Shown in pieces: positions 1 to 64,000 of a stretch of DNA of 64,000 nt (position 1 is the first letter of the stretch; each line of letters begins with the position of its first letter). The notes under the pieces are model-generated. The model did no database searches and had not been told where the DNA came from. It saw only the letters and a list, made by a program, of their open reading frames with translations. A program made the translations under genes and the position numbers. Source of the stretch: Aggregatilineales bacterium (lineage in GTDB: Bacteria > Chloroflexota > Anaerolineae > Aggregatilineales > Phototrophicaceae). The stretch spans positions 848,665 to 912,664 of the forward strand of contig OY760398.1 in assembly GCA_963663435.1 (NCBI GenBank). The letters are read 5' to 3'.

Positions 1-171
1 AGTGGCGATGATTTCGCGGGCCCCCGGATGGTCATAACCGGTTTCTTTCAGGTAATGCGCATAAAATGGCTCGTCGATGACACGCGTGTCGGCGCGGCTG
101 GCCCATGACCGCATCAGCGCAGTGGAGATATTCCGGGGTCCGGACCACATCGCAATGATTCGCTGCGCCAC
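1..171 (-). CDS. N-terminal fragment of a sulfotransferase-like/P-loop family protein; gene continues beyond window start
   Basis: Open frame absent from the ORF track (no stop inside window). GTG at 171 follows an AAAGGGA SD-like motif and an in-frame TGA. Translation: VAQRIIAMWSGPRNISTALMRSWASRADTRVIDEPFYAHYLKETGYDHPGAREIIAT. The WSGPRNIST...DEPFY pattern is recalled from sulfotransferase-like proteins. The tracked ORF 32..214 is a different, less protein-like frame. Confidence 0.4.
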   Translation of the reverse strand, partial: MAQRIIAMWSGPRNISTALMRSWASRADTRVIDEPFYAHYLKETGYDHPGAREIIAT

Positions 172-284
172 CTGTGCTCATCCCTTTAGCGTCGACCTTG
201 CTTGACTGGCTCACCTGCCACTATAGTGGATGCACCGCCCAGCAGCACGTATTGTAACCGATTGCATAGACCTTGTCACATCGA

Positions 285-1457
285 ATGTCACGGCAGAAGA
301 AGCGGGTCGATACCAAGCATAAGCGAGCGCGCGGGGGCGTGATAGCGGGGCTGGCGCTGTTGGCGCTATTGGCGCTGATCGCGCGCAAGCCGGCTGAAGA
401 TTTTCCGCCCGCCGAGCGGCACACGGTATCAACTGAAAAGCCGCAGGTTTGCCTGCATACACTGCTGGAAAACGAGGTCGAGGACGAGTCAATTTTGCGG
501 TCGTTGGAGCTGGCGCGCGAGTTGGGCGCGACAACGATCGTGCAATTCTTCCCCTGGGCTTATGTCGAGCGCGAGCCGGGCCACTACAGCTGGACCTTGG
601 CCGATCGCATCGTGCGCCAGGCCGACAGGCAGGGACTGCGCGTCATTGGCCGGCTGGGGCTGGTACCGGATTGGGCCCGTGACGGCAATACAGAGACGCT
701 CAATTATTTGACCGAGGAGAATTTCCCGGACTTTGCCGACTATGCCGCGGCCTTTGCTGAGCGCTACGCGGGATCGGTAGATCGTCTCATAATCTGGAAT
801 GAGCCGAATCTCAGCTTTGAATGGGGCTATCAGCCTGCCGATCCGGCGCGTTATGTTCGCCTGCTGGAAGCCAGCTACGCGCCGATTAAACAGGCGAATC
901 CGAGCGCTGTTGTATTGGCTGGCGCGCTGGCGCCTACTTTGGAGGCAACGGGCAGCAGCGCGGGACTCAACGAGTTGGATTTTCTCCAGGAAATGTACGA
1001 CTTGGGCGCGGGGGAATACTTCGACGCCCTGGCTATTCACAGCTATGGTTTTCAAGAACCTCCGGAAGCAGAGCCGGCGCCCGACCGCTTGAACTTCCGC
1101 CGCAGCGAGCTGCTGCGCGAGATCATGCTGGCAAATGGCGACGGGCACAAGCCGGTCTACATTACCGAGAGCGGCTGGAATGACCATCCCCGTTGGACGC
1201 AAGCGGTCCGCCCGTCGCAGCGCTCGGCCTACACGTTGCGGGCTTTCCAATACGCCGAGCAGAATTGGCAATGGCTGGAGAAGCTCTGCATTTGGGCCTT
1301 GCGTTATCCTGCTGATGTCTACAGCTATCCGGACAATTTTACCTTGGTGACCTCCGGCTTCGTGGAAAAGCCGATCTATTTCGCGCTGCAGGATTATGCG
1401 CGCGGCTGGACAAAAAGCGAGACGCCTTGGCTGCCGCCGCCGCGAGCGGACGAATGA
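285..1457 (+). CDS. membrane-anchored clan GH-A glycoside hydrolase (GH5/GH39-like)
   Basis: ORF 273..1457 with in-frame ATG at 285. Basic N-terminus then hydrophobic anchor GGVIAGLALLALLALIA. Acid/base motif IIWNEPN and nucleophile motif VYITESGW are typical of (beta/alpha)8 clan GH-A enzymes. Confidence 0.7.
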   Translation: MSRQKKRVDTKHKRARGGVIAGLALLALLALIARKPAEDFPPAERHTVSTEKPQVCLHTLLENEVEDESILRSLELARELGATTIVQFFPWAYVEREPGHYSWTLADRIVRQADRQGLRVIGRLGLVPDWARDGNTETLNYLTEENFPDFADYAAAFAERYAGSVDRLIIWNEPNLSFEWGYQPADPARYVRLLEASYAPIKQANPSAVVLAGALAPTLEATGSSAGLNELDFLQEMYDLGAGEYFDALAIHSYGFQEPPEAEPAPDRLNFRRSELLREIMLANGDGHKPVYITESGWNDHPRWTQAVRPSQRSAYTLRAFQYAEQNWQWLEKLCIWALRYPADVYSYPDNFTLVTSGFVEKPIYFALQDYARGWTKSETPWLPPPRADE

Positions 1458-2227
1458 AAGTAGCAGCGCGCATATTAAGGGGCTTGACGGTGGCGCTGCC
1501 GCTGGCCTTCCTTGTCGGCGCCGTCGTGCGGCATTATCAGCCGCCGGACCCGGCTGTAGCCTTCCCGCGCGGCGAGATCGCCATTGGCGTGGACGGCAGT
1601 TTCCCGCCCTTCGCTTACGATGATGGCGGCGAACTGCGCGGGCTGGATATCGACCTGGGCGAGGCGCTTGGGCGAGAAATTGGGTTGCCCGCGCGCTTCG
1701 TGAGCATTAGCTTCAACGGTTTGTACGATTCGCTAATCAGCGGCAAAGTCGATCTGCTGATATCGGCGCTGCGCGTGGCGCCGGCGCGGCGTGAGGATGT
1801 GCGTTATTCGCAGCCATATTATGACAACGGCTTGGTGCTGGTCAGCGAAGTCGGCGCGGGCCTTGATCCGGACGAGCTGGCCGGAAAGCGTATCGGCTAT
1901 GAGTACGCCAGCAGCGCCGACAGCCAGATTCGGGCCTGGGAGCGCGCGGGAGTCCGAGTCCAGAAGTTGCCGTACGAGCTGCCCGCGCACGCTTTGGACG
2001 CGCTGCGTTACGGACAGGCCGACGGCGCGCTGACGGACGCCACGACATTTCGCCTGTATGCGAAATCGCAGGGAGAATGGCGGCCGGACGCCGAGTTCGT
2101 CACACACGATCCCTACGCGATCGCAGTGCGGAAAGACCGCGTCGGCGCCTGGAAACTGGTAGAGCGCGCCTTGTCCGCTTTGAAAGATAGCGGCGAACTG
2201 GCTAAAATCATTGAGGCATGGCTGTGA
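1454..2227 (+). CDS. ABC transporter substrate-binding protein, family 3 (polar amino-acid type)
   Basis: ATG 1454 overlaps the upstream stop (ATGA). N-terminal anchor LTVALPLAFLVGAV. IGVDGSFPPFAY, DLLISALRVAPAR and YSQPYY resemble SBP_bac_3 proteins. Confidence 0.75.
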   Translation: MKVAARILRGLTVALPLAFLVGAVVRHYQPPDPAVAFPRGEIAIGVDGSFPPFAYDDGGELRGLDIDLGEALGREIGLPARFVSISFNGLYDSLISGKVDLLISALRVAPARREDVRYSQPYYDNGLVLVSEVGAGLDPDELAGKRIGYEYASSADSQIRAWERAGVRVQKLPYELPAHALDALRYGQADGALTDATTFRLYAKSQGEWRPDAEFVTHDPYAIAVRKDRVGAWKLVERALSALKDSGELAKIIEAWL

Positions 2228-2260
2228 GGGTGCGGGGGCGAGCGCCTGACAGGTGGATTC

Positions 2261-2433
2261 ACCACAGAGGCACACTCGCTCGCGAGTCACGACATGGCTC
2301 AAACAAAATAACGAGCCCACAAAAGTGACGACCGGTAGGGGCGAGCCACCGGCTCGCCCGTACGCACAGGGTTCTTTTGTGGAATCGCCGACGGCGTTCA
2401 AACAAGGCTCCTCTAAACAGAGGACACAGAGGG
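2261..2433. repeat. atypical/degenerate copy of family-A CACAGAG-arm element
   Basis: ACCACAGAGGCACA at 2261-2274 and AACAGAGGACACAGAGGG at 2416-2433, 173 bp apart (same length class as the other copies). Both arms are in the same orientation here. The core carries the family-D palindrome. Confidence 0.35.
2335..2363. repeat. GC-rich palindromic REP-like unit (family D), copy 1
   Basis: GTAGGGGCGAGCCACCGGCTCGCCCGTAC with 9-10 bp self-complementary arms GGGCGAGCC/GGCTCGCCC. Nested inside a second inverted pair, CCCACAAAAG (2316-2325) / CTTTTGTGG (2374-2382). An inverted second copy lies at 28847-28875. Confidence 0.7.
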
Positions 2434-2493
2434 AAAATTGCGAGAAGTGTGCGAAGTTGACCAATAGCGAGGCCGTAAACGGGGGAGAGAGCC

Positions 2494-3462
2494 ATGACAG
2501 ACAAAGTACGTTGGGGAATCTTGAGCACTGCCAATATCGGACGCCGCGTGATTCCAGCTATCCACGCCTCAAGCAACGGCGTCGTGGCGGCGGTTTGCAG
2601 TCGGTCTCTGGAGCGCGCGCAAGCCTTCGCCGCCGAGCAGGATATACCGCGCGCTTTGGGCAGCTACGAAGCATTGATCGCGGATACCGAGATTGACGCC
2701 ATCTACAATCCGCTGCCCAACAGCATGCACGCCGAATGGAGCATCAAGTGCGCCGAGGCGGGCGTGCCGGTCTTGTGCGAAAAACCGTTCGCCAGCGACG
2801 CTGCCGAAGCGCAGAGCCTCGTGGACGCCTTTGAAAAGCATGATGTGCTACTGGCGGAAGCCTTTATGTATCGCTTTCATCCGCAGCACGCCAAAGTGAA
2901 GGAGATTGTCGCCGCGGGCGGCATCGGCGAGTTAAAAATCATCAACAGCAGTTTCACCTTTGCGATTAGCGACGAAGCCAATATCCGCTTGAGCAAAGCT
3001 TTGGCCGGTGGCGCGCTGATGGATGTCGGCTGCTACTGCGTCAATCTGATGCGCTTCATGACGGGCGAAGAACCGGCGCGTGTGACGGCCAGCGGGCGCA
3101 TCGGCGAGACGACCGGCGTCGACGAAGCGCTTGCGGCTACCTTCGAGTTTCCTTCCGGCGTGATCGGCCATTTTGATTGCGGCCTGCGGGCGCATCGACA
3201 GCATTCCTACACGTTAAAGGGCAGCGAGGGGATGATTGTTGTGCCCACCAGCTTCGTGCCGGACAAGTCGGCGGATACACTGGTGCAGCATTGGCAGGGC
3301 GATGATTACAGCGAGCATATCATCCCGGCGACCGACCACTATCAGCTGATGGCGGAAGATTTTGCTGACGCGCTGATCAACAAGCGCGCGCCGCGTTTCC
3401 CCGCGACTGATGCGGTGCAGAATATGGTGGTGGTTGATGAGCTGCTAGCGCAGGTGCGTTAA
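2494..3462 (+). CDS. Gfo/Idh/MocA family NAD(P)-dependent oxidoreductase
   Basis: N-terminal Rossmann motif [14 protein letters not shown], then EKP motif (VLCEKPFA) and a C-terminal alpha/beta domain, typical of the family. Confidence 0.85.
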
Positions 3463-5258
3463 TGCGCTGCCCCGGCCAGCACGAGCTCGCCGGTCTGAAC
3501 GCGCCAGAGCGAAGCGTAGAGCCCGTCCAGAAGCAGCAGGTCCTGGTGGTGGCCGCTTTCCAGCAGCCGTCCCTCTTGCAGCACGTAGATCATATCGGCA
3601 TTGCGCACGGTAGACAGCCGATGGGCGATGACAATTGTGGTGCGCCCGATGACGATCCGCTCCAGCGAACGCTGAATGGCGGCTTCGGTTTCGTTGTCGA
3701 CCGATGAGGTCGCTTCATCGAGCACGAGTATGGGCGGGTCGGTCAGCACGGCGCGCGCGATGGACAGGCGTTGGCGTTGACCGCCGGAGAGCTTCTGCCC
3801 GCGCTCGCCAACTACGGTGTCGTAGCCTTGCGGCAACTGCGTAATGAATTCATGCGCTTCGGCTACCCGGGCCGCTTCGATGATGCGGTCCATCGGGGCA
3901 TCGGGATCTCCGTAGGCGATGTTTTCGCGGACGGTACCGTGAAACAAAAAGACATCCTGGCTCACCAGGCCTATGGCGCGGCGAATGTCTTCCTGCCTCA
4001 GTTCGCGCAAATCCAGGCCGTCGAGCAAGACGCGCCCCGCGGTGACATCGTAGAAGCGCAGCAGCAACTTGATGACGGTGCTTTTGCCGGCGCCGGTCGC
4101 CCCGACGATGGCGATGGTATCGCCCGCGGGGACATCCAGCGAGAGATTCCGAATCACTTCGCGTCCGTCGCTGTAGGCGAACTCCACTTGTTCCAGCCGC
4201 ATCTGCCCGCGGACGTCTTTAGTAGGCAGGTGAATGTGGCCATCAATGACGGACGACTTGATGCCTAGCAAGTCGAGTATGCGAATGGTGGACGCCATGG
4301 CGCGCTGGTAGAGATCGAAAGTTTCGCCCAGTCGTGTCAGCGGCCAGAGCAAACGCTGCGTCATAAAGATCAGGACGCTGTAGGCGCCAATCTCGAGAAG
4401 GCCATCGAGGGCCAGTTTGCCGCCGGCAATGGTGATGGCGATGAAGCCGGTGACGATCACCATGCGGATGAGGGGCGTAAAGGCGGAGCCCCAGCGAATG
4501 GCGCGGCGATTGCGCTCCAGGTATTCGTTGCTCTCGAAGCGCAGACGCTCGGCTTCAAAGTCTTCGGCGGTGAAGCTCTTGATGGTGGCAATGCCGCTCA
4601 AGCTATTGGAGAGATGATGGTTGATGACGCTAACCTGCTCGCGCACGGAAAGGTAGAGTGGCGCTAGCAGCTTCTGGAATTTCAGCGAGCCCCAGATGAT
4701 GAAGGGAATAGGCACGGCCGCCATCCAGGCGACGCTGGGCGCGATGAAGACAAATATGCCGCCGATTGTGATAATCGTGGTCAAGATTTGAACCACGTCG
4801 TTGGCGCCGATATCCAGAAAGCGCTCCAGCTGATTGATGTCGTCGTTGAGCACGGACATCAAGCCGCCGGTGCTCTGATCTTCGAAGTAGCCGAGCTCGA
4901 GGCGTTGCACGTGATCGTAGGCTTCGACGCGCAAGTCATGCTGCATGGCTTGGGCCAGGTTGCGCCAGTAGACGCGCTGCAGATAGCCGAAGACGGATTC
5001 CAGCAGCCAGACGATCAGCGTAACGACGCCGAGGATAATCAGCTGCATCGACAGATCAGCCACGCCCCAGCGGCCCAACAAGGAATTCTGACGTTCGACG
5101 ACGATATCCACCGCCATGCCGATGAGCACCGGCGGCATGATATCAAAGAGTTTGCCCAGGACGGAAAAACTGGTCGCCCAAGCCACACGACGCTTGTAGA
5201 CGGAGGCATAATTGAGCAAGCGGACAAAGGGATGGCGTTTCTTAATTTTTGGTTTCAT
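3459..5258 (-). CDS. ABC exporter, fused permease/ATPase (MsbA/multidrug-type)
   Basis: Six predicted TM helices at the N-terminus. Walker [10 protein letters not shown], signature LSGGQRQR, Walker [10 protein letters not shown]. Confidence 0.9.
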
Positions 5259-5365
5259 GCGCAGGGGGCTAAATTTCGTCTCATATAAGCGTCGGATTAT
5301 AGAGGAATGCTGGGTAGCGCGCTATATGACATCGGGCGAGAACGACGAGACGATTCTGAGTGCGG

Positions 5366-6337
5366 TCAGCGGATGAGCCCGCCCCCGCCGGCGCCGGCGG
5401 CCAAGGCTGCGACCGCTTCACGATCGACCAGGGGCAGATCGCCGGGGATGGTGTATTTCAGCGCTGACATGGCCACGCCCCACTTTAGCGCTTCAGCGAC
5501 ATCATCTTGCCGCAGCCAGGCATAGAGGAATCCAGCCGCGAAAGCGTCGCCGCCGCCGATTCGCCCGACCTCGCCAGCGAGTATGGCCGGCTGGCGAATC
5601 GTCTCGCCGGCGGGCGTTCGCGCCAGCGCGCCGTCAACCCCCATGGTCACGACGATCAGCGTATCTGCGTAGCGGGCGGCGAGCGTATTCAGGGCGTCGT
5701 CGGCTTGGGCGGGACCGTACATCACTTGATAATCACCCAGCGGGCAGAAGATGACGTCCGCCAGCAACATGGCCTGGTGGCAGCCGACGGCGGCCTGCGC
5801 GCCGCTCCAGAGTTTGCTGCGAAAATTTGTGTCGAAGCTTAGGCGCCAGCCGGCGGCCTTGGCCCGGCTTTGCGCTTCGTGCACCGTGTCCCGCGCCGTC
5901 TCGCTGATCGCCAGCGTGATGCCGGTAACGTGAAGCAGCTGCGAAACGCCCGCCTGAAACAGGCCCTCCGGCAGGTCCCCCGGCTGCATGCGGCTGATGG
6001 CGGAATCACGCCGGTCGTAGATGATCTCGCTGGCGCGGGGAGTTTGCGCCTTCTCGTGAAAGTAGATGCCCAGCCGTTCGTCGTCGGCCCAGACCACATG
6101 GCTGACATCGACGCCGTACTGGGCGATGCGGTTGCTGATGTAGCGGCCCAGCGGCGAGCGCGGCAGGCGGGACAGCCAGGCGACATTCATGCCCAGCCGG
6201 GCCAGGCCGACGGCTGTGTTGGATTCGGTACCTCCGACCCAAATATCGAAGGATTGGGTCTGCTCTATCCGCAGGAAGCCGGGCGGCGTCAAACGCATCA
6301 TAGATTCACCAAATGTCAGTACGTCGTAGCGATTCAT
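5366..6337 (-). CDS. PfkB-family sugar kinase (2-dehydro-3-deoxygluconokinase-like)
   Basis: ATG at 6337 (MNRYDVLTFGESMMRL) with AAGGA 9 nt upstream. GGTESNTA and C-terminal GGGDAFAAGF motifs of ribokinase/PfkB kinases. The ORF-track start 6412 adds 25 non-homologous residues. Confidence 0.8.
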   Translation of the reverse strand: MNRYDVLTFGESMMRLTPPGFLRIEQTQSFDIWVGGTESNTAVGLARLGMNVAWLSRLPRSPLGRYISNRIAQYGVDVSHVVWADDERLGIYFHEKAQTPRASEIIYDRRDSAISRMQPGDLPEGLFQAGVSQLLHVTGITLAISETARDTVHEAQSRAKAAGWRLSFDTNFRSKLWSGAQAAVGCHQAMLLADVIFCPLGDYQVMYGPAQADDALNTLAARYADTLIVVTMGVDGALARTPAGETIRQPAILAGEVGRIGGGDAFAAGFLYAWLRQDDVAEALKWGVAMSALKYTIPGDLPLVDREAVAALAAGAGGGGLIR

Positions 6338-6434
6338 GCTGAGAATCCTTTGTCGTGGCGGCGGCCTGCGCCAGCATTCTGCGCGGGGCCGATTTTGGCT
6401 AGCATGCGCCAAATGATACCGCTATACTCGCCTC

Positions 6435-7538
6435 ATGGCACATATCGGAATTGACGCCCGGCTCACTCACTATCGTGTTGGCGGCATCAGCCGGTATATC
6501 ACCGCCCTAATCAGCGCCCTTGAACAGCTGCAGCCGGCGCATGACTTCACGCTCGTGCAGAGCAGAAAGGCGCGGGGGCGCTTGTCGGCGCGATTACGGA
6601 CTGCCAAGGCCTGGACGCCGCCGCATCATCCCTGGGAGCGAGCGGCGCTCTCGGTAGAACTGGCGCGACACCGTTTCGACTTGCTGCACAGCCCCGACTT
6701 CATCGCTCCGCTGCGCGGCGGCAAACATCATGTGATCACCGTGCATGATCTCAGTTTCATCCACTATCCTGAGTACATCACCGCCGAAAGCCGCCACTAC
6801 TACAACGGGCAGATCGCGGCCTCCGTGCGGCGGGCGGATCATATTCTGGCCGACAGCGAGGCGACCAAGCGCGACCTGATCGATATTCTGGATGTGCCGG
6901 CGGATCAGATCACCGTACACATGCTGGGCGTGGACGAGCGCTTCATGCCACTGGAGCGAGTTTGTTCCGAGCCGACGATTCGCGCGCTGGACTTGCCGGA
7001 TAGCTATTTCCTGTTTGTAGGCACGCTTGAGCCGCGCAAGAACCTCTTAGGCTTGGCGCGGGCCTATCGCGAGCTCAAGCTGGATTTTCCCGATGCGCCA
7101 AAGCTGGTCATCGTCGGCCGCCCCGGCTGGCATTATGATCAGCTGATGTCCGATCTGCGCGCGGTGGGAATCAACGACGACCTTATCATCAAGCAGGAAG
7201 TCGCGGACGGTCAGCTGCCAGCGCTTTACAACCATGCTTTGGCTCTGATTACGCCGTCATTTTACGAGGGCTTTGGCCTGACGGCGCTGGAGGCCATGGC
7301 TTGCGGCACGACGCCGATCGTGAGCCGAGTCGCCTCGCTGCCGGAGATCGTGGGCGATGTGGGATTGCTGATCGATCCGCACGACATCAGTTCGATCGCC
7401 GGGGCGCTTGCCCGAGTCTTATGCGACAGCCATTGGCGCGGACAGCAAGAAAAGGCGGCGCTGCAGCGGGCGGCTGGATTCCGCTGGAGCGATACGGCCC
7501 GCATCGCGCTCGACTGTTATGATCGCGCGCTAAGCTAG
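6435..7538 (+). CDS. glycosyltransferase family 4 (GT-B, GT1-type domain)
   Basis: C-terminal EGFGLTALEAMACGTPIV motif and VGTLEPRKN typical of GT4 enzymes. Confidence 0.85.
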   Translation: MAHIGIDARLTHYRVGGISRYITALISALEQLQPAHDFTLVQSRKARGRLSARLRTAKAWTPPHHPWERAALSVELARHRFDLLHSPDFIAPLRGGKHHVITVHDLSFIHYPEYITAESRHYYNGQIAASVRRADHILADSEATKRDLIDILDVPADQITVHMLGVDERFMPLERVCSEPTIRALDLPDSYFLFVGTLEPRKNLLGLARAYRELKLDFPDAPKLVIVGRPGWHYDQLMSDLRAVGINDDLIIKQEVADGQLPALYNHALALITPSFYEGFGLTALEAMACGTTPIVSRVASLPEIVGDVGLLIDPHDISSIAGALARVLCDSHWRGQQEKAALQRAAGFRWSDTARIALDCYDRALS

Positions 7539-7545
7539 GCGAGCA

Positions 7546-8757
7546 ATGAAAATCCTGCTGCTCACGCCGGATTTGCCCTACCCCAGCGAGTCGGGCGCCG
7601 CCTTGCGCAATATGGGCATCATCCGCGGGCTGCGCGCGGCCGGGCATGAGGTTACGCTGCTCAGTTTTCGCGCCAGCCCGGACGCGCCGTCGTCGAGTCC
7701 GCTGAAGGAACTATGCCACAGGCTTCACACTGCGCCGCTGCCAAACAGAACACGAAGAGATCGCCTGATCACACTCGTGACGAGTTCCCGAGCGGATCTG
7801 GAATCCAGGCTGGCGAGCGATGCCTACGAGCGCGCATTGCGGCAACTGCTGCATTCGGAGTGTTTCGACATTGTGCAATTTTCGGGCATTGAGCTGGGCG
7901 GCTACCTGGAAGTGATTCTAGCGGCGAAGGGCAGCGCCAAGGTGGTTTACGACGCGCTTAACGCCGAAGCCGACTTGCAGCGAGTAATCGCCCGCGTCGA
8001 TGCTGGGCGGGTCAAACGCATGCCGGCTGCGGTCTATTCGGCGGCACAGGCGCGGCGGCTCTCGCGCTTTGAAGAACGCGTCTGCAATGGGGTCGACGCT
8101 GTCATCGCCGTCAGCGGCGAAGACCGGGATTTGCTGGGGCGCTATGGGGGAGCGCCCATCACGGTGATGTCAAATGGCATCGCGGTGGCCGAATATCGTG
8201 CGCCGACGGGCCAATCGCGCTCAATGCGACATATCGTGTTCAGCGGCAAAATGGATTATCGCCCCAATGTTGACGCTGCTGAATGGCTGTTTAAGGCGAT
8301 AATGCCGCGTGTCTGGGAGGGAGAGCCGGCGGCTCGCCTGAGTATCGTGGGGCGGAATCCGCACCCTCGCCTTGGAGTGTTGGCGCAGGACCCGCGCATC
8401 AAGCTGACCGGCTGGGTCGAGTCGGTGCTGCCATATTTGCACGAAGCCGCTCTCTTTGTCGTGCCGCTTCGCATGGGCAGCGGGACGCGGCTGAAGATCT
8501 TGCAGGCGATGGCGGCGGGTTGCGCCGTGCTGTCCACGTCAATCGGCGCGGCCGGCCTTAACAGCGAGGTTCGCGGCGCGCTGGAAATTGCGGACGATGC
8601 CGATGAATTCGCGCGGGCCATCTTGGACTTGCTTCAAGACGATTCGCGGCGCCTTGACCTGGGAGCGCGGGCGATGGAGGCGGTCGGCGAATATTATGAC
8701 TGGCGGGTGCTGATGCCAAATCTGCTGCGCGTGTACGAGAGCCTGGCCAGTGGATAG
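7546..8757 (+). CDS. glycosyltransferase family 4
   Basis: MKILLLTPDLPYPSESGAALR N-terminus. GSGTRLKILQAMAAGCAVLST motif near the C-terminus. Confidence 0.85.
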   Translation: MKILLLTPDLPYPSESGAALRNMGIIRGLRAAGHEVTLLSFRASPDAPSSSPLKELCHRLHTAPLPNRTRRDRLITLVTSSRADLESRLASDAYERALRQLLHSECFDIVQFSGIELGGYLEVILAAKGSAKVVYDALNAEADLQRVIARVDAGRVKRMPAAVYSAAQARRLSRFEERVCNGVDAVIAVSGEDRDLLGRYGGAPITVMSNGIAVAEYRAPTGQSRSMRHIVFSGKMDYRPNVDAAEWLFKAIMPRVWEGEPAARLSIVGRNPHPRLGVLAQDPRIKLTGWVESVLPYLHEAALFVVPLRMGSGTRLKILQAMAAGCAVLSTSIGAAGLNSEVRGALEIADDADEFARAILDLLQDDSRRLDLGARAMEAVGEYYDWRVLMPNLLRVYESLASG

Positions 8758-9958
8758 AGCCGAGCTCGTCTTACGAAACCAGCGGCGGGCGGCCGAGCTG
8801 CGGAGCGCCGGCTTCAAGCAGCGGTTGCGGGATCGCGCTTTGGCGGGCATGGCGCGGATTCCGGTCGCAGCGGCGCAAGCGGGCGGCGAACGGCTGCTCA
8901 TCGTGCGACCCGATCACCTGGGCGATGTTTTGCTGTCCACGCCGGCGATTCAGGCGCTAAAACGCAGCCGTCCGGAGTCAAAAATACATGCGCTCTGCGG
9001 CGGATGGGCGGCCGAAGCGCTGGCCAACTACGACGAGATTGATCGCGTGCTGACCCTGCCCTTTCCCGGTTTTCAGCGCGCCTCGACCTCCGCGATTGCG
9101 CCTTGGCGGCTGGCCATCCAGACAGCGCGACTTCTGCGCAAAGTCGGCTACGTCAGCGCAATCATCATGCGCCCGGATCATTGGTGGGGCGCCATGGTCG
9201 CTCATTTGGCCGGCATACCCCAGCGCGTCGGCTATGATTTGGAGAATGTCGCGCCATTCCTGACTGATGTCGTCAAATTCGAGTACGGGCACGCCGTCGA
9301 ACAAAATTTGCGGCTGGCAGCGTCGTGGACGGGAATACTGGACGCGGCCGACATCAAACTGGAATATCCCGTGCAGGCGGCGGATTGCAAGACCATCGGC
9401 AAGCTGATTGAAAGCTGGCCGATTGAGACGACAGAGCCAATAGTCTGCATTCATCCGGGTTCGGGTGCGGCCAGCAAAATCTGGCGAGCGGAGAGCTGGG
9501 CGCAGGTGGCTGACCAACTTGCGGCTGAATTGGGGGCCTCGATCGTATTCACCGGAACAAGATCGGAAGCGGCGCTGGCGGATGAGATTGCCGCCGACAT
9601 GTCTGCGGACGCTGTCTGCATGGCGGGCGAAACCAGCGTGGGCCAGCTGGCGGGGCTTTATGCGCGATCGCGGGCGGTCTTGGGGCCGGACAGCGGCGCG
9701 CTGCACCTGGCGGCAGCCGTGGGCACGCCGACGGTGGCGCTGTTTGGGCCGGCAGATCCGCGGGAATTCGCGCCTTGGGGCGACCCGCTCCTGCACGAAG
9801 TTGTGACATCGGATATCGGCTGTCGGCCCTGTCGCATACTGGACTGGCGGGACGACGATGTGGCCTATCACCCCTGCGTGCGAGACATCACGGCGCGGCA
9901 GGTCTTTGAGGCGGCGCGGCGCGTATTAAGTTACAAAGACTCCCCGGAATCAGCTTAG
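8750..9958 (+). CDS. glycosyltransferase family 9 (heptosyltransferase-like)
   Basis: LLIVRPDHLGDVLLSTPAIQALK, IHPGSGAASKIW and GPDSGALHLAAAVGTPTVALFGP motifs. Alternative start ATG 8849. Confidence 0.8.
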   Translation: MDRAELVLRNQRRAAELRSAGFKQRLRDRALAGMARIPVAAAQAGGERLLIVRPDHLGDVLLSTPAIQALKRSRPESKIHALCGGWAAEALANYDEIDRVLTLPFPGFQRASTSAIAPWRLAIQTARLLRKVGYVSAIIMRPDHWWGAMVAHLAGIPQRVGYDLENVAPFLTDVVKFEYGHAVEQNLRLAASWTGILDAADIKLEYPVQAADCKTIGKLIESWPIETTEPIVCIHPGSGAASKIWRAESWAQVADQLAAELGASIVFTGTRSEAALADEIAADMSADAVCMAGETSVGQLAGLYARSRAVLGPDSGALHLAAAVGTPTVALFGPADPREFAPWGDPLLHEVVTSDIGCRPCRILDWRDDDVAYHPCVRDITARQVFEAARRVLSYKDSPESA

Positions 9959-9975
9959 CCAAATGCGAATTCAAC

Positions 9976-11676
9976 TCAGGCAAGAATGCTTTCGTCTTGC
10001 GGCCGAACGCTCAGCGTGCTTTCGTTGCGATAGGTCGCCATGCCGGGACCGGCGCCTCTTATCGCCTTGACGTATTTGACGCGAGTGTAATCGACTTGAA
10101 CGCTGGAGTCCCCGCGGCGTTTGCTGTACCAGGCGGCCACGGCTGCGGCTTCCGCGATCAGCTCGTCTTTGATGCGCCGGCCATCGTTGCGAATGATGAC
10201 ATGGGCGCCGGGAACTTGCCGCGCGTGCAGCCAGATATCCTGTGGATTAGCCCGTTTGAAGGTGACCGCCTCGTTCTGGCGGCTGTTGCGCCCCACCCAG
10301 ATGATATAACCATCGCGGCTGACGACTCGCAGGGGCCCTTGACGTCCGCCGCCCATGCGCCGGACCTGCTTGCCCCGCCAATGGCCGCGAGCCTGCAAGA
10401 TTTGTATGACATCGTCGATTTCGGGCCAGTTGGCGGCGATTTGCAGGTCGCTCTCCAGCTGTTCCAGAAAGTTCATTTCTAGGCGCGTTTCGTCGATCAG
10501 CGCGGGCAAGGCGTCGGCGGCGCTCTTGGCTTTTTCGTAGCGGCGGAAATAGTTTTGCGCGTTTTCAAGCGGGCTGCGGTCGGGATTGAGGCGTATAACC
10601 AGCGCCGGCCCATCCAGGTCGTACTGCGCGCTCAGCTCGGTCTGATGCGCTTGAATGGCATACTGATAAGCGAGAATCAACTCGCCGGATTGTCTGAGCA
10701 ACTCCAGGTCGTTATCGTCTTTGAGATTGCGCTCCAGCGACGCTGCCTTGGCCGACAGTTTGGCTTTGGCCTCATCCAGCGCTGCCTGCACCGGTTGCTT
10801 CGCGGCGCGATAGGCATCCGGACCAGTAAGCGCGCCAAGGTAGCGCGAGATCGCCTCGCTGATGGACGAGCAAGCCCCCCACTGCATGTGGCGCAGCGGG
10901 AAGACGCTGACCTCAGCCGCGACGCCGTCAATGCTGCCGATGCCGGGCTGCCATTCCCGCTGCAGCAGCGGCGCAACAAGCTCGCGAAAGGACTGGTAGA
11001 GCGCGGCGCCATCCGCATCCGCCACTTTGGCGCGCGCATCGCCGACGGCGCGAAAGGCGATCTCTTTGGCCAGGAGCGGACTCAAGCCGAGAATGGAGCC
11101 GGGCAGCAGCCGTCGGATTTGAATTGTCGGTTTTTCGGCGCTCTGCAGCAGGCGCTCCATATCAAGCGCCGTCAATGAAGCCGGGTCCAATTGATCGCGA
11201 ATCGGCGGCGGGGGCAAGTATTTGTGATTGGGCAGGCTCAGCCGATAGCGATTGTCGTCCGGCCCTACTCGGTTCAAGCAATCCAGGATTATGCCGTCGC
11301 GCAATAGCAGGACATTGGCGCGCCTGGGCATGAGTTCCGCGATAATCTGCAGGCGGTCTTCAATGTCGATATGCAACAGTCGTTCCCAGGGCGGCTGCGT
11401 CACTGCGGTGACGATCCTGCCCTCAATGTGGCGGCGGAAGAGCAGACCCAACTGCGTCGGCTGGGCTGTGCCGCGGCGCAGTTTGGCCTCGGCCAGGTGC
11501 ACATGAGGAAAGGAAGCGTCGGCGCTGAGGGCCAGGTAGTGGCGCCGGCCCGCGGCGTAGACCTCCAGCCCAATGCAGATCTCATCGACATCGATGATGT
11601 CCTGGACGCGGCCGCCGATGATCTTGTCGCTCAGTTCGTCGGCCAGCGCCGAGATTAAGAAGGTGTCAAGGCTCAT
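9976..11676 (-). CDS. rqcH: NFACT-family ribosome quality control protein (RqcH / fibronectin-binding protein A-like)
   Basis: 566 aa. NFACT-N-like N-terminus (RVQDI...LEVYA), coiled-coil middle. C-terminal NFACT-R motif (IWVGRNSRQNEAVTFKRANPQDIWLHARQVPGAHVII). Confidence 0.85.
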   Translation of the reverse strand: MSLDTFLISALADELSDKIIGGRVQDIIDVDEICIGLEVYAAGRRHYLALSADASFPHVHLAEAKLRRGTAQPTQLGLLFRRHIEGRIVTAVTQPPWERLLHIDIEDRLQIIAELMPRRANVLLLRDGIILDCLNRVGPDDNRYRLSLPNHKYLPPPPIRDQLDPASLTALDMERLLQSAEKPTIQIRRLLPGSILGLSPLLAKEIAFRAVGDARAKVADADGAALYQSFRELVAPLLQREWQPGIGSIDGVAAEVSVFPLRHMQWGACSSISEAISRYLGALTGPDAYRAAKQPVQAALDEAKAKLSAKAASLERNLKDDNDLELLRQSGELILAYQYAIQAHQTELSAQYDLDGPALVIRLNPDRSPLENAQNYFRRYEKAKSAADALPALIDETRLEMNFLEQLESDLQIAANWPEIDDVIQILQARGHWRGKQVRRMGGGRQGPLRVVSRDGYIIWVGRNSRQNEAVTFKRANPQDIWLHARQVPGAHVIIRNDGRRIKDELIAEAAAVAAWYSKRRGDSSVQVDYTRVKYVKAIRGAGPGMATYRNESTLSVRPQDESILA

Positions 11677-11734
11677 GGGGATTTAAGATGCCCGGCAGGT
11701 CTCACTGCAGCGAAGGCGCCGCGAGTCAGGCTGG

Positions 11735-12208
11735 TCACGGGTCGATCACGCCTGCTTTGAAACCAAGCAGGTAGGCAATGATATGCCCGACGTCTTGCTG
11801 GGACAAGCGGTCCTGATAATTATTTGGCATGGAGTTGGAATAGCCCTCGACCAGGTGAAGCGCCGGAAACAGGATGGCTTCGTAGAGGTATTGCTCGGCG
11901 GACAAGGGCGGTCGCCGCTCGGCAGCCACCTCAGCCAGGTCAAAGAAGAGCGGCGATACGCTGCCATCCCCTTGCAGGTGACAGAGATCGCATTCCAATT
12001 CATAGACAAGGTCGCCGCCGACTTGAGTGTCAGCGTTGGCGAGGCCGGCTGCGACTTCTTCAGCGTAGGACTGCGCGTTAATCTCGCTGCTGCCGGGCGC
12101 GGAATTGGAGAGAATGGCGACGAGAACGACGACAAAAACTGTGAGCGCGAGCAACGCAATTCCGGCGATGGCGCGAATACTTAGGGCTCGGGAGGGCTTA
12201 TCACTCAT
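11735..12208 (-). CDS. membrane-anchored class I c-type cytochrome
   Basis: N-terminal TM helix IAGIALLALTVFVVVLVAIL. Haem-binding CDLCH. Candidate distal ligand in SNSMPNNY. Confidence 0.7.
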   Translation of the reverse strand: MSDKPSRALSIRAIAGIALLALTVFVVVLVAILSNSAPGSSEINAQSYAEEVAAGLANADTQVGGDLVYELECDLCHLQGDGSVSPLFFDLAEVAAERRPPLSAEQYLYEAILFPALHLVEGYSNSMPNNYQDRLSQQDVGHIIAYLLGFKAGVIDP

Positions 12209-12251
12209 GGAAGAGTCGCGTGGAAGCGGCGCAAATTCTTGGTCAGGCGGC

Positions 12252-12524
12252 TTAGGGGCGCGAAGCCTGCCGAACCGCGGTCACCTGGCGATTCAGCAAC
12301 CAGAAGACGATCATCAGGGTCAATCCGGCACCCAGCACGTTGAAGATGATAAAGCCGGTGACCAGGATGAAGGCTACCGCTTGATCGGGCGTGGCGGTCA
12401 AGAAGTCGCCGCTGGGGTCGGTGGTTTGCTGGATAGCCAAATCCGAGGAAAGCAAGTTGGATGTAATCGCGCCGCCGGCCAGCAACACGACCAAGATTAC
12501 TACAATTGCCGCAAGCGCTTTCAT
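12252..12524 (-). CDS. small two-TM membrane protein, function unknown
   Basis: Strong SD GGGAGGAG upstream of ATG 12524. Two hydrophobic helices. Lies directly upstream of the cytochrome c gene. Confidence 0.5.
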   Translation of the reverse strand: MKALAAIVVILVVLLAGGAITSNLLSSDLAIQQTTDPSGDFLTATPDQAVAFILVTGFIIFNVLGAGLTLMIVFWLLNRQVTAVRQASRP

Positions 12525-12608
12525 CCGGAATCTCCTCCCGCCCCAACTATCGCCACAATTCTACATTTCAATGCCGGGCGATGCAAGATCGCTCCGCAGT
12601 CGCCCCGC

Positions 12609-13907
12609 CTAGCTCGCCGATAGCGTGACCAACTGGTCGCGTTCCGGGCCGACGCTGACGCTGTTGATGGGTACATCGCAGAGCGCCGCGATACGCTCAA
12701 CGTAGCGCTGGGCGGCAGGCGGCAACTGAGCAAATTCGCGGCAGCCGCTAATGTCTTCCTGCCAGCCGGGCAGCGATTCATATATCGGTTTGGCGCGCAG
12801 CAGCAACTCATTGGTGACCGGCGGATACTCATATTTCACCCCGTCAATTTCGTAGGCGACGGCCAGCTTCAGCTCGTCCAGCCCGGAGAGGACATCAAGT
12901 TTGGTCAGCATCATTTCGCTGAAGCCGTTGACGCTTACGGCGTAGCGCAGCATGACTATATCCAGCCAGCCGCAGCGCCGCGGACGCCCGGTTGTGGTGC
13001 CGAATTCGTCCCAGAAGTTGGCGCCGCTGCCGCGCAGAAGCTGGGCAATCTCGCCATCGAGCTCGGTGGGCATAGGTCCGCCGCCGACGCGTGTGCTGAA
13101 AGCCTTGGCCACGCCCAGCACCTTCTCGACGAAAAGCGGTCCCACGCCCAAGCCAGTGAGCGCGCCGCCGGCCGTCGGCGATGAGCTGGTAACGAAGGGG
13201 TAGCTGCCATGGTCGATATCGAGCAGCGTGCCTTGCGCGCCTTCGCAGACGACGTATTTGCCGGCCCGCAGCGCCTGATGCAGGTAGACCGACGTATCCT
13301 TGATATAGGGTCTCAAGACGGCTGCGGCATCAAGATAGCTCTGCGCCGCCGCGAGGGGATCCAGTGCGTCGCGGCCCTGCTGCCGCAAGACTTCGTTGGT
13401 GGATTCGATGGCGCTGACCAGCCGCTCGGTGAACTCCTCAACATCGAGCAGCATGTCGCCGGTGCGGATGCCGGCGCGCCCGGTCTTGTCCAGGTAGGCC
13501 GGACCGATGCCGCGCAAGGTGGTGCCGATTTTGGCATCGCCCAGCGCCGCTTCTTTGGCGGAGTCGAGCGCGATATGCGCCGGCGTGATAATGTGCGCCC
13601 GCGAACTGATCACCAGACGCTCCGGCGTGATGTCCACGCCAATCGCGCGCAGGGACCCCATTTCCTGCACCAGGTTCACCGGGTTAATGACCATGCCGTT
13701 GCCCATGATGGACACGACGCGGCTGTGCAGTATGCCAGAGGGAACCAGGTGCAATTTGTAGACCTTGCCGTTGAGCGCCACCGTGTGGCCGGCATTGTCG
13801 CCGCCGGCATAACGCGCCACGATATCGGCTGAACCAGCCAGCCAATCCACCACGCGGCCCTTGCCCTCATCGCCCCACTGGGCGCCGATCAAAATCGTTA
13901 TTGGCAT
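12609..13907 (-). CDS. purA: adenylosuccinate synthase
   Basis: GAQWGDEGKGRVVD P-loop, GGDNAGHTV and TTGRPRRCGWLD motifs. Confidence 0.95.
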   Translation of the reverse strand: MPITILIGAQWGDEGKGRVVDWLAGSADIVARYAGGDNAGHTVALNGKVYKLHLVPSGILHSRVVSIMGNGMVINPVNLVQEMGSLRAIGVDITPERLVISSRAHIITPAHIALDSAKEAALGDAKIGTTLRGIGPAYLDKTGRAGIRTGDMLLDVEEFTERLVSAIESTNEVLRQQGRDALDPLAAAQSYLDAAAVLRPYIKDTSVYLHQALRAGKYVVCEGAQGTLLDIDHGSYPFVTSSSPTAGGALTGLGVGPLFVEKVLGVAKAFSTRVGGGPMPTELDGEIAQLLRGSGANFWDEFGTTTGRPRRCGWLDIVMLRYAVSVNGFSEMMLTKLDVLSGLDELKLAVAYEIDGVKYEYPPVTNELLLRAKPIYESLPGWQEDISGCREFAQLPPAAQRYVERIAALCDVPINSVSVGPERDQLVTLSAS

Positions 13908-13963
13908 AGCTGCACTCTGTTGAATTAACTTGTTGACTAGGTCTACGTCCGGCTGCGGCCGAC

Positions 13964-14650
13964 TTAATTCTCTGTGACCGACAGGCTGCTGAAAGCGGCA
14001 TTCGCGCGCGTCGGGTCGCCGAGGCTGATGGCGACTTGCCGTTCGCCCCAGGTCTCGATCTGCCCACCCGGCCCCAACACCAGCGCTGAGCCGGTCGCCA
14101 GACCCAGGAATATCGCATCCGGCAACTCGCTGCGGGCCGCGCGCAGGGCATCGTCCCCGGCAATGCTGCTGGCTTCGGTCGCAACCAGCGCATTGTGCAA
14201 GAAATTCAGTCCCGATTCAATGCGATGATCGGCGGCCAGGATGAATTCGCCAGCGATGGCGGCGGCCGCGCCTTCAAAGAAAAGCAGAGCGCCCCGGTTG
14301 AGCGCTTCTTTTAGAGCGTGAATGGCCGTGCGCCGCAGCAGCCGCAAAAGCCGGTCGCCCTGCCCGGCGGCATCAACCACGATCATGGCCGCTCCGATAA
14401 GGCGTTCGTAGACTTCGTTGTTGTCCTGCTCCTCCAGGTCGACCAAGTAGCCGCTGGAGGCGCCCAATTCCGCCATATCGTCCATCAGCTCATCGCCCAG
14501 ATCATCCGCCAGCGTGATATAGGCGATCTCCCCACCAGCGTTGTGGCGGCTCAGGGCTTGGGCGCGGATCTCGCTGAGGGGGTCGGCGCGACCCGAGAGC
14601 ACGATCCAGCCGTTTGACGGCAGCCACGTGAGCGGCGCTGAGTCGGACAT
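13964..14650 (-). CDS. hypothetical protein, possibly a degenerate peptidase S51/cyanophycinase-like fold
   Basis: 228 aa, adjacent to the upstream stop. By-eye resemblance to S51 layout (WIVLSGRAD, IVVDAAGQG, FFEGAAAAIAGE). The position expected for the nucleophile Ser reads Ala. Confidence 0.35.
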   Translation of the reverse strand: MSDSAPLTWLPSNGWIVLSGRADPLSEIRAQALSRHNAGGEIAYITLADDLGDELMDDMAELGASSGYLVDLEEQDNNEVYERLIGAAMIVVDAAGQGDRLLRLLRRTAIHALKEALNRGALLFFEGAAAAIAGEFILAADHRIESGLNFLHNALVATEASSIAGDDALRAARSELPDAIFLGLATGSALVLGPGGQIETWGERQVAISLGDPTRANAAFSSLSVTEN

Positions 14651-15832
14651 TCAGGAATTGACTCCCAGGTAGTCGGCGATTAGGCCTGACATCATGCCTA
14701 CGCTAAGGGGCAGCACGTCTTCATCAATGTCAAATTGCGGATGGTGGTGGGGATAATCCAGGCCGCGCTCGTGGTTGGCGGAACCGACCAGCAGATAGGC
14801 GCTGGGATTGCGCTGCATCAGCAAGCCGACATCTTCGGATGCCATCCAGGGTTGCTGCACTACGGAAAGAGCGTCGGCGTAGTTGGCGAAGACATGGCGC
14901 GCGCGCTCAGCGACTTCGGCGTCGTTGACGACTGCGCCAATGCCCAGGCCAAAGTCGACATCGGCGCGGCAGCCCATGGCGCTGGCCACGCCATCGGCCA
15001 CAGCCTGGATGCGCGTTTTGACCAGCTCGCGCGTTTCTTCGCGAAACAGCCGGAACGAGCCGGCCATCTTTACCGTCTGCGGGATGATATTGCGCGCGCT
15101 GCCGGCCTCAAGCGTGCCGATGGTAATCACAACCAAATCCAGCGGATCCACATTGCGGCTGACGATGGTCTGCAAGGCGAGAATCAACTGCGCGCTGCAA
15201 ACGATGGGATCGGCCGTTTGATGCGGCATGGCGCCGTGCCCGCCTTTGCCAGTGACGGTGATCTCGAATACTCCCGCGCCTGACATGGTCGGGCCGGATA
15301 CAACGCTGACCGTGCCGACTTCCAGGTCGTTCCACAGATGTATGCCCAAGGTATAATCGGGCGCCGGCGTTTCCAGGACGCCGTCAGCAATCATGGAGGT
15401 CGCGCCGCCGCCAACTTCCTCCGCCGGCTGGAAGACGAATTTGACCCGTCCGCCGAGGTCATCGCGGCGTTTCGACAGGACTTTGGCGATGCCGAGCGCG
15501 ATGGCCGTGTGCCCGTCGTGGCCGCAGGCATGCATCACCCCGGCCGCGCGGGAAACGTATTCCGCGCTGTTCGCTTCGTGAATGGGCAAGGCGTCCATGT
15601 CGGCGCGGTAGAGCACGGTCGGCCCGTCGGAGGCGCCTTCCAGAATGCCGACTACGCCGGTCTGGCCGACGCCGGTTTGCACTTCCAAGCCCAGCTGGTT
15701 CAGTTCATCGGCGACGATGCCCGCGGTACGATGTTCCTGGAAAGCCAATTCAGGATGCCGGTGGAAATCACGCCGCCGCTCGATCAATTCGTCGCGCAGG
15801 GCTGCTGCGTCCGCCAGGAAGTCAATTGTCAT
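14651..15832 (-). CDS. M20-family amidohydrolase (N-acyl-L-amino-acid amidohydrolase/hippurate hydrolase-like)
   Basis: HRHPELAFQE, MHACGHDGH and FQPAEE motifs of the M20D subfamily. Confidence 0.85.
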   Translation of the reverse strand: MTIDFLADAAALRDELIERRRDFHRHPELAFQEHRTAGIVADELNQLGLEVQTGVGQTGVVGILEGASDGPTVLYRADMDALPIHEANSAEYVSRAAGVMHACGHDGHTAIALGIAKVLSKRRDDLGGRVKFVFQPAEEVGGGATSMIADGVLETPAPDYTLGIHLWNDLEVGTVSVVSGPTMSGAGVFEITVTGKGGHGAMPHQTADPIVCSAQLILALQTIVSRNVDPLDLVVITIGTLEAGSARNIIPQTVKMAGSFRLFREETRELVKTRIQAVADGVASAMGCRADVDFGLGIGAVVNDAEVAERARHVFANYADALSVVQQPWMASEDVGLLMQRNPSAYLLVGSANHERGLDYPHHHPQFDIDEDVLPLSVGMMSGLIADYLGVNS

Positions 15833-15838
15833 CTTGCC

Positions 15839-16570
15839 CTATCCCATCTTTATGACGCGAAACTTTTCAATACGCCGCGGATATTCCGGCGGTGAATTCG
15901 GATCCAGCGAACGCTCGCGGATGCGCTCGGCCATCTTGTCCATATCCGATATTTGGCTTTTGTGCGCGCGCAGCGATTCAATCTGCCGTTCGACAGCGTC
16001 GGTGACGTCGACCGTCAGGGTCGGCTCGGCCGCGCCGGCGATATAAATTGTGCCTACCTTGTGCGTATCCAAGCCCTCGTCGCGCTCATGTTCGATGAAG
16101 TTCAAGCGGTCGCGCGCCGTCGGGAAAACGGCTTCCAGCGTGGCTGCGCCAATCGCGCGATGGTCGGGATGATTGATGCTGCGGGTGCCGCGCCAATACA
16201 CGGTAGGATCCAGCGTCACCACGACATCGGGTTTCTTCATGCGAATCAGCCGGGTGATATCGCGGCGCAGTTCCATGGTCGGGAAAAGCTCGCCGTCTTT
16301 GTAACGCAGGAAGACAACATCTTTCACGCCCAGGGCGGCAGCGGCCTGTCGCTCCTCATCCTCGCGGATTTCCGCCAGGCGCTCGGCCGTCATTTCCGGG
16401 TCGGCGCTGCCTTTGTCGCCGCTGGTGGCGATAACGAATGTGATTTCCGCGCCATCTTGCGCCCACTTGGCGAAGGTGCCGCCGGCGAAGAATTCCGGGT
16501 CATCCGGATGCGCGAAGACACCAAGCACAGTGCCGATTCGCCCGTTTGGCTGTTGCAAATTACTTGTCAT
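15839..16570 (-). CDS. PIG-L/LmbE-family deacetylase
   Basis: VLGVFAHPDDPEFFAGG and HPDHRA zinc-binding motifs. Confidence 0.85.
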   Translation of the reverse strand: MTSNLQQPNGRIGTVLGVFAHPDDPEFFAGGTFAKWAQDGAEITFVIATSGDKGSADPEMTAERLAEIREDEERQAAAALGVKDVVFLRYKDGELFPTMELRRDITRLIRMKKPDVVVTLDPTVYWRGTRSINHPDHRAIGAATLEAVFPTARDRLNFIEHERDEGLDTHKVGTIYIAGAAEPTLTVDVTDAVERQIESLRAHKSQISDMDKMAERIRERSLDPNSPPEYPRRIEKFRVIKMG

Positions 16571-17712
16571 GACTTGGCTTCGTCAGCGCCTGAATCAGGT
16601 TTGCGATTGGAACGGCGGCCGCCGCGCCGTCTGCCGCGCCGGCGTCGGCTTGAGCGCGTTTGGCCATCCTTTGGCTTGCCACGCGGCTTGCGGGAGCCGC
16701 CACGGCGAGAGTCATCCTTTTTCGGCGCAGCGGCCGACTCCGTCGTCTCGGCCGTCTCCGTTGTCGGGGCGGGCGCTGGTTTCGCGATTACGCGATCGGC
16801 CTGACGTTGGCCGGGCGGCATGCCGCATTCACAGCTGCCGTCGCCGTGCTTTTCGCAGGGGGAATGCGCCTTTTCCGCCAACTTGCGGAATTCTTCGAGC
16901 GGGATGATATCTTCGCGCTCCACGACCTTGCGGCCGGCGTCGTCGACATCAACCAGGACAGCGTCTTTCAGCGGCAACTGGTCCAGCACGCGTCCCTCAC
17001 CGTGGGGCGTGCCGATGCGTTTGTTGCGGCGGGGCAATTTCTTGCGCGCTTCCACATATTGCTCGTATTCAAATACCAGGCAGCAGCGCAGCCGGCCGCA
17101 CATGCCGGTGATTTCGGAAGGATTAAGCGAGATGCCTTGCGCCTTGGCCATCTTGATTGAGATTGGGCTGAAGTCGGTCAAGAAGGTGCTGCAGCAGCGG
17201 GTGATGCCGCAAGCGCCGAAGCCGCCCAACAGTTTGGCCACGTCGCGCGGGCCGATCTGCCGCATATCGACGCGCGCTCCGAATCTGCGCTGCAGGCGCT
17301 TCTGCAAGACTGTAGTGTCGATTTTTTGCTCGGCGCTGAAGAGGAAAGTAATGGCGCTGCCGTCGTAATTGTATTGCGCCGCTACAAACTTCACATCGGA
17401 CAGGCGGCGCAAGCTGTCGGCAGCTTCGCGGCAAATCTCAAGCGCTTCGTCTTGCTGGGCTTCCCAATGCTGCCGCAGAACCATATCGCGGGGTGTGGCG
17501 GGCCGCAGAATAGGCCGCACATCACGATGCGCGTCAGACTCGGTAAAACCCATGACCTGGCCCATCTGGCGGCCGCGGCGGGTATCCACAATGACATAAT
17601 CGCCCTGCTTCAGTTCGGGGTAGCCGTCGTAATCAAAATGATAGAGCTTGCCAATCTTCTGAAACCGTACGCCCGCTACCAGCTCGCTCTTCTCAATCGC
17701 TGGAATTGCCAT
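16567..17712 (-). CDS. PSP1-domain protein (RicT/YaaT-like) with Cys-rich and Arg-rich C-terminal extension
   Basis: PSP1 core (RCCSTFL, GMCGRLRCCLVFE). Tail has CEKHGDGSCECG then RSSRRRRGRRRGGRRSNRK. Confidence 0.85.
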   Translation of the reverse strand: MAIPAIEKSELVAGVRFQKIGKLYHFDYDGYPELKQGDYVIVDTRRGRQMGQVMGFTESDAHRDVRPILRPATPRDMVLRQHWEAQQDEALEICREAADSLRRLSDVKFVAAQYNYDGSAITFLFSAEQKIDTTVLQKRLQRRFGARVDMRQIGPRDVAKLLGGFGACGITRCCSTFLTDFSPISIKMAKAQGISLNPSEITGMCGRLRCCLVFEYEQYVEARKKLPRRNKRIGTPHGEGRVLDQLPLKDAVLVDVDDAGRKVVEREDIIPLEEFRKLAEKAHSPCEKHGDGSCECGMPPGQRQADRVIAKPAPAPTTETAETTESAAAPKKDDSRRGGSRKPRGKPKDGQTRSSRRRRGRRRGGRRSNRKPDSGADEAKS

Positions 17713-17959
17713 GATGGATACGCCTTTGCAGGGTTACCGGCCTGGTCTATGCTATCTCAGCTCCCACGCCGGCGCCGATCGTTGGCTCGTTTGAACGCCT
17801 ATCACTCTACTCGAAAATGAGGGCATCCGCAATACGAACAGTCTGAGATTCACATGGCGCATTTGTGCGATTCGCGATGATGTTGCTAGAATTGCAGTGG
17901 GGAAATCCACCGAATTACTTGGCGCCCTTACTTGGCCTTGGAGGCGATGCAAGGCACTT

Positions 17960-19369
17960 ATGTCTACGCTGGTCATGAAATATGGCGGTTCGTCCGTCGG
18001 CACGGCGGCCGCGCTCAAGCAAGTCTTGGGCACAGTCGCCAATGAAACGGGCAAGTGGGATCAAATCCTGGTTGTGGTGTCGGCGCTTGACGGTGTTACC
18101 GACATGCTTTTTGAGGCCGCCCATCTGGCGCGCATCGCCAACCAGCGCGGTTATCGCCGGATAGCGGCCAATCTGCGCAGCCGTCACCTGGCGATTATCG
18201 ATCAGCTGCCGTTGGAGCGCCCGGATCGCAATACGTTAAAAGCCGAAATCGATCGCCTGCTGTCGGACATGCTGGATCAGTGCCGGTTGATCGCGACAAA
18301 TCTCAACGAAGAGCTGTCGCCGGCCTACAGCGACGCGGTGGTGGCCGCTGGCGAGCGTCTATCCGCGCGCATCGTTGCGGCGCTGCTGCGGCAGCATGAG
18401 ATTCGCTGCGCGGCGATTGACGGCGCCGACATCATGGTCACCGACGATGCGTTTGGCAACGCCCATCCGGATCTCGAGCTGACCAGACAGCGCGTCGAAG
18501 AGACGCTGCTGCCCATGCTGCGAAGCAACATGATCCCGGTCGTGACCGGCTTTATCGGCGCGACGCCCGCCGGCGAAACGACCACATTGGGGCGCGGCGG
18601 CACGGATTACACAGCATCGGTGCTCAGCGCGTTGATCGACGCGGACGAGCTATGGATCTGGACCGGCGTCGATGGCATGATGTCGGCCGATCCGCACGAG
18701 GTAGCCAATGCAAAGGTAATCCCTCGCCTCAATTATGACGAAGCCGCGGACCTGGCGTATTTTGGCGCGCGGCTGCTGCATTCGCGCATGATCGCGCCGC
18801 TGGCTGAGCGCAAATTGCCGATTCGGATCAAGAATATCAGCCTGCCGCAGCAGACCGGGACTTTAGTATCTACTGAGCCGAACGAGAGCGAGCCGGCGCT
18901 AAAAGCGGTCACCTCCATCCACGGCTTGTCGCTGCGGCGTCCCGCGAGCGGATCGCTGGCCGGCGTGACGCGTCTGGTTGGCAATACGCTGTTCAAAACG
19001 CTGGGCATGCGCACCGAAGTCATGATTGCGTCGCAATCGGCGACCAGCAGTTTCATCTGTTTGGTGATCCCTACCAGCATCGGCATTGACGGCGTCGATC
19101 GCTTGCAGCGCGCCTTAGAAGCCAAGATGGCGGAATACCCGGAAAAGATGCCCTGGGAAATTGGCACGGTGGCTTTGGTCACGGCGATCGGGAGCGATCT
19201 GCACCGGGCCGCGCGGCTGCAAGGTCAACTGCTGGATTGTCTGGGGGAAATCGAAATTTTGGGGCTGGCGCTGGGCGCGTCCAATTGCAGTTTCACCCTG
19301 GCTGTGCCGGCGAAGGAAGCGCGGTCAGCCCTGCGGCGCATCCACGGTCTGATCGTCAAAAGCGATTGA
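17960..19369 (+). CDS. lysC: aspartate kinase with C-terminal ACT domains
   Basis: MSTLVMKYGGSSVG N-terminus (ATG 17960), GRGGTDYTAS, VDGMMSADP. The ORF-track start 17897 adds 21 unlikely residues. Confidence 0.9.
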   Translation: MSTLVMKYGGSSVGTAAALKQVLGTVANETGKWDQILVVVSALDGVTDMLFEAAHLARIANQRGYRRIAANLRSRHLAIIDQLPLERPDRNTLKAEIDRLLSDMLDQCRLIATNLNEELSPAYSDAVVAAGERLSARIVAALLRQHEIRCAAIDGADIMVTDDAFGNAHPDLELTRQRVEETLLPMLRSNMIPVVTGFIGATPAGETTTLGRGGTDYTASVLSALIDADELWIWTGVDGMMSADPHEVANAKVIPRLNYDEAADLAYFGARLLHSRMIAPLAERKLPIRIKNISLPQQTGTLVSTEPNESEPALKAVTSIHGLSLRRPASGSLAGVTRLVGNTLFKTLGMRTEVMIASQSATSSFICLVIPTSIGIDGVDRLQRALEAKMAEYPEKMPWEIGTVALVTAIGSDLHRAARLQGQLLDCLGEIEILGLALGASNCSFTLAVPAKEARSALRRIHGLIVKSD

Positions 19370-20690
19370 GGTAGCGCTGGACTTCCCAGTCCGTAACCTG
19401 CTGGTTGTACTCGTCGCACTCCTGGCGTTTGGCGGCAATGTAGCGGTCGCTGACATAGGGGCCCAAAGCCGACAGAATCACGTCATTTTCGCTAAGGGCG
19501 TCGAGCGCCTCTTCCAGCGAATGCGGCAGCACTTCGATCTGGCGCCGCCGGCCCGGCATTGATTGCAGCAGCGTTTCTTCCATCGGGTCCGGCAGTTCCA
19601 TCTTGTGCACGATGCCATCGAGCCCGGCCTGCAACATGACTGCCATGGCCAGATAAGGGTTGGCGGTTGGGTCGGGGCAGCGCAATTCCAGCCGCGTGTG
19701 ATATTCCTTGCCGGGCGCCGTGCTGGGCACACGGATCAGGGCGCTGCGATTCACATGCGCCCAGGTTACGTTGACCGGCGCTTCAAAGCTGGTGCCGAGG
19801 CGCTTGTAGGAATTGACCAAGGGCGCCAGCACAGCGCACATGGCGCGGGCGTGCTCCAGCTGGCCGGCCAGAAAGAACGAAGCGGTCTCGGACAAGCCGT
19901 ATTCGCTGTCGCTGTCCGCGAATACGTTGGCGCCGGTCCTGAGATCGTGCATGCTTTGATGCGTGTGCATGCCCGATCCCGGCAGCTCGGCATGTGGGCG
20001 CGGCATAAAGGTGCAGTAGTAGCCGAACTTGCGCGCGACGGTCTTGAGCGCAATGCGCGCGGTCAGGATGTTGTCCGCCGAGCGCAAGGCGTCATCGTAT
20101 TGGAAGTCGATTTCGTGCTGGCCTTGCCCGGTCTCGGAATGCGTGGAATCGACCTTGATGCCCAGGGCGCCAAGCGCGGTAAGCATACTGCGGCGCATGG
20201 AGCGGATGGGGTCATCCGGGATATCGAAGTAGCCAGCGATGTCATTATGCGATGCGATCAAAGGCAGCCCGGCCGAATCCAGCGGAAAGAGGAAATACTC
20301 CAACTCCATGCCGGTTTTGAAGCGCAGGTTCATGTCTCGCGCTTGATCCAGCGCCTTGACGAGCAAGCTGCGGGGATCGCCGATAAAGGGTTCGCCGTTT
20401 TGCGTGTGAATGGAACAGATCAGCCGGGCGGTCTTTTCTTCGCCGCTTGTCCAAGGCAGGATGACGTAGCTTGATTCATCCGGCGCCAGCACCATGTCGC
20501 TCTCGGCCACGCGCGCAAAGCCCTCGATAGCGGAGCCGTCAAAGTGCGAGCCGTTTTCGAATACATTGTCCAGTTCGGCCGCCGGGATCATCACGCTCTT
20601 GACCAGGCCGGTGATGTCTGTGAACCACAGCGCCACGAATTGTACGCGCTGCTCCTTCACGTCTTTGAGGATGTCCGCCGCTGATTGCAT
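19356..20690 (-). CDS. glnA: glutamine synthetase type I
   Basis: FTDITGLVKSV, MPRPHAELPGSGMHTHQS and NSYKRL motifs. 3' end overlaps the convergent lysC by 14 nt. Confidence 0.95.
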   Translation of the reverse strand: MQSAADILKDVKEQRVQFVALWFTDITGLVKSVMIPAAELDNVFENGSHFDGSAIEGFARVAESDMVLAPDESSYVILPWTSGEEKTARLICSIHTQNGEPFIGDPRSLLVKALDQARDMNLRFKTGMELEYFLFPLDSAGLPLIASHNDIAGYFDIPDDPIRSMRRSMLTALGALGIKVDSTHSETGQGQHEIDFQYDDALRSADNILTARIALKTVARKFGYYCTFMPRPHAELPGSGMHTHQSMHDLRTGANVFADSDSEYGLSETASFFLAGQLEHARAMCAVLAPLVNSYKRLGTSFEAPVNVTWAHVNRSALIRVPSTAPGKEYHTRLELRCPDPTANPYLAMAVMLQAGLDGIVHKMELPDPMEETLLQSMPGRRRQIEVLPHSLEEALDALSENDVILSALGPYVSDRYIAAKRQECDEYNQQVTDWEVQRYLNRF

Positions 20691-20802
20691 GATTCGCCTG
20701 TGAAGTCGTCTGTGTTGCTTGCAGTATAACGGGCGCTAAAGCGCAACGAATATCGGCGAGATAGCCAATGAACTGCCCTGAGTATTCATGGATTCTGACC
20801 AG

Positions 20803-21252
20803 TTAATCGCGCAGCAAGTCCCAGCGGCGCAGCAGCGCGTCTGCGGCCAGAATGTAACTGTGCCAGCCAAAGCCAGCGACCTGGCCCAGGCAGACACCCG
20901 CTAAAAGCGATTTGTGACGGAAGGCTTCGCGTCCGTGAATATTGGACAAATGCACCTCGATCACCGGCAGCTCTATGGCGGTGATGGCGTCGCGCAAGGC
21001 GACCGAGGTATGCGTGAAGGCGCCGGGATTAAAGACCACGCCATCGGCCCAGTCGCGCGCTTCATGCAAAAGGTCGATCAGCTGGCCTTCGCGGTTCGAT
21101 TGCGCGATTCGCAACTCGACGGCGTATGACGCAAGGTGTCGCTCTACCGCCGCGTTGATGGCGTCCAGCGTCATGCTGCCATAGACGTCCGGCTGCCGCG
21201 TACCCAGTAAGTTAAGATTCGGACCATGTAGAAGCAGGATTCCCTTGGCCAT
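20803..21252 (-). CDS. aroQ: type II 3-dehydroquinate dehydratase
   Basis: [50 protein letters not shown] 21252 preceded by GAGGTG. Confidence 0.9.
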
Positions 21253-21269
21253 ACTTATGCGCACCTCGA

Positions 21270-22783
21270 TTACAGAACCGCCATAATATCTTCAGGCGGC
21301 AATCCTTCTACGACAGCCGCTTCGCCCAGCGCTTTGAGGACGACCAGACGCGACACTCCGGACTGCCACTTCTTGTCGGTGGCCATCGCGGCGTACCAGC
21401 GGTAGGGATCCAGAGCGATGTCAGTGGGCAAGCCGATTTGCCACAATATCCGTTGAATCTGCGCCACCAGGTCATCGTTAATGAGGCCTAAATTCCGCGA
21501 AAGCAGCGCCGCCTTCATGGTACCGATGGCGACCGCCTCGCCATGCGGCACAGCATAGTTGGTCGATTTCTCAATGGCGTGTCCAAAGGTATGGCCCAGG
21601 TTGAGATGGGCGCGGATGCCGTTTTCATAAGGGTCGGCTTCCACGATGTCGATTTTGACTTGTACGGCGTGCCGAACCAGGTAAGCCGCTTCTTCAGGCT
21701 GCCACAGGCTCGGCTCGAGCAGCGCGGGCTGCGCGATCAGACCGTGCTTGATGACCTCGGCCATGCCGCAGCGCCACTGCAATTCCGGCAGCGTCGCCAG
21801 CACATCGGTATCGATGATGACGCGCCTGGGCTGCTTAAAGGCGCCGATGAGATTTTTGCCTTGCGGCAGGTCAACGCCGACTTTGCCGCCGACGCTCGAA
21901 TCGACCATCGACAGCAAGGTGGTGGGTATTTGCAAGAGCGGAATGCCGCGCATATAAGTCGCCGCGACATAGCCGGCCATATCGCCGACGACGCCGCCGC
22001 CCAAAGCCAGCAAGGTCGTTCGTCTGTCCGCGCTAAGCCTCAGCATATCGTCGTAAATGCCGCGCACCGTATCCAGATTCTTGTGCGGCTCGCCATCACG
22101 CACGATTATCAGGTTGGCGTTGGGCAGCCCGCCCACCAGGTTCTCAGCGTAGATCGGCGCAATCCTCTCGTTGGTGACGACTACGACATGCCCGCCCAGC
22201 CCGGCGGCTTCCGGGTCGGCCACGATTCGCTGCAAGTTGCCGCTGCCGATAAGTATCGGGTAACCGCCGCCGTCGGGACTGCGCACGTATAGCGCGCCGT
22301 CGGCCAAAGCAAGGATGTCCGCGGCGATGTCCTCCGGCGTCCTTCCGGTAGTCATAATCTGATGGCGAATGCTGGCATAGGCGCCGAGCCGCGCGTCAAA
22401 ATGCGCCTCCCATTCAGCGGCCAGCGGGCGATGTTGGTTCTCGGACAGGCGCGCGCGGATCTCGGCTTTGCTGGCGTTGAGGCAGATAACGATGCCGTGC
22501 TGGCTCATCATCTGGCGATTGCCGGCGTCAACGAGGGCGCCGCCGCCGGTGGCAATTACCAAGCCGTGCCGCAGCGCCAGCTCGTGCACCAACTGCCGTT
22601 CCATATCGCGGAAGGCCGCCTCGCCTTGGCGTCGGAAAATTTGCGGAATGCTGAAGCCGGAGCGGGTTTCGATCTCGACGTCCATATCGACGAAGGGACG
22701 ATTCAGCTTGCGCGCGACGATTTCGCCGACGGTGCTTTTGCCCGTGCCCATGAAACCGGTGATGACTATGTTCTGCGCCGTAT

Positions 22784-22787
<4 letters not shown>
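21270..22787 (-). CDS. aroKB: bifunctional shikimate kinase / 3-dehydroquinate synthase fusion
   Basis: N-terminal [14 protein letters not shown]-loop kinase domain (~165 aa). Followed by a DHQ synthase domain ([32 protein letters not shown]). Confidence 0.9.
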
Positions 22788-23962
<1,175 letters not shown>

Positions 23963-23968
23963 GGGCCT

Positions 23969-24811
23969 TTAGTCCTCGTTCGCAGTTTCCAGCGCCTCTT
24001 GCAGAGCGCGTACCATCAGGTCAATCGGCGGCTCGACGCCGGTCCAAAGCTCGAAGGCGATGGCGCCTTGCCGCGCAAGCATGCCCAGTCCGCCGATGGC
24101 GCGACCGCCATGCGCTACACATTGCTGCATCAGCGCCGTGTTGGCCGGGCGATAGACCATGTCGTAAACGGTCACGCCTTCGGGAAAGGGCAGGCCGTGA
24201 ATCCAGGGCGATTTTTCGATATGGGGGTGCAAGCCGACCGATGTGCAATTGACAATCAACGACATGCCCCAGTCAGCCGCCTGGTCCAGCGTCATCACCG
24301 CCGCGCCCTTTACTCTCGCGGACGCGCGCAGTTGCGCCACCAGTTTATCGGCGCGCGACTTGGTGCGATTGACGATAACCACGCTCGCTCCCTCGCGCAG
24401 CAGGCCATAGACTGCGGCCCGCGCTGCCCCTCCGGCGCCCAGGACGAGCACACGCTGGCCGCGTATGGCGACCTGGTTGGCGCGCAGATCGTTGATAAGG
24501 CCGTCGGCGTCGGTGTTTGTGCCCACATTATTGCGGAAATCCACGGTATTGACCGCGCCAATCGCCCGCGCTTTTTCGTCGGGCCGGACGTATTCCATGA
24601 TGGCTTCCTTATGCGGCACCGTCACATTAATGCCGATGTAGCCGTGGTTCTTGGGCTCGCGCAGGCCCAGCCGCAAGATATCGGGCGGGATCGACATGGC
24701 GTCGTAATGCCAGTCGCTCATGTTCAGCGCCGCAAAAGCCGCGTTGTGCATTATCGGGCTGAGGCTGTGCTCCACCGGGAAGCCTATCACCCCCACACGT
24801 TTGATAGCCAT
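23969..24811 (-). CDS. aroE: shikimate dehydrogenase
   Basis: ATG 24811 (MAIKRVGVIGFPVEHSLSPIMHN) with AAGGA upstream. GAGGAARA NADP motif. Confidence 0.9.
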   Translation of the reverse strand: MAIKRVGVIGFPVEHSLSPIMHNAAFAALNMSDWHYDAMSIPPDILRLGLREPKNHGYIGINVTVPHKEAIMEYVRPDEKARAIGAVNTVDFRNNVGTNTDADGLINDLRANQVAIRGQRVLVLGAGGAARAAVYGLLREGASVVIVNRTKSRADKLVAQLRASARVKGAAVMTLDQAADWGMSLIVNCTSVGLHPHIEKSPWIHGLPFPEGVTVYDMVYRPANTALMQQCVAHGGRAIGGLGMLARQGAIAFELWTGVEPPIDLMVRALQEALETANED

Positions 24812-24833
24812 CTGGCGTCCTTCAGACCCTGCG

Positions 24834-26150
24834 CTACTCGGGTAAAAGCATTGCGCCACAGTTCATAAGCGTCTCGGCAAAGCCGGGAAAGCTGTCGCCG
24901 GCGCAAGCGGCATCCGAGACGATGGCGCCTTCAGCCGCTAGCAGGCCGGCGATGGTCAAGCTCATGGCGATGCGATGGTCATCGTGGCCGTCGACGTGAC
25001 CGCCGGTCAGGCTCTGCGGGCCGACGATGCGGAAGCCGTCTTCGCGTTCTTCGATTACCGCGCCTAATTTGCGCAGTTCGGCCGCCATGACAGCGATGCG
25101 GTCGGTCTCTTTGACGCGCAGCTCGCGGGCGTCGCGGACGATCGTCTCGCCCTCGGCTTGGGTGGCCGCCACCATCAGAATCGGGAATTCATCGATCATG
25201 CGCACGACGGTCTCGCCGCCGATTTCGACGCCGGAAAGCGCGCTCGATTTCACCTGAATGTCGCCGACCGGCTCGCCGGCCTGCGTCGAGCGATTGCTGA
25301 TGACAAAGTCCGCGCCCATTTCTGCGAGCACATCCAACAAGCCAATGCGTGTGGGATTCAGGTCGACGCCGGCAATAGTCAGCTGGCTGCCCGGGACAAG
25401 CAAGCCGGCGACCAGCGGAAAAGCAGCCGAGGAGGGATCGCCCGGCACGGTGATGTCCAGCGGATCAAGCCGCCCGTTGGGATGGAGGGTGAGGCAGTTG
25501 CCGGCTTGGTCCTTTTGCTCAATCTTCACGCCCATGGCCCGCAGCATGCGCTCGGTGTGATCGCGCGCGGGACCCGGCTGGGTAACGGTTGTGGGCGAAT
25601 CGGCAAACAGGCCGGCCAGCAGCACAGCGCTTTTGACTTGTCCGCTGGCCACCGGCATATCGTAGCGTGTGCCCTTCAGCGCGGCCGGGCGAATGGTCAT
25701 AGGGCAGCAGCCGTCTGTCGACTGGATGTCGGCGCCCATTTGTGTCAGCGGCTCGGTGATGCGTTTCATGGGGCGGCTGCGCAATTGCTCGCTGCCATCG
25801 AGCACGCTGGAGAAGGGCTGGCCCACCATGATGCCGGCCAGCAGACGGATGCCGGTGCCGGCGTTCATCAGATTCAAGGGCTCGGGCGACGGGCGCAGCG
25901 GTCCGCCTTCAATCGTCAATGTCGACTCATCGTGGCGTTCGATCTGCGCGCCCAGGTCGCGCATGGCGCCCAGGGTGGCCTCGGTATCGCCAGCGGCCAG
26001 CCAGTTGCGGATATTTGAGGCGCCCTGCGCGATGGCAGCCAACATGACGGCGCGATGCGAAATCGACTTGTCGCCGGGCACACTTAGCGTTCCGCGAAGC
26101 TGCGAGCCGGGACGAATCGTGAATTTTCCCTGCTTAGCGTCCGTTTTCAT
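24834..26150 (-). CDS. aroA: 3-phosphoshikimate 1-carboxyvinyltransferase (EPSP synthase)
   Basis: VPGDKSISHRAVMLAA, LNLMNAGTGIRLL, RVKETDRI. ATG 26150 (MKTDAKQGKF). Confidence 0.95.
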   Translation of the reverse strand: MKTDAKQGKFTIRPGSQLRGTLSVPGDKSISHRAVMLAAIAQGASNIRNWLAAGDTEATLGAMRDLGAQIERHDESTLTIEGGPLRPSPEPLNLMNAGTGIRLLAGIMVGQPFSSVLDGSEQLRSRPMKRITEPLTQMGADIQSTDGCCPMTIRPAALKGTRYDMPVASGQVKSAVLLAGLFADSPTTVTQPGPARDHTERMLRAMGVKIEQKDQAGNCLTLHPNGRLDPLDITVPGDPSSAAFPLVAGLLVPGSQLTIAGVDLNPTRIGLLDVLAEMGADFVISNRSTQAGEPVGDIQVKSSALSGVEIGGETVVRMIDEFPILMVAATQAEGETIVRDARELRVKETDRIAVMAAELRKLGAVIEEREDGFRIVGPQSLTGGHVDGHDDHRIAMSLTIAGLLAAEGAIVSDAACAGDSFPGFAETLMNCGAMLLPE

Positions 26151-27021
26151 AATTCTCTGCCCATTCCTTCCGCGCATGCCGCAGAGGCTGTAGGGATTCG
26201 CTCAGCTGATGGTCGTCGCCGGCGATCAGCAGCGTCTCCAGCATGGCCAATTGCATGCGAAACTGCGCCAGCAAAGTCGCCACCGCTTTGGTATTTGTGC
26301 TCAGGATATCGCCCATCATGGTCACATCGCTGGCCGCCAGCCGGGTGGTATCGCGAAATCCGCCAGCCGCCAGCTCCCAGTAAGCCGGGTCCTGTTCCGC
26401 CTGCCGCGCTACTGTGGCTACAAGCGTGGCGCTCAGCAAATATGGCAGGTGGCTGATGCCGGCCACGATTTGGTCGTGGCGCTCGGCGTCCATTTCAATC
26501 GGCAGGGCGCCCAGGGTTTCGACAAAAGAGCGCGCGTGCAGCCGAGCCGCGGGCGTCGTCCGGCGCGAGGGGCAGAGCACGAAGGGTCGATTCTCATAGA
26601 GCGAGCGATCAGACTCCTCGATGCCGCCGTTTTCTTTGCCGGTCATGGGATGGCCGCCGACCGCGTTGACGCCGATGGGCAAGCTGGCCATGGCGTCCAC
26701 GATATCTTGCTTGGTGCTGCCGATGTCAATGACCAGGGTATTGGAGCGCAGGTAGGAGCCGATCTGCATCCTCAGCATCTCGACGATCACACGCACCGGC
26801 GCGGCCAGAACCACCACATCAGCGCGATTCACGGCTTCGTAAAGATCGTCTGTCGCGCAGTCAACCAGGCCGCGCTTAAGTGCGTAGTCGCGCGTTCGCT
26901 GATCGTGGTCGACGCCGGCGATATGATCGGCATGGTCGCGCATGGCCAGCGCCAATGAGCCGCCCATCAGACCCAGACCGACGACAGCCAGATGGCGCGC
27001 GTGAAAGCTGGCTTTCATCAC
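26134..27021 (-). CDS. tyrA: prephenate dehydrogenase
   Basis: LAVVGLGLMGGSLA Rossmann motif, GGHPMTG catalytic motif. Overlaps both neighbours. Confidence 0.85.
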   Translation of the reverse strand: MMKASFHARHLAVVGLGLMGGSLALAMRDHADHIAGVDHDQRTRDYALKRGLVDCATDDLYEAVNRADVVVLAAPVRVIVEMLRMQIGSYLRSNTLVIDIGSTKQDIVDAMASLPIGVNAVGGHPMTGKENGGIEESDRSLYENRPFVLCPSRRTTPAARLHARSFVETLGALPIEMDAERHDQIVAGISHLPYLLSATLVATVARQAEQDPAYWELAAGGFRDTTRLAASDVTMMGDILSTNTKAVATLLAQFRMQLAMLETLLIAGDDHQLSESLQPLRHARKEWAENYENGR

Positions 27022-27398
27022 TCGGCTCCCGTCTCCGTTGCTTGGGCCAGGTCGGGCCGCAGCGCTACCGCTTTGCGCAGAAAGACATGCTGGATTTCAT
27101 CGATAGACTTTTGCGTATTCCAATGTATCAGGACGCGAATGCACATGGGCAGCCCGTGCTTGACATCGGCTTCCTGGAAGCCCATCAAGGCGGTGCGCGT
27201 CCAGCCCATGTCGCGAGCGGCTTTGGCCGGGAAGGTATCGTCGAGCTCGGGCGTGGCGCTGAACAGCACGCTGGCCACGTCGTCTTCTACGATGCCGTTG
27301 CGCTCGATCATGGTTCCCAGCAGCTCTTGGGTCGCTTCCAGTATGGCTTGGTTGGCGTTGGATTCGACTGTGGTAGCGCCGCGCACTCCGCGTATCAT
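27018..27398 (-). CDS. aroH: AroH-type (monofunctional, trimeric) chorismate mutase
   Basis: MIRGVRGATTVE N-terminus characteristic of AroH-class CM. ATG 27398 preceded by GAAGGAG. Confidence 0.85.
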   Translation of the reverse strand: MIRGVRGATTVESNANQAILEATQELLGTMIERNGIVEDDVASVLFSATPELDDTFPAKAARDMGWTRTALMGFQEADVKHGLPMCIRVLIHWNTQKSIDEIQHVFLRKAVALRPDLAQATETGAE

Positions 27399-27702
27399 CG
27401 TCAATTTATACTCCTTCGTTTTCAACAAAAAAGACGCCGAGTGTTTCACTCTGCGCCTCCATTATCGCTAAGTTTAGCGTAGAAATCAGTTGCCAGCGCG
27501 AATCACCCAGACCGGTCTATGCAGTTTGGGTAATAATAATAGCGCAATCTGGCAAGGTGTAAAACGCTCATGTGGCGACTCAAGCTTCACGATACAGTCA
27601 AGCTACAAAATACCCGATCAATTACGAGATGTCAACGGCGGGACTCAGGGCAATTGCATCAGAATGATAGCGGCTGAAAAGGTGGGAATCTAAACTGAAA
27701 AT

Positions 27703-27885
27703 CAACTACAGAGGGCGCAGAGAGCACAGAGAAAAACAAGAAATTTTGTTCATGTCTTATTTGAACTGTGAGTTGTGGTGAAAAATCACGTTTCGCTAGT
27801 GACTGTTGCCTATTCCAGGCCGCAGATTTAGTAGAATGGTCGTCTAAACTCCTAAAACTCTGTGCCCTCTGCGCCCTCTGTGTTG
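27703..27885. repeat. family-A MITE-like element (inverted CACAGAG arms, AT-rich core), copy A2
   Basis: Left arm CAACTACAGAGGGCGCAGAGAGCACAGAG (27703-27731). The reverse complement of the right arm (27858-27885) is CAACACAGAGGGCGCAGAGGGCACAGAG. ~125-nt AT-rich core. Confidence 0.8.
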
Positions 27886-27963
27886 AAAATAGTTTAATGC
27901 AAATGCCCTGCAGCCAGACTCAATCTCGTTGACGTAGCAGTTCGTATGTGGTTCTGATCACGT

Positions 27964-28773
27964 TCAAGTCGATATTGCCGCGACCATGGACGCCGCCAAG
28001 TTTCGCGCGGCTGCGACGCTCTGGCCGCCGGCCCGCACCAGCGCCGAGCCGACGATGAAGCCGTCGGTCAAGCCGCTGACCTCGCGAGCGTGTTCGGGTG
28101 TGCTGATGCCGAAGCCCAGCACCAGCGGCTTATCCGTGCTGGCGCGCAGCCGCGCGATGAAGTCTTTGAGGTATGCCGGCAGCTCCCTCCGAGCGCCGGT
28201 GATGCCGGTCAGCGATACGACGTAAATGAAGCCGGTGGCATTGGCGGAGGCCAGCTTGATGCGCTTGTCATTGCTGGTGGGCGCCAGCATGAATACCAGC
28301 GCCAGGCCTTCGCGCCGGCAGGAATCAGCAAACATGGCGGCTTCCTCCGGCGGCAGGTCTGGCACGATCAAGCCGTCCGCGCCGGCCTCACGCGCATCGC
28401 GCACGAAGGCGTCCGTGCCGTAGGCCACCAGCGGATTGGCGTAACCCATCATTAGCATCGGCTGAGTGACGCCCTGCCCGCGCAGGCTGCGCACGGCGTC
28501 CAGGCATTTAAGAACGGTCGTGCCGTCTTCCAGCGCGACTTGGGTGGCCGCCTGAATCGTGGGCCCGTCGGCGATGGGATCGCTGAAGGGGATGCCGATC
28601 TCGAAGCCGTCCACGCCGGCATCAGCCAGCGCCTTGATGGTGGCCAGCGATGCGGCATAGGTAGGATAGCCGATGGGGAAATAGGGCAGAAAGGCGGCGC
28701 GATTCTGTGATCTGGCATGCGCGAACATGGCCTCGAGGGCGGCTGTGCCGTGGGAATCTCGTTTCAATGTCAT
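27964..28773 (-). CDS. trpA: tryptophan synthase alpha chain
   Basis: ATG 28773 preceded by GAGGAG. FLPYFPIGYP, GFEIGIPFSDPIADGPTIQ, GFGISTPEH. Confidence 0.9.
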   Translation of the reverse strand: MTLKRDSHGTAALEAMFAHARSQNRAAFLPYFPIGYPTYAASLATIKALADAGVDGFEIGIPFSDPIADGPTIQAATQVALEDGTTVLKCLDAVRSLRGQGVTQPMLMMGYANPLVAYGTDAFVRDAREAGADGLIVPDLPPEEAAMFADSCRREGLALVFMLAPTSNDKRIKLASANATGFIYVVSLTGITGARRELPAYLKDFIARLRASTDKPLVLGFGISTPEHAREVSGLTDGFIVGSALVRAGGQSVAAARNLAASMVAAIST

Positions 28774-28846
28774 GAACTCCTCACTTGCAGTTACTCCAAG
28801 TATTGCAACATAAATCATGAGGCACGGGCATAGAACTAAATGGCAT

Positions 28847-28875
28847 GCGTGGGCGAGCCGCCGGCTCGCCCCTAC
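28847..28875. repeat. GC-rich palindromic REP-like unit (family D), copy 2 (inverted relative to copy 1)
   Basis: GCGTGGGCGAGCCGCCGGCTCGCCCCTAC. Its reverse complement matches 2335-2363 except at the centre and flanks. Lies between trpB and trpA. Confidence 0.7.
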
Positions 28876-28968
28876 AACCCAACATAGATTTTGCCGGTTG
28901 CTTTCATTCAGTAGTCATTATTCTTGCGATCTTGGTTTAACTTCTACCGTTCGCGAGTTTGATACAAC

Positions 28969-30192
<1,224 letters not shown>

Positions 30193-30213
30193 AAGGGGTC
30201 GTCCTCGCGATCG

Positions 30214-30837
30214 TCAAATCCAGAGTTGCGTCTCGCCGGCGAAATAGCGCCGCGCCAAAATCAGTACTTTGAGTACGTATCGGTCTATGCTGTGGATGAA
30301 GTCCTCAGTCGTGAGTTCGATCGTGTCGCTGTCCAGTCCAACTGCCTCTACCGTGACCGATGATGCCTCTCTAGTGAAGAGACGCATACCCGGCTCTATC
30401 GGAAGTTTGACCAAGCCCAGGATTTCTTCGGATTGGTAATGGTAGGTCTCCAGCGGTTGGTTGCACTCGTAAAAGTAGACATGACAAAATTGGCAGTCGA
30501 TGAAGTCGCCAATTTTCGTCGCGCCCAGGCGGATACCCAGCGGAATCAAGTCTTTGAATGCGACTTGCAACCCAAGTTCTTCCTCGATTTCGCGAACGCC
30601 GTCACACACGCTTTCACCCGCCTCGAGATGTCCCGCCGCGCTGATGTCAATCTTGCCAGCATAGTCACGATCCAGCGCGCGCTTCTGCAGCACGACGTAG
30701 GCGGCGCCATCGGGGTCGAGACCGATCACCCAGCAATGGAAAACCTGGTGCCAGTCGCCGTCGCGGTGCACGGCCTCACGCGGCTTCACGCCGATGTGAG
30801 TTAGCGCTTCGTCATAGATATCGAAGTGCTCGTTCAC
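30214..30837 (-). CDS. NUDIX-superfamily hydrolase (IDI-like subfamily layout) embedded in trp operon
   Basis: Nudix-box-like GHLEAGESVCDGVREIEEELGL. Start overlaps the trpF stop by 4 nt. 21 nt upstream of trpB. Confidence 0.75.
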   Translation of the reverse strand: MNEHFDIYDEALTHIGVKPREAVHRDGDWHQVFHCWVIGLDPDGAAYVVLQKRALDRDYAGKIDISAAGHLEAGESVCDGVREIEEELGLQVAFKDLIPLGIRLGATKIGDFIDCQFCHVYFYECNQPLETYHYQSEEILGLVKLPIEPGMRLFTREASSVTVEAVGLDSDTIELTTEDFIHSIDRYVLKVLILARRYFAGETQLWI

Positions 30838-31499
30838 GCGTCGGCTGACCGCACTGCATCAATAAAGGCGCGCAGCTTGGCTTCGTCCTTGATGCCCGGC
30901 GTGCCGGCTTCGACGCCGCTGGCCACGTCCACGCCCCAGGGCTTGATCGCTCGCAGGCGCTCGGCCACATTTTCGGGCTTCAACCCGCCGGCCAACATCA
31001 TGCGCGGCGCCGTCTCACATACTGCCTGGGCGATGCTCACGCTGGTTGTCTCGCCGGTGCCGCCGTAAAGCTTGGGATTAAATGCGTCCAGCAGAACCGA
31101 CGGCGCATCGGCGTCATCGAGAAAGGCGCAGGCCAGCGCGGCGACTTCGGCGCTAGCGGCGCGTTCATCAGCCGGCCGAATCGCCTTGAAAGCCAGCCCC
31201 GGCAACGCGCCAACGAAGTCCGCCGATTCGTCGCCATTGAGCTGCGCGTAATCCAGGCCGACTTCAGCGGAAATAGCACGAATGTCACTTACGCTGGCGT
31301 TTACGAAGACGCCAACGACGATGGGGCAGGCACCGCCAAGCTCCAGCCGCAGCCGGCTGACGACGTCGCGCGCAATCGCAGGTTCAATATGGCGCGGCGT
31401 CTTGGGATAGAAGTTCAGCCCGATCATGTCGACGCCGGCGCGAGCGACCATCAGCGCGTTGTCGGCCGTACGAATGCCGCAGACTTTTATTTTAGTCAT
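30834..31499 (-). CDS. trpF: phosphoribosylanthranilate isomerase
   Basis: MTKIKVCGIRT N-terminus, DMIGLNFYPKTPR, LAGGLKPENV. Confidence 0.9.
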   Translation of the reverse strand: MTKIKVCGIRTADNALMVARAGVDMIGLNFYPKTPRHIEPAIARDVVSRLRLELGGACPIVVGVFVNASVSDIRAISAEVGLDYAQLNGDESADFVGALPGLAFKAIRPADERAASAEVAALACAFLDDADAPSVLLDAFNPKLYGGTGETTSVSIAQAVCETAPRMMLAGGLKPENVAERLRAIKPWGVDVASGVEAGTPGIKDEAKLRAFIDAVRSADA

Positions 31500-32313
31500 G
31501 ACCGACTCGCGGCTGGCGGCTTAAGGTTCGGGTGAGCGCGGCGGTGTCGGCCGCCTTCATAAGTGATTCGCCGACGAGAATCGCCTGCGCGCCGAGACGC
31601 CCCATGTCGCGCGCGTCAGCGGGTGTGTGTATGCCACTCTCCGCCACCAAGACCGCATCGCCCTCCACCATTGAAGCAAGCCGGCCGGTGGTGGCCAGAT
31701 CAACATGAAAGGTCTTCAAGTCTCGGTTGTTGATGCCGATCAAGTCGGCGCCCAGTTGCAGCGCCCGTTCCAGCTCCCATTCCTGGTGCACTTCGACCAG
31801 AGCCGTCATGCCGAGATCGACTGTCAGCGCATACAAGTCGGCCAACTGCGCGTCGGAGAGCGCCGCCACGATGAGCAAGATGGCGTCCGCGCCGGCTGCT
31901 CGGCCTTCGTAGACCTGGTAGGCATCAATGACGAAGTCCTTGCGCAAGAGCGGCACATCGACCGCCCGCCGAATTGCCGTCAAGTAGTCGAGGCTGCCCT
32001 GGAAGAAGTCTTCGTCCGTCAGCACCGATATGGCGGATGCGCCGTTATGCGCGTAAGCGGCCGCGGTCAGCACGGGCGCGAAGTCTTTGGCGAGCAGGCC
32101 TTTGCTGGGCGAGGCGCGTTTGACCTCGGCGATCAGGCTGACGTATTCACCTTGCAAGGCAGCGAGCATATCGCAGGCGGCGAAGGGCGCGTCAGCGGCG
32201 CGCGCGCGCATTTCGGCTTCGGGCAGGCGAACCCGGCGGACGGCAAGCTCCTCCACTTTGCGGTCGAGGATGCGGTCAAGGACCGTATCGGTGGCGACGA
32301 AGAATTGGCTCAC
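31492..32313 (-). CDS. trpC: indole-3-glycerol phosphate synthase
   Basis: LIAEVKRASPSKG, LRKDFVIDAYQ, GINNRDLKTF. Confidence 0.9.
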   Translation of the reverse strand: MSQFFVATDTVLDRILDRKVEELAVRRVRLPEAEMRARAADAPFAACDMLAALQGEYVSLIAEVKRASPSKGLLAKDFAPVLTAAAYAHNGASAISVLTDEDFFQGSLDYLTAIRRAVDVPLLRKDFVIDAYQVYEGRAAGADAILLIVAALSDAQLADLYALTVDLGMTALVEVHQEWELERALQLGADLIGINNRDLKTFHVDLATTGRLASMVEGDAVLVAESGIHTPADARDMGRLGAQAILVGESLMKAADTAALTRTLSRQPRVGHD

Positions 32314-33341
32314 GAGGCGAAACTCTGGCTCATCTCAATTAAGTTATCCAGCTTCTGCAGCGCCTGGCCGCTATTCAGGCTGTCGCGCGCCAGGACAATG
32401 CCATCGGCGATTGAGTGCGTTCGTCCGGCTGACATGATCGCGGCGCCGGCATTCAGCAGCACGATATCACGCTTGGGTCCGGTGTCGCTGCCGTCCAGTA
32501 CCGCGCGCAGGATGGCCGCGTTGGTGGGGGCGTCATCGCCCTTGAGATCGTTGATGCTGGCCATGTGGAATCCGAGCTCGGTGGGATCGACATCCAGATG
32601 CGTGATATCCCCGTCCTCTTGCAGATAGCTGATGCGGTTGGGACCGGTCACGGTCAGTTCGTCGAGGCCGCCGTAGCCGTTGACGACCATGGCCGAGGTC
32701 GTGCCTAGCGCCTTGAGCACTTGCGCCAGCAGGTCGGTCATTTCGGCAGCGAAGACGCCGATGAACATACGCTGAGCGCCGGCCGGATTGGTCAGCGGGC
32801 CAAGGATATTAAAGATGGTGCGAATGCCAAGCTCGCGCCGCGGACCGATGGCATGGCGCATGGCCGGGTGCATTTTCACGGCGAACATAAAGCCGATGCC
32901 GATCTCGTCTATGCAGCGCCCAACCTGCTCGGGGCTGAGGTCGAGGTTCAGGCCCAGCTCCGCCAGTACGTCGGCGCTGCCGCATTTGCTGGTTGCGGCC
33001 CGGTTGCCATGTTTGGCCACGGGAATGCCCGCGCCAGCAGCGACAAATGCTGATGTTGTGCTGATATTGAAGGTGCCGGATTTGTCACCGCCGGTGCCAA
33101 CCGGATCCAGCAGGTCTGAATCGACATTGGTCGGCACTTTGGCGGCTGCTTTGCGCATGGCGATGGCGCTGCCCGTGATCTCTTCGATCGATTCGCCTTT
33201 CATGCGCAGCGCCATCAGATAGGCGCCGATCTGCGCTTGAGTCGCGCCGCCGGTCATGATTTGCTCCATCACCGATTCGGCCTGCTCCACGGTCAGGTGG
33301 CCGTAGCGGCTCAGCGCGTCAATCGCTTGTTGAATATCCAT
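32310..33341 (-). CDS. trpD: anthranilate phosphoribosyltransferase
   Basis: DPVGTGGDKSGTFNISTTSAF, KHGNRAATSKCGSADVLE. Confidence 0.95.
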   Translation of the reverse strand: MDIQQAIDALSRYGHLTVEQAESVMEQIMTGGATQAQIGAYLMALRMKGESIEEITGSAIAMRKAAAKVPTNVDSDLLDPVGTGGDKSGTFNISTTSAFVAAGAGIPVAKHGNRAATSKCGSADVLAELGLNLDLSPEQVGRCIDEIGIGFMFAVKMHPAMRHAIGPRRELGIRTIFNILGPLTNPAGAQRMFIGVFAAEMTDLLAQVLKALGTTSAMVVNGYGGLDELTVTGPNRISYLQEDGDITHLDVDPTELGFHMASINDLKGDDAPTNAAILRAVLDGSDTGPKRDIVLLNAGAAIMSAGRTHSIADGIVLARDSLNSGQALQKLDNLIEMSQSFAS

Positions 33342-33360
33342 GAAGTCGTCCTTTGCCGCC

Positions 33361-33948
33361 CTAGTTTTCGATTAGTTCCATCGGCTGGTAGCTCAGAAAG
33401 TTGCCCAGCATCTGCATTCCATGATAAGTCAAAATGCTCTCCGGGTGAAATTGGACGCCGATAACCGGATGCTCTTTATGGCGTATGCCCATGATTTCGC
33501 CCGTGGCCGTCCGCGCTGTGACCATCAGGCAATCCGGCAGCGTCTCTTCCTCCACTATTAAGCTGTGATAGCGGGTCGCTTCAAAGGGATTGGGGACATC
33601 GGACATGATGGTATCGCCGTCGTGGTAGATCATGCTGGTCTTGCCATGCATCAGTTCGGGCGCATGCACGACTACGCCCCCGTAGGCCTCGCCGATGGCT
33701 TGATGGCCCAGGCAAATGCCGAGCAGCGGGATCTGCGAGCCCAGCTGGCGGATGACATCCAGCGACACGCCCGCGTCAATCGGGAAGCCTGGCCCGGGCG
33801 AGATCACGATGCGGTCCGGCGCCAGACGGCGGATCTCATCGACCGTGATTTTGTCATTGCGATACACGGTCAAGTCCGCGCCCAGCTCGCCTAATTCCTG
33901 CACCACGTTATAAGTGAAGCTATCGTAATTGTCGATCACTAGAATCAT
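33361..33948 (-). CDS. trpG: anthranilate synthase component II (glutamine amidotransferase)
   Basis: ATG 33948 preceded by [33 protein letters not shown] triad motifs. Confidence 0.9.
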
Positions 33949-34064
33949 GTTTGCTCCTCGATTCGGTCGCCTATACGGCTTGTGCGGCACTCGAAATCCT
34001 ATGTCGATACGGATGGACGCAACAAGTCAGGGCAGACGCCGCGCTCATACTGATTTCTGACACT

Positions 34065-34233
34065 CTTGCCACCGAGTACACAGAGTAACTTTGAGGGCAC
34101 AGAGAGGGATAACGGGAAATACGGCGGTTGGTCGGGTCAAGGTCGATCTCCAGCTTAGCCGAATCTCAATATCGAAAATAATGATACCCGTCCTCTGTGT
34201 CCTCGGTTTCACTCTGTGTCCTCGGTGGCAAAG
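34065..34233. repeat. family-A MITE-like element, copy A3, inside the trpE-trpG intergenic gap
   Basis: Left end CTTGCCACCGAGTACACAGAGTAACTTTGAGGGCACAGAGAGG. The reverse complement of the right end is CTTTGCCACCGAGGACACAGAGTGAAACCGAGGACACAGAGG. The core shares GGGAAATAYGGCSGTTGGTCGRGTCAAG with copy A6. Confidence 0.8.
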
Positions 34234-34275
34234 GTGTCGTAATCACGCCAATGTCGAAAGCCCTCCGCCGTCGTG

Positions 34276-34295
34276 ACAGTACCGGGCACGCCTTA
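34276..34295 (-). repeat. family-C 20-nt motif (consensus TAAGGCTTGTCCGGTACTGT), copy abutting the trpE stop
   Basis: Minus strand reads TAAGGCGTGCCCGGTACTGT (18/20). The TAA is the trpE stop codon. Confidence 0.7.
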
Positions 34296-35816
34296 CATCA
34301 AGCCGCTTTCGGCATATTTGACCGCTTCGAATACCGCCTTGGCCTTGTTGATCGTCTCGTGGTATTCGGCGGTGGGGTCGCTATCCGCCACGATGCCGCC
34401 GCCGGCCTGCACGCTGATCGTGCCCTTCTGCATCAGCAGCGTGCGGATGGTAATGCACATATCCATTGAGCCGTCGAAACTGAAATAGCCCACCGCGCCG
34501 CCATAGGGACCGCGCCGCGTCTCTTCAAGCTCTTCAATGATTTCCATGGCCCGCACCTTGGGCGCGCCGCTCAACGTGCCGGCCGGGAAGGTGGCGCGCA
34601 GCAGGTCGAAGGCGTCCATGCCTTGGCGCAGTACGCCCTCAACCTGGCTGGTGATGTGCATGACATGCGAGTAACGCTCGACGTACATCATCTTCTTGAC
34701 CCGCACCGTGCCATAATCGCAGACGCGCCCGAGGTCGTTGCGTCCCAGGTCGACCAGCATGACGTGTTCGGCGCGCTCCTTGGGATCGTTAAGCAGCTCT
34801 TCTTCAAGCGCGCGGTCTTCTTTTTCATTGGCGCCGCGATGCCGTGTGCCGGCCAAGGGTCGATTGTAGGCAATGCCGTCTTCCAGGCGCACCAGCATTT
34901 CCGGCGAAGCGCCCACCAGCGTCAAGTCATCGCTGAACTCGAGCAAGAACATGTAGGGCGACGGATTGGTGGCGCGCAGGGCGCGGTATATCTGCAAGGG
35001 GCTGGCTTCGGTCTGGCGACTGAAACGCTGCGCGAGGACAATCTGAAAGGCGTCGCCATCGCGGATGTACGCTTTGGCGCGGCGCACGCGGTCTTCGTGC
35101 ACGGCCTGCTCCACATTGGAGCGCGGGTCGCTGGACAGGTTGCCGCTCGGTTGATCGTAAGCATCATGAGCCAGCGGCCGCGACAGGGCTGCGACCAAAG
35201 CGTCAATGCTGGCCACGGCGCGGTCATAAGCCGCATCGGGATCGTCGCCGGTATTGTGCGCGTTGGCCAGGACCGTCAGTTGGTGCATGGCATGGTCGAA
35301 GATCACCAAGGTGTCCGGCAACATAAAGGCGACCGTCGGCACAGCCAGGTCGTCGCTGGCGGTGGCGGGCAGCTCCTCAAAGTAGCGCACGATGTCATAA
35401 GACATATAGCCAACGGCGCCCCCTACCAGGCGCGGCAAACCCTCCAGCGCTACCGGGTTCACCGTTTGAAAGTGACGCTTGATGACATGCAGCGGGTCTT
35501 GCCCTTCGGGAATGGCGAATTTGGTGGACTGCCCGTCTCGCTCGAAGCTCGCTATATTGTCCTTGACAGTTATTAGTCCTTTGGGGTTCACGCCGATGAA
35601 AGAGTAGCGTCCGACTTGTTCGCCGCCTTCGACGCTCTCCAGCAGAAAGGCCGGCGCCCCCGCTTCTTTCAGTTTCATATAGACCGACACCGGCGTTTCC
35701 AGGTCGGCTATCAGCGTCCGATAGACCGGGACGTGGTCGCCTTGCTCAAAGTGCTGATAGATTTCAGCGCGCGAAGGCTTGATATCGGTTCGTTCCGCTT
35801 GCATCGTTCCTAGCAT
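34293..35816 (-). CDS. trpE: anthranilate synthase component I
   Basis: LLESVEGGEQVGRYSFIG, GTLSGAPKVRAMEIIEELE, GGGIVADSDP. Confidence 0.95.
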   Translation of the reverse strand: MLGTMQAERTDIKPSRAEIYQHFEQGDHVPVYRTLIADLETPVSVYMKLKEAGAPAFLLESVEGGEQVGRYSFIGVNPKGLITVKDNIASFERDGQSTKFAIPEGQDPLHVIKRHFQTVNPVALEGLPRLVGGAVGYMSYDIVRYFEELPATASDDLAVPTVAFMLPDTLVIFDHAMHQLTVLANAHNTGDDPDAAYDRAVASIDALVAALSRPLAHDAYDQPSGNLSSDPRSNVEQAVHEDRVRRAKAYIRDGDAFQIVLAQRFSRQTEASPLQIYRALRATNPSPYMFLLEFSDDLTLVGASPEMLVRLEDGIAYNRPLAGTRHRGANEKEDRALEEELLNDPKERAEHVMLVDLGRNDLGRVCDYGTVRVKKMMYVERYSHVMHITSQVEGVLRQGMDAFDLLRATFPAGTLSGAPKVRAMEIIEELEETRRGPYGGAVGYFSFDGSMDMCITIRTLLMQKGTISVQAGGGIVADSDPTAEYHETINKAKAVFEAVKYAESGLM

Positions 35817-35830
35817 GCCTAGCCCCCTGG

Positions 35831-36105
35831 TAAATCAAAAGAACCCAAATCATCCGACCAAGGACGAGAAGGGTTCCCGCGGTGCCACCTTGATTACCCG
35901 CCGGAGCGGGTCGCTTAACAGATACGGACCTAGGGTCGATATCCCGCGCTGCTAACGGTGCGCACTCCGTCGCAAGCTAATCGGCTGCCCTTTCACCTGC
36001 GCGACTCCCCAGCCCATTCGGCATCTCTGCGTGTATCGCCTTCCCAGCTTCCGGCGACTCTCTGAACCGCAGGACGATGCGTACTACTCTGGTTCACAGT
36101 CTTTC
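35831..36105 (-). promoter_or_regulatory. T-box riboswitch leader (Trp specifier UGG) with intrinsic terminator
   Basis: On the minus strand: AGAGAG box; GAA-UGG-G specifier context (UGG = plus 36013-36015); F-box CCGUUA. T-box sequence AAUCAAGGUGGCACCGCGGGAA (plus 35873-35894). Terminator GAACCC..UCGUCC-UUGGUC-GGAUGA..GGGUUC followed by UUUUGAUUU (35831-35877). Confidence 0.8.
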
Positions 36106-36123
36106 TTTGTATTCACTTGCCGA

Positions 36124-36152
36124 TATGCTAGCGTGAATGCGCCGCTCTGTCA
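36124..36152 (-). promoter_or_regulatory. putative sigma70-type promoter of the trp operon
   Basis: Minus strand TTGACA (36152-36147), 17-nt spacer, TAGCAT (36129-36124), just upstream of the T-box leader. Confidence 0.45.
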
Positions 36153-36196
36153 AGCGCAGTTTGGCTGGGTCCAGAGCAATCGGATCAATTTATTTT

Positions 36197-36367
36197 AACC
36201 ACAGAGACCACAGAGGGCACAGAGATTGGGGGTTCGGACGACTACACGAAGCACTTGGTAGGTTAGTATATGGCAAGTATCACCGAAATAACATCGTAAA
36301 TCTCTCGTGGATTATGAATTGGGCTTTCATTATTGTTTTTCTCTGTGCTCTCTGTGGTCTCTGTGTT
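36197..36367. repeat. family-A MITE-like element, copy A4
   Basis: Left arm AACCACAGAGACCACAGAGGGCACAGAGA. The reverse complement of the right arm is AACACAGAGACCACAGAGAGCACAGAGA. AT-rich core. Tracked ORF 36137..36370 (HRDHRGHRD) is just its translation. Confidence 0.8.
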
Positions 36368-36443
36368 TGATTTTCCCGTCAAATCTGCGCCATTTCACTG
36401 ACTATCGCTTTGATGCGATTGCCATGCCTAAAGCCAAACCGCC

Positions 36444-36472
36444 TTCAAGCGCGCCTGAAATTCTGGTATACT
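36444..36472 (+). promoter_or_regulatory. putative promoter of polX
   Basis: TTCAAG (36444-36449), 17 nt, TATACT (36467-36472) with TG two nt upstream. AGGAG SD before TTG start 36521. Confidence 0.4.
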
Positions 36473-36520
36473 AATCTCGAATATGCGTTCTAAAATCGCC
36501 ACGAGCATCAGGAGTTCAAA

Positions 36521-38272
36521 TTGAGCCTCAGCAACCGAGAGATGGCCGATATTTTTGCGCGCTGCGCCGATATGCTGCAGATACGCGGCGACAATATTCA
36601 CCGCGTGCTGTCGTATCGCCGGGCGGCCGAGACGATCCGCGCCGTGCCCCGCGATCTGCGCGTGATTTCAAGCGAAGGCGCGCTGACCGATCTCAGCTAT
36701 ATCGGCAAAACGATCGCCGCCAAAATCGATGAAATGCTGGAAACCGACCAGTTGGAATTTTACGAGCGCCTTAAGGCCGATGTGCCCGAAGGCTTGGTCG
36801 ACATTATGCACATCAACGGCGTAGGCCCGAAGAAAGCCAAGCTGTTTTGGGAGCAGCTCGATATCACGTCGGTGGACGCGTTGCAGAGCGCTGCTGAGGC
36901 CGGCAAGCTGGCTGCATTGGCCGGAATGGGCGCTAAAAGCCAGCAGAAGATTCTCGATGGCATCGAGGCGCTCTCGCGCCAGACCGGTCGAGAATCCATA
37001 GGCGAGGCCTTGCCCGCGGCGCAGCGGATTCTGGAGCATCTGCTGGAATTGCCGGAAGCGCAGGAGGGCGCGCTGGCCGGCAGCATCCGCCGCGGACGCG
37101 AGACGATCGGCGATGTCGATATTTTGATCGCCGGCGATGATTCCGGGCCCATCATGCAGCGCTTCGTGACCATGGAGAATGTGGGCCGCGTGCTCGGGCA
37201 TGGGCCGACCAAGAGCTCGGTCGAGCTGCTTTCGGGCTTGCAAGTTGACGTGCGCGTACTGGAAAAAGCGCGCTGGGGCACGGCGCTCAATTATTTTACC
37301 GGCAGCCTGGCGCACAATGTCAAGATGCGGCAGATCGCGCTTGACCAGGGGCTCAGCCTCAACGAGCACGCCCTCAGCCCGGTGGACGACGACAAGAATA
37401 TCATCGAATCCGCCGAGAAGATCTTGTGCGACAGCGAAGAGAAAGTGTATGCGACGCTGGGCCTGCAATATGTGCCGCCGGAGTTGCGCGAAGACAGCGG
37501 CGAAATCGAAGCGGCGCGCGAGGGAAGCCTGCCCGAACTGATTACCCAAGACGACATCATCGCCGACCTGCACATGCACAGCACCTGGAGCGACGGCAAG
37601 CACAGCATCCGCGAGATGGTCGAGGCCTGTATTCAGCGCGGCCTGCGCGTTATCGCCATCACCGACCACTCGCGCAGCTTGGGCATCGCTAACGGGCTGA
37701 GCATCGAAAGGCTGCTGGCGCAAGCCGAAGAAGTGCGCCGCTTGAATGCGGAAATTGGCGGCCAAATCGAAGTGTTGGCCGGCACTGAAATGGATATCAA
37801 AGCCGATGGTAGCCTGGATTATCCGGATGAGATTTTGGCGCAGATGGATTTCGTCATCGCGTCGCTGCACTCCGGCTTGCAGCAGAAGCGCCCGCAAGTG
37901 ACCGAGCGCCTGCTGAACGCCATTCGCAACCCGCATGTCGATATGATCGGGCACCCCTCGGCGCGGCAATTCCCCAATCGCGAAGGCGTTGACGCCGATT
38001 GGGACGCTGTATTAGCCGCCGCCAAGGAGCACGATACCATATTGGAAATCAACGCCAATCCGCTGCGCCTGGACCTGAAACCGGAGTTGGCGCGACTGGC
38101 GAAAGATCTGGGCGTGCTGCTGGCTATCAATACGGACGCGCATCAGATCGAGCATCTGGCCCTGATGGACTACGGCGTGACTATTGCCCGGCGCGCCTGG
38201 GTGGAACCGGAGCATGTTGTCAACACCTGGACATTTGAGCGATTTCAGCAATGGCTAAGCGCTCGCCCTTAA
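36521..38272 (+). CDS. polX: family X DNA polymerase with C-terminal PHP phosphoesterase domain
   Basis: HhH N-terminus, GSIRRGRETIGDVDIL nucleotidyltransferase motif, then PHP domain (DLHMHSTWSDG, ITDHS). Confidence 0.9.
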   Translation: MSLSNREMADIFARCADMLQIRGDNIHRVLSYRRAAETIRAVPRDLRVISSEGALTDLSYIGKTIAAKIDEMLETDQLEFYERLKADVPEGLVDIMHINGVGPKKAKLFWEQLDITSVDALQSAAEAGKLAALAGMGAKSQQKILDGIEALSRQTGRESIGEALPAAQRILEHLLELPEAQEGALAGSIRRGRETIGDVDILIAGDDSGPIMQRFVTMENVGRVLGHGPTKSSVELLSGLQVDVRVLEKARWGTALNYFTGSLAHNVKMRQIALDQGLSLNEHALSPVDDDKNIIESAEKILCDSEEKVYATLGLQYVPPELREDSGEIEAAREGSLPELITQDDIIADLHMHSTWSDGKHSIREMVEACIQRGLRVIAITDHSRSLGIANGLSIERLLAQAEEVRRLNAEIGGQIEVLAGTEMDIKADGSLDYPDEILAQMDFVIASLHSGLQQKRPQVTERLLNAIRNPHVDMIGHPSARQFPNREGVDADWDAVLAAAKEHDTILEINANPLRLDLKPELARLAKDLGVLLAINTDAHQIEHLALMDYGVTIARRAWVEPEHVVNTWTFERFQQWLSARP

Positions 38273-38291
38273 AGCGGGTCGGTAGGCCGAC

Positions 38292-41248
<2,957 letters not shown>

Positions 41249-41273
41249 GAGCTGGAATACAAATGGCGCTATC

Positions 41274-42494
41274 GTGACTGAAGGTGTGGTAGGGATCAAG
41301 CGCGGGCGCGAGAAGCCCATCCGCAATCAACATCCCTGGATATACTCCGGCGCCATCAGCCAGGCCGAAAACGCCGCCGACGGCGAACTGGTCAGCGTCG
41401 TCGACCACAAGGGCCGTTTCCTCGCTCGCGGCTATTGGAATTCGCAATCGCAAATCCAGGCGCGCATCATGACCTGGCGCGACGAAGACATCGGCGCCGA
41501 TTGGTGGCGGAAGATGCTGTCCCGCGCCGTCAGCTTGCGCGCAACTCACCTGACCCATGCCGAGAATGCCGCGTACCGTTTGCTCAATGCCGAGAACGAC
41601 TTTGTGCCTGGTTTGATCATCGACCGCTACGCCGACTGGTACGTTCTGCAAGCCTTGACCCGTTTCATTGACCAGCAGAAATCGGCGATCGCGGCGGCGC
41701 TGGCTGATGCAACGGGCGCGCGGAATATCTACGAACGCAGCGATGTCGAGGCGCGCAAGCACGAGGGCCTGCAACCGGCAAAAGGGCTGCTGTGGGGAGG
41801 ACCGCTGCCCGATGTCGTGGATATTGACGAGGGCGCGCGCTATCTGGTGGACATCAAGAACGGACAGAAGACCGGCTTTTATCTCGATCAGCGGGACAAT
41901 CGGCAGCTGCTGCGCGATCTGATTCGGCGCCGCCGCGCGGAATCCCGCGAACGCGTCAAGCTCCTGAATCTTTTCAGCTACACTGGCGGATTCGCGCTGG
42001 CCGCCGGTCAATTCGGCGAGTTGCATTCGGTCAATGTGGATGCGTCGCGCCCGGCGCTCGAATTGGCGGAGCGCAATTTCCAGCTCAATGGTTACGACGA
42101 GAAAATGCATGGCGAAACGGCCGAGTTCATCCAAGCCGATGCCTTCGATTATTTGCATTACTGCGTGCGTGAGAACGAAACTTTCGACTTCGTTGTGCTG
42201 GACCCGCCCAAGCTGGCACAGCACAAGTCTCAGACGCAGCGCGCCGCCCGCGGTTACAAGCATCTGAATCTCAGCGCTTTCAAGCTGATCAAAGCAGGCG
42301 GCTACCTGATGACCTTCTCCTGCTCCGGCGCCATCAGCCGGGATTTGTTCCAGAAGATCGTCTTTGGCGCGCTGGCGGATTCCGGCCGGCAGGCGCAGAT
42401 TGTCCGCCACCTGTCGGCTGCCGCGGACCATCCGGTTGCGCTGACATTTCCCGAGGGCGAGTACCTCAAGGGCTTGCTGCTGCGGGTATTCTGA
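41274..42494 (+). CDS. rlmI: class I SAM-dependent rRNA (cytosine-C5) methyltransferase, RlmI-like (PUA + MTase)
   Basis: GTG 41274 is the first in-frame start after the ligA stop. HPWIYSGAI PUA-type N-terminus, KTGFYLDQRDNR, VLDPPK. The ORF-track start 41145 lies inside ligA. Confidence 0.85.
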   Translation: MTEGVVGIKRGREKPIRNQHPWIYSGAISQAENAADGELVSVVDHKGRFLARGYWNSQSQIQARIMTWRDEDIGADWWRKMLSRAVSLRATHLTHAENAAYRLLNAENDFVPGLIIDRYADWYVLQALTRFIDQQKSAIAAALADATGARNIYERSDVEARKHEGLQPAKGLLWGGPLPDVVDIDEGARYLVDIKNGQKTGFYLDQRDNRQLLRDLIRRRRAESRERVKLLNLFSYTGGFALAAGQFGELHSVNVDASRPALELAERNFQLNGYDEKMHGETAEFIQADAFDYLHYCVRENETFDFVVLDPPKLAQHKSQTQRAARGYKHLNLSAFKLIKAGGYLMTFSCSGAISRDLFQKIVFGALADSGRQAQIVRHLSAAADHPVALTFPEGEYLKGLLLRVF

Positions 42495-42526
42495 CGCGAG
42501 CCGCTTTTACTACAGGCGCGGCGGAG

Positions 42527-43345
42527 CTAGCGCTTGCCGGTCCAGGCGGGGTTGCCAAATTTGTCGCGGACGAATGCTTCGGTTTCGGCTTCCTCAGCTG
42601 CTGACAAAGCGCCGGGCGCCATGTCCAGCCCCAGCGCATCGGCAAAGCCGGATTCCAGGGCGGCAGCCGCCTCATCCCATGAGGGCTCGCGTCCCAGGGC
42701 TTGCGACAGCGTAAGGGCTCGCTGCCGCGTGCGGAGCTTCTGCGCTTCCCGCTCCGCCGCCGACTCGAAGCTGAGCACGTCGCAAATCCGCGCCACATCG
42801 CCGCGGAGCGGGATCGTGCCATGCTGCAGCATCACGGCTTTGCGACGCAGTTGCGCGCTGCCAATCAGCTTGCGGCCGTCGAAGAGAATCTCATAATGCG
42901 ACGGCTGCACAAAACATACCGGCCCGGCATACTCGCTGGACGCGCTTTCATCGATTGGATTGGCCGTCGCGCGCAGCCCGAGACAGTCCAGGGCGCGCAG
43001 CAAACCAACGCTTATCCTGCGATAACTTGCGACAATGTCGCCGCCGGCCAACGGGTGATCAAGGGGCAGGCAAAGGCTGTAGGTCAATTCATCGCCGTGC
43101 AGAATCGCCTTGCCGCCGGTGGGCCGCCGCACCAAATCCCAGCCTCGTCGGCGCAGCGTCTCGTTATCGGCATCGCGCGCGCGCTGCCCGTAGCCGAGTG
43201 AAAGGCAAAATGGCTTCCATCCGTAGAGCCGCAGGGTTGGGGGCTGGACTCCGGAGCCGACCGCCTGCGCAATGGCACTGTCCACCGCCATGTTGCGGGC
43301 GCCGTCTTTGAAGTCTGATTCTCGTATCCTGCGCGTTTGCCGCAT
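42527..43345 (-). CDS. lipoate-protein ligase/octanoyltransferase family protein (BPL/LPL catalytic domain)
   Basis: NMAVDSAI...PPTLRLYGW, RRPTGGKAILH, GSAQLRRK motifs of the LplA/LipM family. Confidence 0.8.
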   Translation of the reverse strand: MRQTRRIRESDFKDGARNMAVDSAIAQAVGSGVQPPTLRLYGWKPFCLSLGYGQRARDADNETLRRRGWDLVRRPTGGKAILHGDELTYSLCLPLDHPLAGGDIVASYRRISVGLLRALDCLGLRATANPIDESASSEYAGPVCFVQPSHYEILFDGRKLIGSAQLRRKAVMLQHGTIPLRGDVARICDVLSFESAAEREAQKLRTRQRALTLSQALGREPSWDEAAAALESGFADALGLDMAPGALSAAEEAETEAFVRDKFGNPAWTGKR

Positions 43346-43407
43346 TCTGTGACCTTGCCTATACTGTCACTTAGCGTCCAATCGTGTAGCCATGGAAACG
43401 GCACGGA

Positions 43408-44679
43408 ATGCCTCAGCAGACCCGAGAGAAGTCCGGCGATTCCGCAGCGCCGAGCGCGACCAGCACGCGGTTGCCTCCCGCGCCGCGCTTGGCGGATTCC
43501 AACGAAGCGCCCTTCTACAGCACGGCGCAATTTACGCGACGCCAGCAAAGGACGCTGCCGCGAGATTCGCTCGCGCATGGACGTCAGCGACGCGCCATGC
43601 GCCGACGCCGACGCAATGAATGGGCTTGGGTCATCTTAGCAGGCGGCATGATTTCTGTCTTTGGTGTACTGATTGTGGCCATGTTCGTTTTGGCGCGCGT
43701 GCCTCAGTCGGCGCAGATCGTAATGACCCCGGCCGATCTGACGCCCTTTCTGCCGACGCCCGTCGACGCCCGCAACGAATTCATCGCCGATGGCCGCCGG
43801 GTCGGGGTCGATGTCTTGAAGCTGGACGATGGCAGCTTGATAGAGATTGCGCCCTGGGACGGGCATACGCGCTACACGATAATCGTCGCCGGCCTCGACC
43901 GCCGCGAGGACCAATCCAACGAACCGGTGCGCACAGACAGCTTGATGCTGGTCAGCATTGATCCGGCTGCGAATCGCATCGGCCTGCTGAGTATCCCGCG
44001 CGATTTGTGGGTGGAGATCCCTGGGCAAGAAGAGCGCGACCGAATTAACCGCGCCTATTTCCTGGGCGAGGTGCGCGCGACCGGCGGCGGACCGCGCCTG
44101 CTGCAGCAGACGGTCAGCTGGAATCTGGGCATGCGCGTGCATAATTATGTCCTGGTCGATTTTAAGGTTCTGGTTGATTTCGTCGATCTGCTGGGCGGGA
44201 TTGAAGTGTCCATCGATTACACCATCAACGATGAGCGCTATCCCGACAAGAATTACGGCTACGATCCCTTCTATCTGGCGCCGGGCACGCATATCCTGGA
44301 CGGCGAGGACGCGCTTCGCTTCGCCCGCACGCGGCATGGCAACAACGATGTGCTGCGGGCCGGGCGACAGCAGCAGGTCATCAGTGGTATCCGCGAACGC
44401 GTATTGAGCGTCAATTTCCTGCAGCTGATCGGGCAGATACCCGCCCTGCTCACCAGCCTAAGCGAGAATCTGCAAACCGGCCTGGACATTCAGCAGATTG
44501 TGCAGCTGGCCTTCTTCGCCAGAGAAGTCGAAGCCGAGAACATCCAAATGCGCGTTATGAACTTCCAGTACGTGCAGGAATACACTACTGAGGAATATCA
44601 GCAGCAGGTCTTGATACCCATCGTGGAGCGCTTGCCTGTGCTGCTGCGGGAGACCTTTGGGGACGACTACGCGCCCTAA
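43408..44679 (+). CDS. LytR-CpsA-Psr (LCP) family cell-envelope phosphotransferase
   Basis: Basic cytoplasmic tail, one TM helix, RTDSLMLVSIDPAANRIGLLSIPRDLWVEIPG and RFARTRHG motifs. Start uncertain. Confidence 0.85.
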   Translation: MPQQTREKSGDSAAPSATSTRLPPAPRLADSNEAPFYSTAQFTRRQQRTLPRDSLAHGRQRRAMRRRRRNEWAWVILAGGMISVFGVLIVAMFVLARVPQSAQIVMTPADLTPFLPTPVDARNEFIADGRRVGVDVLKLDDGSLIEIAPWDGHTRYTIIVAGLDRREDQSNEPVRTDSLMLVSIDPAANRIGLLSIPRDLWVEIPGQEERDRINRAYFLGEVRATGGGPRLLQQTVSWNLGMRVHNYVLVDFKVLVDFVDLLGGIEVSIDYTINDERYPDKNYGYDPFYLAPGTHILDGEDALRFARTRHGNNDVLRAGRQQQVISGIRERVLSVNFLQLIGQIPALLTSLSENLQTGLDIQQIVQLAFFAREVEAENIQMRVMNFQYVQEYTTEEYQQQVLIPIVERLPVLLRETFGDDYAP

Positions 44680-44685
44680 ATGGCC

Positions 44686-44718
44686 GCAGCGCGGCAGCGA
44701 GATTAACTGCCGCGCTGC
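44686..44718 (+). terminator. perfect 12-bp hairpin downstream of the LCP gene (possible terminator, no U-tract)
   Basis: GCAGCGCGGCAG-CGAGATTAA-CTGCCGCGCTGC, 7 nt after the stop at 44679. Confidence 0.4.
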
Positions 44719-45127
44719 AGCAAATTACCCGGCGCCCTCGACTATTTCAGCCCGCGCTATGTTATGAAAACGATAGCAGCGCACGAATCTCGCGCGCTGC
44801 CCATCAAAGCTTACCCACCGTACCGTGTAGCCATAGTGTCTCGAACCTGCAGATTTACAGGCCGGGAATCGCTTGACAACCGCTGTTTTGGCTCAGGCCT
44901 ATTACATGGGCTGCCAAAGATGGACTCCCCTATAGAGAATGTTGGCTCGGCACATATAGTTCTATCACGCATACAGCAGGTGAGGCAGGTTATAGCAGAA
45001 TCGCCTTGGCCTGTCAAATCATGCCGATGACTTCAAATCGCCGCGCAAGCTTAATGCGCGCAAGCTGCCAAAGAGCATATAATGGGCATGTCGCTATATT
45101 TTGGTTGGCGTATTGAGGAGCAGGGTC

Positions 45128-45829
45128 ATGGACGAAGGTCTTCTTAGAGAAAGCATTGCCGAGCTGATCGGCACGTTTGTATTGGTATTTGTGGGGTCGG
45201 CAGCGGTGTTAGTGGCGCCGGTCTTTGGCGTGGTGGTTCCTGCCTTGGCGCACGGTCTGGTTTTGTGCGCCCTGATCTATACCTATGGTCATATCTCGGG
45301 AGCGCAAGTCAATCCGGCGGTTACGGTAGGTTTGACCATCAGCGGCAAGCAGGACACGAAGCGGTCGGCCTATTACATCGTGGCGCAGTTCATCGGCGGC
45401 ATCATCGCGGCCTTGGTATTGGCAGCGGTCTTCCCACAGGACAATGCCGGCGTGGCGGCCTTTCTGGGCGAAAATGCCTACAACTTCGGCCAGACCACCG
45501 GCTTCCTGACCGCGGACTCGGTTTGGACGGCTGCGGTATATGAGGCCATTCTGACCTTCTTCCTGGTCAGCGCGGTTATTCAAGCGGCGGGATTTGGGCG
45601 CGCGGGCCAGTTTGCCGGCATCGCCATCGGCTTCACGCTCGCGGCCAGCATCCTAGCGGGCGGTCCGGCGACGGGGGCTTCGCTCAATCCGGCGCGTACT
45701 TTGGGGCCCGCGCTGGTCGCCGGTGACACATCCTACTTGATTCCTTACCTGGTCGGCATCTTCGGCGGCGGCATCGTCGCCGGTTTGGTGCAGGGCAATA
45801 TTCTCAACTCGGACGAAGCGGAAAAGTAA
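45128..45829 (+). CDS. aqpZ: MIP-family channel (aquaporin/glycerol facilitator-like)
   Basis: GAGGAG SD 7 nt before ATG 45128. Two NPA boxes (SGAQVNPAVT, GASLNPARTLGPA). Six TM helices. Confidence 0.9.
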   Translation: MDEGLLRESIAELIGTFVLVFVGSAAVLVAPVFGVVVPALAHGLVLCALIYTYGHISGAQVNPAVTVGLTISGKQDTKRSAYYIVAQFIGGIIAALVLAAVFPQDNAGVAAFLGENAYNFGQTTGFLTADSVWTAAVYEAILTFFLVSAVIQAAGFGRAGQFAGIAIGFTLAASILAGGPATGASLNPARTLGPALVAGDTSYLIPYLVGIFGGGIVAGLVQGNILNSDEAEK

Positions 45830-45907
45830 AGGGACGAGTCGGCTCCCGACCCGTCCCTCGCAGTCTCAGTAGGAGCAAGTAAGTCATGCGACATTCGTGC
45901 CGGTCTA

Positions 45908-45969
45908 CCCCACCCCCGGCCCCTCTCGCCATCTCTATGGCGAGCGTCCGAATCATCGGTGAGGGGGAG
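45908..45969 (+). repeat. family-B 65-nt hairpin element, copy B1
   Basis: CCCCACCCCCGGCCCCTCTCGCCAT-CTCT-ATGGCGAGCGTCCGAATCATCGGTGAGGGGGAG, 79 nt after the aqpZ stop. Confidence 0.8.
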
Positions 45970-45991
45970 CAGCACAGGTACGTCAAAACTT

Positions 45992-46011
45992 CCCCCCGAT
46001 GATTCGGGGGG
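45992..46011. terminator. 8-bp GC hairpin between convergent aqpZ and aspS (possible bidirectional terminator)
   Basis: CCCCCCGA-TGAT-TCGGGGGG. On the minus strand it is followed by AAGTTTT. Confidence 0.4.
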
Positions 46012-46073
46012 ACTGAGGGGGTAGAATTTATGGCAGACTGTTTAATTCCTTGCTCGCATTTACTTCTGCTGGG

Positions 46074-47882
46074 CTAAGGCGCCTCTTCCGGCTCGGGCAG
46101 GTCCAGTTGAATATGCAATTCGCTCAGCTGCTCGGTTTCGGCCGTTGAGGGCGCGTTGGCCATGATGTCCGTGCCGCCTTGCGTTTTGGGGAAGGCGATC
46201 ACCTCGCGGATATTTGGCGCGCCGGCGAGCAGCATTACCAGACGGTCAATGCCCCAGGCCATGCCGCCGTGGGGTGGCGCGCCATACTCAAAGGCTTCCA
46301 GCATGTGTCCGAATTCAGCCATGGCGTGCTCCATGCTCTGGCCGATCAGCGGGAAAATCTTCTCCTGGATCTCACGGTCGTGGATGCGGATGCTGCCGCC
46401 GCCGACTTCGTAGCCATTGCAGACCAGGTCGTACTGCGAACCGCGGGCCGCGCCGGGATCGCTATCCAGCAGATGCAAGTCTTCCGGCAGCGGCATGGTG
46501 AACATATGCTGCGACGGGTCCCAGCGGTCGTTCTCTTCGTCGCGGATGAATTCGGGAAAATCGATCACCCAGCAGAAGGCCAGCAAGTCGTCGTCCAGGT
46601 CCATTTCGGCTTTGAAGTGATTGCGCAGCGCATCGGTTACGGCATAGACGATCTCGTCCGCGTCGGACATGAACAGCAGCAAGTCGCCGCCTTCCGCGCC
46701 CATCGCCTCGATCAGCTCCAGCTTGAGCTCGACATTGAAGAATTTGCCGATGGGGCCGCGCAGTTGGCCTTCGAGGTCGGCCGGAATGGTGATATAGGCC
46801 AAGCCTTTTGCGCCCGCGCGCCGGGCCATATTCTCGAGGTCCCGCGCCACCTTGCGCAGCTGCGTTCCGCTGAGCGCGCCGGCGACGCCGGGCACGCGCA
46901 TGCATTTGACTTTCTTGCTCGCCTTGACGTTGTCAACGAAGACCGGGAAGGCGCTGCGCCCGGCGATGCAGCTGATGTCAATCGCCCGCAAGTCGAAGCG
47001 GATATCGGGCCGGTCTGTGCCGTATGATTCCAGCGCGTCTTGATAGCGAATGCGCTGGAAGGGCTCGGCGATTAGACGCTTCTGCGGCGTGAGCTCCTTG
47101 ACGATTGCTATCGCCAGCGCTTCCATGAGCCGCATCACATCTTCGCGCTCGACGAAGCTCATCTCAAGGTCAAGCTGGGTGAATTCGGGTTGGCGGTCGC
47201 CGCGCAAGTCTTCATCGCGGAAGCAGCGCGCAATCTGAAAATAGCGCTCGAAGCCGCCGACCATCAGCAGCTGCTTTAATTGCTGCGGGGATTGCGGCAG
47301 CGCGTAAAACATGCCCGGCTGCAGGCGGCTTGGCACCAGGAAATCACGCGCGCCTTCCGGCGTCGTCTTGAATAGTATCGGCGTCTCGATTTCGACGAAG
47401 TCTTCAGCATCGAGAAAATCGCGGATGAATTTGACGGTCTTGTGCCGCAGCAAGATATTCTCTTGCATCGGTTCACGGCGCAAGTCGAGATAGCGATGGC
47501 GCATGCGCAGCGCTTCGTCGAGCTGGCCCTCTTCCCGATTGATGTAGAAGGGCGGCGTGCGCGAGCGATTCAAGATGACGATGTCGTCTGCGACAATGTC
47601 GATGTCCCCGGTTGCCAAGTCGGGATTGGCCGTGCCTTCCGGACGAATCCGCACCTTGCCGCGCACTTGCAGCACAAATTCGTTGCGGGCGCTGTCAGCG
47701 ATAGCATGCGCAGTTGGCGCCGCTTCCAGATCAACCACTACCTGTGTGATGCCCCAGCGGTCGCGCAAGTCGATGAATATCAAGCCGCCTTGATCGCGCC
47801 GGCGGTTCACCCAGCCTGCCAGCGTTACCGGTATGCCGGCGTCTTTTTCACGAAGCTCGCCACAGGTATGTGTCTTCATCAT
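46074..47882 (-). CDS. aspS: aspartate--tRNA ligase
   Basis: ATG 47882 ([11 protein letters not shown]) preceded by [21 protein letters not shown] fold, class II motifs ([35 protein letters not shown]). The ORF-track start 48044 runs into repeat A5. Confidence 0.95.
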
Positions 47883-48048
47883 ATTGCTGCCGCTCCTATC
47901 AGGCCTGGTGTTGATTGCGTTAATTCGGGCTGGTTCAGCCGCATAGCTTATCACGAGCGAGGGGGCAAATGTATGGTCATTCGGGAGCGGGCAGTTGCAT
48001 AAAGTTGATTTAACTACAGAAGCAAGTGCAAGCAAATCATGCAAATAC

Positions 48049-48217
48049 TTACCACAGAGGACACAGAGGATACACAGAGGGCACTGAGTAAAGCAGTTAA
48101 GTGATCGTATGCCAGCGACAGTTCACATTTGTTAGATGGCTGCTTTCTTGCGGCAGTATCGCAATAATATAGAACCCTCTGTTTCCTCTGTGTGCCCTCG
48201 TGAGCCTCTGTGGTAAA
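48049..48217. repeat. family-A MITE-like element, copy A5 (plus a solitary arm at 48260-48286)
   Basis: Left arm CTTACCACAGAGGACACAGAGGATACACAGAGGGCAC. The reverse complement of the right end is CTTTACCACAGAGGCTCACGAGGGCACACAGAGG. An extra arm, CTGCAGAGAACGCAGAGGGCGCAGTGC, lies 43 nt further on. Confidence 0.75.
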
Positions 48218-48407
48218 GGAAATCGTCCGTGAGACAGGACTTGCATTACTTACCTGGTTCTGCAGAGAACGCAGAGGGCGCAGTGCATTACTGTCTGCCT
48301 GGTGAAGCATTCATATCCGCTGAGTTAACCACAATTCTTATGCGATTGACGCGGGGACGACGCCGGTGCACTTTACAGCGCCGCTGAATCTGACTACACT
48401 TCCCGCT

Positions 48408-48623
48408 ATGAGCGAACCTGAAGAGGGTCTCACCAAGCGCCAGCTCGGCATTGTGCTGGCGATACTGGGCGCGGTTGGCTTCCTGGCGATCCTGTCGATT
48501 GATGTTCTTGATGTCGGGCGGCAAGGCGGCATCGGACCGGCCCAATCGCTGGCGCTGCTGCTGATGGCGGCCTTGACGCTGATCGGCTTGTCACTGATTC
48601 CGCTGGGCGACGCGCCGGCATGA
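48408..48623 (+). CDS. small two-TM membrane protein coupled to the downstream GT-C gene
   Basis: ATG 48408 (MSEPEEGLTKRQLGIVLAILGAVGFLAIL). Stop overlaps the next start (ATGA at 48620). Confidence 0.5.
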   Translation: MSEPEEGLTKRQLGIVLAILGAVGFLAILSIDVLDVGRQGGIGPAQSLALLLMAALTLIGLSLIPLGDAPA

Positions 48624-50203
48624 CTCAATTGACGAGCCGCCTGTATGACGCGCTGGTGTTGGCAGCCGTCGGCGCGCTGTCTTTCTCGCTGCTGGTATAC
48701 CTGTTGTACGCCATCAACCTGCTTGGCTTCCCTTACGACTATGACCAGGGCGAGGGCTTTGAAGTACACGACACCCTGCTGTTCAGCCGGCTGCAACTGC
48801 CCTACCGCGATACCGAAACTTACCCCTTCTACGCCAGCAATTATCCGCCGCTGTTTCATGTCATATTGGCGCCCTTCGCCCGCCTGTTCGGCCCGGCTTA
48901 TTGGTACGGTCGGCTGCTGGGATTCCTGGCATCGTTGGTGGCCGCCGCCGCCATCGCCACGGCCGTCTACCGTGAAGGCGGCCGGAACCGGCATATTGCG
49001 TTGCTGTCCGGGTTAGCCTTTCTCAGCTCCAACTTTGTCTATCACATTGGCCCCCTATTCCGGCAGCACATGATGATGGTTATGTTTGAAGTGCTGGCGG
49101 TTGTTTTGCTGAGCGCATCATTTCCCAAGCGAGACAGACGCGGCATTGCCCTTGCGCTGCTGCTGCTGATCTGCGCCGGCTATACCAAGCAGCTGGCGGC
49201 AATCAGCGCGCTCGCCGCTATCGCCTGGATGGTCCTGCGCGGACCGGCGCGCGCCCTGCGCTGGACGCTAGGCTTCGGCTTGGCCGGCGGCGGGATCTTC
49301 GCCGCGCTAAACTTGGCTTCGGACGGCCAATGGTGGATCCAGGCCATCGTCGCCAACGTCAATGATTTCGACCGCTTACAAGCCCTCGGGCTGTTCATCT
49401 TGTGGTTCAAGTTGCACGGCTTTCTGCTGGCGCCGGCCTGTTTGCTGCTGATTTACGAGACTTATTTCGACCGTCTATCGATTTACAGTTTGTGGTTCGT
49501 GGCGACAGCGCTGCTGGGCGGCATCGCATCCGGAACTTGGGGCGCGGGCGATAGTTATTTCGTCACGTCTGTCGCCGCCCTGTGCATCCTCAGCGGACTC
49601 TTCTTTTCGCGGATCTGCGGCGGCACCCTGAATCTGCCGCGCCACTTAAAATTCCTGCGCCGATCAGCGTTCTGCGCCGCCGGCATTGTGCTGATTCCGC
49701 TGCTCTACTTGGGTTACGCGCGCGCCACGCTAAAGCTGCCGACGGATGGTGGCTTTGCCGGGATTGCAAGTGTGCTTGGCGTGGAGAGCAATATACGGGA
49801 AAACTTCTACGATTCGGCGACCTTTCTGGTGGGCGGCTACGCCCGGATCGGCTACTTCTTAGCCGAGGAAGATCGTGCGGCTGGCGACCGGATCGTCGAA
49901 TTGATCAATGACACTGAAGGTCCCATGTTGAGCGAGGAAGCCGGTTTCACCATTGCGGCCGGGCGTGATGTGGTGACCAATCCAACTCAACTGCGAAACC
50001 TGGACCTGGCCGGGCGTTTTGCCGGGGAGCAGCTAGTCGCTATGATCGAAGGGCAAGAATTTGGCTTGGTCATTCTGCGGGCGCTATTCTATCCGCCGGC
50101 TGTCCTGGAGGCGATTGACCGCTACTATCTGCATCGCGAGACGATACACATGAACGGATTCGACTACCTGATCCTGTACCCGCGGGACGAGGGCGAGAAC
50201 TGA
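48620..50203 (+). CDS. polytopic membrane glycosyltransferase, GT-C fold (ArnT/PMT-like), putative
   Basis: 527 aa, >10 hydrophobic helices. Acidic first-loop motif YDYDQGEG. Soluble C-terminal domain. Family assignment by architecture only. Confidence 0.55.
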   Translation: MTQLTSRLYDALVLAAVGALSFSLLVYLLYAINLLGFPYDYDQGEGFEVHDTLLFSRLQLPYRDTETYPFYASNYPPLFHVILAPFARLFGPAYWYGRLLGFLASLVAAAAIATAVYREGGRNRHIALLSGLAFLSSNFVYHIGPLFRQHMMMVMFEVLAVVLLSASFPKRDRRGIALALLLLICAGYTKQLAAISALAAIAWMVLRGPARALRWTLGFGLAGGGIFAALNLASDGQWWIQAIVANVNDFDRLQALGLFILWFKLHGFLLAPACLLLIYETYFDRLSIYSLWFVATALLGGIASGTWGAGDSYFVTSVAALCILSGLFFSRICGGTLNLPRHLKFLRRSAFCAAGIVLIPLLYLGYARATLKLPTDGGFAGIASVLGVESNIRENFYDSATFLVGGYARIGYFLAEEDRAAGDRIVELINDTEGPMLSEEAGFTIAAGRDVVTNPTQLRNLDLAGRFAGEQLVAMIEGQEFGLVILRALFYPPAVLEAIDRYYLHRETIHMNGFDYLILYPRDEGEN

Positions 50204-50214
50204 GGGAGCGCGCC

Positions 50215-51249
50215 GTGGCCACAGCCTACGCAACACACAGCAGCTTCACCGAGCACGATTTCCCGCGCCACCCGGAGCACGCGGGTCGCATCATAGCGGT
50301 GTGGGAGCAACTTAGCCGGCAGCGTTTGCTGGACCAAGTCGAGCAGCTTGCGCCGGCGCCCGCGAGCGAGCAGCAGATTCTCGCCGCGCACAGCCGCGCT
50401 CAGCTGGATCGTCTGGTCGCCGTTTCGCGGGGTGATCGGATTACGCGGCTTGACCACGACACTTACGCGCTGCCTGTTTCGCTGGAAGTGGCTCGGCTGG
50501 CAGCCGGCGCGGTCGTCGGCGCAGTCGATAGCGTGCTGGACGGCACTGCCGACAACGCGCTTGCGGTCGTCAGGCCGCCCGGGCATCATGCGACGGTCGA
50601 GCAGCAGATGGGATTCTGCCTGCTCAACAATATCGCCATCGCCGCCCGACATGCGCAGTCGCGGCATAATTGCGGCAAAGTCCTCATCATCGATTACGAT
50701 GTCCACCACGGCAATGGGACGCAGGACATTTTCTACGCCGATCCCTCCGTCATGTTCATGTCCATCCACCAGAGCCCCTTCTATCCCGGCACTGGCGCGC
50801 TACGCGAGACGGGTACTGCCGCGGGCAAGGGCGCTACGCTGAATGTCCCCATCACCGGCGGGCAGGGCGACGCCAGCTATGAGCGAATCTTTGCCGAAGT
50901 AGTCTGGCCGGCTGCCGAGCGTTTCTCGCCTGATCTCTTACTGGTATCGGCCGGGTTCGACGCGCACTGGGTTGATCCGCTGGCCAACATGCAGCTGAGC
51001 CTGGCGGGCTACGATCATCTGGCGCGCGAGTGCCTGCGAATGGCGGAGCGGCTCTGCGGCGGGAAAGTCGTCTTCGTGATGGAAGGCGGCTACGACCTGG
51101 ATGCTTTGGCGCATGGCTGGTGCAATATAACACGCGCGCTTTTGGGCAGCGACGAAATCAGCGATCCCTACGGGCAAGCGCCCGCGGCAGCGTCAAGCGG
51201 GGATATCGGCCGCGTGATCGCCGAGGTGAAGCGCATCCACGGGCTCTAA
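50215..51249 (+). CDS. histone deacetylase-family (class II/AcuC-like) deacetylase
   Basis: RPPGHHA, IIDYDVHHGNGTQDIF, PFYPGTG, SAGFDAH. Confidence 0.9.
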   Translation: MATAYATHSSFTEHDFPRHPEHAGRIIAVWEQLSRQRLLDQVEQLAPAPASEQQILAAHSRAQLDRLVAVSRGDRITRLDHDTYALPVSLEVARLAAGAVVGAVDSVLDGTADNALAVVRPPGHHATVEQQMGFCLLNNIAIAARHAQSRHNCGKVLIIDYDVHHGNGTQDIFYADPSVMFMSIHQSPFYPGTGALRETGTAAGKGATLNVPITGGQGDASYERIFAEVVWPAAERFSPDLLLVSAGFDAHWVDPLANMQLSLAGYDHLARECLRMAERLCGGKVVFVMEGGYDLDALAHGWCNITRALLGSDEISDPYGQAPAAASSGDIGRVIAEVKRIHGL

Positions 51250-51266
51250 GGCTTGTCCGGTACTGT
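51247..51266 (+). repeat. family-C 20-nt motif, consensus copy abutting the deacetylase stop
   Basis: TAAGGCTTGTCCGGTACTGT. The TAA is the stop codon of the 50215..51249 gene. Confidence 0.7.
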
Positions 51267-51289
51267 GTCATTCTGATGCGCTTTTTCTA

Positions 51290-51355
51290 CCCCATCCCCC
51301 GGCCCGCTCTCGCCATCTCTATGGCGAGCATCCCGAAGTATCAGGGAAGGGGAGC
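51290..51355 (+). repeat. family-B hairpin element, copy B2
   Basis: CCCCATCCCCCGGCCCGCTCTCGCCAT-CTCT-ATGGCGAGCATCCCGAAGTATCAGGGAAGGGGAGC, 41 nt after the stop at 51249. Confidence 0.8.
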
Positions 51356-51474
51356 GCTTCATAGCGAATTCCATAATGATCAATTGGCTTGCGCTAGAAT
51401 CGACCACGCTATGGTCTCATTTTGGCACGATTCCGGCTGTCATTGTGTAAGTTTTGCCTTATCGAACGAGTCTG

Positions 51475-53496
<2,022 letters not shown>

Positions 53497-53678
53497 GGCT
53501 CGGCCTCTGCTCTGCGAACAGGTGTTCGTTGCATAGCTGATTATAACGTTCCGGCTGCGACTCATGCAAGGACTAGTTGCCTTAGGAGGGTGAATTCGCG
53601 CGGAAGCAAGCTCCCCATTGACAAGCCTCTGCGCGACTGTTAAGCTAACAATTGGCAACGTTCAGTGTTGCCTGATGA

Positions 53679-53750
<72 letters not shown>

Positions 53751-53754
53751 TTGA

Positions 53755-53828
53755 GCTGATGTAGCTCAGCTGGTTAGAGCGCGCGACTCATAATCGCGAG
53801 GTCGGAAGTTCAAATCTTCCCATCAGCA
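53755..53828 (+). tRNA. tRNA with CAU anticodon (elongator Met or lysidine-dependent Ile2)
   Basis: Clean cloverleaf: acceptor GCTGATG/CATCAGC, D stem GCTC/GAGC, anticodon stem CGCGA/TCGCG with loop CTCATAA, T arm GGAAG-TTCAAAT-CTTCC. No encoded CCA. Confidence 0.85.
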
Positions 53829-53837
53829 CTGAATGGG

Positions 53838-53859
53838 AGACCCGCAACGGGTCTTTTTT
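53838..53859 (+). terminator. rho-independent terminator after the tRNA pair
   Basis: AGACCCG-CAA-CGGGTCT followed by TTTTT. Confidence 0.7.
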
Positions 53860-53883
53860 GGTTGGTATGGTATTGAGTTGAAT

Positions 53884-53911
53884 ATTCAAAACAGATGTGC
53901 TAGGCTATAGT
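53884..53911 (+). promoter_or_regulatory. possible promoter of the islet operon overlapping a 12-bp palindrome
   Basis: -10 TATAGT (53906-53911). Weak -35 candidates ATTCAA/TTCAAA 15-16 nt upstream lie inside the palindrome TTGAATATTCAA (53878-53889). Confidence 0.3.
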
Positions 53912-53952
53912 TAATGTCCTGCGGTCGCCAGGTCATGTGGGGAGGGGACAAC

Positions 53953-54378
53953 ATGAAGCGGACCGATTTGCTTTTGAAGATCATCGTTGCTGCCAACGGG
54001 GAGCCAGTTACTCCAGCTCAACTGCAAAAGGTGGCATTCCGTTTGGGAATTGAATGTAGCAAGTACATGCCTGATGACTACTATCAATTTCGGAAGTATG
54101 ACTACGGTCCCTTTTCCGCGGATATATACCGCGACGCAGAAGAACTTGAGCGCGAAGGCAAAATCAGAATTTCCATTAATCCAAGAGGCGGCTGGAGAGA
54201 ATACGCGTCGACAGTCCGCGGCTACATGACAGCGATTGAGGATATGCCCGAAGAAGTGTCGACGTTCATCGCGGACAAAGTTTGTTGGGCACGGGGTCTA
54301 TCGTTTCAGCAACTGGTTCGCGAAGTTTACCAGATGTACCCAGCTTACCGTGAAAACAGCGTGTTTCAGGATTGGTAG
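53953..54378 (+). CDS. small winged-helix protein resembling the SocA/Panacea (DUF4065)-YwgA type
   Basis: ATG 53953 with GGAGGGG SD. 141 aa. Pattern LQKVAF..(25 aa)..FRKYDYGPFSADIYRDAEELEREGKI recalled from Panacea/YwgA-like proteins. AT-richer than flanking genes. Confidence 0.55.
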   Translation: MKRTDLLLKIIVAANGEPVTPAQLQKVAFRLGIECSKYMPDDYYQFRKYDYGPFSADIYRDAEELEREGKIRISINPRGGWREYASTVRGYMTAIEDMPEEVSTFIADKVCWARGLSFQQLVREVYQMYPAYRENSVFQDW

Positions 54379-54382
54379 CGCA

Positions 54383-55099
54383 GTGACACTTATTGTTGGG
54401 GTGATATGTAGCGACGGCGTGGTTATTGGCGCGGACAGCGTTGCAACTGCCGAAACCGCAATAGAATACCATGTTAGCGACAAGTTCACTATTGAAGAAG
54501 AGGATGTCATCATCGCCTGTTCTGGCTCAGCCGGCTTGAGCCAAATGATCAAGGAAGACCTTAGTGGAAGATGGCATGAGTTTAAACAGTACCGCAGTTT
54601 GAGAGATGTCCGGTCTGCCATATCCGACGCCATGTATTCGCAGATAGAGCCAAGCGCTAAGCGTGCCAAGAGCGCGGGCAAGGCGTTTGGCGGATGTGAT
54701 GTCTTGGTGGCCATGCCCGTTAACTATGCGCCAAACTTGTTTCACTTTAACGCTCTGGCAGATTCTTTCCAGATAACTCCAGAATCTCCATTTGTATCAA
54801 TTGGAAGCGGTCGAAGACAAGCTGACCCGTTTCTAGCATTCATTAGGCGAATCGTTTGGAGAGACATAGCGCCGACGTCCACGCGGCTGGCCATTTTTGG
54901 CGTATTGTGGACTCTCCAACATGTCAGTACGGTGAACGCCGGATTAGGCGTCGGCGAACCTCACCGTATTGCAGTCTTGGAAAAACATAGCGGGCTTTGG
55001 AGTGCCAAACCATTAAGCGAAGGCGAACTCTTGGAACATAAGCAAGCCATAGTCGAAGCCGAAGACGCCCTACGGCGTTTTGGTGAAGGTTCGATCTGA
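54383..55099 (+). CDS. proteasome beta-subunit/HslV-like N-terminal nucleophile (T1 family) threonine peptidase, no propeptide
   Basis: GTG 54383, 4 nt after the upstream stop. (M)TLIVGVICSDGVVIGADS. Counted from Thr: D17, K33 (SDKFTI), G47 (CSGSAG), GSG at 140-142. The ORF-track ATG 54236 would overlap the upstream gene by 143 nt with a junk-like 49-aa extension. Confidence 0.7.
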   Translation: MTLIVGVICSDGVVIGADSVATAETAIEYHVSDKFTIEEEDVIIACSGSAGLSQMIKEDLSGRWHEFKQYRSLRDVRSAISDAMYSQIEPSAKRAKSAGKAFGGCDVLVAMPVNYAPNLFHFNALADSFQITPESPFVSIGSGRRQADPFLAFIRRIVWRDIAPTSTRLAIFGVLWTLQHVSTVNAGLGVGEPHRIAVLEKHSGLWSAKPLSEGELLEHKQAIVEAEDALRRFGEGSI

Positions 55100-55106
55100 G
55101 TTTCAC

Positions 55107-56363
55107 CTAGGTGCAATTGACGGATGATTCTCCCACTAGCATATCCTCAAATGTCTCCCGCCGCCGGCTGACCCGCCAGGTATCGCCCGACTCTGACACC
55201 ACCACTTCCGCTGGCCGCGGACGCGCATTATAGTTGCTCGCCATCGACATGCCGTAGGCGCCGGCCGTCATCAGCGCCACACGGTCGCCCGCTTGCAGCG
55301 CGGGCAGCTCGCGATCGCGCGCCAAGACATCTGCCGACTCGCATACCGGTCCCACAACCTGCGCCATCACTGTCTCGCCGTCGCTCGTTCGCAGCGGCGC
55401 AACTTCATGATGGGCGTCGTAAAGCGCTGGCCGAATCAGCTCGGCCATGCTGGCATCAATGATGTAGAAGATTTGCCCCGCCTGCCGTTTGACGTACACG
55501 ACCTCGGCGACCAGCAAGCCAGCGTCAGCCACGATCGAGCGGCCGGGTTCGAGCAGGACGTCATATCCATCCAGCCGCGGCAGCAGCTCGTTCACCAAAG
55601 CCTTGAGCGGCGGCTGCGCATCGTCAGCGCGATAGGCAACTGGCAAACCGCCGCCCAGATTGATTGTGCGGATGCGCGGATGCGCCGCCAGCAGGTCCAG
55701 CGCCGCGTCCAGAGCCGCCAAGGTGGCCGCGGTATCGCCGAGTTGACTGCCGATATGAATATGGATGCCGGCAAAGCTGAGTCGCGGATAGTCGCTCTGC
55801 CGCGTCAAAATGTCGCGAATGACATCGGCGGTTAAGCCGAATTTCGCGGCGCCGTGGCCTGTCGCCATATACGGGTGAGTATTGGCAGTGACCTGAGGAT
55901 TCAGCCGCAGCGCCACGTTCACAGCGTCTACGCCCAGGTCGTCAGCGCTTGAGTTGATGTAGCGCAGCTCGGCGAGGTTTTCGACATTGAACCAGCCGAT
56001 GCCCCGCGATACGGCGAAGGCAATCTCGGCGCGGGTTTTGCCGACGCCCGCGAATACGATGAACTGTGCGGGAACGCCGGCTCGCAGGCAGCGATCGATT
56101 TCGCCGGCGCTCACACAATCGAAGCCCGCGCCTGCGCCCGCCAGCGAACGAAGAATCGACAGGCTGCCGTTGGCCTTGACGCTGTAGTGAATCCGGGCAT
56201 TGCAGGGAGCGAATGCCGCGCGCAAGCGGCGATAATTCTCGCCAACGCGCTTGCGGCTGTAGATATACGTGGGCGTGCCGACCTGACAGGCTATCGACTC
56301 GACGGTGATGTCGTCGATGTAGAGCGAATCGTCGATATAGCGGATAGAGGCGTTGAAGACCAT
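55107..56363 (-). CDS. lysA: diaminopimelate decarboxylase
   Basis: YSVKANGSLSIL (PLP lysine), HIHIGSQL, GGGLPVAY, CESADVL. Confidence 0.95.
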   Translation of the reverse strand: MVFNASIRYIDDSLYIDDITVESIACQVGTPTYIYSRKRVGENYRRLRAAFAPCNARIHYSVKANGSLSILRSLAGAGAGFDCVSAGEIDRCLRAGVPAQFIVFAGVGKTRAEIAFAVSRGIGWFNVENLAELRYINSSADDLGVDAVNVALRLNPQVTANTHPYMATGHGAAKFGLTADVIRDILTRQSDYPRLSFAGIHIHIGSQLGDTAATLAALDAALDLLAAHPRIRTINLGGGLPVAYRADDAQPPLKALVNELLPRLDGYDVLLEPGRSIVADAGLLVAEVVYVKRQAGQIFYIIDASMAELIRPALYDAHHEVAPLRTSDGETVMAQVVGPVCESADVLARDRELPALQAGDRVALMTAGAYGMSMASNYNARPRPAEVVVSESGDTWRVSRRRETFEDMLVGESSVNCT

Positions 56364-56381
56364 GATCCAGCGCAGTTAGCC

Positions 56382-56415
56382 AAAAAAAACGGAGACACCG
56401 GCTAAAGTGTCTCCG
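56382..56415 (-). terminator. rho-independent terminator after tRNA-Asp
   Basis: Minus strand CGGAGACAC-TTTAGCCG-GTGTCTCCG followed by an 8-nt U-run. Confidence 0.7.
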
Positions 56416-56420
56416 ACTGA

Positions 56421-56493
56421 CGGGAGCGACGGGATTTGAACCCGCGATCTCCGGCTTGACAGGCCGGCATGTTAACCGCTACACCACGCCCCC
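56421..56493 (-). tRNA. tRNA-Asp (anticodon GUC)
   Basis: 73-nt cloverleaf: acceptor GGGGGCG/CGCTCCC (one G:U), anticodon stem CCGGC/GCCGG with loop CTGTCAA, T loop TTCAAAT. No encoded CCA. Confidence 0.9.
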
Positions 56494-56594
56494 AGATAAC
56501 TGTATTAGCTTAGCACTTCGGTTTGCTTGTGTCAAGTCTGTCTCCCTGCGCGCTGCTGATGCCGGCTGACTGACCCGAGTTTAAGACAGCCGGC

Positions 56595-57449
56595 CTAGAT
56601 CTGTCCGAAGCCGCCGATCGCGCTCGACTTGCCCGACAGATAACGCGCCGTCAGTATCAGAATCAGGATCGACGGCGCGACGAAAACCAGGGACATGGCC
56701 GCGGTAAGCGCGTTGTTGGTGCCGGACGCGATAGAGAATAGCAGCACCGGCATAGTAATCACTTGCCCCGCGCCCACCAGGAAAGTCAAGATGTACTGGC
56801 TCCAGGAGATCAAATAGGCGAACAGGCTGGCCACCACGATGCCGGGGAATACCGCCGGCAAGGTAACATGCCAGAATGTACGCAGCGTTCCCGCGCCCAA
56901 CGACCGCGCCTGCTGCTCAAACTCGGGATTGTAGTTGGCGAAGACGCCGGAAAGCGTCAAAACGACGTAAGGCATTACCGGCACCAGGTGCACCAGTCCG
57001 ACGCCAAGTAGATTGCCCGACAGTCCCCAGCGGATGAAGTTGATGTTCAAGCCCATGGCCACGGCGATGCCGGGCACAATCGTCGGCGAGATTATCAGAA
57101 ACTCGATGACGCGTTTGCCGCGAAAGGAGTATAAGCCCAAGGCCCGCGCCGCCGGCAGGCCGATGATCACCGAGCTCATGGTGACGCCCACGGCCAGGAT
57201 GGTGCTATTCAGCAAAGCTTCGGGCACTTTGGAGTTGGCGGAGAAGGTGCTTTCCCAGGCGCGCAGGCTCAATTCGTCCGGGAAGAGCTGCGGATAAAAC
57301 CAGCGGAATGAAAATGCATTAAACAGGAAGGCAAGCAAGGGCGTCAGGAGCAAAAAAATCAGCAAGATGACGGCGCAGTAGTGCAGCGCGCGCAAGAGCC
57401 GCTTTCTCGCCAGACCGGTCTGCGAAAGGTCAACACTCAAGGCAGCCAT
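56595..57449 (-). CDS. ABC transporter permease (PotC/CysW-type binding-protein-dependent inner membrane component)
   Basis: EAA-type loop (EQQARSLGAGTLRTFWHVTLP). Six TM helices. ATG 57449 lies 5 nt after the upstream stop; alternative GTG 57488. Confidence 0.8.
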   Translation of the reverse strand: MAALSVDLSQTGLARKRLLRALHYCAVILLIFLLLTPLLAFLFNAFSFRWFYPQLFPDELSLRAWESTFSANSKVPEALLNSTILAVGVTMSSVIIGLPAARALGLYSFRGKRVIEFLIISPTIVPGIAVAMGLNINFIRWGLSGNLLGVGLVHLVPVMPYVVLTLSGVFANYNPEFEQQARSLGAGTLRTFWHVTLPAVFPGIVVASLFAYLISWSQYILTFLVGAGQVITMPVLLFSIASGTNNALTAAMSLVFVAPSILILILTARYLSGKSSAIGGFGQI

Positions 57450-57454
57450 AGCGA

Positions 57455-58333
57455 TTAGTCCTGCCGTATCGCGCGGCGGCTGAGCCACATATATCCCAGC
57501 ACCAGGAAGAATACGATAATTGAAATGATGATGCTGATGGCCATGCCCTCGGTTCGGGCGTTGAGATCCGGATTACGGAAGAAACGCACGGCCGTCACGG
57601 TCAGGGTGCGGGGAAAGCGCACGCCCAGAATCGCCGGCACTTCGTAGGAGCCGAAGGTGAACGCGAAAACCAGGATCGAACCGGAAAGCACGCCAGGCAT
57701 CACCAGCGGAAGAATCACGTAGCGGAAGCGCTGCCAGCGATTGGCGCCCAAGCTGCGGGCCAGATCTTCGTAGTCCACGCCCAGCGATTGCAGCACGGCC
57801 AGCACGATAACGCCGATGAAGGGCACTTCTTTCCAGACGAAGGACAGCATCATGCCGATGCCATATCGGTCGCGCACCAGCACCGGAAACTCATTCGGAT
57901 AGCTGATCAGGCCCAGCTGCGCTCCCGTACGCGACAACACGCCGCTCTGCGAGAAAAGGAAGAGAATGCCGATCGCCGCGACCACATGCGGCACGGGCAG
58001 GTTAAATTGGTAGAGGAAGACAGCGACGCGTTTGCCGACAAAAGTGCGGCGCAGCAGCAGCGCGGTCATCAGCGCCAAAATCGCCGAAATCACCGTGCTG
58101 CCCACGCTGACCCAGATTGTCAGTACCAAGCCATGCCAGAAGACTTCCGTGAACTCGCCGGAAAACAGGATGTTCTGATAAGCACGCAGCGAGATCTCGG
58201 TCCGGCCGATCAGCGGCTGCCAGCCCAGGCTGACCATGGTCCCGTATATCAAGCCGCCGATGAACAAGAAGAAAATGACCGACATCGTCGGCGCCAACAT
58301 AATCGGGATGCGCCAGCGATCCCAAAACGTCAA
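57455..58333 (-). CDS. ABC transporter permease (PotB-type)
   Basis: EAA loop (EDLARSLGANRWQRFRYVILP). TTG 58333 sits 5 nt after a GGAGGA SD. The ORF-track GTG 58372 is possible but lacks an SD. Confidence 0.8.
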   Translation of the reverse strand: MTFWDRWRIPIMLAPTMSVIFFLFIGGLIYGTMVSLGWQPLIGRTEISLRAYQNILFSGEFTEVFWHGLVLTIWVSVGSTVISAILALMTALLLRRTFVGKRVAVFLYQFNLPVPHVVAAIGILFLFSQSGVLSRTGAQLGLISYPNEFPVLVRDRYGIGMMLSFVWKEVPFIGVIVLAVLQSLGVDYEDLARSLGANRWQRFRYVILPLVMPGVLSGSILVFAFTFGSYEVPAILGVRFPRTLTVTAVRFFRNPDLNARTEGMAISIIISIIVFFLVLGYMWLSRRAIRQD

Positions 58334-58497
58334 ACTTGTCCTCCGGTCTGAATCACGCGCGCGGCAGGCCACATATTAGCGCAGCGGCACAGAGGCGGCA
58401 AGCCGGCACTTGGTCTTAGAAGGCTTGTCCTTTACTCAAATTCCGATGACGGTACGTTTGGTCTGGGCGGGCGCCGCGCTATGAGGGATTCGCGACA

Positions 58498-58669
58498 CTT
58501 TTACCACCGAGGGCACAGAGTAAATATGAGGGCACAGAGAAGAAATCCGGGAAATATGGCCGTTGGTCGAGTCAAGAATAGTCCGTACGTTCGCCGATTC
58601 TGCGTTTGGACTAAGCATGATGCCTTTGCTCTGTGTCCTCTATCTAACTCGGTGTACTCGGTGGCAAAG
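58498..58669. repeat. family-A MITE-like element, copy A6
   Basis: Left end CTTTTACCACCGAGGGCACAGAGTAAATATGAGGGCACAGAGAAG. The reverse complement of the right end is CTTTGCCACCGAGTACACCGAGTTAGATAGAGGACACAGAGC. The core shares a conserved block with A3. Confidence 0.8.
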
Positions 58670-58711
58670 ATGTCGAATCTTCGCCTAAACCGAGCGAGCG
58701 GCGGCGACGTT

Positions 58712-58731
58712 ACAGTACCGGACAAGCCTTA
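58712..58731 (-). repeat. family-C 20-nt motif, perfect copy
   Basis: Minus strand TAAGGCTTGTCCGGTACTGT (20/20), 43 nt from the end of A6. Same relative arrangement as at 34233-34295. Confidence 0.7.
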
Positions 58732-58824
58732 CATAAAGATGATAGGCGATTGGCGTCCGCTCCCGTCTGCTGCTGTCGAATCAGCGTCGAATCATGTACC
58801 ATAAGCGCTTAGCTGCTGTCCAAC

Positions 58825-60159
58825 GTGACCGTCGAGTCCATGACATATCGCAAAGTTCTGCTGTTTTGGTTTCCGCTGGCGCTTGCCTGGCTGATGATGG
58901 CCTTGGAAGCGCCCTGGATTCAAGGCGTGATCAGCCGCAAGCCGGACTCCGAAACGCAGCTAGCGGCCTTTGGTCTGGTCTTCACGCTGTCGATACTCAT
59001 CGAAACGCCGATTATCATGCTGCTGGCGACCAGCAACGCGCTGGCGCGAGACCGACAGTCCTTTCAGCGGCTTTGGCGTTTCATGCTGGCGATCAACCTC
59101 TTTATCGCGGGCATAGCTGTGCTGATGGCTTTCACGCCTTTGCTGGACCTGTACCTCGGCGCCGTGCTCAACATTCCGGCGCACATCATTGAAGCGACGC
59201 GGCCGGGCATGAAAATCATGATTTTCTGGGGCGCCTTCATCGGTTATCGCCGCTTTCATCAGGGCGTCATCATCCGTTTTGGCAACACGCGCTACGTCGG
59301 CTACGGCACAGCGCTGCGTGTGCTGGTCTCAGGCGGCATCGCCGTTGGGCTGGGCGCCATCACCAACATCGCCGGCGCCCAGATCGGCGCGTTGGCGCTG
59401 GCTATATCCGTGCTGGCGGAAACGACCTACACCCATATCATCTCGCGGCCTGATGTGCGGCGCTTGCTGGAGACGCCTCGCCGAGCGAGCCTGCCGGAGC
59501 TAAGCTATCGGCAGGTGTTGCGCTTTCATATCCCGCTGGCGATCACCAGCCTGGTCAGCATGTTAATTTACCCGGCGGTCGAGCGCGGGCTGGCTAATAC
59601 GCCGGATGCGGTACAAAGCCTGGCCGCCTGGCCCGTGCTGCTTTCGATCATGTTCGCGACGCGCGCGGGCGGCATGGCTTATCAGGAAGTCGTGATTTCC
59701 CTCGACAACAGCGAGCCCGTCCATCGTCTGCTGCGCAATTTCACCTTGCGCCTGGGTTTCGCGCTCAGCTTTATTATGCTGCTCTTCGCCTATACCCCAC
59801 TGATCACTGTCTACGTCGGCGGCGTCCTGGGCGTGCCAGAGCATCTGCGCGAGCTGGTTGAGTCAGGCGCGCGGGCGGCAGTCCTCATTCCGCTCTTGAC
59901 CACGCTGCAAAGCTATTTTCGCGCGCTGCTCATGCTCAGCCAGCGCACAGCAACCATTTATCAAGCCATCAGCCTGGGTTTCCTAACGACCGCGCTGACC
60001 GTCTGGGGAGGCATCGCGCTGGGGATGCCAGGCATTCTGGCGGCGGCGCTCGGCTTAACCCTGGGGCAATTGTTTGAACTGTCATTCCTTTATTTCTCAT
60101 ATCGCCGCAGCAAGTCCGACTTAAGGCTTCATTGGCAATCGGCCATGGCGGCTGCCTAG
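58825..60159 (+). CDS. 12-TM MOP-superfamily-like (MATE/flippase-type) membrane transporter, putative
   Basis: 444 aa, almost entirely hydrophobic helices in two 6-TM halves. GTG 58825 or ATG 58840. Family call by architecture only. Confidence 0.5.
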   Translation: MTVESMTYRKVLLFWFPLALAWLMMALEAPWIQGVISRKPDSETQLAAFGLVFTLSILIETPIIMLLATSNALARDRQSFQRLWRFMLAINLFIAGIAVLMAFTPLLDLYLGAVLNIPAHIIEATRPGMKIMIFWGAFIGYRRFHQGVIIRFGNTRYVGYGTALRVLVSGGIAVGLGAITNIAGAQIGALALAISVLAETTYTHIISRPDVRRLLETPRRASLPELSYRQVLRFHIPLAITSLVSMLIYPAVERGLANTPDAVQSLAAWPVLLSIMFATRAGGMAYQEVVISLDNSEPVHRLLRNFTLRLGFALSFIMLLFAYTPLITVYVGGVLGVPEHLRELVESGARAAVLIPLLTTLQSYFRALLMLSQRTATIYQAISLGFLTTALTVWGGIALGMPGILAAALGLTLGQLFELSFLYFSYRRSKSDLRLHWQSAMAAA

Positions 60160-60184
60160 CCATAAAAAATGAGGAAGGACCATC

Positions 60185-61438
60185 ATGTCATTCATTAGCG
60201 ATATCCTGCCACTGCGGCGGCAAGCTGAAGTACGCGACGGTTGGCTGAAGGCGCGGCTGGAAACGCTGCTGCCGGAACTGATGGAACGCGCGGGCCTGGA
60301 TATGTGGATTGTGGCCTGCCAAGAATACAACGAAGATCCCGTGATCATGTCGTTGCTGCCGGCCACGTCGATGTCCGCCCGCCGGCGCACAATTTTGCTT
60401 TTCACGCGCAATGCTGACGGCGATGTGGAGCGGCTAACGGTGTCACGCTACGGCATCGAAGGATTCTATGAAGCCGTGTGGAATCCCGACGAAGAGGAGC
60501 AATACGCTTGTCTGGCGCGGCTGGTACGCGAGCGCGATCCCAAGCGAATCGGCATCAATGTCTCGCAGACTTTCGCCTTCGGCGACGGCATCTCCCACAG
60601 CGAGTACCAGCAGGTCAGCCAAGCGCTGGGCGAGCCTTACGCATCGCGGCTGGTCAGCGCCGAAGGGCTCTGCGTAGGCTGGCTGGAACGGCGCCTTCCG
60701 GAGGAGATCAACGCCTATCCGCGATTGGTGGAGTTGGGCCACCAGATCATCGCGCGCGCTTTCTCCAGCGAAGTCATCCACCCCGGCATCACTACCACGG
60801 ACGATGTCGTCTGGTGGATGCGGCAGACGATGCAGGGCGCTGGACTGAGCGCCTGGTTTCAACCGACCATCGATGTGCAGTCGCCGGGCAAGTCTTTCGA
60901 ATTTCTCGAAAGCGCCTGCGTTACGATTCAGCCGGGCGACTTGCTGCATTGCGATATGGGCTTCCACTACCTGGGTTTGGCAACCGATCAGCAGCAGCAT
61001 GCCTACGTGCTAAGAGCGGGCGAGACCGACGCGCCTGCCGGCATACGCGCCGCCTTGCAAGATGGCAACAGGCTGCAAGACATACTCCTGGCGGAAATGC
61101 AGGTCGGCCGCAGCGGCAACGATGTCCTGTGCAGCGCGCTGGAACGGGCGGAAGCGGAAGGCCTACGCGCCCAGATTTACACACACCCGCTGGGGTATCA
61201 CGGTCACGCCGCCGGTCCCCTAATAGGATTGTGGGATCGGCAAGATGGCGTGCCCGGCGCTGGCGAATACCGTTTGTTCAATGACACGGTCTATTCCATT
61301 GAGTTGAATATCGTCATGAGCGTGCCTGAATGGGACGGGCAAGACGTACGCATCATGCTGGAAGAAGACGCGGCGCTCAGCGGCGGCGAGACGCGCTGGC
61401 TGGATGGCCGGCAGACATCGCTTTTCTTGATCCCCTAA
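60185..61438 (+). CDS. M24-family metallopeptidase (Xaa-Pro peptidase/creatinase-like)
   Basis: Pita-bread metal-ligand pattern: LLHCDMGF..GLATDQQ, HPLGYHGH, SIELN, MLEED. Confidence 0.8.
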   Translation: MSFISDILPLRRQAEVRDGWLKARLETLLPELMERAGLDMWIVACQEYNEDPVIMSLLPATSMSARRRTILLFTRNADGDVERLTVSRYGIEGFYEAVWNPDEEEQYACLARLVRERDPKRIGINVSQTFAFGDGISHSEYQQVSQALGEPYASRLVSAEGLCVGWLERRLPEEINAYPRLVELGHQIIARAFSSEVIHPGITTTDDVVWWMRQTMQGAGLSAWFQPTIDVQSPGKSFEFLESACVTIQPGDLLHCDMGFHYLGLATDQQQHAYVLRAGETDAPAGIRAALQDGNRLQDILLAEMQVGRSGNDVLCSALERAEAEGLRAQIYTHPLGYHGHAAGPLIGLWDRQDGVPGAGEYRLFNDTVYSIELNIVMSVPEWDGQDVRIMLEEDAALSGGETRWLDGRQTSLFLIP

Positions 61439-61555
61439 GCAGACGCTAATCTTGGTTTACAAGTTTTTTTCAGGCTGACCAAGAAAAGCTAACAACTCTT
61501 TTCTACGATTGCAGCAATGTACGATTTGTTGCCCTCGCAACGAAAGGAAAGAGCA

Positions 61556-62632
61556 ATGAAAGCTTTGGCACGGTCCGTAATTCTACCCACAGCAGTCGGG
61601 ATGCTGATCGCCTTGTTTGTATTTGGCGCGTTGCCCCTGCCGGGCATCCAGGCTATCGGCATCGTCACCCATCCCAATGACATCTTCGCCGAGATTTACC
61701 AAAATGCGCGTCAGTCCGTGGTGGCGATCAGCGTCGCCACTGAAGAAGGCGGAGGAGGCGGTTCCGGCTTCGTCATCGACCGCGACGGCCATATCGTGAC
61801 CAATGCCCACGTGGTCGACACGGCGGAAGAAATCGTGGTCGAGTTCCTCGAGGGCGCCATCGTCCGCGCGGAGCTGGTCGGCAGCGATCCCTCATCTGAT
61901 CTCGCCGTCATCAAGGTCGATGTGCCGGCGGAGCAATTGGCGCCGATTCGCCTGGCCGATTCGGACAATCTCACAGTCGGCCAGACTGTACTCGCCATCG
62001 GCAGCCCTTTCCGCCAGGGCTGGACGCTGACATCGGGCATCATCAGCGCCGTCGATCGCACGATTCAAGGTTTGACCGAATTCTCCATCGGCGGTGTCAT
62101 CCAAACTGACGCGTCCATCAACCCGGGCAACAGCGGCGGCCCGCTGATTAATCTCGACGGCGAGGTCATCGGCGTCAACTCGCAGATCATCAGTGGCGCG
62201 CGCAGCAGCTCCGGCGTAGGTTTCGCCATCCCGGCCAATCTGACGCGGCGGGTGGCTGACGCGCTGATCGAAGACGGGGAGATGACCTACAGCTACCTGG
62301 GCATTTCCGGATTCGATGTCAATCTCAGCGCCATCGAATCACTGGACTTGCCCAATGATTTCCGCGGCGTGGTACTGCGCGAGGTCGTGGATGACGGACC
62401 CGCCGCCGATTCCGGCCTGCGCGAAGTCACGCGTATGCTTGACCTGGACGATGAGCTGGTTGGTTTGCGCGCCGATATCATCACTGCCGTAGACGAGACG
62501 CCTGTCGGCGGGATGAATGATCTGATCACCTACCTGGCGCGGCATACTCGCCCGGACGAAGAGGTGATCCTCCGCGTGCTGCGCGACGGCGCCAAGCAAC
62601 TGGAGATTCCGATTACGCTGGGCAGCCGCTGA
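61556..62632 (+). CDS. htrA: HtrA/DegP-family S1C serine protease with one PDZ domain
   Basis: AAGGAAAG SD before ATG 61556. Signal/anchor. Catalytic motifs TNAHVV, DLAVIK, GNSGGPL. C-terminal PDZ. Confidence 0.9.
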   Translation: MKALARSVILPTAVGMLIALFVFGALPLPGIQAIGIVTHPNDIFAEIYQNARQSVVAISVATEEGGGGGSGFVIDRDGHIVTNAHVVDTAEEIVVEFLEGAIVRAELVGSDPSSDLAVIKVDVPAEQLAPIRLADSDNLTVGQTVLAIGSPFRQGWTLTSGIISAVDRTIQGLTEFSIGGVIQTDASINPGNSGGPLINLDGEVIGVNSQIISGARSSSGVGFAIPANLTRRVADALIEDGEMTYSYLGISGFDVNLSAIESLDLPNDFRGVVLREVVDDGPAADSGLREVTRMLDLDDELVGLRADIITAVDETPVGGMNDLITYLARHTRPDEEVILRVLRDGAKQLEIPITLGSR

Positions 62633-62648
62633 TCCCGCGCCGATTTCC

Positions 62649-62678
62649 GCAGCCCCCGACGCGCTACGTGGGGGCTGC
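62649..62678 (+). terminator. 9-bp GC hairpin after htrA (possible terminator, weak U-tract)
   Basis: GCAGCCCCC-GACGCGCTACGT-GGGGGCTGC, 17 nt after the stop. Confidence 0.4.
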
Positions 62679-62690
62679 ACCGGAATTTTA

Positions 62691-62753
62691 CCCCACCCCC
62701 CGGCCCCCTCTCGCCATCTCTATGGCGAGCATCCGACGAGTCAGGGAGGGGGA
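62691..62753 (+). repeat. family-B hairpin element, copy B3
   Basis: CCCCACCCCCCGGCCCCCTCTCGCCAT-CTCT-ATGGCGAGCATCCGACGAGTCAGGGAGGGGGAA, 59 nt after the htrA stop. Confidence 0.8.
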
Positions 62754-62856
62754 ACTTGCTTTTGCGACTTTCATTGCAGTTTGATACCTTTTGCAAGAAT
62801 TGATCCGCAAATTTGTAAGAACGCAGTTACGCTCCAATTGATTCTGTTTGTACTTT

Positions 62857-62876
62857 CCAATACCGGACAAGCCTTA
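62857..62876 (-). repeat. family-C 20-nt motif, 18/20 copy
   Basis: Minus strand TAAGGCTTGTCCGGTATTGG. No recognisable gene ends here. Confidence 0.6.
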
Positions 62877-63070
62877 CACAATCCAATCGTTACGAATTCG
62901 TCATTCTGTGTGAGCCAAGTCGTGAAATTCGAGCGGCTGTGCTGAAAGCGATTCTGGCTTGATTGAATGTCAGACGACTCTAATACGCTGACCTATTGCA
63001 GCAGTCAGGTTTGCCAGTTCGACCTTTGAGCGTATACTGAAACTCAGAAAACTCAGCCAGGATGGGCGGT

Positions 63071-64000
63071 ATGACAGAACCTCTCTATCGTAGCGAGCGG
63101 CGCCAAGTCGACGGCGGCAGTTGGGCGAGCGCGCATTGGGTCAAGATCGCTGCCGACCAGCTCAAGTTTGAAGACCTGCACCCGATGAGCAGCTACGTCC
63201 GGCAGCAAGACATCGCGCGCATGCACTACGCGCGGGCGCTGGCTCGCGGCGATGAAAGCCCGCATATCCTGACCTGGACAGCCATGCAGACCGATCGCCG
63301 CGCCAGCCAACTGTTTCCGGGTCTCAGCTACGCCACCGATGACGGCGAAGAGATCATCAGCGCCAACTCTTATGTCACTTACGTTCTGCGCAAGCTGTTG
63401 GCCGAAGGCTGGCTGCACTTGCACGAATACATCAGCGATACCTATGAATGGAAGGTTGAATTGCCGCCGGAGCATGAAGACTGGCGTCCTCGCGCAGAGG
63501 CTATCGTGGGTTGGTTGGAAGAGTCGATTCAACTGGATCTATACCCTAATATAGAGCGGGGCAGCTACCAGCCGCGCGTGTTCAGCCCCTTTGACGTGGG
63601 GCACAATTTTGTCCGTATCGGCCGCTGCGATTTCATGCGGCACTTCATCCAGAACCACGAGCGCAATGCCGTCTTTAACACCTCACATTTTCTGCACGAG
63701 CATGACGACCTGATTAGCCACCATTCCGGCTATGGCGACGCTGTGGGCCTGATGGTGACGGCCAATACCATCCTGCGCCCGCCCGTGTATCGGCGCGGCG
63801 CGCTGCTCTACGACGGCGAAAGCTGGCGCATCGAGACCCTGGGCCTGGGCGATATCAGCTTGCTCTTGCCCGGCGACATCGCGCTGAGCAACCGTGACGA
63901 GGACGCCTATTCTTTCCAGGTGAATCCAGCCGAAGCGCGCGAGATAGCGCTGTACACACGCGCCGGCGGCTTGCGGCAGTCCGGGCGCCCGCTCGATCGC
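63071..64000 (+). CDS. hypothetical protein, 5' part only (runs off window end)
   Basis: Hand translation from ATG 63071 (or in-frame ATG 63062) is open to position 64000: MTEPLYRSERRQVDGGSWASAHWVKIAADQLKFEDL...ALYTRAGGLRQSGRPLDR. Absent from the ORF track because no stop is reached. Codon usage looks native. No family recognised. Confidence 0.55.
   Translation, partial: MTEPLYRSERRQVDGGSWASAHWVKIAADQLKFEDLHPMSSYVRQQDIARMHYARALARGDESPHILTWTAMQTDRRASQLFPGLSYATDDGEEIISANSYVTYVLRKLLAEGWLHLHEYISDTYEWKVELPPEHEDWRPRAEAIVGWLEESIQLDLYPNIERGSYQPRVFSPFDVGHNFVRIGRCDFMRHFIQNHERNAVFNTSHFLHEHDDLISHHSGYGDAVGLMVTANTILRPPVYRRGALLYDGESWRIETLGLGDISLLLPGDIALSNRDEDAYSFQVNPAEAREIALYTRAGGLRQSGRPLDR

Follow-up and report, generated by a model that had tools for sequence, protein, structure and literature searches.

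A mobile two-gene module pairing a proteasome-family threonine peptidase with a small Panacea-like winged-helix protein

The locus between a tRNA pair and lysA

The window, by which we mean the whole 64,000-nucleotide stretch of DNA analysed here, contains a small islet of two genes read from the forward strand. Gene 1 extends from an ATG at 53953, with GGGAGGGG ahead of the start, to a TAG at 54378 and encodes 141 aa. Gene 2 begins 4 nt past the gene-1 stop, extends from a GTG at 54383 to a TGA at 55099 and encodes 238 aa. Independent gene calls on an identical public contig yield the same two products of 141 and 238 aa. Two tRNA-Met genes identified with ARAGORN (53679-53750 and 53755-53829, forward strand) form the left flank of the hotspot described below and stand outside the cassette; the block at 53701-53800, inside these tRNAs, is 100% identical to 4/4 aligned relatives. 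They are followed on the same strand by a G+C-rich terminator hairpin of 10 bp with a T-run (53835-53860), which has a folding energy of -12.6 kcal/mol (z = -2.0) and is conserved in relatives. A scan for consensus promoters and terminators made no call in the islet, and the terminator was seen by folding instead. The right flank, also outside the cassette, is lysA (diaminopimelate decarboxylase, 55107..56363, reverse strand), which was assigned from Pfam families and synteny. It is convergent to gene 2, and its stop codon (55107-55109) lies 7 nt from that of gene 2.

Between the terminator and gene 1, on the forward strand, we infer a putative promoter of the pair at 53878..53911, where a 12-bp perfect palindrome, TTGAATATTCAA (53878-53889), is accompanied by the candidate -10 elements TGcTAGGCT and TATAGT. 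The palindrome occurs once in the window, where chance would give 0, and its conservation among relatives is partial at most.

The islet also differs from its surroundings in base composition. G+C is 0.49-0.52 across 53750-55100 against 0.60-0.65 in the flanks, and GC3 is 0.55 for gene 1 and 0.51 for gene 2 against 0.73-0.78 in six flanking genes. A sequence-only reading of this DNA had already described the extent of the islet, the gene spacing, the convergent lysA and the low G+C, and all of these values agree with ours upon recomputation. The islet is not a product of chance, since its boundaries are the insertion boundaries seen against empty sites in related genomes.

A proteasome-family peptidase and a winged-helix protein

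Gene 2 matches the Pfam Proteasome family (PF00227) with E = 1.5e-9 and 38.3 bits (cut-off 22.4), and PF00227 is also found in most of its homologues. The catalytic set is Thr1/Asp17/Lys33/Gly47 in mature numbering; among 33 sequences of 35-98% identity T2 (precursor numbering) is nearly invariant, and D18, K34 and G48 are invariant. The protein starts M-T-L-I, and an MTLI start is shared by nearly all of the 33 homologues. The family comprises 523 clusters at E <= 1e-30, and as nearly all of the best 150 clusters align from residue 1, it appears to be free of propeptides and fusions. Without a propeptide, the nucleophile would be exposed once the initiator Met is removed.

The AF2 model of gene 2 (pLDDT 90.7) predicts the alpha-beta-beta-alpha fold of Ntn hydrolases with a long C-terminal helix. 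It has 1222 PDB matches at E <= 1e-3, and among the matches listed all are Anbu or 20S subunits, the best being Anbu (E ~1e-12, TM 0.72), followed by 20S beta subunits. Gene 2 nevertheless lies outside the Anbu sequence family, with phmmer E = 0.056 and 0.76 against Anbu chains and 16-19% identity in the structural alignments. An HslV model is absent from its NCBIfam matches, its match to an HslV family is weak (phrog_1040, 1.5e-4), and PADLOC gives no match. Judged by profile and predicted structure, gene 2 is a stand-alone T1-family Ntn peptidase with an Anbu-like predicted fold. The earlier assignment to the T1 family is thus upheld by the PF00227 match, the full catalytic set, the missing propeptide and the structural matches.

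The same reading had seen neither an AAA+ unfoldase nor a second ring subunit in the window. Five window ORFs carry a Walker A motif, namely an ABC transporter, an AroK-AroB fusion, LigA, UvrB and an ABC-type permease, in which the motif match lies near the C-terminal end. No AAA+ unfoldase was found among the four of these other than the permease, which were scanned, and the family HMM matches a single window ORF, gene 2 itself, so that there is no second ring subunit. Both statements agree with the earlier claims.

Gene 1 encodes a small acidic protein in which the LQK/YGP-type motifs quoted earlier are confirmed. The window protein has no match to SocA_Panacea (PF13274) in Pfam at E <= 1, whereas 6/45 members of its family do (best 3.6e-5). 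One relative, P0226, carries a precomputed PF13274 match, and JGI labels some relatives YwgA. PADLOC matches are to PDC-M19A (3.5e-11), to the C-terminal end of a Type I specificity-subunit model (2.6e-6) and to DarG (0.008). The PDC-M19A match spans positions 3-125 of a 294-position profile; with this partial length and a peptidase without PADLOC match, the pair is not a member of PDC-M19. The literature on PDC-M19 and YwgA yielded nothing usable. In a PDB sequence search with gene 1, polyubiquitin alone gave low E-values; these matches were dismissed as an artefact, as they are sums of many 2.7-bit repeats.

The AF2 model of gene 1 has a pLDDT of 93, with the C-terminal motif at low confidence (flexible). 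Its top PDB fold match is 7yk3_D (E = 9e-3, TM 0.47), a chain of the DarTG complex that we take to be the C-terminal part of DarG. BFVD matches include a phage protein named Panacea-domain (E = 9e-3, TM 0.48-0.52), and the better matches there are unnamed Sulfolobus virus proteins. The structural likeness to Panacea and DarG is modest (TM 0.45-0.5, E ~1e-2). By profiles and model, gene 1 is a winged-helix protein that is probably a distant relation of Panacea, YwgA and the C-terminal part of DarG. Its description as Panacea/YwgA-like agrees with the PF13274 matches of some relatives and with the modest fold match to DarTG, but the window protein itself falls below the Pfam threshold.

The best-conserved region of gene 1 is its C-terminal tail, with the consensus Y-x3-P-x-[YF]-[RK]-x-N-S-V-F. 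Y126, P130, S136 and F138 show little or no variation within the family; the N-S-V-F-x tail finishes 1-4 residues before the C terminus, and about half of the family ends in V-F-x.

A protein of this kind might simply repress the operon as a winged-helix transcription factor, without physical contact with the peptidase. Its fold also matches MarR/PadR-type winged-helix repressors (E ~1e-2), the likely promoter contains the perfect palindrome, and antitoxins as well as small operon regulators are often encoded first in their operon. The predicted recognition helix is, however, acidic in 76/76 members, with a median net charge of -3 that never turns positive, and the median pI of the family is 5.9. 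The palindrome is poorly kept in relatives, and a near-invariant tail combined with obligate pairing over more than 12 phyla would be unexpected for a local repressor. Panacea domains are, moreover, probably not transcriptional autoregulators of their own operons (PMC10440598). Such a role is therefore highly improbable, and we infer that gene 1, unlike a DNA binder in appearance, is a dedicated protein partner of the peptidase.

Pairing, mobility and allele exchange

A neighbourhood census places gene 1 directly upstream of the peptidase in 84/84 peptidase-seeded loci (80 genome loci and 4 IMG/VR loci) from more than 12 phyla. Conversely, the peptidase lies directly downstream in 77/79 gene-1-seeded metagenome loci with room for it. 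Overall, the pairing is found at 161/163 loci and gene 1 is nearly monogamous; in L128 and L140 it apparently has different downstream partners, and a Pfam scan of the alternative downstream ORFs gave no match. The two genes are spaced by 3-4 nt and are probably translationally coupled. No third conserved gene was found in the 80 genome loci, and sharing of a further gene cluster beyond the syntenic clade is limited to an IS1595 transposase. The operon partners described for Anbu are ATP-grasp, alpha-E and transglutaminase-like genes. These are absent, with no conserved third gene in the 80 loci and with tRNAs, uvrB and lysA as the window flanks, in line with the earlier claim that Anbu-type neighbours are missing. 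On the evidence of this census the pair is obligate and forms one conserved two-gene module, as had been proposed from the window alone, and an orphan relative of the proteasome here gains its first conserved partner.

In two genomes a further pair, divergent from the first, is present elsewhere. The one cultured carrier found is Fontivita pretiosa B-254, with the pair at about 1,081,300-1,082,500 of NZ_CP191258. Disruptions affect the peptidase in 4 loci but never gene 1, an asymmetry that is not significant (p ~0.16); an apparent truncation of gene 1 in L006 is due to a 10-N scaffold gap. Segments of gene 1 co-vary weakly with the peptidase allele type, residues 71-105 differing most.

Strict 1:1 pairing and tight spacing would also be expected if gene 1 were a substrate, the peptidase being a sequence-specific processing enzyme or a connectase-like transpeptidase that cleaves or ligates the C-terminal motif of gene 1. 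A precedent is given by connectase, a proteasome homologue that works as a ligase with high specificity for one short motif (PMC7980362; PMC8665760), and the motif of gene 1 is near-invariant and modelled at low confidence (flexible). In connectase, a helical insertion between strands 3 and 4 covers the active site and gives specificity (PMC8665760), but the predicted peptidase fold is without it and has its best structural matches in Anbu and 20S beta subunits, not in connectase. There is also no conserved acceptor protein nearby, and the mobility and allelic turnover of the cassette would be left unexplained, which makes a substrate role for gene 1 improbable.

Mobility is apparent in many places. 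The G+C of the pair is below that of its flanks in 75/81 loci, and an IS1595 transposase adjoins it in 5 loci. In one genome a 2.4-kb unit of pair plus transposase is duplicated with 99.9% identity, and in one genome a ~7-kb repeat carrying the pair is present in three copies. In other phyla, besides the IS1595 contexts, the pair occurs in one integrase island that carries two Phd antitoxins and, at further loci, next to restriction-modification or DISARM-like genes; many neighbourhoods consist of ordinary housekeeping genes. No match to the pair was found in sequenced phages and plasmids, and viral contigs gave only 4 matches among 2.9 million (IMG/VR), where a Pfam scan of the neighbours found one IS1 transposase and was otherwise uninformative. 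On whether such pairs sit in defence islands or next to tRNAs, some contexts contain integrase and Phd or restriction-modification genes, tRNAs are rare and many contexts are housekeeping. As far as distribution tells, the pair is a compact bicistron, patchy and mobile across more than 12 phyla, as in type II toxin-antitoxin systems.

The lineage of the window allows these movements to be followed at a single site. At least 32 Anaerolineae-type genomes carry the cassette at the same intergenic spot, from the tRNA terminator to the lysA stop, while six related genomes have empty sites consisting of the tRNA terminator, ~12 nt and the lysA stop (L178 provides an example sequence). With so little between hairpin and lysA at empty sites, the terminator hairpin marks the left edge of the insertion. 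No repeats and no remnants were seen at the empty sites, and the tRNAs are found at occupied and empty sites alike.

Among the closest relatives the cassette alleles are 42-58% identical and the flanks 93-100%; in the closest genome uvrB is 98% identical and the peptidase 42%. Relative to L015, the allele-replaced stretch covers 54005..55157 (forward-strand coordinates) with a DNA identity of 38-64%, and identity outside it is 93-100% in 53701-54000 and 81-96% in 55201-56500. The left breakpoint of the swap is near codon 18 of gene 1, and the right one falls within about the last 16 codons of lysA. Identities of the flanking genes are mutually correlated (rho 0.74-0.91), and that of the cassette is uncorrelated with them. 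Within the clade the alleles of genes 1 and 2 re-assort as well (rho 0.23), as in an example with 77% identity in gene 1 and 41% in the peptidase. Fast evolution was considered as a source of the divergent alleles and rejected in favour of allele replacement, since the cassette of L001 has diverged as much as lysA (~80%), closer genomes show 42-58%, and the breakpoints are sharp.

Integration targeted to the tRNAs can likewise be set aside: the conserved synteny block around the islet contains no integrase, the empty sites lack repeats and remnants, and adjacency is rare elsewhere, with a tRNA within 500 nt of the pair in only 2/48 loci outside this clade. The tRNA neighbourhood, which the sequence-only reading had treated as a feature of the pair, is therefore specific to this lineage. 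Its proposal of horizontal acquisition fares better, the cassette being accessory, exchanged and low in G+C with swapped alleles, although without sign of tRNA-targeted integration; in place of vertical inheritance in all relatives, we find empty sites and swapped alleles. As comparison of these genomes indicates, the cassette is gained, lost and replaced at a fixed, integrase-free intergenic hotspot; in its movement and allele swapping it resembles toxin-antitoxin or defence cargo. The locus offers a clean example of such a hotspot in uncultured Chloroflexota, with empty, occupied and allele-swapped states.

Possible function and relation to known systems

We favour, at somewhat less than even confidence, the reading that the pair is a toxin-antitoxin or defence-like module and that gene 1 keeps the peptidase in check. 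In this scheme gene 1 most likely binds the peptidase and holds it inactive, by analogy with stand-alone Panacea antitoxins and their toxins, and its near-invariant tail may sit within the conserved active-site cleft or close to it. The peptidase would be set free by a trigger, for instance when a phage infects or the cassette is lost, and would then cleave cellular or invader proteins and lead to a growth stop or to failure of the invader. Divergent alleles would be exchanged at the tRNA-Met terminator/lysA hotspot by recombination in the conserved ends. Tentatively, we put forward a mobile conflict module whose effector is a proteasome-family threonine peptidase, checked or aimed by a Panacea-like winged-helix partner through its conserved C-terminal tail. 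Proteasome homologues that form rings but lack an unfoldase usually do no harm to folded proteins, and toxicity of the peptidase is for this reason not a given. Re-assortment of alleles is not obviously predicted for a strictly cognate toxin-antitoxin pair, and a generic conserved interface fits it better than a tightly co-evolving one.

A generic docking interface is also what would be expected of an ATP-independent regulated protease, in which gene 1 acts as an adaptor or activator that docks through its C-terminal tail on a peptidase assembled into a ring or helix, opening it or feeding it particular substrates. The cassette would then have an accessory, horizontally spread function in proteostasis or stress. 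The peptidase shares its predicted fold, including the long C-terminal helix, with Anbu, which assembles into rings or helices (PMC5666114), and it has neither a propeptide nor an unfoldase partner. The V-F-x ending of about half the gene-1 family, in the most conserved part of the protein, resembles a hydrophobic-Tyr-x motif; SocA is a precedent for a Panacea domain as protease adaptor (PMC8832971), and many loci lie amid housekeeping genes. For a proteostasis factor, however, presence/absence polymorphism, deep allele replacement at one site and persistently foreign GC3 would be unusual, as would extra divergent copies and the links to IS elements, integrases and toxin-antitoxin islands. In addition, among annotated proteins those closest to gene 1 are antitoxin or defence components. 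We regard an adaptor role as the main alternative, at a clearly lower probability.

Either outcome would be informative. Anbu, BPH and the 22 families described in 2021 are without known function, and a strict partner turns function into a two-gene question. If the conflict reading is true, the module would add a new effector chemistry, that of a threonine Ntn peptidase, and a near-monogamous Panacea branch; it would introduce the first proteasome-like toxin or defence effector, together with the first known dedicated non-ATPase partner of any orphan bacterial proteasome homologue. If gene 1 is an adaptor, it would represent a new type of ATP-independent regulator for a proteasome-like peptidase.

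No description of a pairing between gene 1 and such a peptidase was found in the literature searched, which agrees with the earlier claim that no described system joins the two families. The closest parallel is PanA-PanT (Panacea/DUF4065), with which the pair shares a small LQK...YGP-type winged-helix protein with a distant PF13274 match, whose gene immediately precedes that of a structurally unrelated enzyme, a bicistron that is compact, patchy and mobile, and two gene-1 family members apparently with other downstream partners. The pair differs in that its enzyme is a proteasome-family peptidase, a toxin class absent from those parts of the Panacea and NetFlax papers and supplements that were searched, and in that the window gene 1 is below the Pfam threshold. 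Furthermore, Panacea is promiscuous, whereas the subfamily found here is almost monogamous. DarTG resembles the cassette through the top PDB fold match and the weak DarG match in PADLOC, but neither a macrodomain nor DarT or SocB is present at the cassette. In SocAB, the Panacea protein SocA delivers SocB to ClpXP; SocA also works with a protease, although the protease here is encoded by the module and is not the housekeeping ClpXP.

On the side of the peptidase, Anbu provides a full-length structural match including the long C-terminal helix and likewise has Thr1 right after Met and no AAA+ partner. Identity to Anbu is only 16-19% (sequence E 0.06-0.8), a winged-helix gene replaces the Anbu operon partners, and the cassette is mobile, low in G+C and allele-swapping. 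HslU C-terminal tails and HbYX motifs dock on HslV and the 20S proteasome, respectively. The idea of a conserved partner tail that docks on the peptidase and controls it is similar, but the partner here, a winged-helix protein of 141 aa, lacks an ATPase domain, and its tail is NSVF-x, not HbYX. Finally, Fuchs, Alva and Lupas (2021) catalogued 22 families of orphan proteasome homologues, such as WPH ('widespread proteasome homolog'), and found no genomic context for them. Gene 2 may belong to one of these 22 families. It resembles these orphans in being stand-alone and patchy, with a conserved catalytic set, no propeptide and a predicted C-terminal helix, and it differs from them in having one strictly conserved partner.

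Layout and turnover of the islet

The islet lies behind two tRNA-Met genes predicted by ARAGORN (53679-53750 and 53755-53829, separated by 4 nt) and a terminator at 53835-53860, whose 10-bp G+C-rich hairpin and T-run gave -12.6 kcal/mol on folding. Gene 1, encoding the 141-residue winged-helix protein, runs from ATG 53953, with the ribosome-binding site GGGAGGGG ahead of it, to TAG 54378; gene 2, encoding the 238-residue proteasome-like peptidase, extends from GTG 54383, 4 nt after the gene-1 stop, to TGA 55099, and the two are probably translationally coupled. The stop of the convergent lysA, at 55107, is 7 nt away. Both products were reproduced by independent gene calls on the identical public contig. 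G+C is 0.49-0.52 in the islet versus 0.60-0.65 outside, and at third codon positions 0.55 (gene 1) and 0.51 (gene 2) versus 0.73-0.78 in six flanking genes. The tRNA pair, terminator, two genes, spacing, lysA and low G+C described in the sequence-only reading agree with ARAGORN, folding, gene calls and composition. The rest of the window is core housekeeping DNA (among others uvrB, lysA, aspS, ligA, PolX, an AroK-AroB fusion and a trpE-like gene), with no AAA+ unfoldase among the Walker-A proteins scanned (four ORFs) in its 64 kb. A perfect 12-bp palindrome, TTGAATATTCAA, occurs once in the window, at 53878-53889, overlapping the likely -35 region of the pair's putative promoter; relatives keep one half only.

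About 32 genomes of Anaerolineae type (Phototrophicaceae, Aggregatilineales) have the pair at the same spot, within the conserved order HDAC-like gene, uvrB, two tRNA-Met genes, pair, lysA and tRNA-Asp; it is therefore not a recent private acquisition. It is not core at this fixed site either. Eight LysA homologues (69-83% identical) were sampled on contigs outside existing hit lists; in six of the eight, a sample biased towards empties from which no frequency can be derived, uvrB, the tRNAs and lysA stand in the same order and neither pair gene is detectable. Because the empty site joins the T-run of the tRNA terminator to the lysA stop across about 12 nt, the islet boundaries proposed from the sequence alone turn out to be exactly those of the insertion. 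Adjacency to a tRNA is rare outside this syntenic clade.

Alleles of the cassette do not follow their surroundings. The flanking genes vary in step with one another (Spearman 0.74-0.91), and the similarity of gene 1 and gene 2 to their counterparts in the window is uncorrelated with them (-0.33 to +0.13). The closest genome, L015, has uvrB at 98% and lysA at 89%, yet gene 1 at 58% and gene 2 at 42%; in the more distant L001 lysA is 80% identical, and both pair genes about 80%. Aligned with L015, the window's DNA is 93-100% identical until about 54005, within gene-1 codon 18; identity then drops to 38-64% as far as about 55157, in the last lysA codons, and returns to 90-95%. Judged from such comparisons, cassette alleles are replaced by recombination in conserved ends. 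Fast divergence as the source of the differing alleles was rejected on the strength of the sharp breakpoints and the flank incongruence.

A 100-nt block inside the tRNA-Met genes (53701-53800) is 100% identical in four relatives, whose protein-coding flanks go down to 75-98%. At 2.5 kb from the islet, the interval separating the HDAC-like gene from the uvrB stop (51250-51475) is another small variable spot, with no aligned counterpart in the related loci L015, L012, L001 and L010 (0-40% identity in 100-nt bins); both flanking genes are 85-99% identical. Past tRNA-Asp, the ABC-permease genes (56501-57500) share 84-94% identity with L012 and L010 and only 20-43% with L015, which appears rearranged or replaced there although closest by uvrB and lysA.

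An obligate and mobile pair

Using the gene-2 alignment to scan one genome per species, we obtained 80 loci from Chloroflexota (Anaerolineae-type and Dehalococcoidia), Acidobacteriota, five CPR lineages, Armatimonadota, Planctomycetota (including the isolate Fontivita pretiosa B-254), Gemmatimonadota, Latescibacterota, KSB1, Omnitrophota, Bacteroidota and Proteobacteria. In all 80, a same-strand gene-1 homologue lies directly upstream of gene 2, with 3-33 nt between the aligned cores, as it also does upstream in four of four IMG/VR contigs carrying the peptidase. Reciprocally, among 80 metagenome loci seeded on gene 1, gene 2 follows directly 3' in 77 of the 79 that have room downstream. Gene 1, probably of the Panacea kind, is thus the obligate upstream partner of gene 2. 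All-against-all clustering of 1,241 neighbouring ORFs yielded no third gene common to loci beyond one syntenic clade, except a transposase.

The four IMG/VR contigs (L082-L085) are classed as viral, whether true viruses or host fragments; each holds the complete pair, and one an adjoining IS1-type transposase. Two metagenome contigs (L128:167-1171 and L140:215-1268) carry gene-1 family members without gene 2 downstream. The first has a C-terminal extension of about 70 residues followed by a 98-aa ORF, the second is followed by a 60-aa ORF and a 99-aa ORF with a hydrophobic N-terminus, and a Pfam scan of these downstream ORFs gave no match; the arrangement could reflect partner swapping as in Panacea antitoxins.

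The module is accessory, mobile and allele-swapping. Its G+C stays at about 0.45-0.52 across all hosts. This is lower than in the flanks at 75 of 81 loci, and in most low-G+C CPR hosts it equals or exceeds theirs. Five Acidobacteriota or Gemmatimonadota loci (L051, L052, L058, L061 and L077) have an IS1595/ISXO2-type transposase in convergent orientation directly past gene 2. In the Acidobacteriota MAG CBDBID01 the 2.4-kb unit of both genes and transposase occurs twice in different contexts at 99.87% identity (L051:7451-9835 and L052:7451-9835), as if the pair were IS cargo. Similarly, the Latescibacterota MAG CBDCJO01 contains three 99.86% identical copies, two at contig ends, of a repeat of about 7 kb with the pair (L071:4464-12195, L070:4464-11765 and L073:1-6754); besides the pair, the repeat contains a DDE_3 transposase fragment and genes for a nucleoside 2-deoxyribosyltransferase-like protein and an outer-membrane beta-barrel, and a Mutator-family transposase lies at one of the edges. 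One homologue shares an island with two Phd-type antitoxins, an integrase and an excisionase-like HTH, and other pairs lie near a methylase-Mrr fusion or near a PLD-helicase accompanied by an Eco57I/MmeI-type methylase. The commonest Pfam families among 136 near neighbours are DDE transposases, phage integrases, DNA methylases, GmrSD and ResIII, the remainder being mostly single housekeeping matches. Two genomes have a second, divergent pair at another site. Sequenced phages and plasmids gave no match to the module.

Peptidase, partner and possible mechanism

Gene 2 matches Pfam Proteasome above the curated threshold. Nearly all of 33 aligned homologues (identity down to 35%) start with M-T-L-I; in mature numbering Thr1 is nearly invariant, and Asp17, Lys33 and Gly47 as well as the GSG and ADPFLAF motifs are invariant. 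A profile search of 1.84 billion representatives delimited a family of 523 clusters (E <= 1e-30). Among the best 150, which are 190-333 aa long, almost every member aligns from residue 1, and there are neither propeptides nor domain fusions. Conservation of this kind identifies gene 2 as a predicted catalytically complete proteasome-like peptidase without propeptide. Its confident AF2 model (pLDDT 90.7) finds Anbu structures as best PDB matches (E about 1e-12, TM 0.72, full length including the long C-terminal helix), with 20S beta subunits next. In sequence gene 2 is only 16-19% identical to Anbu, with phmmer E-values of 0.06-0.8, and it is accordingly assigned a predicted Anbu fold outside the Anbu family.

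In four short-read assemblies gene 2 is interrupted, twice by an in-frame stop and twice by a frameshift (L009:8466-8468, L035:7919-7921, L044 at about 8171-8177 and L078 at about 8273-8345). Gene 1 is intact upstream of each, and no locus has the reverse pattern.

Gene 1 of the window has no Pfam match of its own, and SocA_Panacea matches 6 of 45 family members; some relatives are labelled YwgA by JGI. Among PADLOC models it matches PDC-M19A (3.5e-11, covering the N-terminal 125 of 294 positions), the C-terminal end of a Type I specificity subunit (2.6e-6) and DarG (0.008). The AF2 model (pLDDT 93) is a winged helix with additional C-terminal helices. Its PDB scores are all modest, led by 7yk3_D, a chain of the DarTG complex that we read as the C-terminal part of DarG, with MarR/PadR-type proteins next. 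In a viral structure library, unnamed Sulfolobus virus proteins match best (TM up to 0.76), and one phage protein named Panacea-domain is also found. All 76 family members examined have an acidic helix, at no time positive in net charge (median -3), where a MarR-type protein would have its DNA-reading helix. Conservation is highest in a C-terminal tail, Y-x3-P-x-[YF]-[RK]-x-N-S-V-F, ending 1-4 residues before the stop. From the acidic helix, the tail and the fold and profile matches we infer a protein binder of the Panacea/YwgA/DarG-C-terminal kind, not a repressor. That gene 1 acts purely as a repressor is very improbable, given this acidic recognition helix.

Our best, still tentative, reading is that gene 1 binds gene 2 and holds it in check, like stand-alone Panacea antitoxins with their toxins, until a trigger frees the peptidase to damage the cell or an invader. 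Obvious candidates for a conserved interface are the tail of gene 1 and, in gene 2, the active-site region, both near-invariant; such an interface would also explain why alleles of the two genes are able to re-assort. Ring-type proteasome homologues are, however, usually harmless without an unfoldase, many neighbourhoods are ordinary, and the lack of phage and plasmid matches also speaks against a toxin. A less probable alternative is that contact with gene 1 switches the peptidase on or supplies it with substrates, in the manner of HslU tails, of HbYX motifs and, for ClpXP, of the Panacea protein SocA; the module would then be an accessory proteostasis function. It is unlikely that gene 1 is instead the substrate of a specific enzyme resembling connectase, which would cleave or ligate it.

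Relation to known systems

The 2021 catalogue of proteasome homologues by Fuchs et al. reported that neither genomic context nor co-occurrence had been found; gene 2 may belong to one of its 22 orphan families, possibly WPH, the 'widespread proteasome homolog'. The available portions of the Panacea and NetFlax papers, including supplements, do not mention a proteasome-like partner, and further literature searching for a pairing of gene 1 with a peptidase was without result. The module is most like the PanA-PanT pair in its proposed way of working and most like Anbu in looks, but the tests available assign it to neither family. What appears to be new is the strictly conserved pairing itself, together with its hotspot behaviour, and we rate the module as a putative two-gene conflict-type system in which a Panacea-like partner accompanies an effector class without precedent.
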